DNA of 38,190 nt, from contig JAOAIA010000003.1 in NCBI GenBank assembly GCA_026414955.1, positions 1-38,190 on the forward strand, given 5' to 3'. The notes below the pieces were generated by a model. That model worked only from the letters and a program-made list of their open reading frames with translations, was not told where the DNA came from and made no database searches. This DNA comes from Candidatus Bipolaricaulota bacterium (GTDB lineage: Bacteria > Bipolaricaulota > Bipolaricaulia > RBG-16-55-9 > DRXL01). The stretch's first letter is position 1, and each line of letters starts with the position of its first letter. Of this stretch, positions 1 through 38,190 are shown piece after piece. The translations under genes were made by a program, and so were the position numbers.

Positions 1-1352
1 CTATGAAAGTTCGCCATCGCTTCTTCGATGACCGTGATCTGAAAATCCGGGTCTTTTTGGGTCTTTAAGAGATAATCGCGCACCATCGCTTGGTTGAAGT
101 TGGACGCGACCTCAGCAACGAAGAGCGAGTAGCGCGCGTAGACGAAGGGCTGATGCTTCCACGTGAAATACGAGTGCAGCGAGTGCCCCAGCTCGTGCGC
201 TAATGTGCTTAGACTGAAGATGTCGTCGTTGTAGCTCATGAGAATAAACGGGTGCGTCCCCGGAGAGCCTGACGAGAACGCCCCCATGCGCTTGCCCTTG
301 TTCACCGCGTAGTCCACCCAACGTTGCTCTAAGACGCCCTGGCGCAGTGTCTGGACATACTCGGCACCGAGGGGCTTCATGCCCTCGCAGATCCACTCGA
401 CTGTTTGCGTGAACGGGATCGTGAACTGTTTCTGTGTCAACGGCGCTCTGGTGTCATAGACGTAGAGCTTCTCGTAGCCCAATGCGCGCCGACGCATCTT
501 CCAATACCGATGCCAGATGGGCAGATTCTTCTTATACGTCTGAATGAGATTATGAAAGACCTCAACGGGGATATGGTTGGCCGTGAGAGCGGCTTCGAGC
601 GCAGACTTATAGCGTCGGGCGCGAGCCATGAAGACGTTCTGCTTCACCCCCGCGGCGATGCAGTTAGCCATGGTGTTCTTGAACGCTAAGAACGCATCGC
701 AATAGTTCTCCCACGCAGTCCGGCGGACTTCTCGGTCTGGGTGATGGAGCAGCGTACTAATAGTGCTATGAGTGATCTCGTGGCCGCCGGCGGCGGGCTT
801 GAACGTCAGCTCGGCATCGGAGAGAATGCCGTGTGTCGCGGCAGCCGTCCGGAACGGGTCCATCAGTTGGCGCAGAAGCTCCTCGACTTCCGCCGAGCGA
901 ATATGAGCTTGACGACGTTCCAGCTCGTCGAAATAGTGCCCATAGATAGACAGACGCGGCTCCTCTTTCGTCCACCGTCGCAGCTTCTCAAAGCCGATGG
1001 AGAGCATCTCCGGCTCGGCGAAGGCCATCGCGGCCATGACGCGCGCAAACAGCCCGCGCGCGCGGTCGTTCTTGGCAGCAGCAGCTTGATCAGTCGTGTC
1101 CACGTGATGCTGCATCCCCGCGTAGACGACGATCTTGCCCACGCTGCGCCCAATGCGCTCAACAAGATCAAACCAATCAGCTAAGACCTTGGGGTTTTCG
1201 CCCAAGCGCCCGCGAAACGACGCGAGCTGTGGGAGCTGCTCCGTGACTCTTTTGATCTCGTCCTCCCACGCTTGGTCTGACGGGAAGACGCTTTGAATAT
1301 CCCACGTTTGTTCAAGGGGGACTTGGCTGCGCGGCAGAACTTGCTGTGCCAT
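1..1352 (-). CDS. pepF: Oligoendopeptidase F (M3B family), 3' end runs off the window
   Basis: Hand translation from ATG at 1352 (RBS AAGGAG upstream) is open to base 1: [23 protein letters not shown]...[19 protein letters not shown]...[13 protein letters not shown]...[11 protein letters not shown]; HEXXH zinc motif and downstream Glu ligand. Missing from the ORF track only because it has no stop in the window. Confidence 0.95.
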
Positions 1353-1387
1353 AGATTTAACACTCCTTATTCAGCTTTGTTCTTCGC

Positions 1388-1711
1388 TTAACTTATCTTA
1401 TCAAGTAGCTCTTGTAACGAACGGGCTTTTGTTTCGAGCACATTGAGCGATACCAGAAGATTGGCCCACGCTTGATCATAGGCTTCTGTGCTCGATAGAG
1501 CTTTTTGAAACTTGCGCATCGCGTCGCGGACTTTAGCAAACTCCTCTTCCAGCTCAGCGTAGAGAGCTTCCAGCGTCTCTTGCGACTCACCGGAAGAAGC
1601 GCGCCTGCGTGGACGAGCTTGTTTCATCTCTAACTCGATCTTTTGGTGGTGCTCTGCAATCCGCTCCTGCCAACTCGCAATCGCTTTGAGATCGCGCTTC
1701 TTCTTGTTCAT
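1388..1711 (-). CDS. Small helical/coiled-coil hypothetical protein (107 aa)
   Basis: ATG overlaps the HerA stop (TAATG at 1709-1713), fills the gap to pepF, amphipathic helical composition. Confidence 0.75.
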   Translation of the reverse strand: MNKKKRDLKAIASWQERIAEHHQKIELEMKQARPRRRASSGESQETLEALYAELEEEFAKVRDAMRKFQKALSSTEAYDQAWANLLVSLNVLETKARSLQELLDKIS

Positions 1712-3444
1712 TAGTGCATCACCACGCAGAAGTCCAGCCCCTTCAGCTCGAGGGGCTTGGAGTTGTCCGGGGCGTGCACAATCATGCGCCCGCGCTCAAA
1801 GTACGGCAGCACCTTCTGATAGCGCGGCGGCGCCCCAGCAAACTCCGCCATCTCTCGCTCCATCCCCAAGAGAATTCGCGTGCTGATCTGCGCCAGCACC
1901 GTCTCGTTCAGGTCCTTGGGACTCTGCGTGATGAGCACCAACGCCAAGCGATGCTTGCGCCCCTGCTTGGCCGCTTTAATGAACTTCTCAACGATGATGC
2001 GGTCTTGCTGAGTTTGATCTTTGGTGAAGTAGCGATGGGCTTCGTCCACGACCAGGACGATGGGGAATTTTTCGATTCTTCTCCCCCACTCTGTCGGCGC
2101 GCTCTTGAGCTTCGCATCGGCGATCATCGAGAGAATCGCCAAGACGACGACCCTTTCGGCGTCGGGGCTTAAGTGCTTGGTCGCGAAGACGCTCACGACG
2201 TCCTCAGCGAAGATATCGCTGTAGAGCTGGGTGAGCGAGTTGGCTCCTTGATCGAAGACTTTTTTAAACTGCGGACGATCCACACGACGCTGCAACGCTT
2301 GAAATGTCGCGGGATGAATCCGCCCATTCTGTTTGTACATCTCCAGAGTATTCGGATTGTCCACAAAGTCCAAGAACTCTTGGTACGTGCCGTGCTCGCT
2401 CTGATAGAAGAAGTCGCGCACAAGCTGGACTAACGAGACGTATTGGTTTTCGTCCAGCTCCCCGCCCGCGATCAAGTACGGAAAATCCCGCACAAGCTCA
2501 AACGGGATGGTGAAGTTCGTGTACTTGGGGCATCCCGAATAGCGCGGCTCGCCCTCAACGGCTGCATAGACCGTGAGCTTCTCTTTGATCCCGCCAAACT
2601 TTACCCCATGACCGAAGAGCATCTCCTGGTCTTCTTTGGCGAGATAGGGATTATCTTCGCGCATCTTCCAATATTCGTTCTCCGGGTCAATGATGACGAT
2701 ACACGGCTTGCGCTGCTCCCCACCGCGCCGCTCCATGGGGTAGACCGAGCCGACGACCTGTCTTAAAAAATTTTTGGCGACGTGGGTCTTGCCGCGCCCG
2801 CTCATCCCCGCGATCAGCACGTGCATAAAGATCATGGGGTCGCCGGTCTTCTTCTCGTCGTTGATGAGATAGTACGGCACATATTGTTTCTGTCGGGTCT
2901 GGATCGGCTCGCCGTTGACTGCGACATAGCCCAAAAACAGCCCGGAATCGGGAATATCCAGCCCGATCTTCACCTCGTCTTCACCCGTGACTTTGCGCAC
3001 GATCGTGTTGGGTTTGGGGATATAGCGCACCTCGAGGGCTTGGTGCTCCGGCCCGATCATCGAGATGGGGTTTAAGATCGCGGTCTCGATATAATCGTCC
3101 TCACCCAGGCGCTCTGCACCGATAAAGACGTGCACCTCGCTCATGTCATCTACAGCGTCGCGCTTGCGATAGCAGAGCTGCTCCACGCTCGCGAATATTT
3201 TGTAATCTTTATACCCCAAGGGGATGACGACGTAATCCCCAAGGGCAAGCTCGTTGCGCTTCTCCTCGGGGAGATAGACTTCGATATGGGTCTTCTTGTC
3301 TTCGGTGGCGATAGAAAGCTCTTCAGCGATGCAGATCCTGCCGATCTCGTCGGGGCCGAGGGCGTGTGCCCACTCGCGGCTGTCTTCGATGGGCTTCTCG
3401 GTTCGGATGCGGAGCTTTCGTTCCAACTCGACTTGGTCAGCCAT
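1711..3444 (-). CDS. HerA/FtsK-superfamily ATPase (DUF87-type) with N-terminal HAS-barrel-like region
   Basis: Walker A GMSGRGKT, IIDPENEY motif, Walker B LVVDEAH, arginine-finger region QGRKHR, ITQSP motif; N-terminal LGDYVVIP beta-rich region; RBS GAGGGGG. Confidence 0.88.
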   Translation of the reverse strand: MADQVELERKLRIRTEKPIEDSREWAHALGPDEIGRICIAEELSIATEDKKTHIEVYLPEEKRNELALGDYVVIPLGYKDYKIFASVEQLCYRKRDAVDDMSEVHVFIGAERLGEDDYIETAILNPISMIGPEHQALEVRYIPKPNTIVRKVTGEDEVKIGLDIPDSGLFLGYVAVNGEPIQTRQKQYVPYYLINDEKKTGDPMIFMHVLIAGMSGRGKTHVAKNFLRQVVGSVYPMERRGGEQRKPCIVIIDPENEYWKMREDNPYLAKEDQEMLFGHGVKFGGIKEKLTVYAAVEGEPRYSGCPKYTNFTIPFELVRDFPYLIAGGELDENQYVSLVQLVRDFFYQSEHGTYQEFLDFVDNPNTLEMYKQNGRIHPATFQALQRRVDRPQFKKVFDQGANSLTQLYSDIFAEDVVSVFATKHLSPDAERVVVLAILSMIADAKLKSAPTEWGRRIEKFPIVLVVDEAHRYFTKDQTQQDRIIVEKFIKAAKQGRKHRLALVLITQSPKDLNETVLAQISTRILLGMEREMAEFAGAPPRYQKVLPYFERGRMIVHAPDNSKPLELKGLDFCVVMH

Positions 3445-3482
3445 AGACTACCCCCTCTGCTGCGATCTGTCTTATAGTATAG

Positions 3483-3494
3483 TATCATAAAGCC
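3483..3494 (+). promoter_or_regulatory. -10 box for a probably leaderless ispE transcript
   Basis: TATCAT at 3483-3488, 6 nt before the GTG start at 3495, no Shine-Dalgarno; the divergent intergenic gap is only 50 bp. Confidence 0.5.
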
Positions 3495-4367
3495 GTGAGC
3501 AAGACCGTGAAGGCGTTTGCCAAGATCAATCTCGGCCTGCGGGTGCGGGGCCAACGCCCTGATGGGTATCATGAGATCGAGACGCTCTTCCAGAGCGTAG
3601 ATTTACATGACGTGCTCACGCTCGTACCCCAGAAGAAAGAGTGCGAGATTCTTGTGACGGTCAGCAGTCTGTGGCCGGTGCCCCAAGGGCGGGAGAATCT
3701 CGTCTATCGCGCGGCTGAGCTTATCTTCAGTCATACAGGGCTGAAGGCGGGCGTGCGCATTCACCTAGAGAAGCGCATTCCTGTAGGCGCGGGCTTGGGC
3801 GGGGGATCCAGCGATGCTGCCGCGACGCTGGTGGGGCTGAACGAACTTTTTCAGTTTCAGCTTAGCGACGCTGAGCTGCGCCAGCTCGCTCTGGAGCTGG
3901 GCAGTGACGTCCCGTATTTTCTGATCGGAGGGCTGTGTCGCGGGCGGGGCCGGGGAGAGATTTTAGAGAGACTTCCCTCCTATCTAGAAGAATATAGCTT
4001 TGTGCTCATTAAGCCCGCCAGTGCACTCTCGACAGAGGCCGTCTATCGCGAATACGATCTCTTGCGGGTACGTGGCTGGCAGCCGCCGGCAGCTCGGCTG
4101 TGTGAGGGCATAGACTGCGCCAACGACTTAGAAGACGCAGCTCTGCGATTGTGCCCGCAGTTAAGAGAGCTGCGCCACATCTTGAGCGAGTTGCAGCCCG
4201 ATCTATGGGGGATGAGCGGCAGCGGGCCAACGTATTATGCTGCCTGGCGCGCTCCCGCTTACGCGCAGAGAGCAGCTCAGGCGCTGGCTCGAAGGGGCTA
4301 TGATATCTACCGAACACAGCCTACGAATAACAGCTACGAATTTGCTGAGGAGTCCACGGCTCTTTAA
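3495..4367 (+). CDS. ispE: 4-diphosphocytidyl-2-C-methyl-D-erythritol kinase
   Basis: AKINLGL, GYHEIET, GHMP motif KRIPVGAGLGGGSSDAA, LGSDVP, MSGSGPT. Confidence 0.97.
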   Translation: MSKTVKAFAKINLGLRVRGQRPDGYHEIETLFQSVDLHDVLTLVPQKKECEILVTVSSLWPVPQGRENLVYRAAELIFSHTGLKAGVRIHLEKRIPVGAGLGGGSSDAAATLVGLNELFQFQLSDAELRQLALELGSDVPYFLIGGLCRGRGRGEILERLPSYLEEYSFVLIKPASALSTEAVYREYDLLRVRGWQPPAARLCEGIDCANDLEDAALRLCPQLRELRHILSELQPDLWGMSGSGPTYYAAWRAPAYAQRAAQALARRGYDIYRTQPTNNSYEFAEESTAL

Positions 4368-4376
4368 GATAACTGT

Positions 4377-6059
4377 ATGAACGTGCGTCTTGGACTAGCG
4401 CAGATCAACACGACCGTCGGCGATCTTGAAGGCAATGCCCAGAAAGTCTTAGAATATCTTGAGCGTGCCCGCGCCGAGAACGTTGATATCCTTGCCTTCC
4501 CCGAATTGACGCTCACAGGCTATCCCCCAGAAGACCTGCTCTTCCGAAGGGACTTTCTCAGAGCCACCAAAGAGACGCTCACCAAGACCATCCCCCACGC
4601 GCGCGACCTCCTCGCTATCATCGGGTTTGCCGAGCATGAGCGAGATCGAATCTACAATGCCGCAGCGGTCATCTGCGATGGACAGCTTGTGGGGGTCTAC
4701 CGCAAGCACTGCCTGCCCAACTACGGCGTCTTCGACGAACTGCGCTATTTCCGCCCCGGCGACAGTCTTTCTCTCTTCACCGATGGGAACCTCACGTTCG
4801 GAGTCACGATCTGCGAGGACTTATGGTGCACCGACAGCCCCATCGCCGCGCAAGCCCGCGCGGGAGCACAGCTTATTCTCAATATCTCGGCTTCGCCCTA
4901 TGAGACCCAAAAGCCCTATCAGCGCGAGGCGCTGCTCGCCGCGCGCTCAGCGCAAGAGAAAGTCACTCTCGCTCTGTGCAACCTCGTGGGCGGCCAGGAC
5001 GAGCTCGTCTTCGACGGACAGAGCTTGATCTATGACAGAGAGGGCAAGATGCTCGCGCGCGCCAAGGCCTTTGAAGAAGACCTCTTGATCGCTGACCTGG
5101 CGCTGGCGCCGACCAAACACGTGGCGCTGTCACGTGACGTGATCGCACTCCCCAGAGCGATAGGGCGCTACCCTGCCCACAAGAGAGTGCCGCGCATCGA
5201 ACCGTCTCTCCCGGAAGCCGAAGAGATCTATCGCGCCTTGGTGCTGGCTACGCGAGACTACGTGCGCAAGAACGGCTTTGAAAGGGTCATTATCGGGCTT
5301 TCAGGGGGCATTGACTCATCGCTGGTCGCGTGCATTGCTACCGATGCGCTCGGCCCGCAGAACGTCTTCGGGGTCTTCTTGCCCTCACCGTTTACGTCAC
5401 CGATGAGCCATGAAGATGTCCAGCAGCTTGCTCGCAATCTCAAGATCGAGCTGGTGACCCTAGAGATAGATGCTTTGTACGAGAGCGCGCTTCGGACGCT
5501 TGCGCCCGCCTTGGCTCACGCCAGACCCGACACGACTGAGGAGAACATTCAAGCGCGGTTGCGGGCGCTCCTGTGGATGGCGCTCTCGAACAAATTCGGC
5601 GCGCTGGTGCTCACCGCGGGCAACAAGAGCGAACTCGCGGTCGGGTATGCGACGCTCTACGGCGACATGGCCGGCGGCTTTTGCGTGCTCAAAGACCTCA
5701 CCAAGACGAGAGTCTATCACGTGGCGCGCTGGCGCAACGCCCAGTCCCAAGTCATTCCTCAAAGAGTGTTGGAGCGAGCCCCCACGGCGGAGCTGCGCCC
5801 CGATCAAACCGATGAGGCAGACCTGCCCGCGCCCTATCGCGATCTGGATCGTGTGATCGAGGCGTTTGTGGAGCGCGACCAAAGCCCCGAAGAGATCGCG
5901 CAGGCGTTGCTTCTTTCTGAAGACGTCGTGCGCCAGATCATCGCGCTGATACGGAAGAGCGAGTACAAGCGTCGGCAGGCTCCCCTAGGGCCGAAGATCT
6001 CTCAGCGCGCTTTTGGGCGCGACTGGCGCCAGCCCATCGTCAATCGCTACAACAAATAA
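4377..6059 (+). CDS. nadE: Glutamine-dependent NAD+ synthetase
   Basis: Nitrilase-like domain (FPEL, K in YRKHCLPNY, TICED) plus GLSGGIDS, ENIQAR, GNKSE, YATLYGD, SEYKRRQ. Confidence 0.97.
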   Translation: MNVRLGLAQINTTVGDLEGNAQKVLEYLERARAENVDILAFPELTLTGYPPEDLLFRRDFLRATKETLTKTIPHARDLLAIIGFAEHERDRIYNAAAVICDGQLVGVYRKHCLPNYGVFDELRYFRPGDSLSLFTDGNLTFGVTICEDLWCTDSPIAAQARAGAQLILNISASPYETQKPYQREALLAARSAQEKVTLALCNLVGGQDELVFDGQSLIYDREGKMLARAKAFEEDLLIADLALAPTKHVALSRDVIALPRAIGRYPAHKRVPRIEPSLPEAEEIYRALVLATRDYVRKNGFERVIIGLSGGIDSSLVACIATDALGPQNVFGVFLPSPFTSPMSHEDVQQLARNLKIELVTLEIDALYESALRTLAPALAHARPDTTEENIQARLRALLWMALSNKFGALVLTAGNKSELAVGYATLYGDMAGGFCVLKDLTKTRVYHVARWRNAQSQVIPQRVLERAPTAELRPDQTDEADLPAPYRDLDRVIEAFVERDQSPEEIAQALLLSEDVVRQIIALIRKSEYKRRQAPLGPKISQRAFGRDWRQPIVNRYNK

Positions 6060-6143
6060 TAAATACAGCTTTGGCCGTAGTTCAAGTTGCCCGGCGCCGC
6101 TTGTAAAGTTTTCTCATTTGTGTTATACATGACCCAAAGAGTT

Positions 6144-7691
6144 ATGTTTGCCAAGGCTATCAGCGGGGCGGTCGTCGGCATTGACGCCGAATTGATCGAA
6201 GTCCAGTGCGATATCGCGCTGGGACTGCCGACGTTTACTATCGTCGGGCTGCCTCAGAAAGAAGTCCAAGAGAGCCGCGAGCGCATCCGCAGTGCCCTCA
6301 AAAACGCGGGCTTCGACTTCCCCGCCAAAAGAATCACAGTCAATCTCGCGCCCGCAGACTTACCCAAAGAAGGGGTCGGGTTGGACCTGCCCTTGGCACT
6401 AGCGATCTTGGTCGCCACGGGTCAGATCTCCGGTGAGCGTCTTACGGGATTTTTAGCTCTCGGAGAGCTGTCGCTCGACGGGGAGGTGCGCCCAGTCAAG
6501 GGCGTCCTGCCCATCGCTTTAGCCGCGCGCAAGAATAATCTCAAGGGCGTCATCGTCCCTGCAGGCAACGCCAAGGAAGCTGCAATCGTCTCGAATTTAG
6601 CAGTCTACGCGGTAGAAAATCTGCAACAAGCAATCGCGTTTCTCAACGGCGAGCTTCAGTTACAGCCGACGACCGTCGCGCTGGAGTTGCTGCTGGGGGA
6701 TGGCCCACTCTATGAGTGTGACTTGAGCGAGATCAAGGGGCAAGAGCAAGCCAAGCGCGCCCTCGAAGTCGCGGCTGCTGGGGGGCATAATATTCTCTTC
6801 ATTGGCCCGCCGGGGTCGGGCAAGAGTATGCTCGCCAAGCGTCTACCCACGATCTTGCCCCCGCTCTCGTTCGACGAAGCTTTAGAAGTCACAAAGATTT
6901 ACAGCATTCTTGGGCTGTTGCCCCCAGATCGCCCGTTGATGATGACGCGGCCCTTTCGTGCGCCGCATCACACGGTCTCCTACGCGGGCATGGTCGGGGG
7001 CGGGCATGGCCAGCCCCGCCCCGGCGAGATCTCGTTAGCGCATCACGGCGTCTTGTTCTTAGACGAGCTGCCGGAATTCGACCGCGACGTCTTAGAGACG
7101 CTGCGTCAGCCCCTTGAAGAGCGAGCGATCACGCTCTCGCGGGCCGCAGCAGCTCTGACGTTCCCGGCCAACTTCATGCTCGTCGCGGCCATGAACCCCT
7201 GCCCCTGTGGCCATCGAGGAGACGCGAAAAAGCCCTGCCGCTGCAGCCCCCTGGATGTGAAACGCTACCGCAAGCGGATTTCCGGCCCGTTTCTTGATAG
7301 AATAGATATGTTTGTGGAGGTGCCACGGCTGACCAAGGAGGAGTTGATGGGAAAGCCTGCGGGCGAAAGCTCTCACAGCGTTCGCGCGCGGGTGGAGCGC
7401 GCTCGTCGGATTCAGGGCGAGCGTTTTGGCGGAAAGCTCTTCGCCAATGCTCAGATGGGGCCTCGCGAGATGCAGGCGTATGTGCACCCTGCTCTCGAAC
7501 CTCAGGCGCGGGGGCTGTTAGAACGAGCTATTGATCACTGGGGCCTCAGCGGACGAGCCTATAACCGCGTGTTGAAGGTCGCTCGCACGATCGCTGATCT
7601 GGACCAATCGGAGATGATTCGCACGGCGCATATCGCCGAAGCGATTCAGTATCGCAGCTCAGAAGAAAGTGTACTCGAAGGAGGTATGTAA
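6144..7691 (+). CDS. comM: YifB/ComM Mg-chelatase-like AAA+ ATPase
   Basis: IVGLP...ESRERIRSAL, NLAPADLPKEG, GELSLDG, GPPGSGKSM, PFRAPHH, LFLDELPEF, MNPCPCG. Start placed at ATG 6144 (alternative 6129). Confidence 0.93.
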   Translation: MFAKAISGAVVGIDAELIEVQCDIALGLPTFTIVGLPQKEVQESRERIRSALKNAGFDFPAKRITVNLAPADLPKEGVGLDLPLALAILVATGQISGERLTGFLALGELSLDGEVRPVKGVLPIALAARKNNLKGVIVPAGNAKEAAIVSNLAVYAVENLQQAIAFLNGELQLQPTTVALELLLGDGPLYECDLSEIKGQEQAKRALEVAAAGGHNILFIGPPGSGKSMLAKRLPTILPPLSFDEALEVTKIYSILGLLPPDRPLMMTRPFRAPHHTVSYAGMVGGGHGQPRPGEISLAHHGVLFLDELPEFDRDVLETLRQPLEERAITLSRAAAALTFPANFMLVAAMNPCPCGHRGDAKKPCRCSPLDVKRYRKRISGPFLDRIDMFVEVPRLTKEELMGKPAGESSHSVRARVERARRIQGERFGGKLFANAQMGPREMQAYVHPALEPQARGLLERAIDHWGLSGRAYNRVLKVARTIADLDQSEMIRTAHIAEAIQYRSSEESVLEGGM

Positions 7692-9944
7692 GTGGTGCGC
7701 AGAATTACAGTGTTCATCGGCGTATGGGTGGGGTTAGTGGTGGTTGGGGTTGTTCTCGGCATGGCCCAAGGGACGACCTACACGGTGCGCGAGGTCGTGA
7801 TCATGGGCAATAAAGCCCTGACCAAGCGCGAGATCTACGACGCGCTGCCGTTCAATATCGGCTCGCGCATCACCCTCGAAGATGTAGAAAAAGGCGCTGA
7901 AGCTGTGCGCGCCTTGGGCACCCTGGAGAAGGTCGAAGCCGACTATAGAATACTCCAGAACGGCATCCGCGTGATTTACCGTGTCGTTGAGCATCCGGTC
8001 GTCAAGAGGATCGAGTTCACCGGGACTGAGAACTATCAGTTCCATCTCATTGACATCTGGGGGATCAAGCTCTTCCCCTACAAGATGAAGCTGGCGCGTC
8101 GCGACGAACTCATTGATGCTCTGCGCGACGCCAAGGTCGAAGAGAACAAACCCCTCAACATGAGATGGTTCGATGACAAGATCATCGAGAACACGATCAC
8201 GCAGTTCTATCTGAAGAAGGGGTACACGTTCATCGGGGTTGATCCCGTCTTCAATCGCGAGAAGCAGACGCTCACGATTCAGATCGTCGAGGGCAAGCTC
8301 GACGCGGTAGAGATTCGCGGGTTGCAAGAGGTGCCGGAGTCACTCGTCAAGCCGTGGTTACAATTGCCCGTGGGCGAGCCGGTCAAGATCGCTCCCATCC
8401 AAGAGGCGATCAAAGCGATCAATCGCTCTATTTACTTCCAACAAGCCGACGAAAACACCATCCAGGTCGAACCGGGGAGCAAGCCCAATTCCGTCAAGAT
8501 CATTTGGAACCTCAAGGAACGCCGTCTCCTCGAGGCGCCCACGGAGATCCGCGCGATTCAACTCACCGGGGCCACGGTCTACCCCATCGCGCAGCTTCAG
8601 GCCCTCATCGGGAGGCTCCCCCACGGGCCGGTCACTAACTTCGCGCTGTTGACCGCGCTCAAGCGCGCCTATGACCTCTATCGTCTTGACGGGTATCTGT
8701 TGGTGAACTTCGTCACAGAGTCTCTGGGTGACGGCGTGCTGACCGTGCGCATTACCGAGGGGCGCATCACGAAGGTGGCGATCTCCAACGCCTGCAAGCC
8801 CGGCTTGAAGTCCGTGATCATCCCCAACGTGTTAGAGTTCCCCAGGCAGTGCACGTCGGAGCTGGTCATTCGGAAGGCCCTGCGCCTCAAAGAAGGGGAC
8901 CTCGTCAACGAGAATCCCTTGCGCGACAGCTTCAGAAATCTCTTGCAGTTGGGGTACTTCAAACAAGATGGCGTGAACATCCAACCGACAGTCGTGGATG
9001 AGTCCACCGGGGAAGTCGAGCTTGTGGTCAGCGTCGTCGAGGAGGATCAATTGGGGAACGTCAAGGGCGGTATCAGCTATAACCCCCAAGTGGGGATTGT
9101 CGGACAGATCAGCGTGGGCTGGAAGAACATCTTGGGCACAGCTCAAGACGTTGATCTCGCTGTTGATCGCGGCCTGGTCGGCAAAGAAGTGCTCAACTAT
9201 TCCTTCACCTACAAGACCAGCGGGTACTTCAGAGAGTATAATTCTGTCGAAGTCTCGCTGTTTAACAACACGCAGCAGCAGACCGATCCCCAGCCGCACG
9301 CCATGACCAAGGCTGGAGCGACATTCGCCCTCAGCTACCCCCTGATGTCCGATCTCACGCTGACGCTGCGCTTCCGCTACGAGGACGTGTGGAAGGCCGA
9401 GCCGATCAACGAGAAGAGCCTGATCATGTCGTTAGGAATTAATCTGGTGCGGGACACTCGCAATAATCCGCTCTTCCCCTCCTCCGGGGGCGAGTGGATT
9501 CTCATGGGGGAGCAAGCAGGCAGATTCGCGGTGGGCACGGAGTTCACCAAGCTTCAGGGGATCTGGACACACCACTGGCGGACGCTGGAGCGCCAAACGA
9601 TCTCCGTGCGGCTCTACGGAGCGTTCGGGCTGACGCTGCCCTTGCAGGAGCGCTTCGGCTTCGGCGGGGTGATGACCGTGCGCGGCTGGGGCACGTCGTT
9701 TACGGATCAGTTTGGGCTGGCCAATCTGGAATATCGTATGGAGTTGGCCGAGAACATCTGGGGCGTCTTCTATTATGATCTGGGATGGGCGGAGGGGGTG
9801 GGAATGCGACAGGCGCTTGGCTTTGAGATGCGCGTGGTGACGGGGTTCATCGGGAACGTGCGGCTTGTCTTAGCCTGGCCGTTCTTCGAGACGGGGCTCC
9901 AGATCGCGCCGGTCTTCCAGTTCGGCTTCGGAACGATGTTCTAA
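7692..9944 (+). CDS. bamA: Omp85/BamA-family outer-membrane assembly protein with about 5 POTRA domains
   Basis: Signal peptide; five POTRA-like repeats ending ...VVEHP/IVEG/LKER/ITEG/VVEE; barrel motifs WKNILGTAQ, RDTRNNPLFPSSG, loop-6 VRGW, C-terminal FQFGFGTMF; adjacent to skp and fabZ. Confidence 0.88.
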   Translation: MVRRITVFIGVWVGLVVVGVVLGMAQGTTYTVREVVIMGNKALTKREIYDALPFNIGSRITLEDVEKGAEAVRALGTLEKVEADYRILQNGIRVIYRVVEHPVVKRIEFTGTENYQFHLIDIWGIKLFPYKMKLARRDELIDALRDAKVEENKPLNMRWFDDKIIENTITQFYLKKGYTFIGVDPVFNREKQTLTIQIVEGKLDAVEIRGLQEVPESLVKPWLQLPVGEPVKIAPIQEAIKAINRSIYFQQADENTIQVEPGSKPNSVKIIWNLKERRLLEAPTEIRAIQLTGATVYPIAQLQALIGRLPHGPVTNFALLTALKRAYDLYRLDGYLLVNFVTESLGDGVLTVRITEGRITKVAISNACKPGLKSVIIPNVLEFPRQCTSELVIRKALRLKEGDLVNENPLRDSFRNLLQLGYFKQDGVNIQPTVVDESTGEVELVVSVVEEDQLGNVKGGISYNPQVGIVGQISVGWKNILGTAQDVDLAVDRGLVGKEVLNYSFTYKTSGYFREYNSVEVSLFNNTQQQTDPQPHAMTKAGATFALSYPLMSDLTLTLRFRYEDVWKAEPINEKSLIMSLGINLVRDTRNNPLFPSSGGEWILMGEQAGRFAVGTEFTKLQGIWTHHWRTLERQTISVRLYGAFGLTLPLQERFGFGGVMTVRGWGTSFTDQFGLANLEYRMELAENIWGVFYYDLGWAEGVGMRQALGFEMRVVTGFIGNVRLVLAWPFFETGLQIAPVFQFGFGTMF

Positions 9945-9976
9945 ATCTATCACCCCACTAAAGGAGGAACGCGACT

Positions 9977-10522
9977 ATGCAGAAAGTGTGGATGGGGATC
10001 GGGTTGCTGACCGTGGCGCTGCTTCTTGGGGGATGCCAATCCCAGGGGGGCGCGCAGAATATTGATGACCTACGAGCACGGGTAGAGAAGTTGGAGCAAG
10101 AAGTCCAAAATCTGAAAGCACAGATAGCTAAGGGTGGCTCAGGCCTGCGCATCGCGTATATTAACGCTGAGAAGGTCTTCCAAGACTACAAGAAGACCGG
10201 CGAGGCCGTGCAGAGGTTCCGTACCGAGGTCGAGAAGAAGCAGAACGATCTGAAAGCCCTCCAAGACAAGTTCAAGAAGGGACTGATAAGCGAGGAGGAG
10301 TTCCAGCGTGAGGCTGCCCGTCTCCAGCAAGAGCTTCAATATCTTGATCTGCAGCTCACTTCCGAGATCCAGGGCGAGATGATCAAAGTCGTCGAGCAGC
10401 TCGCCAAAGAGCGTGGGTATCACTGGGTCACGCAGCGCAAGGATGTCGTTCTCTACGCCGATCCCAATGCGCTCGAAGATATCACCTACGATGTCTTGAA
10501 GATTCTCAACCAAGGGCAATAG
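9977..10522 (+). CDS. skp: OmpH/Skp-family chaperone, predicted lipoprotein
   Basis: RIAYINAEKVF...VVEQLAKERGYHWV...VLYADP...DITYDVLKILN Skp signature; lipobox LGGC; RBS AAGGAGG. Confidence 0.88.
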   Translation: MQKVWMGIGLLTVALLLGGCQSQGGAQNIDDLRARVEKLEQEVQNLKAQIAKGGSGLRIAYINAEKVFQDYKKTGEAVQRFRTEVEKKQNDLKALQDKFKKGLISEEEFQREAARLQQELQYLDLQLTSEIQGEMIKVVEQLAKERGYHWVTQRKDVVLYADPNALEDITYDVLKILNQGQ

Positions 10523-10531
10523 ATCACGCGT

Positions 10532-10960
10532 ATGGGTGAAGATGAGATCCGGCGCATCTTGCCGCATCGGTACCCGTTCTTGTTCGTAGATCGCGTGCTG
10601 GAATGGGGCGAGGGGCGCGTGCGCGCGCTCAAGAACGTCACGCACAACGAGCCGTTCTTTGTGGGGCATTTCCCCGAGCGGCCCATCATGCCCGGCGTCT
10701 TAATTTTAGAGGGCATGGCTCAGACCGTCGGCCTGCTCGTCAGTCGAGAGCAGCCCGGTCGGAGCGGCTACTTAGTAGGAGTAGACCGCGCGCGCTTCCG
10801 CCGCCCTGTCCAGCCGGGAGATCAGATCGTCTACGAGGCCGAATTGGAGCGCGGCCGCGAGGGGTTCTATCGTGCGCGGGTGCACGCGAGCGTTGCCGGG
10901 ACTCCTGTTGCCGAGGCCGTCTTATCCGTTGCCATCGCTGATAGCAGAGAGAGGCTATGA
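10532..10960 (+). CDS. fabZ: 3-hydroxyacyl-ACP dehydratase
   Basis: LPHRYPFLFVDRV, KNVTHNEPFFVGHFP, MPGVLILEGMAQ, FRRPVQPGD. Confidence 0.96.
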   Translation: MGEDEIRRILPHRYPFLFVDRVLEWGEGRVRALKNVTHNEPFFVGHFPERPIMPGVLILEGMAQTVGLLVSREQPGRSGYLVGVDRARFRRPVQPGDQIVYEAELERGREGFYRARVHASVAGTPVAEAVLSVAIADSRERL

Positions 10961-11862
10961 GGCACTTGATCGAGTGTGTGCCCAATATCAGTGAGGGGCG
11001 AGATCACACGAAGATTGACGCTATCGTCGCCGCGGTGCGCCAGACCCCCGGCGCTCTCGTGCTCGACGTAGACCCCGACGCCGATCATAATCGCACTGTT
11101 ATTACATTTGTTGGCGATCCCCAAGCCGTCGAGACGGCTATTCTCCATCTTGTGGCCAAGGCGGTCGAACTCATTGATCTGACCAAGCACACAGGGGAGC
11201 ACCCGCGCATGGGCGCGGTGGACGTCATCCCGTTTGTGCCGTTGCGGGGAGTGACCAAAAAAGAGTGCATCGAGCTGGCGCGGCGCGTTGGCGCGGCGAT
11301 CTGGGAAAGATTTAAAGTCCCAGTCTATCTCTACGAGGACGCCGCGACTCGTCCAGAGCGCCGCGATCTCGCACACATTCGCAAGGGGGAGTTCGAGAAC
11401 TTTTTCGCCAAGATTCAAGAGCCTGAGTGGGCTCCTGATTTTGGCGAGCGCACCGTGCATCCGACGGCGGGCGTGAGCGCCGTAGGCGTCCGGCCCCCCC
11501 TGATCGCGTTCAACGTCAACCTGGGCACGAATAACTTGGAGATCGCACAACAGATCGCCAAGGCCGTGCGCGGCTCCGACGGCGGCCTGCGCTATGTCAA
11601 AGCCCTGGGCTTCGCTTTGGAAGGGCGGGGCATCGTCCAAGTCTCTATGAACTTGACGAATTTTGAGAAGACCCCGATCTATCAGGTCTTCGAGCTGATC
11701 AAGTGCGAGGCAGATCGGTGGGGGGTGCCCATCATAGGCAGCGAGATTATCGGGTTGGTTCCCCAAGCTGCGCTGCTTCAAGTTGCGGAGCACTTCTTGC
11801 GGCTGGAGAACTTTCATCATAGTCAAGTGCTGGAAAACCGGCTCTCCGAAGCCCTCGAATAG
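10957..11862 (+). CDS. ftcD: Glutamate formimidoyltransferase (formiminotransferase domain)
   Basis: ECVPNISEGR, DADHNRTV, HTGEHPRMGAVDVIPFVP, LIAFNVNL, VQVSMNL; ATGA overlap with fabZ. Confidence 0.95.
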   Translation: MRHLIECVPNISEGRDHTKIDAIVAAVRQTPGALVLDVDPDADHNRTVITFVGDPQAVETAILHLVAKAVELIDLTKHTGEHPRMGAVDVIPFVPLRGVTKKECIELARRVGAAIWERFKVPVYLYEDAATRPERRDLAHIRKGEFENFFAKIQEPEWAPDFGERTVHPTAGVSAVGVRPPLIAFNVNLGTNNLEIAQQIAKAVRGSDGGLRYVKALGFALEGRGIVQVSMNLTNFEKTPIYQVFELIKCEADRWGVPIIGSEIIGLVPQAALLQVAEHFLRLENFHHSQVLENRLSEALE

Positions 11863-11941
11863 ACCCCTTAGAGCCAAACTTCCCGTGTGAGCGCTCTTAA
11901 AGTCCTTTACACCAACCCGGAGAAGAGCTACGTTAGAGAAT

Positions 11942-13282
11942 GTGCACGAACACGCTTTTCGAGGGAAGGACATTACGATCTTAGGCGCCGGGCGCAGCGG
12001 CCTAGCAGCCGCTCGTGTCTTGCGCGATCTGGGGGCACACGTCTTCGTCAGCGACCAAGCGGCCCTGTCGCCGCCCGCTCGTCAAGAACTTCTCAGACTC
12101 GATATCCCCTTTGAGGAGCATGGGCACACCGAGCGAGCTGTAGCTTCTGCGCACTTAGTTATTCTCTCCCCTGGGGTCTCGCTGGCTGCTCCCATCGTCC
12201 AGCGTGCTCGGTCTTCGGGCATTCCCATCTGGGGCGAACTGGAATTGGCCTATCGGCTCTGCCCCAGCGAGAAGATCATCGCCGTCACGGGCACGAACGG
12301 CAAGAGCACGACGACAAAACTGATCGAAGAGATGCTCCATACAGCGAGTCAATCGGTGCTCAGCGCGGGCAACATCGGGACCCCGTTCATCGCGCGCTTG
12401 AGCGAGATCACCCCCGACACGATTGTCGTGCTCGAGGTGAGCAGCTTTCAGTTGGAGTCTATCGAGAGATTTCGGCCCGCCGTCGCTGTGTTCTTAAATA
12501 TCGCGCCGAATCATCTTGATCGTCACGGGGATTTGAGCAGCTATCTGCGCGCGAAGTGCCGCATCTTCGAGAACCAGACCGAGCGCGATCTCTTGATTGT
12601 GCCGCGCGATCTCCAACTCCCGGTACCGCCACGATCGCGCGTCTTTTATTACGATGATCTCTTGCCGGAGCTTGAGCACGTGAAAGCGCCAAGGCATCTG
12701 AAAGAAGACGCAGCGGCGGCGTGGGCGGCGTGTCGCGCTTTTGCGCCGACGCTCCCACCGCCCGCTGAAGAGATTCTGCTGAGAGTTCAGCTCCCCCATC
12801 GCCAGGAGTTCATCGCGGAGATCAAGAACGTAAAATTTTATGACGACTCCAAGGCGACGACCGTTCACGCAACGCTCGCAGCGTTAGAAGCGTTTTCTGG
12901 GCCGCTGGTCTTGATCTTAGGGGGGCGCAACAAGAACTTGGATTTTACGCCATTAGCGCAGGCGTTGCGCTGCAAGTCAATCTGTGAGATTCTCTTGATG
13001 GGCGAAGCGGCCCCGCAGCTCGCCCGCGCTCTCGAAGCTGCGCAAATCACCCGATTCTCGTTCGTGCGGGATTTTTCGGAAGCCGTGGAGCGCGCGCTCC
13101 GCTATCCCGGCGCGACGTGCCTGCTCTCCCCAGCGTGTGCCAGCTTCGATCAGTTTACAGACTACGCGGAGCGTGGGCGGGCCTTCCGAAACGCTGTGAT
13201 GCGGTATAATGGTCTCGATGGCCAAGAGGAAGCGCCCTGTACGCCGTACTCAACAGCAGAGAGCCACCCAGCAGCTTGCTAA
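11942..13282 (+). CDS. murD: UDP-N-acetylmuramoyl-L-alanine--D-glutamate ligase
   Basis: GAGRSG, SPGV, AVTGTNGKSTTT, GNIG, LEVSSFQL, NHLDRH, DDSKAT, LSPACASFDQF. Confidence 0.95.
   Translation: MHEHAFRGKDITILGAGRSGLAAARVLRDLGAHVFVSDQAALSPPARQELLRLDIPFEEHGHTERAVASAHLVILSPGVSLAAPIVQRARSSGIPIWGELELAYRLCPSEKIIAVTGTNGKSTTTKLIEEMLHTASQSVLSAGNIGTPFIARLSEITPDTIVVLEVSSFQLESIERFRPAVAVFLNIAPNHLDRHGDLSSYLRAKCRIFENQTERDLLIVPRDLQLPVPPRSRVFYYDDLLPELEHVKAPRHLKEDAAAAWAACRAFAPTLPPPAEEILLRVQLPHRQEFIAEIKNVKFYDDSKATTVHATLAALEAFSGPLVLILGGRNKNLDFTPLAQALRCKSICEILLMGEAAPQLARALEAAQITRFSFVRDFSEAVERALRYPGATCLLSPACASFDQFTDYAERGRAFRNAVMRYNGLDGQEEAPCTPYSTAESHPAAC
13205..13217 (+). promoter_or_regulatory. Internal -10 box driving a probably leaderless small gene
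   Basis: Perfect TATAAT at 13205-13210 inside the murD 3' end, 7 nt before ATG 13218. Confidence 0.55.
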
Positions 13283-13397
13283 GGGTCGGCCTCTCCCAGA
13301 CCCAAACCTCTGCCCGATCTGCAAGGAAGCATTCGTGCTCGTGGTGGGCTGTCATAGAGTCTGCCGCTGCGGCTACCAAGAGGGCTGCGGAGACTAA
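13218..13397 (+). CDS. Small Cys-rich zinc-ribbon protein (59 aa)
   Basis: MAKRKRPVRR...CPICKEAFVLVVGCHRVCRCGYQEGCGD; six Cys, own -10 box, stop abuts a terminator hairpin. Confidence 0.7.
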   Translation: MAKRKRPVRRTQQQRATQQLAKGRPLPDPNLCPICKEAFVLVVGCHRVCRCGYQEGCGD

Positions 13398-13434
13398 AAA
13401 AGAGTCGAGGGGAGCTGAGGCGCTCCCGCTCGAC
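13396..13434 (-). terminator. Intrinsic terminator of the coiled-coil gene (possibly bidirectional)
   Basis: Stem GTCGAG-GGGAGC / GCTCCC-G-CTCGAC (13404-13434) followed on the minus strand by TCTTTTTT. Confidence 0.8.
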
Positions 13435-13520
13435 CCGGCCTTGCCAAGATCCCCCGAGAGTCTTTCGCTCTCGCTTGCCGCCAAAGGGGTGATCCTAGCC
13501 CATTGTCAAACTGTTCCCTG

Positions 13521-14675
13521 TTAGAACAAGAAGCCGATCAGAACTCCCGCTAAGCCCGCCACCAGCGCGATCAACGCTAAGCTGTTGGCGCCTTCTACAG
13601 CAGCTTTCGCTTCCTGGGCCTCTTTCTTGGCTTGCGCCAGCTGCGCCTGCAGCTCCTTGGTCTTCTCTGCCAGAGCTTGCTGGACCAGTGCCTTCACGTC
13701 CGGGATCTCTACGGGTTGCGGCACACCCAGCTTCGCGATGCGATCCTGCAGCTCGTTGATCTTGATCTTGAGAGCCTCAACATCAATCAAGAGCCTGCTG
13801 AACCCGTCGGTGAGCGTGCTGAACTTCTTGGCCATCTCCTCGTCGCGCGCCTCTGCAGAGTCGAGCCGCCCGGAGAGCTTGCTCACCATCTCTTGCAACC
13901 GCGCGACGATGTCTTGTAGCCGCGCGAAGTTGCCTTCTAAACTACTGGTGCGGCTGGCTAGCTCGCCTACAGAACTCTGAATCGTTACGACCACGCCGGG
14001 GACGCTCGCTATCTGCTCCAATTGCTGGCTATGCTTGACGAGCGTCTCTTCAATGCGTCCGACGCGGACGCTCAGATTCGCGGTCGTGTCCTGGAGACCC
14101 CTGACTAACGGCGTCAGGGCTTGGAGCTTGCCTACCTGATCGGTAAGCGCCGCCAGGCCCTTCTCCGCGCTCTCCACGCGATTGGTGAGGGTGCCCACTA
14201 TCCCCTGCAAGTTGATCACGAGCGCCTGCATCCCCGCGAGCTTCTCGAGCTGATCGCGCAACTGCCCAATAGCTAACTCATTGGCCTTCATGCGGCTCGC
14301 CAACTCCCCCACGCTGTACTTGAGGTCCATCACTTGTTGGGGCAGCTCAGCAAGCCGCTCGACCGTCCCTTCCAAGTTACTAATCCGTCCACCGAGCTTC
14401 TTGAGATCAAACGAGAGGTCTTTGGCCAGCTGCTCTACGGCAAAGAGGCGCGGCCGGATGTTCTCGATCTCGCCGGTTCCGGCTTGGGTGAGCTTCTGCA
14501 GCTCGATGGAGAGCGACTTGACCACGGCTTCCAGCTCTTTGAGTTGTTTCTCGAGCTGAGCCACCTTATCCTTGACGCTCTTGTCGTCCTGGGCCGATCC
14601 GGTCGTCCCCACGACCAAGAGCATCGCCACGAGCAGGAATGTGAGAATCCTGCCGAACCATATGCGATTCTGCAT
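13521..14675 (-). CDS. Exported long coiled-coil protein with C-terminal hydrophobic anchor (Omp-alpha-like architecture)
   Basis: Signal peptide (...VGTTGSA/QDD), about 330 aa of heptad pattern, terminal LALIALVAGLAGVLIGFLF; RBS AAGGGGG. Confidence 0.85.
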   Translation of the reverse strand: MQNRIWFGRILTFLLVAMLLVVGTTGSAQDDKSVKDKVAQLEKQLKELEAVVKSLSIELQKLTQAGTGEIENIRPRLFAVEQLAKDLSFDLKKLGGRISNLEGTVERLAELPQQVMDLKYSVGELASRMKANELAIGQLRDQLEKLAGMQALVINLQGIVGTLTNRVESAEKGLAALTDQVGKLQALTPLVRGLQDTTANLSVRVGRIEETLVKHSQQLEQIASVPGVVVTIQSSVGELASRTSSLEGNFARLQDIVARLQEMVSKLSGRLDSAEARDEEMAKKFSTLTDGFSRLLIDVEALKIKINELQDRIAKLGVPQPVEIPDVKALVQQALAEKTKELQAQLAQAKKEAQEAKAAVEGANSLALIALVAGLAGVLIGFLF

Positions 14676-14848
14676 CTGTCTATCCCCCCTTTAGCGTTGG
14701 CTTGATTGTACGCCCCTTATTGTACAAAGACAGTGACGGCTATTACACAGCCTATAGACATCTATTCCCTTAGAGAGTGAACTAGGGCGATAGCGCCCGT
14801 AACCGAGAAACAGTGATTTTCGTTCCTGTAGAGGGCTTCTAACGCACA

Positions 14849-15262
14849 TTAACGGACATAGTGCAACATTGCGTAGATCACAAGCCCCGTGACTGAGACG
14901 TAGAGCCAGATAGGGAATGTGACGCGGGCGATCTTCTTATGTTGAGCGAAGTCGCTGTGCAGCGCGCGCCGCAATGTGATGATGACGAGAACGGGTGTGA
15001 GGGCAGCCAAGGGCGTGTGCGTCCATAATATAAATAAGTAGAGCGAGCGGGCTGGGCCGGTGTAGGGCGTCGGGCCGGTCAGCGCGTAGCGAATCAAATA
15101 TAAAATAAGAAAGAGCACGGACAGCGCAAATGCCGTTACCATGCACTTCTTGTGATGCTCGCGCTGCCCGCGCTTAATAAAATAAAGCCCTGCCAAGATC
15201 ACGACAGCACTAGAGAGATTGAGCGCGGCGTTGGCCGTGGGGATCAGCGCGATAAAGTTCAT
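14849..15262 (-). CDS. DUF420 (CtaM-like) membrane protein
   Basis: NAALN, HKKCM...AFALSVLFLILY, HKKIARVTFPIWLYVSVTG; last gene of the oxidase operon. Confidence 0.9.
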   Translation of the reverse strand: MNFIALIPTANAALNLSSAVVILAGLYFIKRGQREHHKKCMVTAFALSVLFLILYLIRYALTGPTPYTGPARSLYLFILWTHTPLAALTPVLVIITLRRALHSDFAQHKKIARVTFPIWLYVSVTGLVIYAMLHYVR

Positions 15263-15281
15263 CTTCCGCGTCCTCAGCGAT

Positions 15282-16163
15282 TCAAACGCTTATTATGATT
15301 AACAAGAAGAGCGTCGCCAGATAGAGCATCGAGTAGAGAAAGAGCCTCTTGCTTGTGTCGGGGCTAGGCCGACGCCAGTCCCGCCATGCGAGATAACTGA
15401 ACCCAAGACCAAGTGCGATCGCTCCTACAACGTACACAGCTCCGGTCACTTTCAAGGGATAAAAGAGCGCCACGCTCACCGGCAGGAGCGCCAGTGCATA
15501 GAAGAAGCTGCGCCGGCGCGTGACGCGCTCCCCGCGCACAACAGGAAGAATTGGAAGGCCAGCAGCGCGATACTCTTCAGCGCGTTCGGTTGCTAATGCC
15601 CAAAAGTGCGGCGGCTGCCAGAGCAAGAGAATCCCAAAGAGCACGAGCGCCGGAGCTTCAATGCGCCCCGTGGCGGCAGCCCAGCCGATGAGCGGCGGCA
15701 TCGCCCCAGCGATCCCGCCGATCTCCGTGCACCACGGTGAAGTCCGCTTGAGCCAGCGTGTGTACACGAGCGTATAGAAGAGGATCGCGAAGAGCGCCAG
15801 GCCCGCGGCAAGAAGATTCGCTCCCAGGGCGAGCACCCCAAAAGAAGCAACGGTGAGCGCGACTCCCCACAGTGCAGCAAAGAGGGGCTGCACGCGCCCG
15901 GCGGGCAAGGGTCGCGCGCGGGTGCGCGCCATGAGTCCATCTACATCGCGATCAATGAGACAATTGAAGACCCCGGCAGCGGAAGACGCCAGCCCCGTTC
16001 CCAAGAGCGCGATCACGAAAAGCCCCAGCGAAAAATCTCTCGCGGCGACCCAAAACGCTGCCGCCGTCGTCACCAAGACCAAGAGCGTAATGCGCGGCTT
16101 GGTGAGCGCAATATAATCTGAGAACGTCTGGCGCAGGGCGGCGCGCTGGGCTACAGTCGTCAT
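15282..16163 (-). CDS. ctaB: Heme O synthase (protoheme IX farnesyltransferase)
   Basis: LTKPRI, NCLIDRDVDGLMARTRARPLP, YTRWLKR, GAMPPLIGW, WQPPHFWAL; start at ATG 16163 overlapping the ctaA stop (ATGA). Confidence 0.96.
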   Translation of the reverse strand: MTTVAQRAALRQTFSDYIALTKPRITLLVLVTTAAAFWVAARDFSLGLFVIALLGTGLASSAAGVFNCLIDRDVDGLMARTRARPLPAGRVQPLFAALWGVALTVASFGVLALGANLLAAGLALFAILFYTLVYTRWLKRTSPWCTEIGGIAGAMPPLIGWAAATGRIEAPALVLFGILLLWQPPHFWALATERAEEYRAAGLPILPVVRGERVTRRRSFFYALALLPVSVALFYPLKVTGAVYVVGAIALGLGFSYLAWRDWRRPSPDTSKRLFLYSMLYLATLFLLIIISV

Positions 16164-17068
16164 GATGCTTGGGCTTCTCCTTTCTGTGCAGGCACGGGAG
16201 CATAGGCCCTCACGGGCCAAGTCCACACCGTCAGCACGATCTGGATTCCCAACAGCGCCAAAGCGCCCGCGAGATGGAGCATCGCGACGATGGGGTTGAG
16301 CAGCGACCAGACCGTGAGCACCCCAAGCGCGATCTGAACGAGCACGAGGGCGACCGAGCTGACTCCCAAGGCTGTGTAGCCCGACTTGATCGCCCGCGTC
16401 GCTGTGAGAGCAACGACGCCGAGCACGATCACCGCGAAGAGCCTATGCGACCATTGGTGGGCGATGGGGCTTATAGCTAAGTTTGGGAAGAACGTCAAGA
16501 ACGGCCAGAGGGGCAGGGCCATCCCCGCTTGGCTGTGGCGCACATACGCCCCAAGCACTGCTTGGAGATAGACCAAAATCACCGAAAAGAGTGCCCAGCG
16601 ATGCGTGCTCCCACCAGCGTTTGTGGGAGCCAGCGCGTGCGCTTTTGCTGCGAGCACGACGAGCAGTGCAAAGAGCAGCGTGCCAAGCCCAAAGTGCGCC
16701 GTCGAGACAGCTTTTGGCAGATCGAGCAAGACCGTGATACCCCCAAAGATCGCCACGACGACGACGAGCGCCAGCGACGCTGTAGTGAGCCAGACGAATG
16801 TCGGCTTGTCGCGCTCGCGCCGCCATGCACCTAAAGCCAGCGCGAGAATGCTCACGCCCACAAGCAGCGCAAAGAGCCGATGCGTCCATTCAATGACGAG
16901 TGCTGGGTCGTTGAGCGGAGGAATGAGCTGTCCTTGGCAGAGGGGCCAGTGGGGGCCACAGCCCATGCCCGATTCCGTCCCGCTCACGATATTCCCAAAG
17001 AGCAGATGCCCACACGTGATCGCAACCGTGAGAGCGCTTAAATACCGAAAGAGCGCCGAGGCTTGCAT
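16160..17068 (-). CDS. ctaA: Heme A synthase (COX15/CtaA family)
   Basis: SGMGCGPHWPLCQG, IEWTHR, second-half HQWSHR and conserved His residues; 8-TM pattern. Confidence 0.93.
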   Translation of the reverse strand: MQASALFRYLSALTVAITCGHLLFGNIVSGTESGMGCGPHWPLCQGQLIPPLNDPALVIEWTHRLFALLVGVSILALALGAWRRERDKPTFVWLTTASLALVVVVAIFGGITVLLDLPKAVSTAHFGLGTLLFALLVVLAAKAHALAPTNAGGSTHRWALFSVILVYLQAVLGAYVRHSQAGMALPLWPFLTFFPNLAISPIAHQWSHRLFAVIVLGVVALTATRAIKSGYTALGVSSVALVLVQIALGVLTVWSLLNPIVAMLHLAGALALLGIQIVLTVWTWPVRAYAPVPAQKGEAQAS

Positions 17069-17069
17069 A

Positions 17070-17372
17070 TCAATTCCCGTTCAGCGATGGGGGCTTCTCG
17101 TCTGACGACGACGCCCTCCGCGCTCGGTAGACGAGATACCCGATGACCCCTAGCGCAATAAACGGGATGGGCAACAGAATATACATGCCCCACGCATTGG
17201 GACCTAATGACTCAAAGATGCTCTTGCGCAGCTCGTGGTCGAGGAGAATAATAGCCGCTGCCGGCGACTGAAGTCGCCGTCTCAGTAAGTGAAAGTGTGC
17301 TGAAGCACGCTGCAAAGCCCTCTTCAGTGGGCTTTCCCATGCTAAGCCGGATGCTTCCAGCATCCGGATCAC
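17070..17372 (-). CDS. Small single-TM hypothetical protein in the oxidase operon
   Basis: GTGA overlap with the subunit IV stop; C-terminal TM GMYILLPIPFIALGVIGYLVYRARR; start uncertain. Confidence 0.6.
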   Translation of the reverse strand: MIRMLEASGLAWESPLKRALQRASAHFHLLRRRLQSPAAAIILLDHELRKSIFESLGPNAWGMYILLPIPFIALGVIGYLVYRARRASSSDEKPPSLNGN

Positions 17373-17689
17373 CTCCCGAAGAAGATGGCACGCACGTCGA
17401 AGACGTAGCCGCCCTCAGCCATCACGAACGCCGTCAGCGCCAAAATTAAGAGCGGGGGCAACAAGATCGCATAGACCAAGCTCAGTCGCTCAAAGCGCAC
17501 GTGCATGAAGTAACTGACGATCAGCCCGGCCTTCAAGAGCGCAAACGCCGTGATCAAAAACCACGCCAACTCTTTGGGATGCACTCCAAAATAGTCTACT
17601 AAGTACGACATCGCGCTCAGCAGAAAGAGCAAGCCCCACACGACCAAATAGACTCTTATCGGATGATGCTGCTCGCCCGTGTGCTCCAT
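17369..17689 (-). CDS. Cytochrome c oxidase subunit IV
   Basis: YLVVWGLL, KAGLIVSYFMHVRFE motif, 3 TM. Confidence 0.9.
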   Translation of the reverse strand: MEHTGEQHHPIRVYLVVWGLLFLLSAMSYLVDYFGVHPKELAWFLITAFALLKAGLIVSYFMHVRFERLSLVYAILLPPLLILALTAFVMAEGGYVFDVRAIFFGR

Positions 17690-17703
17690 ACTGTTAGCCC
17701 TCC

Positions 17704-18393
17704 CTAGAAGAGATAGAAGAACGCGAAGATGAAGACCCAGACTAAGTCAACGAAGTGCCAGTAGAGTCCAGCGATCTCCACGCGCTGATACCCGGTCTTC
17801 TCGTAGGCGCCGCGCAGCACTTGGGACGCGACCGTCGCCAAGTAGATCACCCCGGCGGTGACGTGCAGCCCGTGAAAGCCCGTGATCATGAAGAACGACG
17901 AGCCGAACTGCGGCGCGCCCATGGGGTTCGTCCACGGACGGAAGCCTTCATGAATGAGCTTCGTCCACTCGAACGCCTGCATCCCTACGAACGTCAGGCC
18001 CAGCAGCGCCGTCAGGGTGAGAAAGAGCGCGGCTTTAGCGCGGTTGCGCTCGTAGCCGTACTTCACAGCAATAGCCATCGTCCCGCTACTACTAATAAGA
18101 ACGAACGTCATGATCGCGATCAATAAGAGCGGGACTTCCGCTTCGCCGATGTGCAAGGCGAAGACCTTCGCCGGATCAGGCCAAGGGAGCGTGGCGCTCA
18201 GCCGCGCTGCCGCATACGCCGAGAGAAACGAGCCGAAGACGAACATGTCGCTGATGAGGAAGATCCACATCATCGCCTTGCCCCAGTTGACCTTGAACGT
18301 CTGCTGATCCGACGCCCAGTCAGCCACGAGATCGCGCAGCCATCGGGGCCACGTGCGCGCTCGATCTTCAGGAGATTCTATCTGTTGCGCCAT
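17704..18393 (-). CDS. Cytochrome c oxidase subunit III (CoxP-like)
   Basis: MMWIFLISD, FFMITGFHGLHV, GLYWHFVDLVW. Confidence 0.93.
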   Translation of the reverse strand: MAQQIESPEDRARTWPRWLRDLVADWASDQQTFKVNWGKAMMWIFLISDMFVFGSFLSAYAAARLSATLPWPDPAKVFALHIGEAEVPLLLIAIMTFVLISSSGTMAIAVKYGYERNRAKAALFLTLTALLGLTFVGMQAFEWTKLIHEGFRPWTNPMGAPQFGSSFFMITGFHGLHVTAGVIYLATVASQVLRGAYEKTGYQRVEIAGLYWHFVDLVWVFIFAFFYLF

Positions 18394-18408
18394 CGTGCAC
18401 CTCGCTTG

Positions 18409-18948
18409 TCATGTGAGAACGATCAACGTGAAAAGAACGAGCCATACGACAGTGAGAAAGTGCCAATATGTCACAAAGAGCTGAAATCGCTCACGGGTGC
18501 GCACTGCTCCGGCGGCGACGACCAGCCCGCCCAATAAGTGCAGTCCGTGTACCGCAGTCAAGAGATAGAAGAAGCTGCTCGACGGATTTGTGTCGAGAAA
18601 ATAGCCGAGCTTCTGCAGCACGAACCACGCCCAGACTTGTCCGAGCAAGAAGAGCGCGCTGAGCACCGCTCCGGCGATAAAGCCCAGCCGTGCGCTTTGA
18701 GTGTGGCTCTGGCGCTCACCGAGGCGCGCCCACTGGAGCGCCGCGCTGCTTAAGAGCAAGATCGCCGTGTTAACCCAGAGCAATCCCGGCTTGGGCAGCG
18801 AGTGCCAATCCGATGATCCCATGCGCACAATATATGCGCTTATCAGCGCCGCGAAGACCATCGTCGCTACAGCGAGAAAGAGCCACAGCCCCACGCGCCC
18901 CGGCGTGACGAGGAACTCTCTGCGGCCGTTTGAGCTATGGGCAGCCAT
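18409..18948 (-). CDS. Second subunit III-like protein (CoxO-like)
   Basis: GLWLFLAV, NTAILLLSS, FFYLLTAVHGLHLLGG, YWHFL. Confidence 0.9.
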   Translation of the reverse strand: MAAHSSNGRREFLVTPGRVGLWLFLAVATMVFAALISAYIVRMGSSDWHSLPKPGLLWVNTAILLLSSAALQWARLGERQSHTQSARLGFIAGAVLSALFLLGQVWAWFVLQKLGYFLDTNPSSSFFYLLTAVHGLHLLGGLVVAAGAVRTRERFQLFVTYWHFLTVVWLVLFTLIVLT

Positions 18949-18952
18949 AGAG

Positions 18953-20680
18953 CTATCTCACCGTGCTCCCCGCGCCCACGGGGACAGTCGGCGTTGTTGG
19001 AACATTCTGCGGGATGAAATCGCGCTCCGCTCCGGGGACGCTGTAGTCATACGCCCAGCGATAGACTGTCGGCGTCTCTGCGCCCCAGTTGCCGTGCGGG
19101 GGCGGCGTCGTCGGCGTCTGCCATTCGAGCGTTGTGGCTTGCCACGGGTTGGGTGCGGCGCGCCTGCCGCGCACCGCGCTCCCGATCAGATTCGCGAGAA
19201 AGATCAATTGAACTGCCCCAACGATCAGCGCCGCTATCGTGATGATTGTGTTCAGCCCTGATGTCTGCGGGGGCAGATATTGCAGCACAGTGAAGTCGAA
19301 ATATCTTCGTGGCACGCCTAAAATCCCCAGCAAGAACATGGGGAAGAAGATCATATATGCGCCCACAAACGTCACCCAGAAGTGCAGCTTGCCCAGCGTC
19401 TCGTTGAACATTCTGCCGGTCACTTTGGGGAACCAGTGATAGATTCCCCCGAAGATCGCCATCAGGGCTGCTACGCCCATCACTAAGTGAAAGTGCCCGA
19501 CAACAAAGTACGTGTCGTGCAGCGGGACGTCGGCAATGACGTTGCCCAAGGGCAAGCCCGTCAGCCCCCCAATGATAAACGTGCTGATCCAGCCGATGCC
19601 AAAGAGCATCGGGGTATTGAACCGAATATTCCCGCGCCAGAGCGTCAGCAGCCAGTTATAGACCTTCACTGCCGAGGGAATAGCGATGACCACGGTCGCT
19701 GCAGCAAACCAGAACCCAAAATACGGGTTCATGCCGCTCACGAACATATGGTGTGCCCAGACGAGAAAACCGATGATCGCGATCGCTGCCATGGCGATGA
19801 CCATCGCTTTATAGCCGAAGATTGGCTTGCGCGAGTGGGTCGCGATCAGATCCGAGGCAATGCCCATCGCGGGGAGGATGACGACGTAGACTTCGGGGTG
19901 GCCAAAGTACCAAAAGAGATGTTGGAAGAGCAAGGGGTTGCCGCCCTCGCGGGGGAGCTGTTGCCCAAAGAGCGTCACCGTGGGGATGAAGAAGCTGGTG
20001 CCCAAGAGATTATCTAACAAGAGCATGACGCCACCGACGAAGAGCGCCGGAAACGCGAGCAGCGCTATAATGGAAGCGATAAAAATCCCCCAGACTGACA
20101 GGGGCATACGCATCAAGGTCATGCCCTGGGTGCGGCACTGCAAGACGGTCGTCACATAATTCAAGCCGCCCATCGTTGCGGCAGCGATGAAGATCACGAG
20201 CGAGACGAGCATCAGTTTAATACCCCAGCCCGACCCCGGCGCGGCGTTGGGCAGAGCCGACAATGGAGGATAGAGCGTCCAGCCCGCGCCCGTCGGCCCG
20301 CCCGGCACCACGAACGCTGCCATGAGCACGATCACCGAGAGCAGATAGACCCAGTAGCTGAGCATATTCAGGAACGGGAAGGCCATGTCCCGTGCTCCAA
20401 TCATTAAGGGGATGAGATAGTTCCCAAAGCCCCCCAGCAAGATCGCCGTCAAGAGATAGACGATCATGATCATGCCGTGTTGGGTCAGCATCTGATAGTA
20501 CGAGCTGGGGTTGAGAAACTGAAACTCTCCGGGGAAGCCCAACTGCAGGCGCATCAACCACGAGAGCACCAGCCCAAATATCCCCACGAGCAGCGCCGTG
20601 ATCGTATACTGAATAGCTATGACTTTGTGGTCTTGGCTGAAGATATATTTCGTCCAGAAGCTTTCGTGATGGCCGTGCAT
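18953..20680 (-). CDS. ctaD: Heme-copper (cytochrome c) oxidase subunit I, type A1
   Basis: SQDHK (D-channel Asp), QHG, GWTLYPPLS, WYFGHPEVY, VWAHHM, K-channel Lys in PSAVK, HDTYFVVGHFH, PRRY. Confidence 0.97.
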   Translation of the reverse strand: MHGHHESFWTKYIFSQDHKVIAIQYTITALLVGIFGLVLSWLMRLQLGFPGEFQFLNPSSYYQMLTQHGMIMIVYLLTAILLGGFGNYLIPLMIGARDMAFPFLNMLSYWVYLLSVIVLMAAFVVPGGPTGAGWTLYPPLSALPNAAPGSGWGIKLMLVSLVIFIAAATMGGLNYVTTVLQCRTQGMTLMRMPLSVWGIFIASIIALLAFPALFVGGVMLLLDNLLGTSFFIPTVTLFGQQLPREGGNPLLFQHLFWYFGHPEVYVVILPAMGIASDLIATHSRKPIFGYKAMVIAMAAIAIIGFLVWAHHMFVSGMNPYFGFWFAAATVVIAIPSAVKVYNWLLTLWRGNIRFNTPMLFGIGWISTFIIGGLTGLPLGNVIADVPLHDTYFVVGHFHLVMGVAALMAIFGGIYHWFPKVTGRMFNETLGKLHFWVTFVGAYMIFFPMFLLGILGVPRRYFDFTVLQYLPPQTSGLNTIITIAALIVGAVQLIFLANLIGSAVRGRRAAPNPWQATTLEWQTPTTPPPHGNWGAETPTVYRWAYDYSVPGAERDFIPQNVPTTPTVPVGAGSTVR

Positions 20681-20692
20681 AGCTGTTCACTC

Positions 20693-21493
20693 CTAGGGTT
20701 TGACCGTAGCAGCGACGGTGGGCTGCTTGGCCAGCCACTCTTGGAATTTTTCCGTGCTTTCGACGATGACCGGGCTTTGCATTCTGTGATGGCCGATGCC
20801 GCACAGTTCGGCGCAGACGGCTTGGAATCTGCCCTCGACTGTTGGGATGAACCAATAGTGAGTGACCATGCCGGGGACGGCGTCCATCTTGGCGCGAAAG
20901 TATGGGATGAAGAAGCTGTGCAGCACGTCTTTGGCGCGTATGTGCAGCAAAACAGAGCGATTGACGGGCAAGTGCAGCTCGGTGTACGAGAGAATGTCGT
21001 CGTGGGCGGCGGGGTCGGTCAAGTCAACCCCGAAGAGATTCTTGGGGCTGATGAGCTTGGGATTGGCTCGCCCAAGTTTTCCATCGGGGCCAGGGTAGCG
21101 ATACATCCAGCGCCACTGCTCTCCTAAGACCTCGACGATCATCGCGTCGCGCGGCGGGCTGATGAAGCGCGAGTACGCAAATAGCCCCGGCGCGAGCAAG
21201 ATAATAATTCCCAACGCCGTGACTCCGATGAGTATCTTCTCGATCTTGGGGTTATCGGGGATGAACTGAGCGCGGCTCTGCTCGCGTGCGCGGTAGCGCA
21301 GCACGAGATAGGCTAAGACGAGATTGAGCACGACAAACGCGATCCCGATGACAGCGAGCGTGATGAGCAGTGCTCCGTCTATCTCGTGCCAATTGGACGC
21401 GAGCGGCGTGAACCACCAGATGCCGCTCGCGGTGAGGATCAACGCTCCTAAGACTAGGCAGACCAAAATCGCAGACGTCAGTGCAGCGTGCAT
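20693..21493 (-). CDS. ctaC: Cytochrome c oxidase subunit II (CuA)
   Basis: QWRWMYRY, DVLHSF, KMDAVPG, CAELCGIGHHRM CuA motif; no fused cytochrome c domain. Confidence 0.96.
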   Translation of the reverse strand: MHAALTSAILVCLVLGALILTASGIWWFTPLASNWHEIDGALLITLAVIGIAFVVLNLVLAYLVLRYRAREQSRAQFIPDNPKIEKILIGVTALGIIILLAPGLFAYSRFISPPRDAMIVEVLGEQWRWMYRYPGPDGKLGRANPKLISPKNLFGVDLTDPAAHDDILSYTELHLPVNRSVLLHIRAKDVLHSFFIPYFRAKMDAVPGMVTHYWFIPTVEGRFQAVCAELCGIGHHRMQSPVIVESTEKFQEWLAKQPTVAATVKP

Positions 21494-21558
21494 GTGCGTA
21501 TCCCCCAGCTCATAGTGGTGATAGAACTCATAATCCTGACTGATCTGTGACAGGTGAG

Positions 21559-21587
21559 ATTATAGCTGTTATCACGTTCGCCTGCAA
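21559..21587 (-). promoter_or_regulatory. Sigma70-type promoter of the oxidase operon
   Basis: TTGCAG (21587-21582) - 17 nt - TATAAT (21564-21559). Confidence 0.7.
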
Positions 21588-21679
21588 GGCGCAGGAGCCA
21601 AAGTTAGGGATAAGGTAGGAGAAGTCTAGAGATTCTGCACTGTACGGCTAGGATCGCTGGCAATGCTGAGCGCTGAGCG

Positions 21680-21976
21680 CTACTTCACTTCTGAACCCCG
21701 GCGGCCAGGGGTAGTCAGGGGGGCAGCTGAATCATGTACTACAACGGCATATTGTGTGTGTTCGATGAAGAAGATACGCCCCATCAAGCGTGGTTCAAAA
21801 AGGGCATTCAATATGACTCCAGCGTGCTGGTTCCCGCGCACCGTACTATGGTCCAGAGAGACCATGCTCGCATCAAACCCCCAGATGCCGATGAAGTTTT
21901 CCTCAAGTGCTGACCGAATGATGAAACCCTGAGCATCCGACAGTACCAGTTTATCCTTGGCTTCCTCGCGCTGCAC
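21680..21976 (-). pseudogene. Probable remnant of a parallel beta-helix repeat protein
   Basis: Repeats such as LEENFIGIWGFDASMVSLDHSTVRGNQHAGVIL resemble PbH1 turns; too short for a full domain, with degenerate ends. Confidence 0.4.
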
Positions 21977-22182
21977 CCTCTCCCCCTGCTTGCTCTAGGG
22001 TGATTCTGAGGAGGAACGAGCGACTCTCTAGGCTCTCACCCCCCATGTACCATAAACAGAGAGAAAAGTCAAGAGGTCTGCGAGAAAATCGCGTGCAGAT
22101 CAGAAGTTGGGGTTAAGTGCTCATGAAACTACCCCTCGCAAGTCTCTTCGCTCTGTGTTACAATAATCCTCGGGTGATCATC

Positions 22183-22470
22183 GTGTCCGCAGCCAAAGAT
22201 CGTCAGATACTTCAGGTGCTCGATGCGCTCGGCGCGCCCAACCACAGCGATCTCGCAACGCGTACCGAGCGATTATTGAAGACGCTCGGTGTCTGGGAGG
22301 TCGCGCACCGGATACGCGCTGTGCTTACAGAGCATCCCAACGAAGCCCAAGCGTTCCTTCAGTATCTAGGGCACACACACCCCGCGGCTGCCGATAGAAT
22401 CCAGATATTGTTGACAGCCACAAAAGGCGAAGACAAAGAACTCCTCAAGCGCGAGTTCGGCGGAGATTAA
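22183..22470 (+). CDS. Small helical hypothetical protein (about 95 aa)
   Basis: GTG 22183 with RBS GGGTGA and extended -10 TGtTACAAT at 22156-22164; co-oriented with the next gene. Confidence 0.65.
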   Translation: MSAAKDRQILQVLDALGAPNHSDLATRTERLLKTLGVWEVAHRIRAVLTEHPNEAQAFLQYLGHTHPAAADRIQILLTATKGEDKELLKREFGGD

Positions 22471-22497
22471 CACAACAAAACTCAGCAGGAGGTTGCC

Positions 22498-23172
22498 ATG
22501 AAGATCACATTTATCGGTCATGCCGCCATCGAGATCAAGACCGACAAGCATTCGATACTGATAGACCCGTTCATCACCGGTAACCCCGTCGCCCAGCACA
22601 AGCCCGAAGATTTTCAGCCCGACGCGATCCTGCTCACTCACGGCCACGCTGATCACTTGGGCGATGCCGTCCCCATCAGCCAGCGCACCGGCGCCCCGAT
22701 CATCGCGATCTTCGAGCTGGCGACGTACTGTCAGTCCCAAGGCGCCAAAGCCGTGGGGATGAACATCGGCGGGCCAAGCCGCTTCGAGTTCGGCACGGTG
22801 CAGTTCACCCCGGCATTTCATAGCTCCAGCCATGACGGACATTACCTGGGCGAACCCTGTGGGATAGTCTTCACGACCCTAGAGAACAAAAAAATCTATC
22901 ACGCGGGCGACACCGCGCTCTTTGGCGACATGGCCTTGATCGGGAAGCTCGGACTGGATGTGGCTCTCTTGCCCATCGGCAGTTATTACACGATGGACCC
23001 CGAGGCAGCTCTCGAAGCCGTCCAGTTGCTCAAACCCAGGATCGTCATCCCCATTCACTATAACACCCTGCCGGCGATCCACCAGGACCCTGGACAGTTC
23101 AAGGCAAAAGTCGAGGCGCAGACCAAAACACACGTCATCATCTTGCGTCCCGGCGAACACTGCACGATTTAA
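22498..23172 (+). CDS. Metal-dependent hydrolase, metallo-beta-lactamase fold (UPF0173-like)
   Basis: ITFIGHA, IDPF, THGHADH, AFHSSS, YHAGDT, LPIG, IPIHY; RBS AGGAGG. Confidence 0.93.
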   Translation: MKITFIGHAAIEIKTDKHSILIDPFITGNPVAQHKPEDFQPDAILLTHGHADHLGDAVPISQRTGAPIIAIFELATYCQSQGAKAVGMNIGGPSRFEFGTVQFTPAFHSSSHDGHYLGEPCGIVFTTLENKKIYHAGDTALFGDMALIGKLGLDVALLPIGSYYTMDPEAALEAVQLLKPRIVIPIHYNTLPAIHQDPGQFKAKVEAQTKTHVIILRPGEHCTI

Positions 23173-23217
23173 CGGGAAGAGCCTACTGTTATTGAAAAAC
23201 TGTGACGGCTGTCGCCC

Positions 23218-23315
23218 TTGACAGGGTGCCGCAGTTGCCCCATAATGCAAGGAGCGACATGGGCGCCGGAGTGTAGCGCGCATCACGTTGCAACACGCCG
23301 CCAGTGCCCTATAAT
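23218..23315 (+). promoter_or_regulatory. Tandem sigma70-type promoters upstream of nrdJ
   Basis: P1 TTGACA(23218)-17-CATAAT(23241); P2 TTGCAA(23288)-16-TATAAT(23310). Confidence 0.7.
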
Positions 23316-23446
23316 CTATACCAGAAGGGACTTCTCGATTCCATCGGCCTCACTTCGTGTGTGACCGAGTCTGGCATGGTGTTGTTCGGAGTGCGCGCGA
23401 GCGATCAGCGAGTGTCGAGACCAAAGACGAGAAGGGGGAAATACTC

Positions 23447-26400
23447 ATGGCTCAGAAGGCTCACACCACCAAGGCTGCCCCGACTGCCAACGAGACTGTC
23501 GAATTCTTCGGGGGCGATGAGCTGCGGATTCGCTGTTTCTTGGACAAGTATGCCCTACGAGATTTGTCGGGCAATATTATAGAAAAAACTCCGCTGGAGA
23601 TGTGGGAGCGGGTGGCGCGCGAGATCGCGTCTGTGGAGATAGACGCGAAGCGGCGCCGCGAGTGGGAGAAGAAGTTCTATTGGCTCTTGGAAGACTTTCG
23701 CTTCATCCCCGGCGGGCGCATTATGTTTGGGGCGGGCCAGCCCCGACGCGCCACGCTGCTCAACTGCTTCCCCGCAGGCACGCAGGTCTGGACGCGCCAA
23801 GGCCCTAAGCCCATCGAGCAGATCGAAGTCGGCGAAGAGGTCCTCACCCATCGCAATCGCTTCCGGCCCGTCACCCACACGATGAGCCGCGAGATCGCAG
23901 AACCCTTGCGCTCTCTTAAGCTGTGGTATCTGGGCGATCAGACGATCTACGCCACGAAAGATCATCGCTTTCTTGCGTTTGATGGTACGAAGGTTGACTG
24001 GGTCACGGCCCAAGAGCTGACGCCCTCGCACTACGTGCGCGTGGGGCGCATCGGCTCATCTGAAAACGAAGCCCCGCGCGAACTGGATCTGGCCGACTAC
24101 GTAGAGGAGAACTTGCTCGAGGAGGACGAGAGCGTCTACACCGCGACGGCGTACGTCGGCGGCAACGGAGCTGTAGCGGTTAAAGAGAGCAAGCGCGTCC
24201 GTCGGAAGATCGCAGTAGACGAGCGCTTAGGCTTATGGTTGGGTTTTTTTGTAGCCGAGGGCGGGATCACAGATCACAGCGTGTACTTCACTTTGAGCAA
24301 AGACGAGCGCTCGTATGCCGAAGCGATCTGTGAGCTGACGCGGCAGCTCTTCGGGGTAGAAGCTACGATTCAAGAACGCACGGATCAGCCGGGGCATTGG
24401 TTGCGCGTCTATGCCCACAGCCGGATCCTAGCAGATTTTGTGCGCTCGTTCTTCTGCGGGGCCGTGCGAGCGCATGAGAAGGAGCTGCCCGCGTGGTTCT
24501 TGACCGCACCGCCTGTTGTGCAGAAGGCGTTCATCGCCGGTCTCTTCTTAGGCGATGGCGTGGTGAGGGATGACTTTGTGAAACTCTTCCTGGCCAATCC
24601 CTCGTTGGTACGCCAGGTCTTCTGTATCTTGTTGCGCTTGGGTATTGTTGCCTCGCTGCGCTGGGAGGGGATTCTGAAGTACACTCGCCATCGCGGCATG
24701 TGGATTCACATTGGCACCCAGCGCTATGTCGAGGCCCTCAAGGCGTGGCTGGAGGGGGACTGGGACTACGAGTCTTCATTCGCGGAAGCCCCGCAAAACT
24801 ATTTCTATAAAGTCATAGACGGCGAGCTCTTCGTGAAGGTCAAAGAGTGTGGCTGGACTGCCTCACAGCCCATAACTGTCTATGATCTGAGCGTCGCGGA
24901 GGATCACTCGTTCGTCGCCGAATTTGCCGTAGCGCACAATTGTTACGTCATTCCGATCAAAGAAGACTCAATAGAAGGCATCTTTGAGTGGTGCAAGGAA
25001 GCGGCGCGCACGTACTCCCTGGGCGGAGGAGTCGGCACCGATATCTCAATCTTGCGTCCGAAAGGCTCCCCCGTCAACAACGCGGCGATCTACTCGTCGG
25101 GTTCTGTGAGCTTCATGGAACTCTTCTCCACGACGACGGGGACGATCGGACAAGCAGGACGCAGAGGTGCCCTGATGATCACCATCAGAGTAGATCACCC
25201 TGACGTCTTAGATTTTATCGAAATTAAGAACGACCCGGAGCGCCGCAAAGTGCAGTATGCGAACATCAGCGTGCGCGTGACCGATGAGTTTATGCGCGCC
25301 GTCGAGCGCGACGACGAGTTCCTGCTGCGCTACGAGAGCGAACGTATCGGGCGCTTTGAAAAGAGAGTGCGCGCGCGGGAGATCTGGGAGAAGCTCGTGA
25401 GGAACGCCTGGGCCAGCGCCGAGCCGGGCGTGCTCTTCTGGGACAACGTCAAGCGCGAATCCACTACGGAATATAACGGCATGGAAGTCCACACGGTCAA
25501 CCCCTGTGCGGAGATCAGCCTTGAACCCTATGGCTGTTGCTGTTTGGGGAACGTCAATCTCTCGAAGTTTGTCTTAGAGAGCTTCACCGACCGCGCTCGC
25601 GTAGATTGGGCCAACTTGGAGAAAGCGCTCCGCTACGCGACCCGCTTCTTGGACAACGTCTTGGAGTACAACGCCGACCGACACCCCCTACCGGCCCAGA
25701 AGACCGCGAGCCTACATTCGCGCCGGATCGGAGTCGGCTTCACGGGCTTTGGCGATATGTTCATCAAGCTTGGTCTTAAATATGACACCGAAGAAGCCAT
25801 CGCGTTCACGGACAAGCTCTTTGAGCGCATCAAGCATATTGTCTACGACGAGAGCACCGAGCTGGCTGTGGAGAAGGGGGTCTTCCCGGCGTTTGACTGC
25901 GAGAAGCATCTGAAGAGCGCGTTCATCCGGCGTCTGGATGCGTCTCTGATCGAGAAGATCAAGAAGAACGGGCTGCGCAACGCGGCGCTCTTGACAGTAC
26001 CTCCGGTGGGCTCAGGATCGGTACTTGCAGGCTGTACGTCCGGGATCGAGCCGATCTTCTCGTTGACGTATGTGCGCAAGTCCAAATCGCTGAGCAAAGA
26101 CGAGTTTGAAGTGAGCCACCCGTTGGTGCAAGAGTATATGAAGACTCACGGGCTTAAGAATCTCAAAGAGCTGCCGAAGGTCTTCGTCACCGCGCACGAG
26201 ATCGAGCCGCGGATGCGGGTCCGAATGCAGGCGACGATCCAAAAGCATATAGATCATGCGATCTCCAGCACGGTCAACCTTCCCAAAGAGATATCGCCGG
26301 AGACGATTGGGGATATCTACTTTGAAGCGTGGAAGGCGGGCTGCAAGGGGATCACGGTCTATCGGGAGGGCTCGCGCGAGGGCATCTTGTTGACAAAGAC

Positions 26401-26956
26401 CGAAGCGCAAGCGCAAAAAGAGAGCGAAAAACCTGCGCGCGCGACGCTTGTGCCGCGCCCGCGCCCCAAGGTCGTCAAGGGCAAGACCTACCGAATGAAG
26501 ACCGAATTGGGAACGGTCTTTATCACCGTCAACGAAGATGACGAAGGGATCTTCGAGGTCTTCGTGCAGGGGCTGGGCAAGTCCGGCACTTCGACAGCCG
26601 CGTTCACCGAAGCGATTGGGCGGCTGATCTCGCTGGCTCTGCGATCAGGGGTCAAGCCCAGCGCGATCATTGATCAGCTCAGTTTGATTCGTGGCTCGCG
26701 CCCGGTGGTGCAAGAAGACGGCACCGTGGTCTTCTCCGTGCCCGATGCGATTGCCAAAGCACTTGCAGAGTATCTCAAGGGAGGGGAGCAATTGACGCTC
26801 CTCGAAGAGGTGAAGCCGCGTCCGCCCCAGCTCACTGAAGCCAACGGGCACGACGCCAAGCGCGACGTCGAACTCTGTCCCAGTTGTGGCGGAGTCTTGA
26901 TCTTCACCAACGGCTGTTATATCTGTAGCGACTGCGGCTTCTCCGAGTGCGACTAG
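23447..26956 (+). CDS. nrdJ: Adenosylcobalamin-dependent (class II) ribonucleotide reductase, intein-containing
   Basis: FIPGGR, GGGVG, RRGALM, ANISV, EPG, NPCAE thiyl-radical motif, KGITVYREGSR (no YY dyad of class I), C-terminal TSCPD-like domain and Zn ribbon; start at ATG 23447 after RBS AAGGGGG. Confidence 0.95.
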   Translation: MAQKAHTTKAAPTANETVEFFGGDELRIRCFLDKYALRDLSGNIIEKTPLEMWERVAREIASVEIDAKRRREWEKKFYWLLEDFRFIPGGRIMFGAGQPRRATLLNCFPAGTQVWTRQGPKPIEQIEVGEEVLTHRNRFRPVTHTMSREIAEPLRSLKLWYLGDQTIYATKDHRFLAFDGTKVDWVTAQELTPSHYVRVGRIGSSENEAPRELDLADYVEENLLEEDESVYTATAYVGGNGAVAVKESKRVRRKIAVDERLGLWLGFFVAEGGITDHSVYFTLSKDERSYAEAICELTRQLFGVEATIQERTDQPGHWLRVYAHSRILADFVRSFFCGAVRAHEKELPAWFLTAPPVVQKAFIAGLFLGDGVVRDDFVKLFLANPSLVRQVFCILLRLGIVASLRWEGILKYTRHRGMWIHIGTQRYVEALKAWLEGDWDYESSFAEAPQNYFYKVIDGELFVKVKECGWTASQPITVYDLSVAEDHSFVAEFAVAHNCYVIPIKEDSIEGIFEWCKEAARTYSLGGGVGTDISILRPKGSPVNNAAIYSSGSVSFMELFSTTTGTIGQAGRRGALMITIRVDHPDVLDFIEIKNDPERRKVQYANISVRVTDEFMRAVERDDEFLLRYESERIGRFEKRVRAREIWEKLVRNAWASAEPGVLFWDNVKRESTTEYNGMEVHTVNPCAEISLEPYGCCCLGNVNLSKFVLESFTDRARVDWANLEKALRYATRFLDNVLEYNADRHPLPAQKTASLHSRRIGVGFTGFGDMFIKLGLKYDTEEAIAFTDKLFERIKHIVYDESTELAVEKGVFPAFDCEKHLKSAFIRRLDASLIEKIKKNGLRNAALLTVPPVGSGSVLAGCTSGIEPIFSLTYVRKSKSLSKDEFEVSHPLVQEYMKTHGLKNLKELPKVFVTAHEIEPRMRVRMQATIQKHIDHAISSTVNLPKEISPETIGDIYFEAWKAGCKGITVYREGSREGILLTKTEAQAQKESEKPARATLVPRPRPKVVKGKTYRMKTELGTVFITVNEDDEGIFEVFVQGLGKSGTSTAAFTEAIGRLISLALRSGVKPSAIIDQLSLIRGSRPVVQEDGTVVFSVPDAIAKALAEYLKGGEQLTLLEEVKPRPPQLTEANGHDAKRDVELCPSCGGVLIFTNGCYICSDCGFSECD
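23765..24940 (+). mobile_element. Intein with LAGLIDADG homing endonuclease (392 aa)
   Basis: N-junction LLN/CFPAGTQVWT, block B ATKDHRFL, LAGLIDADG-like LGFFVAEG and IAGLFLGDG, block F VYDLSV...HSFVA, C-junction VAHN/CYV. Confidence 0.96.
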
Positions 26957-26979
26957 ACTTCATGTGGTGCTGGTAGGGA

Positions 26980-27038
26980 GGCCCTCACCCCCGTCCCCGC
27001 TCCCCTCTGAGGGAGAGGGGAGCACAGGGGTGAGGGCC
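26980..27038. repeat. REP-like palindromic element, copy 1
   Basis: GGCCCTCACCCC...GGGGTGAGGGCC 12-bp outer inverted repeat with inner GCTCCCCTCT/AGAGGGGAGC; homologous copy at 36247-36303. Confidence 0.85.
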
Positions 27039-27061
27039 ACAAATCTTCTTCGGTAGCGATT

Positions 27062-27865
27062 ATGCCTGAGCTTCCCGAGGTCGAGACGCTTCGTCGTGCG
27101 TTAGCACAAGAACTTGAAGGGTGCACGCTTACGGCTTTAAAAATCTATGAGCCGCGGCTGCTCCAGAACGCCTCGGAGCAAGAGCTACAACGAGCGCTCG
27201 TGGGGCGTCGTCTGCGCGCGGTGAGGCGTCGCGCGAAGTGCTTGCTCTTCGATTTCGGAGAGCATACAGTGATCTTGCATCTGCGCATGACGGGCTGGCC
27301 CACGCTCAGCCCGATAGAGAACCCGCGCTTTGTTTTCGCGTTCGCTGGGAATAAGACTCTCTATCTTCACGACACGCGCCGGCTGGCGACGTTGCATCTT
27401 GTGCCGAGCGCGCGAGCCGATAAGCTGCCTCCCTTAGCAGGGTTGGGGATTGAGCCGTTCCAGCCAAGCTATAAGTTTGAGGACTTCGTCACGCTCTTAC
27501 AGACTGACCAAGAGATCAAGAAACTCTTGCTCGACCAGCGGAAGATCGCCGGGATCGGGAACATCTATGCGTGCGAGGCGCTCTTCGCTAGCAAGATTCA
27601 TCCGCAACGTCCGGCGCGCACCCTGGCGCGCTCCGAGGCGCGACGGCTCTTCGTGCAGATCGAAGAGATTCTCTCTCGCGCGATTGCGGAGCAAGGGACC
27701 TCTGTGAGGACATACCGAGTGCTGACGGGCGAGTCTGGAAATTTTCAGAATTTTTTGCGCGTCTATGATCGCGAGGGCGAGCCGTGCCTGCGCTGTCGCA
27801 CGCCCATCGTGCGCATTACTCAAGGCGGGCGTGGGACGTATCTCTGCCCGAAATGCCAAGCTTGA
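27062..27865 (+). CDS. mutM: Formamidopyrimidine-DNA glycosylase
   Basis: MPELPEVE, HLRMTG, LLDQRKIAGIGNIYACEALF, C-terminal CxxC...CPKCQ zinc finger. Confidence 0.97.
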   Translation: MPELPEVETLRRALAQELEGCTLTALKIYEPRLLQNASEQELQRALVGRRLRAVRRRAKCLLFDFGEHTVILHLRMTGWPTLSPIENPRFVFAFAGNKTLYLHDTRRLATLHLVPSARADKLPPLAGLGIEPFQPSYKFEDFVTLLQTDQEIKKLLLDQRKIAGIGNIYACEALFASKIHPQRPARTLARSEARRLFVQIEEILSRAIAEQGTSVRTYRVLTGESGNFQNFLRVYDREGEPCLRCRTPIVRITQGGRGTYLCPKCQA

Positions 27866-27889
27866 CTTTCGGTACGAAGATGCTAAACT
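27862..27889 (+). promoter_or_regulatory. TA-operon promoter with palindromic putative operator
   Basis: TTGACT(27862)-16-TAAACT(27884) with TG extension; TTCG-GTA-CGAA palindrome in the spacer. Confidence 0.6.
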
Positions 27890-27918
27890 GTTATGACGCA
27901 TCTGAGAAGGAGATGTCT

Positions 27919-28176
27919 ATGCCAGTAGTGAAGATCAGCACAAACCGTCGCGTGACGATCCCTAAAGCGATTTGCGATGTGCTAGGGTTACGTGAAGGGC
28001 AGTTTGTCGAGGTCACGCGTAGAAACGGTGTTATCGTGATCAAGCCTACAGATATCGCTGAACCTGACGACATTCTCACCCCTGCCGATAAAGCCTCCCT
28101 GAGACGCGGCTTAGCTCAAGTCAAGCGCGGCGAAAGCATTCCCTGGGATGAAGTGAAAAAGCGATTGAAGCTCTAA
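27919..28176 (+). CDS. AbrB/MazE/SpoVT-fold antitoxin
   Basis: VKISTNRRVTIPKAICDVLGLREGQFVEV...IVIKP swapped-hairpin signature; RBS AAGGAG 6 nt before ATG 27919. Confidence 0.88.
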   Translation: MPVVKISTNRRVTIPKAICDVLGLREGQFVEVTRRNGVIVIKPTDIAEPDDILTPADKASLRRGLAQVKRGESIPWDEVKKRLKL

Positions 28177-28194
28177 CTTCTTCTTCCATTATGT

Positions 28195-28461
28195 ATGTCC
28201 TGGACTGTTGGGTTTACCCCGGAAGCGTATAAAGAATTCCAGCACTTCCCGCGCGATCAACAGCAGATGATCCAACGGGCTATTGACCGAATGCGTAACG
28301 ACCCTTTTCAAGGCAACGTGAGGCCTCTCAAAGGGAAGGAATGGAAGGGGCTATACCGTAAGGTCATCGGGCGGTATCGGCTCTTCTTTCTTCCGATCTT
28401 CAGCAGACGGCACGTCGAGATCATCACCATCCGCCCACGTACTGAGAAGACCTATCGGTGA
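28195..28461 (+). CDS. RelE/ParE-family toxin
   Basis: WTVGFTPEAYKEF...DPFQGNVRPLKG...YRKVIGRYRLFF...IRPRTEKTYR; 88 aa, basic, follows the antitoxin. Confidence 0.9.
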   Translation: MSWTVGFTPEAYKEFQHFPRDQQQMIQRAIDRMRNDPFQGNVRPLKGKEWKGLYRKVIGRYRLFFLPIFSRRHVEIITIRPRTEKTYR

Positions 28462-28471
28462 CAAGCTTGGC

Positions 28472-30631
28472 TCATGTTCCCTTCCTCGACTGCTGACCCT
28501 TCGGCCTCAAATCCACATAGAGAATATTTCCACATGCTGTCACGGCGTTGCTCGCGGGCACGTCATACTCCGCGAGAGTGCTGCCATCGGGGAGCGTCAC
28601 GCGGAGGCGCTGCGCTCCAGCACTGTTATTAGTGTAGACCAAGCAGCCATCAGTGCCGTGCTCGCTCCGCGCCCACGCCGACGGATTGGCAAACTCGAGC
28701 TTGCTGAAGAAGAGCGTGACCAACTCTCCCGTCGGGACACTCTCAGTGATCACAATCTCGACGGGCACGGTGAACGGGCTGTTCTGCGCGTTCTCAGCCG
28801 TGATCACAATCGCGCTCTCATGGGTCCCCGCAGCCAGCCCAGCGATATCGAGGCTGACTTGCACAAGTGCCCGCCCAACTCCTTGAATCGAGGAAAGCTT
28901 CACGAAATCCGACTGGGCTTGCGCCGTCCAGGCGAAATCTCCCTCCCCTACGTTCGTGATCTCCAGAAGCCGCGGAGCCGGAGCTGGGCCGTTCGCTTGT
29001 GCGACAAACTTGAGCTTCTCCGGGAAGGCCGCAATCGTCACTGCGGCGGGCTTCTCTTCTTTGAGCGGCTCACCTAACGCAATGCGCCCGGCCCCGTAGG
29101 TGTTATCCGGGCCGTCGTCGCCGCGATCTACGGCGCGCGAGGCGAGAAAGGCCGCGATCTCCTTGGGGCTCCAGTTGGGCCGAGCGCTCTTGACGAGCGC
29201 CGCAGTGCCAGCAAGGTGTGGGCTGGCTGCTGAGGTTCCAAAGAACGGCCGAAACGTCGAGGTGCGCACGCCGTCGGGGGCAGTGAAATCGGGCTTGATC
29301 CTCCCGTCTTTCGTCGGCCCGCGCGAGCTGTAGCGTCGCACGGAATCGCCGCGAAAATCTACGGCACCAACGCTGTAAGCACTGGGGGAGATCGCTGGCT
29401 CGAAGATCCCAATGCTCCCTGTGAAGACCATATACTCCGGTTCGACGTCTATGACCGAGACGTCGAGCTGTGCTGTGGGCCTGGTCGCGGTGCGCTGGCG
29501 AATCTTTAAGTGATATCTCCCGGAATCGCGTGCCGTGAAGAAGAGCAAGCGCGAAGGCCAGCCGGAACGCAGTTGGCCGCCGCTGGAGCGCCGACGATCG
29601 GCGTCATCGAAGAGCATGAGTTCATAATTCTCCGTAGCGCGCCCGCACTTGTCCTCCCAACTGAGCACCGCGATCACAGTCTCGTCGGCATCGACCTCGA
29701 AGGAAAGCCCTTCATCATCCCCTAAGAAGTTATGGAACCCATCTTTATCTGGGTCGTCGAAGATCCCCTCCCAATGCTCCGTGCCGTGATTCCCCACAGA
29801 GACGGCCCAGAAGATCCCAGCGTCGCGCGCTCGCTTGACAATAGGCTCAATAAGCCCCGTGCCCTCCCAGGGGCAGCCCGTCCCCAAGAAATTAAACGAC
29901 GTATTGATCACGTGCACGCCCTCGGAGATCAGAAAGTCTACGGCACGCCCGAGCTGGACATCGGTGTCAAAATTGACCAAATAGAACGTCGCTTCTGGGG
30001 CAAAATCGTAGACGATCTCCGCGACGGCAGTGCCGTGGCGCTCATCGGCTTCGATGTCCTCGTCACGGTTGAACGAGCGCACGATGACGCGCTCCGCTGG
30101 GGGCAGCTCACTCCCTAACAGCCTTTGGTAGCCCCTGAATCCTGCGTCTATGATGGCGACTTTCACCCCTTGGCCCTTGATCCCCGCCTCGTGCCAGAAG
30201 TTCGCCCCGATCACACGCACGCCCTCGCTAACGGTGTTGCCCTGCTCCCAGACGGGCACGAACGGCGTGCGCACCCAGGAGACAGCACTGAGCCCGGCAA
30301 GCGCAGTCACAGCTTGTATGGGCACAAATGCTTGGATAAGATTGTCATAGACAGCCTCGACGTGCCCGCCGAGCGCCGCCACGCGCGCTTGAATATCCTT
30401 TACTTCAGAGACTCTCGTCGCTTCGAGCACGATGCGCACTCTTCCAGCTTTGAGGTCTTCGGGCTTATTGGCGGGCAGCGAGGGAGGCTCTAAGCCCGAC
30501 TCGAACGCTATCAGGCTTTCGGCGAGTAAGTCTTGGATCTTCTGCGCACGCACGTCTTGGGCCTTTGGGCTTGTGGACACGACGACCGACACCGCGATGA
30601 GTAAGACTCCGAGGACAAGTAGCTTTCTCAT
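28472..30631 (-). CDS. Secreted S8 (subtilisin-like) serine protease with propeptide and BACON-like domain
   Basis: Signal peptide; triad AIIDAG, HGTAVAE, GTSAASPH; oxyanion SVGN; YSSRGPTKDGRIKPD; C-terminal ITNVGEGDFAWTA BACON-like module. ATG 30631 preferred from RBS spacing. Confidence 0.93.
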   Translation of the reverse strand: MRKLLVLGVLLIAVSVVVSTSPKAQDVRAQKIQDLLAESLIAFESGLEPPSLPANKPEDLKAGRVRIVLEATRVSEVKDIQARVAALGGHVEAVYDNLIQAFVPIQAVTALAGLSAVSWVRTPFVPVWEQGNTVSEGVRVIGANFWHEAGIKGQGVKVAIIDAGFRGYQRLLGSELPPAERVIVRSFNRDEDIEADERHGTAVAEIVYDFAPEATFYLVNFDTDVQLGRAVDFLISEGVHVINTSFNFLGTGCPWEGTGLIEPIVKRARDAGIFWAVSVGNHGTEHWEGIFDDPDKDGFHNFLGDDEGLSFEVDADETVIAVLSWEDKCGRATENYELMLFDDADRRRSSGGQLRSGWPSRLLFFTARDSGRYHLKIRQRTATRPTAQLDVSVIDVEPEYMVFTGSIGIFEPAISPSAYSVGAVDFRGDSVRRYSSRGPTKDGRIKPDFTAPDGVRTSTFRPFFGTSAASPHLAGTAALVKSARPNWSPKEIAAFLASRAVDRGDDGPDNTYGAGRIALGEPLKEEKPAAVTIAAFPEKLKFVAQANGPAPAPRLLEITNVGEGDFAWTAQAQSDFVKLSSIQGVGRALVQVSLDIAGLAAGTHESAIVITAENAQNSPFTVPVEIVITESVPTGELVTLFFSKLEFANPSAWARSEHGTDGCLVYTNNSAGAQRLRVTLPDGSTLAEYDVPASNAVTACGNILYVDLRPKGQQSRKGT

Positions 30632-30666
30632 GCTCTTCAACCCCTTCTCAGTAAAAATTCTCCGCT

Positions 30667-30697
30667 ATTATACCAAATTGCTGGGGCGCTCTGACAA
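30667..30697 (-). promoter_or_regulatory. Extended -10 promoter for the S8 protease
   Basis: TG-G-TATAAT (30675-30667); TTGTCA 19 nt upstream of the -10 hexamer. Confidence 0.55.
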
Positions 30698-30760
30698 TAG
30701 TGCCTGAAAAATAGAGAAAGCGTGCTGAAGCACGCTGGACAGCCGGCTTGTGCTTCCCAG

Positions 30761-31204
30761 TTATCTATCGGGCCTGGGTCGCACCGGCAGCCGAATAAAC
30801 TCAATATGCGGATGCTTCGCCAGCTTAAGCAGCGCCTTGAGGGGGACGAGCGCCTGGAGCTGATTCTCGTAGTCCGTCTCTACGGTGCCGTCGAGCGCTT
30901 CAACGGCCCAACGCAACTCCTCTAATGCTTCAACGTGAGTCGCTTCGATCACGACGACGACCTTGCCGTCCTTGAAGTCTTGCTCAAAACCGTGCTCCTT
31001 CGCGAACGCTGCGGGATCGGCAGCAGAGACGAGAGAGACGAGGTGCTCTTGGAGCTTGGGGTAGTCATCAGGGTTGAGGGTCACAGGTGGCTCCGGTTTG
31101 GTATATGTCGGTGGTGAACTGGGTTGCGTCGAGATATACCAGAATGCTCCGACAATCAACACGAGCACGACCAACGCTGTGAAAAACCCCAGCGTCTTCT
31201 GCAT
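30761..31204 (-). CDS. Membrane-anchored stand-alone subtilase-propeptide-like protein (147 aa)
   Basis: N-terminal TM, Pro-rich linker, then a domain that aligns by eye with the adjacent S8 prodomain; RBS AAAGGAG. Confidence 0.85.
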   Translation of the reverse strand: MQKTLGFFTALVVLVLIVGAFWYISTQPSSPPTYTKPEPPVTLNPDDYPKLQEHLVSLVSAADPAAFAKEHGFEQDFKDGKVVVVIEATHVEALEELRWAVEALDGTVETDYENQLQALVPLKALLKLAKHPHIEFIRLPVRPRPDR

Positions 31205-31224
31205 GGTGACTCCTTTCTGAGCTG

Positions 31225-31254
31225 CCCCCTTCCCAACGCAGGGCAGGGGTTAGG
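31225..31254. repeat. Short G/C palindrome overlapping the nfeD stop
   Basis: CCCCCTTCCC-AACGCA-GGGCAGGGG-TTAGG imperfect inverted repeat. Confidence 0.45.
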
Positions 31255-32563
31255 TCCTTCGCACGATGAGCTTGCCGTTCTCAATGCGCTCGACGCGCAC
31301 AGACTCGCCGGGCTTGATCGGCTTGTCTACCGCTACTGCGAGCCAATACTCCCCCTGGACGAAGACCATCCCCGTTGGGTTCAGCTCGTCGCGTGCTGTG
31401 CCCACCGCGCCGATCATCCCCTCTTTCCCCGTCGCAATGGGCTTGCGCTGAATGAGCAAGCCCTTCGTGACCATAAATACGAAGAGTGCCGTGATCGTCC
31501 CTACGGTCACAAAGATATTAATGGGAGAGATGCTGAGCGCGGGGGCCTCGAAGCTCTCGATATCAAACAGCATAAACGACCCGATCAAGAGCGAGATCAC
31601 CCCGCCAATCGTGAGTGCTAAGTGTGTCGAGGCAAAGATATCAATCACCATCAAGGTTGCTCCCAGGAGGATGAACGCTAGCCCCGCAACGTTGAGCGGC
31701 AAGACCTGCAAGCCCAGCAGGGCTAGCAGCAGACAGATCGCACCGCCAATGCCGACGCCAAAGCCGGGGGTGAAGAACTCCGCAATGAGCGCGTAAATCC
31801 CGATGGTCAAGAGCAAGTAGACGACGTTGGGATCGGCTAAGTAACTCATGACTTGCTCTTTGAAGTTACGCTCGTAAGTTGTGAGGGGCACCCCAGACGT
31901 TCGCAAGCGGATCGTCTGGCCGTCGCGCTGCAACTCATAGCCATCAAGACGAGCCAGCAGCTCCTCACGGCTGTTGGCGATCAGATTGATGATATTATTC
32001 TCTAAGGCTTCGCGAGCTGTGAGCGACTTGCCCTCGAACACGAACTTTTCCGCCCACTCTTTGGAGCGCCCGCGCTTCTCGGCGATCTTGCGCGCTTCGG
32101 AAGCGACGAACTCCACGATCTTCTTGCGGGCGGAGTCGTCTTCATCAGGCTGCTGGCCCTCGCTGGGGGCCAGCGAGACGGGAGTCGAAGAGCCGATATT
32201 GGTGCCCTCGGCCATCGCAGCGATATCCGCGGCCATCGTGATAAACGCGCCCGCAGATGCTGCGCGTGCTCCCCCCGGCCCCACCCAGACTACTATCGGG
32301 ATGGGGGAGTTCAAGATCGCGCTGACCATGTCTTTGGTAGATTCTAAAAGCCCGCCGGGGGTGTCCAAGCGAATGATCAAGAGCGAAGCAGCGTCGCGGT
32401 GCGCTTCGCTGATGACGCGCAGCAGAAAGTCTTTGGTGATGGGATTGATCGAGCTAGCAAGTTCGGTATAGGCGATCAATGGAGCAGTAGCTTGAGGCTG
32501 GCCCACTGTGAGAGCCGCTCCCAAGCCGAGCGAGAAGATCGCAATTGTCCATCGGTGGCGCAT
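31250..32563 (-). CDS. nfeD: NfeD-family membrane-bound serine protease (long form, ClpP-like domain)
   Basis: LDTPGG, GARAASAG (catalytic Ser), GTNIGS, TM bundle, C-terminal OB-fold (TGKEGMIG...GMVFVQGEYWLA). Confidence 0.93.
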   Translation of the reverse strand: MRHRWTIAIFSLGLGAALTVGQPQATAPLIAYTELASSINPITKDFLLRVISEAHRDAASLLIIRLDTPGGLLESTKDMVSAILNSPIPIVVWVGPGGARAASAGAFITMAADIAAMAEGTNIGSSTPVSLAPSEGQQPDEDDSARKKIVEFVASEARKIAEKRGRSKEWAEKFVFEGKSLTAREALENNIINLIANSREELLARLDGYELQRDGQTIRLRTSGVPLTTYERNFKEQVMSYLADPNVVYLLLTIGIYALIAEFFTPGFGVGIGGAICLLLALLGLQVLPLNVAGLAFILLGATLMVIDIFASTHLALTIGGVISLLIGSFMLFDIESFEAPALSISPINIFVTVGTITALFVFMVTKGLLIQRKPIATGKEGMIGAVGTARDELNPTGMVFVQGEYWLAVAVDKPIKPGESVRVERIENGKLIVRRT

Positions 32564-32567
32564 AGAC

Positions 32568-32926
32568 TGGTGGAGGTGGCGGGAATCGAACCCGCGTCCG
32601 GAGATGCTTTCGTTTGGCTTCTACAGGCTTAGTCCGGTGTTTTCGTTTAAGATCGGCCGCTCCCACCGAACAGGATCGTCCGATCCGAGCCCCATTTGAA
32701 GATTCCCACGCGCCCCGGAGCCGCGCGCGCGGTCAGCCCGTCTCGTCGGTCCCTCATGCGAGCCGACGGGCTAAGCCCTCATGAGAGATGCCTCTCTCTA
32801 GTTCAGAGAGGCAGTGGCGTAAGCAAAAGAGTTGGCACTTCTGGTGCCTTCGACCGTTTTTGGGAGGTGGCCGCAACTCCGCCTGCGACCGCCCTGCCGC
32901 ATCCCCGTCGAATCCAGTGCACCCCC
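32568..32926 (-). ncRNA. ssrA: tmRNA
   Basis: 5' GGGGGUGCACUGGAUUCGAC; 3' GACGCGGGUUCGAUUCCCGCCACCUCCACCA; acceptor stem with G3.U alanine identity pair; 359 nt; internal tag ORF at 32836-32798. Confidence 0.97.
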
Positions 32927-32959
32927 ATCTGTCAAAGACCATGCGCGCTGCGCATTCTT

Positions 32960-32987
32960 ATTATAGCAAAGAGTCGTGAGGTTTCAA
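32960..32987 (-). promoter_or_regulatory. ssrA promoter
   Basis: TTGAAA(32987-32982)-16-TATAAT(32965-32960) with TG extension. Confidence 0.75.
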
Positions 32988-32990
32988 AAT

Positions 32991-33127
32991 GCAGCGAGCA
33001 GGGTATTCATCGCAATTTCCCCCTGGTTGTAAACCTCTCTTGTCTTGCGCGCGTTCCCGTCCCCGCCTGGGATGATGATCCTGCGCACGGCTAAGGATTC
33101 TGAGGTACGGCAAGTCCCCGACGCTGC
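32991..33127 (+). ncRNA. Candidate structured non-coding RNA (long irregular hairpin)
   Basis: Nested pairings GCAGCG/CGCUGC, GUUGUA/UACGGC, CCUC/GAGG, UCUU/AAGG, GUC/GGC, UGCGC/GCGCA, GUCCC/GGGAU; no credible ORF. Confidence 0.4.
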
Positions 33128-33189
33128 GCGAGCTATAATGCTGAGTTTGCATAGCTGTCACCCTCAGCTTAAAATAAAATCGTTCATCT

Positions 33190-34281
33190 CTACAGCTCTT
33201 CCTCCAGTTGTTTCAGCAACTCCTGCGCCCGGCGCGATAAGCCCTTGGGGACTTGAACTTTCACCGTAACGTATTGGTCGCCCTTGCCCCAGCCCTGCAA
33301 GTGCGGAATCCCCTTCCCAGAGAGCTTAAATCGCTCTCCCGCTTGCGTCCCCGCTGGGATCGTCAGCTCTTCTTCGCCGTAGAGCGTGGGAACTTTGACG
33401 CGCGCCCCAAGAGCAGCTTGCGTGAACTTAATCGGCAGCTCAACGTAAATATCGTCGCCCTGGCGCTGAAAGATCGGATGCGGACGTACTTCGACGGTGA
33501 TATAGAGATCACCCGGCGACCCCCCTTCCAGTCCGGCATTGCCCTCGCCTGCTAGGCGCAACCGAGACCCCGTATCTACCCCCGGCGGAATCTTCACCGA
33601 TAATTGGCTCTCCGTCTTCACTCGCCCAGAGCCGTGACACCGCCGACATGGGTGCTCTATGATCTCGCCCGTGCCGCCGCAGCGCCCGCACGTGCGAATG
33701 TTCACAAAGCTCCCCAAGAGCGTCTGCTGACGGTATTGAATCTCCCCGCGCCCACGACAATCCGGGCAGACCGTGCGCTGCGTCCCCGGCTCAACCCCCG
33801 TCCCCCTGCAGACGTCACAGACAGTGTATCTGGGCACGGTGAGCTTCATCTGGGCTCCAAACGCTGCGTCTTCGAGATTAATTCTCAAACGATACTCCAA
33901 GTCTTCGCCGCGTTGGGCGCGGCTGCGCCGCCGGTCGCGCGTGGTGCGTGTGCGCAGCCCCTCGCCAAAGAACATATCGAAAATATCTTCCCACGCCGAG
34001 CCGAACCCGAACTCCTCAAACGCCTCGCGTGCCCGACGGAAATCGCGCAGATCAAAGTCGAAGCGTTGCTCCGGCCCGACATGCCCGAAGCGATCATACT
34101 GGGCGCGCTTGTCGGGATCGCTCAGGACTTCATAGGCTTCGGCAGCTTCTTTGAACTTTTCTGGGTCGCCGCCCTTGTCAGGATGATATTTCTTTGCAAG
34201 CTGCCGAAACGCTTTCTTGATCTCGTCTTGTGAGGCATCCCGCGAGACGCCTAAGATCTCGTAGTAGTCCTTCCTAGCCAT
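33190..34281 (-). CDS. dnaJ: Chaperone DnaJ
   Basis: J-domain DYYEILGV...HPD, four CxxCxGxG repeats, C-terminal domain. Confidence 0.98.
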
Positions 34282-34297
34282 GAGAGCTCCCCATTGG

Positions 34298-34360
34298 AAT
34301 CACGGAGCACACGGACAGAGCCACGGATTACACGGAGACGATCACTTCCGTGCCGTGATT
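34298..34360. repeat. CACGGA-repeat palindromic element between dnaK and dnaJ
   Basis: CACGGA at 34301, 34310, 34322, 34331; inverted TCCGTG/CCGTG at 34347 and 34353; terminal inverted repeat AATCACGG/CCGTGATT. Confidence 0.7.
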
Positions 34361-36213
34361 CAATCGTCCTTCTTCTCGTACTCGGCGTCAATGTACTTTT
34401 CGCCCTTTCCGTCTGAAGATTGCTGCTCCGAGCTTGGCCCGCCGGCAGCCTGAGCACTACTTGCTTGATAGATCTCGCGCCCAAGCTCTAAGCTGACTTC
34501 TTCAAGCTCTTTCATCGCTTGACGGACCTCAGCGATTGGGGCTGGGCTCTTGAGTTTCTCTCGCAGAGCGTCAGCAGCTCGCTGGATGCGGTCGCGCGTC
34601 GCGGCGCTCACTTTGCTCCCGTGCTCTTTGAGAGCTTTTTCAGCCGCGTAGACCATCTGGTCGGCGCGGTTGCGCGTCTCAACTTCCTCGGCGCGACGGC
34701 GATCCTCTTCTTCGTAGCGCTTGGCGTCCTCTTGCATGCGCTTGATCTCTTCGTCGCTCAGGCGCGACTGCTCTTTAATGACTATACTGGCAGACTTCCC
34801 CGTCGCTTTGTCTTTGGCCGTGACGTGGAGAATGCCGTCCACGTCAATGCTGAACGTCACGTCGATCTGCGGGACGCCGCGCGGCGCCGGCGGAATCCCC
34901 GTGAGCTGGAAGCGCCCCAGAGATTTGTTGTCTGCAGCGAACTTGCGCTCCCCTTGCGTGATGTGAATGTCTACGGTCGTCTGGCCGTCCTCAGCCGTCG
35001 TAAACGTCTTGGTGCGCTCGACGGGGATGGTCGTGTTGCGCTCGATAATCGGGGTCGCGATCCCGCCCAGCGTTTCGATAGAGAGCGTCAGCGGGGTCAC
35101 GTCGAGCAAGACGATCTGGTCCACTTCACCGGCGAGCACACCGCCTTGGATCGCTGCTCCCATCGCCACGACCTCGTCGGGGTTGATCTCTTTGTTGAGC
35201 TTGGCCGAGCCGAACATCTCCGCGACGCGCTCTTGGACTCTGGGCATTCGGGTGCTGCCGCCGACTAAGACGACTTGCTGAATCTGTTTGGGCGAGAGCT
35301 TGGCGTCGCTGAGCGCCTGCTCCACGATTCTCATAGTTCTGTCTACCAAGTCGTCGGTGAGGGCTTGGAACTTCGCACGGGTGAGCTTGCGCTCCAAGTG
35401 CTTCGGCCCACGAGCATCCGCAGCGATATACGGCAGATTGATGATCGTCTCGGTCTTGAACGAGAGTTCTTTCTTGGCGGCTTCAGCCGCGTCCTTGAGG
35501 CGCTGCAGCGCCGACAAGTCTTTCGAGAGATCAATCCCCGTCTCGGCTTTGAACTCCGCGATCAGCCAGTCAATGATGCGCTGATCGAAATCTTTGCCGC
35601 CGAGATAGGTGTCTCCCGAGGTAGACTTCACTTCGAAGACGCCGTCGCCGATATCTAAGATCGTGACATCGAACGTTCCGCCGCCCAAGTCATAGACTAA
35701 AATCGTCTCGTCCTTCTCTTTGTCGAGGCCGTAGGCGAGCGACGCTGCCGTCGGCTCGTTGATAATGCGCTCGACTTCCAGCCCGGCGATCTTGCCCGCG
35801 TCTTTGGTCGCTTGGCGCTGCTGCTGATTGAAATACGCCGGCACCGTAATAACAGCTTTAGTGATCTTGAAGCCAAGCTTCTCTTCGGCGTCCTTCTTCA
35901 GTTTCTGGAGGATCATCGCCGAGATCTCTTCGGGGGAATACTCTCTGGTCGTCCCGCCGGCCGTGATCTTGACGCGATAGTCCGTGCCCATCTTGCGCTT
36001 GATCTCTTGCACGGTGCGCTCAGGGTTGGTGATCGCCTGGCGCTTGGCGAGCGTCCCGATCAAGCGTTCCCCGGTCTCGGTGAACGCCACGACCGAGGGC
36101 GTGATGCGCTCCCCTTCGGCGTTGGTGATGATCTCCGGCTTGCCGCCTTCGACGAGTGCTATCGCAGATTTTGTGGTTCCCAAGTCAATACCCACGATTC
36201 TCTCTTTGGCCAT
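34360..36213 (-). CDS. dnaK: Chaperone DnaK (Hsp70)
   Basis: [49 protein letters not shown]. Confidence 0.99.
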
Positions 36214-36246
36214 AGCAACCTCCTTTGAAGATTCTGCTTGCTTGCC

Positions 36247-36303
36247 CCCTCACCTCTTGTTGCTCCCCTCTCCCTCGGAGGGGGGAGGGGACGGGGGCGA
36301 GGG
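36247..36303 (-). repeat. REP-like palindromic element, copy 2 (inside the grpE 3' end)
   Basis: Reverse complement CCCTCGCCCCCGTCCCCTCCCCCCTCCGAGGGAGAGGGGAGCAACAAGAGGTGAGGG aligns with 26982-27036. Confidence 0.85.
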
Positions 36304-36816
36304 TGAATATCTGCTGACTTTGACCTTGCTGGGGCGCAGCACGCGGCCCGCGCGCTGATATCCCCGCTCGAATTCCTCCAAGACTTTGCCGCCAGCTTCG
36401 GTCGTTTCTACCGTGATCAACGCCTCATGAAGTGCGGGATCGAACGTCTCGCCCAGGGCTACGATGGGCTGGACGCCCTTGCTCGCCAAGAACGTATGAA
36501 ACTGGGCGAAGATGCGCTCGACTCCCTCAATAAAAGAGTCTTTATCGTTGTTCTTGTTAAACGTGCGGAACGCGCGCTCGAAGTTATCATAGATGGGCAA
36601 AATCTCTAACAACAGCGCGTCCTCGAGCCGTCGAAAGAGTTCTTCGTTCTCGCGGGCGATGCGCTTCTTGTAGTTCTCAAAATCCGCGTGAACCCGCTGG
36701 AGTCTCTCGACAAGCTCTTTGTTGTGGCGCTCTTTGGCTTCGAGCGCCGCTTTGAGTGCAGCAAGTTCTTGATTTGTCTCTTGGGTTTGAGTCTGCTCCG
36801 TGTTGGTCTCGTCCAT
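36250..36816 (-). CDS. grpE: Nucleotide exchange factor GrpE
   Basis: ADFENYKKR, LPIYDNFERA, FDPALHEA, GYQRAGRVLRPSKVKV; ATG 36816 with RBS GAGGTG. Confidence 0.97.
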   Translation of the reverse strand: MDETNTEQTQTQETNQELAALKAALEAKERHNKELVERLQRVHADFENYKKRIARENEELFRRLEDALLLEILPIYDNFERAFRTFNKNNDKDSFIEGVERIFAQFHTFLASKGVQPIVALGETFDPALHEALITVETTEAGGKVLEEFERGYQRAGRVLRPSKVKVSRYSPSPPSPPPSEGEGSNKR

Positions 36817-36821
36817 AGTGA

Positions 36822-37850
36822 TCACCTCTGAGCCGTCGCTCGTGAGACGGTCAGGATGGCGCGCAGGCGATTCCCGATATATTGCGTGGTCGAGACGGCC
36901 TTGCTGTAGTCCATGCGCACTGGGCCTAAGACCCCCAGGACGCCATCGTAGCCGTAGTGGAGGCTGATCAAGCTATAGGGGCGCAGCTCGCGCACTGTGT
37001 GCTCTTCGCCGATCACGGTGGTCAACTGGCCGGAGGCGGGCCGCCCTTGGTGGATCGCTTGGATAAATCTATGCTCGTCCTCCAGGAGCATCAGGAGCTT
37101 GCGCGCCTCCTCGATGGCCTCATCCCACGTAAAGACGGTCTTGAGCAGGTGGAGCAGCCCTTCGGTGTAGAGCTGCTGTGTGCTCACGTGGGGAGGGAGC
37201 AACTGTTGCAGCATGAGGCAGGCGTCTTGGGTGACGGGGTCGGCCCAGCCCTCAGGGGAGCTGGCCTGAAGCTGCTCGCAGATAAGCCCCAACCGCTGGC
37301 CGCGAAGAGTGCGATTGAGCAAATTGGCGATCTTGTCGAGCTGTTCTTGGGGGAGCGTCGTGGGGATGACGCGCGACTCGACGATCCCTAAATTCGAGAT
37401 GATGACAGCGAGGGCGTGATCTGAAGCCAATTTCACGAGAGTGATCGACTCGAACTCGGTCTGGTCGAGCCGCGGCGCGAGCACGAACCCCAGATGGCCC
37501 GTCAGGCTCGCCAGTAAGAACGCCGTCTGCTTCAGAAGCTCGTCCAATCGCTGTCTTTGGAAGCCGTAGGCCTCCAAGATCGCGTGCTGTTCTTTGCGGG
37601 CCAGCTCGCTCAGCTCCAGGAGCCAGTCCACGAAGAAGCGATAGCCCTTGGCCGTGGGGATGCGCCCCGAAGAACTCCACGCTTTTGTAATATAGCCGTG
37701 CTTTTCGAGATATTTCATCTCATTGCGAATCGTGGCGGAGCTGACCGACAGCCCGTATTTCTCTAAGATCGTTTGGGAGCTGACGGCCTTGCCCGTACGG
37801 ATATAGTGATCCACGATTTCTTTGAGAATCAATCGCTTCCGCGCGTCCAT
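36822..37850 (-). CDS. hrcA: Heat-inducible transcription repressor HrcA
   Basis: ILKEIVDHYI, VSSATIRNEM, SSGRIPTAKGYRFFVD, GVLGPVRMDY. Confidence 0.97.
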   Translation of the reverse strand: MDARKRLILKEIVDHYIRTGKAVSSQTILEKYGLSVSSATIRNEMKYLEKHGYITKAWSSSGRIPTAKGYRFFVDWLLELSELARKEQHAILEAYGFQRQRLDELLKQTAFLLASLTGHLGFVLAPRLDQTEFESITLVKLASDHALAVIISNLGIVESRVIPTTLPQEQLDKIANLLNRTLRGQRLGLICEQLQASSPEGWADPVTQDACLMLQQLLPPHVSTQQLYTEGLLHLLKTVFTWDEAIEEARKLLMLLEDEHRFIQAIHQGRPASGQLTTVIGEEHTVRELRPYSLISLHYGYDGVLGVLGPVRMDYSKAVSTTQYIGNRLRAILTVSRATAQR

Positions 37851-37876
37851 TAGCAATCACCTTGTGAGTCTGCTAA
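37850..37876. promoter_or_regulatory. CIRCE operator
   Basis: TTAGCAGAC-N9-GATTGCTAA on the minus strand versus consensus TTAGCACTC-N9-GAGTGCTAA, directly before hrcA. Confidence 0.92.
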
Positions 37877-37879
37877 GCA

Positions 37880-37908
37880 ATGATACCAAAGCCGGGGGAG
37901 TTTGTCAA
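37880..37908 (-). promoter_or_regulatory. Sigma70-type promoter of the hrcA-grpE-dnaK-dnaJ operon
   Basis: TTGACA(37908-37903)-17-TATCAT(37885-37880) with TG extension. Confidence 0.85.
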
Positions 37909-37970
37909 CTGGGCGGGCGAGGGCGATTTTTGCTAAGATAGAAAAACAAATTTCGGAAGGATGAAGACCC

Positions 37971-38190
37971 ATGGGAAACGGGAGGGTCGTCTCGATACAC
38001 ATAACAGAGCAAGCTGGTGGACCGATGAAGTTTGTATCAGAAGTGCGCGCGATAGCGGGTCGGGGCTTAGAGGGGGATCGCTATTTTCTGAAGACGGGGA
38101 CGTATTCTCACAAGCCCGGGCCGGATCGCGAGGTGACGCTGATCGAGATCGAGGCGATTGAAGCATTAGAGCGCGACTATGGAGTCAAGC
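37971..38190 (+). CDS. MOSC-domain protein, 3' end runs off the window
   Basis: Hand translation from ATG 37971: MGNGRVVSIHI...PMKFVSEVRAIAGRGLEGDRYF...REVTLIEIEAI; the GLEGDRY and R-x-VTLI motifs are typical of MOSC proteins. Confidence 0.85.
   Translation, partial: MGNGRVVSIHITEQAGGPMKFVSEVRAIAGRGLEGDRYFLKTGTYSHKPGPDREVTLIEIEAIEALERDYGVK

Follow-up and report, generated by a model that had tools for sequence, protein, structure and literature searches.

The locus and its genes

The window analyzed here is a 38,190-nucleotide stretch of a contig of a Candidatus Bipolaricaulota bacterium (JAOAIA010000003.1, positions 1 to 38,190). The only sequencing run containing its DNA is labeled as a hot springs metagenome. 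The genes and features of the locus, all on the minus strand, are as follows in the direction of reading.

31250..32563 (-): NfeD1b-type membrane protease gene, 45 nt upstream of the small gene (Pfam NfeD_membrane, NfeD1b_N, and NfeD)
31210..31216 (-): Shine-Dalgarno-like AAAGGAG, from sequence reading
30761..31204 (-): small gene, coding for a 147-aa free-standing prodomain homologue (ORF and translation; stop codon 30761-30763)
31130..31195 (-): N-terminal hydrophobic helix, residues 4-25 (AF2 helix)
31073..31129 (-): Pro/Ser/Thr-rich linker of variable length, residues 26-44
30974..31072 (-): N-terminal helical extension of the prodomain fold, residues 45-77 (D-Y-P-K-L motif and two AF2 helices, 53-60 and 64-70)
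30791..30973 (-): segment between the helical extension and the C-terminal tail (AF2 pLDDT 96-99; matches to propeptide structures)
30764..30790 (-): C-terminal tail L-P-V-R-P-R-P-D-R, residues 139-147 (predicted interface; P140 conserved)
30719..30736 (-): terminator-like hairpin and T-run just after the small gene, in the window only
30667..30697 (-): promoter-like element of the S8 gene, TTGTCA, 19 nt, TGGTATAAT (extended -10), from spacer conservation
28472..30631 (-): S8 subtilase gene (719 aa from the ATG at 30631; 722 aa from a TTG at 30640)

A first-pass annotation had described the small gene product as a 147-aa protein with a strong ribosome-binding site. Length and quoted sequence were found as described; the ORF lies on the minus strand and starts with ATG, and AAAGGAG lies 5 nt before the ATG. 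The annotated Pro-rich linker was also present, with 8 Pro in the 24 residues from 26 to 49. It shows the highest dN/dS within the protein (0.30) and the lowest pLDDT of its AF2 model (74 to 78).

Residues 5 to 24 form an unbroken run of 20 apolar residues, and the helix that covers them is probably an uncleaved signal-anchor. A20, W22, Y23, and I24 are invariant among 17 orthologues. However, V-G-A at residues 18 to 20 could be a signal-peptidase site and the N terminus a cleaved Sec signal, judging from the sequence. Cleavage there would yield a soluble periplasmic protein, so that anchoring is uncertain in this clade. The hydrophobic stretch that the first pass read as an uncleaved transmembrane segment was found, and its uncleaved state is probable. 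No Cys follows the h-region, and the protein therefore lacks a lipobox.

In the S8 gene, the coding sequence for a signal peptide is followed by that for a prodomain (about 30254-30526), the catalytic domain (about 29051-30250), and a C-terminal region. Its translation start is more probably the ATG at 30631 than the TTG, being the start on record and aligning with the ATG of the orthologues. The product matches Pfam Peptidase_S8 (E 4.9e-26), and Asp162, His199, Asn281, and Ser467 are invariant in 46 homologues. Among PDB sequences, the catalytic domain is closest to Tk-SP (3afg, E 8.8e-15). By eye, no membrane anchor was noticed in the S8 sequence. The genome of the window holds nine S8 loci in 1.35 Mb. 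All 18 of the family's genomes, the window's included, have Omp85, indicating that the organism has an outer membrane.

Of 14 loci, 10 carry TGnTATAAT in the spacer between the two genes, and two more carry only TATAAT there. A consensus scan missed the promoter-like element because of its 19-nt spacer. Among the other 13 loci that were folded, none showed an evident hairpin comparable to that of the window within 75 nt downstream of the stop. Together, the promoter-like element and the window hairpin mean that the small gene and the S8 gene are not clearly one transcript.

The small protein is homologous to S8 prodomains

BLASTP aligned residues 51 to 143 of the small protein with residues 39 to 129 of the neighboring S8 protein in its 722-aa form (57 bits, E 1e-14, 32/93 identical). 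The sole gap, of two residues, lies ahead of residue 78; residues 78 to 143 and S8 residues 64 to 129 align without gaps (26/66 identical), as the first pass had noted for the last 66 or so residues. A profile of the free-standing relatives matched the prodomains of the S8 proteins on C101, C78, C94, C124, and C97 at E 2.4e-17 to 1.1e-5, the neighboring S8 prodomain giving E 2.4e-17. The related prodomain is thus present at no fewer than five of the nine S8 loci of the genome (the neighbor and C78, C94, C97, and C124). By contrast with those prodomains, the small protein is not joined to a catalytic domain: its chain ends with residue 147, and the gene that follows has a separate start and encodes its own signal peptide.

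The reported stop shortly after the shared region was also found, 4 residues past an R-x-P-x-x-P motif common to the S8 prodomain. Among 101 free-standing relatives, 69 end 2 to 5 residues past that motif column and 96 have Pro in the P140 column. We considered Pro at the P1-equivalent position as the mark of an uncleavable tail and rejected it, as Pro is also the commonest residue there in covalent prodomains (17/46).

Pfam PF05922 (Inhibitor_I9) gave no match to the window protein at E up to 1, and none of the 101 relatives matched it at E up to 0.01. A PDB search with the family profile gave no chain below E 0.4.

An old gene under purifying selection

The proposal that the small gene is maintained, not debris, was supported by its homologues and its substitution pattern. 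All 45 close homologues retrieved in a near-length search are short (107 to 155 aa), as are the 17 best matches among 1.84 billion representative proteins (63 to 160 aa); no orthologue found was a full-length protease. Median dN/dS was 0.115 for the whole protein and 0.080 in the domain (88/91 pairs, 14 orthologues). The gene is therefore maintained under purifying selection. A tblastn search with the S8 protein found no degenerate catalytic sequence after the stop, the spacer to the S8 start being 120 to 129 nt.

The first pass had also called the protein a copy of the neighboring protease's own propeptide, and this did not hold for any recent copying event. The window protein falls inside a clade of 70 rows made up of free-standing proteins only, and a tree grouping the small proteins of the genus with their neighbors' prodomains was rejected (p-AU 9e-43). 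It is an old, well-conserved free-standing relative of the neighbor's prodomain.

Predicted fold and complex with the subtilase

The AF2 model of the small protein, built from a 101-row alignment, has a pLDDT of 91.9 and an alpha/beta propeptide fold; it supersedes a model from close orthologues alone (pLDDT 62). The comparison with propeptide structures called for by the first pass gave ProN of Tk-SP as the best match (Z 10.3, rmsd 3.2, 84 aligned residues, 20% identity). This match spans the helical extension and the core (model residues 44 to 142) and starts at ProN residue 12. Further matches were the PCSK9 prodomain (Z 7.6), the BPN' prosegment (Z 7.5), the inhibitor POIA1 (1v5i_B; Z 7.2, rmsd 2.1, 67 aligned), and the subtilisin E propeptide. 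The top Foldseek rows were likewise propeptides, with a probability of 1.00 but an E value of only 0.02.

A complex of the small protein with the mature S8 domain was modeled with a score of 0.89 (runs 0.90, 0.89, and 0.88), against 0.01 for the best of three controls. The mark used for such scores is reached by 58 of 80 solved complexes and by 2 of 110 mismatched pairs. The runs share at least 94% of contacts, with a partner pLDDT of at least 89. The predicted interface joins Asp162, His199, Asn281, and Ser467 of the protease to residues 138 to 147 of the small protein, and residues 49 to 54 and 70 to 72 also take part. Outside the cleft, the modeled N-terminal extension touches a catalytic-domain insert (residues 349-366 and 394). 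The modeled placement of the C-terminal tail on the catalytic residues is an inhibitory pose, in line with what the first pass had anticipated. This pass may mirror likeness to known complexes rather than binding, because subtilisin-propeptide complexes have been solved.

Linkage to S8 genes

We surveyed 151 genomes of the phylum and obtained 33 short-frame matches. One, a 199-aa frame (G128:C33), is a truncated S8 protein keeping about 100 residues of the catalytic domain; the other 32 are free-standing copies. Of these copies, 25 adjoin an S8 gene on the same strand (20 lie upstream of it and 5 downstream), which bears out the co-occurrence suggested in the first pass, and this pairing extends across an order of the phylum. 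In one member of the genus a 4.7-kb cassette separates the two. Three copies have no S8 gene within about 3.5 kb or more, and three further copies sit at contig ends. A locus search with the single small protein returned one record, from the same GTDB order as the window. The metagenome locus of one distant family member ends at the contig edge, its downstream side lying outside the contig.

The idea of an inhibitor dedicated to this one protease fared less well. At least five of the nine S8 loci share the prodomain type, the neighboring S8 gene has its own promoter-like element, and the three copies mentioned above stand without a nearby S8 gene.

Proposed role of the small protein

For the 147-aa protein we propose the role of a tethered inhibitor that faces the periplasm and protects the cell against its own subtilase, a role that we regard as probable, if far from assured. 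After Sec export, the N-terminal hydrophobic helix would probably stay in the inner membrane, and the flexible Pro-rich linker would hold the prodomain-like domain in the periplasm. The domain may bind mature or prematurely activated subtilase in the manner of a cleaved propeptide. In this pose, its beta-sheet would rest against the catalytic domain's two surface helices, with the C-terminal tail in the substrate cleft above the catalytic Ser. Such binding would block activity beside the cell's own envelope or hold a pool of latent enzyme.

The same construction could serve a trans-acting folding catalyst, a tethered intermolecular chaperone for the newly exported S8 protein or for paralogues with a weak or absent prodomain, but we consider this unlikely. 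The order of TM anchor, linker, and domain resembles that of the lipase-specific foldase Lif, in which an N-terminal membrane anchor is followed by a linker and whose gene lies beside that of a secreted hydrolase. The "external chaperone" ASP/ORF2 of Aeromonas is also a separately encoded helper beside a secreted hydrolase gene. In the window protein, the Lif-like layout consists of the 20-residue apolar stretch (helix 4-25) and the Pro-rich linker, with cleavage after A20 possible. The clients of Lif and ASP/ORF2 come without a prodomain, and neither helper is known to be homologous to subtilase propeptides, whereas the S8 protein of the window carries a homologous prodomain, as do at least four paralogues. 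A foldase in trans is not obviously needed, since the S8 protein keeps its own prodomain. Among the loci other than C134 and C95, C153 and C117 showed no clear prodomain of this type by profile, which would suit a chaperone for paralogues. Subtilase propeptides catalyze folding as well as inhibit, as described in PMC10580911 and PMC6993865. However, the closest structural relative is the Tk-SP propeptide, and propeptides of hyperthermophilic subtilases are reported in PMC10580911 to be non-essential for folding. The tail on the catalytic residues in the complex model also points to inhibition rather than to folding.

With a similarly low probability, the small protein might be a docking site that retains the subtilase or its zymogen on the membrane, leaving activity unaffected or allowing it to be restored on release. 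The S8 protein has a signal peptide and, by eye, no membrane anchor, a tether made of lipid or of a TM segment recurs across the family, and the contact of the N-terminal extension with the catalytic-domain insert lies outside the cleft, all of which would suit retention. The predicted pose nevertheless fills the active site, so that a docked protease would also be an inhibited one. By eye, the signals of some relatives look cleavable and lack a lipobox, which argues against anchoring as the essential feature.

That the small protein serves the upstream NfeD membrane protease as a partner or substrate, its place beside an S8 gene being secondary, is very improbable. The NfeD gene, whose product has a predicted extracytoplasmic ClpP-like domain, adjoins the small gene in all 13 loci of the window's family (genera g1 and g2; L005-L017), ending here 45 nt before it. 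NfeD genes are usually paired with an SPFH partner in the slot held here by the small gene; in this genome, SPFH genes are found on other contigs. Yet none of six loci outside the family (L018-L023) has an NfeD gene in its 1.5-kb flanks, while five of the six have an S8 gene beside the small gene. The domain, moreover, is homologous to S8 prodomains and not to SPFH proteins.

A duplicated protease gene in decay, or an error of gene calling, can practically be dismissed as the origin of the small gene: such remnants do occur, as the truncated S8 protein of a relative illustrates, but the uniformly short homologues, a dN/dS of about 0.1, its own ribosome-binding site and export signal, the clade of 70 free-standing rows, and the clean sequence after the stop all argue against it.

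Comparison with known systems

Free-standing propeptide-like inhibitors of subtilases include POIA1 of Pleurotus, PBI2 of yeast, SPI-1 of Arabidopsis, MIC5 of Toxoplasma, and SUB1-ProM of Plasmodium (MEROPS I9 and mimics; PMC6993865). All five named in that paper are eukaryotic, from fungi, plants, and apicomplexans. The window protein resembles them as a small, separate gene product with a propeptide fold, and a tail-in-cleft pose like theirs is predicted for it. Its gene, like that of SUB1-ProM as described in PMC6993865, adjoins a subtilase gene. It differs in being prokaryotic, in its putative membrane anchor and linker, in its clear sequence homology to the prodomain of the neighbor's subfamily without a PF05922 match, and in that its inhibition is predicted. 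ProN of Tk-SP (Thermococcus kodakarensis, PDB 3afg) is a covalent part of a zymogen that is removed on maturation, whereas the window protein comes from a gene of its own and has a separate signal or anchor.

The potempins PotA-E of Tannerella forsythia offer a parallel in organization. They are membrane-anchored proteins of 98 to 132 residues, encoded directly upstream of the secreted peptidases that they specifically inhibit, and PotC inhibits the S8 subtilase mirolase (PMC9890683). They carry a lipoprotein-type signal, as do most relatives of the window protein, but the window protein itself has a TM helix and not a potempin-type lipobox. According to the same paper, the potempin scaffold is a beta-barrel (OB-fold or eight-stranded) with loops entering the cleft and is unrelated to prodomains, in contrast to the alpha/beta propeptide fold found here. 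Potempin genes are described there as co-transcribed with the peptidase gene, whereas in the window the small gene directly precedes the S8 gene on the same strand but the latter has a promoter-like element to itself.

Two further systems, Spi of Streptococcus pyogenes, which is not known to be membrane-anchored, and Bfi of Bacteroides fragilis, pair an inhibitor or inhibitor candidate with a protease. Spi is a propeptide analogue encoded beside speB, and the Bfi proteins are small inhibitor candidates, mostly lipoproteins, encoded 35 bp or less from protease genes; for both, a protective role against the cell's own protease is proposed (PMC2873492). As described there, their targets are C10 cysteine proteases, unlike the S8 serine protease of the window, and Bfi is staphostatin-like and not propeptide-like.

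The wider family

An N-terminal export signal or anchor is found in most of the family, and a lipobox-like signal (h-region followed by [GAS]C) in 64 of the 101 relatives. We considered replacement of the lipobox by a TM segment through lost lipoprotein maturation; of 35 genomes from the order, the genus included, 33 have Lgt and 34 have LspA, and the idea was rejected. Some relatives, inspected by eye, have cleavable-looking signals without a lipobox.

No Pfam family covers these short proteins (101 relatives, E up to 0.01). In the literature searched, where results were partly swamped by PCSK9 papers, we found no description of a prokaryotic free-standing S8 propeptide homologue. Judging from PMC6993865, characterized free-standing propeptide-like inhibitors of subtilases come so far from eukaryotes only, and the window protein represents a prokaryotic counterpart and not an oddity. 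If these proteins are inhibitors, they would form a new inhibitor family for MEROPS and would explain envelope protection in organisms with many secreted subtilases. They would also be ready-made, specific, and probably heat-stable inhibitors for thermostable industrial subtilases.

A bolder extension, to which we give little credence at present, would be a large and so far unannotated prokaryotic family, in bacteria and probably archaea, of envelope-tethered "permanent prodomains" that set where and when secreted subtilases act. The tether might then serve in this lineage as a regulated latch: cleavage of the Pro-rich linker by NfeD would free the inhibitor or destroy it, and the protease pool would thereby become active.

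Of the best 150 matches among the 1.84 billion representative proteins, 94 are short and have this domain at their end. Among 20 clusters of the wider family, the two with organism names came from Fraserbacteria and Chloroflexota. Leads from the ESM Atlas were small hypothetical proteins, commonest in Acidobacteriota, with a score of 0.91.

The small gene and its neighborhood

The 147-aa protein is encoded between genes for an NfeD1b-type membrane protease and an S8 subtilase, on the minus strand. The features discussed here are as follows.

Features of the locus and of the window
32960-32987, minus strand: strong promoter-like site before the tmRNA gene (TTGAAA, 16 nt, TATAAT with TG; 11 of 12 matches)
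32568-32926, minus strand: full-length tmRNA gene (172 bits)
31250-32563, minus strand: NfeD1b-type membrane protease gene (Pfam NfeD_membrane, NfeD1b_N and NfeD)
30761-31204, minus strand: small 147-aa ORF, 45 nt after the NfeD stop
30667-30675, minus strand: TGGTATAAT, part of a putative S8 promoter in the spacer after the small gene
28472-30640 (TTG start) or 30631 (ATG start), minus strand: S8 subtilase gene, 120-129 nt after the small ORF stop
7692-9944, plus strand: Omp85/BamA-family gene, 750 aa

AAAGGAG lies 5 nt ahead of the small ORF's ATG. The Peptidase_S8 model recognizes the S8 protein (E 4.9e-26), and an alignment of 46 homologues shows no variation at its Asp162, His199, Asn281 and Ser467 (numbering from the ATG; the TTG start adds 3). 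Only 5 nt separate the tmRNA gene from the listed start codon of NfeD downstream of it, and the true NfeD start may be further in. Upstream of the tmRNA gene, ORFs resembling DnaJ (33190-34281) and DnaK (34360-36213) were recognized by eye from their translations, and two ORFs beyond the latter occupy the grpE and hrcA positions (whole set 33190-37856, minus strand). The protease locus thus appears to lie directly downstream of a cluster of heat-shock chaperone genes.

A prodomain homologue maintained as a gene

BLASTP aligned residues 51-143 of the small protein with residues 39-129 of the neighboring S8 protein, the region between signal peptide and catalytic domain (E 1e-14). The final 66 aligned residues are gapless, with 26 identities, and the small protein ends four residues past a shared R-x-P-x-x-P motif. 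This confirmed the first-pass annotation's description of a prodomain-like ORF stopping near the cleavage point. The chain similarly ends 2-5 residues past the motif column in 69 of 101 free-standing relatives.

That annotation had also regarded the ORF as a maintained gene rather than debris. When 5.8 billion proteins were searched for near-length homologues, 45 matched at E ≤1e-3 among 173 candidates, all of them 107-155 aa long and 53-100% identical; those with a name were labeled Bipolaricaulota or Acetothermia. Of 1.84 billion representatives searched exhaustively, 215 matched at E ≤1e-3, and the 17 at E ≤1e-10 were all 63-160 aa. Among the best 150, 94 were short (≤210 aa) with the match ending at most 15 residues from the C terminus, 32 were proteases of at least 500 aa carrying the domain near the N terminus, and 24 were intermediate. 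tblastn with the S8 protein found no trace of a catalytic domain beyond the small ORF's stop. For the whole protein, median dN/dS across 14 orthologous loci was 0.115 (88 of 91 pairs usable); the domain had 0.080, the hydrophobic helix 0.21 and the linker 0.30, ratios that are rough because dS, at ~1.4, is near saturation. The gene is therefore maintained, as had been proposed.

Pairing with S8 genes across the phylum

Matches occurred in 40 of 151 genomes of the phylum, with family counts (f1 to f7) of 15/15, 9/9, 2/4, 1/1, 3/3, 2/43 and 7/55, and 0/20 in the remaining families. The 108 matches fell into frames of ≤200 aa (33), ≥350 aa (68) or between (7). One short frame (contig C33 of genome G128, locus L043, 1296-1825) was rejected as a free-standing copy: its 199 aa comprise a prodomain and only ~100 residues of the S8 catalytic domain, making it a truncated S8.

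The predicted co-occurrence with S8 genes was borne out at 25 of 32 free-standing copies, 20 upstream and 5 immediately downstream. Nineteen of these precede a same-strand, long-frame prodomain match by 63-374 nt, one (G146) has an S8 gene just downstream by tblastn, and five directly follow an S8 gene of ~900-965 aa. In G029, from the same genus as the window, 4.7 kb separate the two genes; an opposite-strand block there (L033, contig C11, 3130-7809) encodes a Crp-type regulator, an ABC ATPase, an ABC-2 permease and two ORFs without a Pfam family. No S8 gene was found within ~3.5 kb or more of three copies (G037:C9, G055:C166 and G050:C119), and three others lie at contig ends, the likely partner S8 of the one in G012 ending another contig. 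Three genomes (G062, G050 and G104) hold at least two free-standing copies.

Adjacency to NfeD is less widespread: in genera g1 and g2 it holds at all 13 loci, but at none of the six more distant ones. That the small protein is a partner of NfeD is an unlikely rival to its pairing with the subtilase.

The window's own genome (1.35 Mb, 72% complete) has nine S8 loci (contigs C153, C134, C117, C97, C94, C124, C78, C95 and C101, the last with the neighboring S8). A profile of free-standing relatives detected a related prodomain in at least five (C101, C78, C94, C124 and C97) and no clear one in C153 or C117, with C134 and C95 left out. As a single free-standing copy was found in this 72%-complete genome, the small protein may serve several S8 paralogues.

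Origin of the free-standing domain

We built a FastTree tree over 107 columns from 101 free-standing domains and 112 covalent prodomains (213 sequences) after thinning those >70% identical. The window protein fell within a clade of 70 free-standing rows and zero prodomain rows (support 97), and the neighbor's prodomain within one of 49 prodomain rows. The tree required 17 state changes versus 70.7 for shuffled labels, and these 17 indicate either other free-standing clusters elsewhere or poor resolution. In a 56-row IQ-TREE set, likelihood was higher when all 23 free-standing rows were constrained to one group than in an unconstrained search (p-AU 0.81). Constraining the genus's small proteins to group with their neighbors' prodomains cost 95 log-likelihood units (p-AU 9e-43). 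The alignment is short and the groups were picked with the first tree in view, although the second grouping was the first-pass annotation's own hypothesis. The protein is homologous to the neighbor's propeptide, but a recent copying of it is rejected.

Predicted fold and complex

AF2 gave a pLDDT of 62 from close orthologues only, and 91.9 (pTM 0.72) from 101 diverse free-standing relatives. The model comprises a helix (4-25), a low-complexity linker, helices at 53-60 and 64-70, and a strand-helix-strand-strand-helix-strand domain. Searched against ~48,000 PDB representatives, residues 44-142 best matched the Tk-SP N-terminal propeptide (3afg_B; Z 10.3, rmsd 3.2, 84 aligned). The next matches were the PCSK9 prodomain (7.6), a chain of a PAM protease (7.5), the prosegment of BPN' (7.5) and POIA1, a free-standing inhibitor (7.2); only the Tk-SP match stands clear, because unrelated ferredoxin-like domains score Z 5-7. 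CspB, subtilisin E and BPN' propeptides likewise led the Foldseek rows, though with an E of just 0.02. By sequence, the family profile had no PDB match and no Pfam model covers the family: 2 of 101 members matched CspB_prodomain weakly, 2 matched NapD, and the window protein falls outside Pfam I9.

We modeled the mature S8 domain (residues 128-527, 46 rows) with residues 44-147 of the small protein (101 rows). This pairing scored 0.89 (runs of 0.90, 0.89 and 0.88), against 0.01 for the best of three controls, with contact agreement of ≥94% between runs and partner pLDDT of ≥89. Of 80 solved complexes, 58 attain the mark that the model passed, as do 2 of 110 mismatched pairs; these counts hold only roughly because our own alignments were used. 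Since propeptide-subtilisin complexes have been solved, such a pass denotes likeness to known complexes rather than binding by the small protein. The modeled interface involves S8 residues Asp162, His199, Asn281 and Gly465-Ser467 and strand segments 222-229 and 244-251, and in the small protein residues 138-147, the sheet (83, 85, 109-117) and the N-terminal extension (49-54, 70-72). The predicted pose thus has the tail in the active-site cleft, as the capture idea had anticipated.

Export and anchoring

A lipobox-like signal (a hydrophobic stretch followed by [GAS]C) is present in 64 of the 101 free-standing relatives; 31 have the stretch without [GAS]C, ten of them forming the window's own clade, and 6 have short or cut N termini. 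In this clade M-Q-K precedes 20 apolar residues, with A20, W22, Y23 and I24 invariant. Judged from sequence, the stretch is probably a signal-anchor, the alternative being a signal cleaved behind V-G-A (residues 18-20). A lost lipoprotein-maturation pathway was rejected as the cause of the change from lipobox to transmembrane segment, because Lgt and LspA are present. All 18 genomes of the family have Omp85, as the window itself does, indicating that the lineage has an outer membrane and that the domain would face the periplasm.

Proposed function

The small-protein locus is a real, conserved feature, and we infer an inhibitor function for its product. In the best-supported reading, the protein would be tethered, face the periplasm and act as a propeptide-like inhibitor of the neighboring S8, and perhaps of its paralogues, or as their latency partner. 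A role as a docking site is a rival reading. A foldase is less favored than an inhibitor: the S8 keeps its own prodomain, and hyperthermophilic subtilase propeptides are reported (PMC10580911) to be mainly tight, selective inhibitors that are dispensable for folding. Eukaryotic free-standing I9-type inhibitors share the proposed mode of action (PMC6993865), and Spi and Bfi (PMC2873492) and the potempins (PMC9890683) are alike in genetic logic, but the potempins differ in fold.

Transcription signals and wider range

Of 14 loci, 10 carry TGnTATAAT in the small-gene/S8 spacer, ~35-45 nt ahead of the S8 ATG, and another 2 carry TATAAT alone; the remaining two are a contig end and G029, whose S8 is displaced. 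A terminator-like hairpin comes after the small gene in the window; none was evident in the other loci examined. These signals suggest that the S8 gene probably has its own promoter and that the small gene may be cotranscribed with the NfeD gene. Immediately beyond the 3' end of the S8 gene, on the opposite strand, two small adjoining ORFs (27784-28461, plus strand) resemble by eye an AbrB/SpoVT-type antitoxin and a RelE/ParE-type toxin.

One family member labeled Chloroflexota hints at a range wider than the phylum. A distant free-standing member of 143 aa (L052, 3543-3974, plus strand) lies on a metagenome contig that ends right after the gene. Its neighbors are a cytidylyltransferase-like gene, a TP_methylase-family gene and a CTP-dependent riboflavin kinase, an enzyme typical of archaea, and together they hint at an archaeal host.
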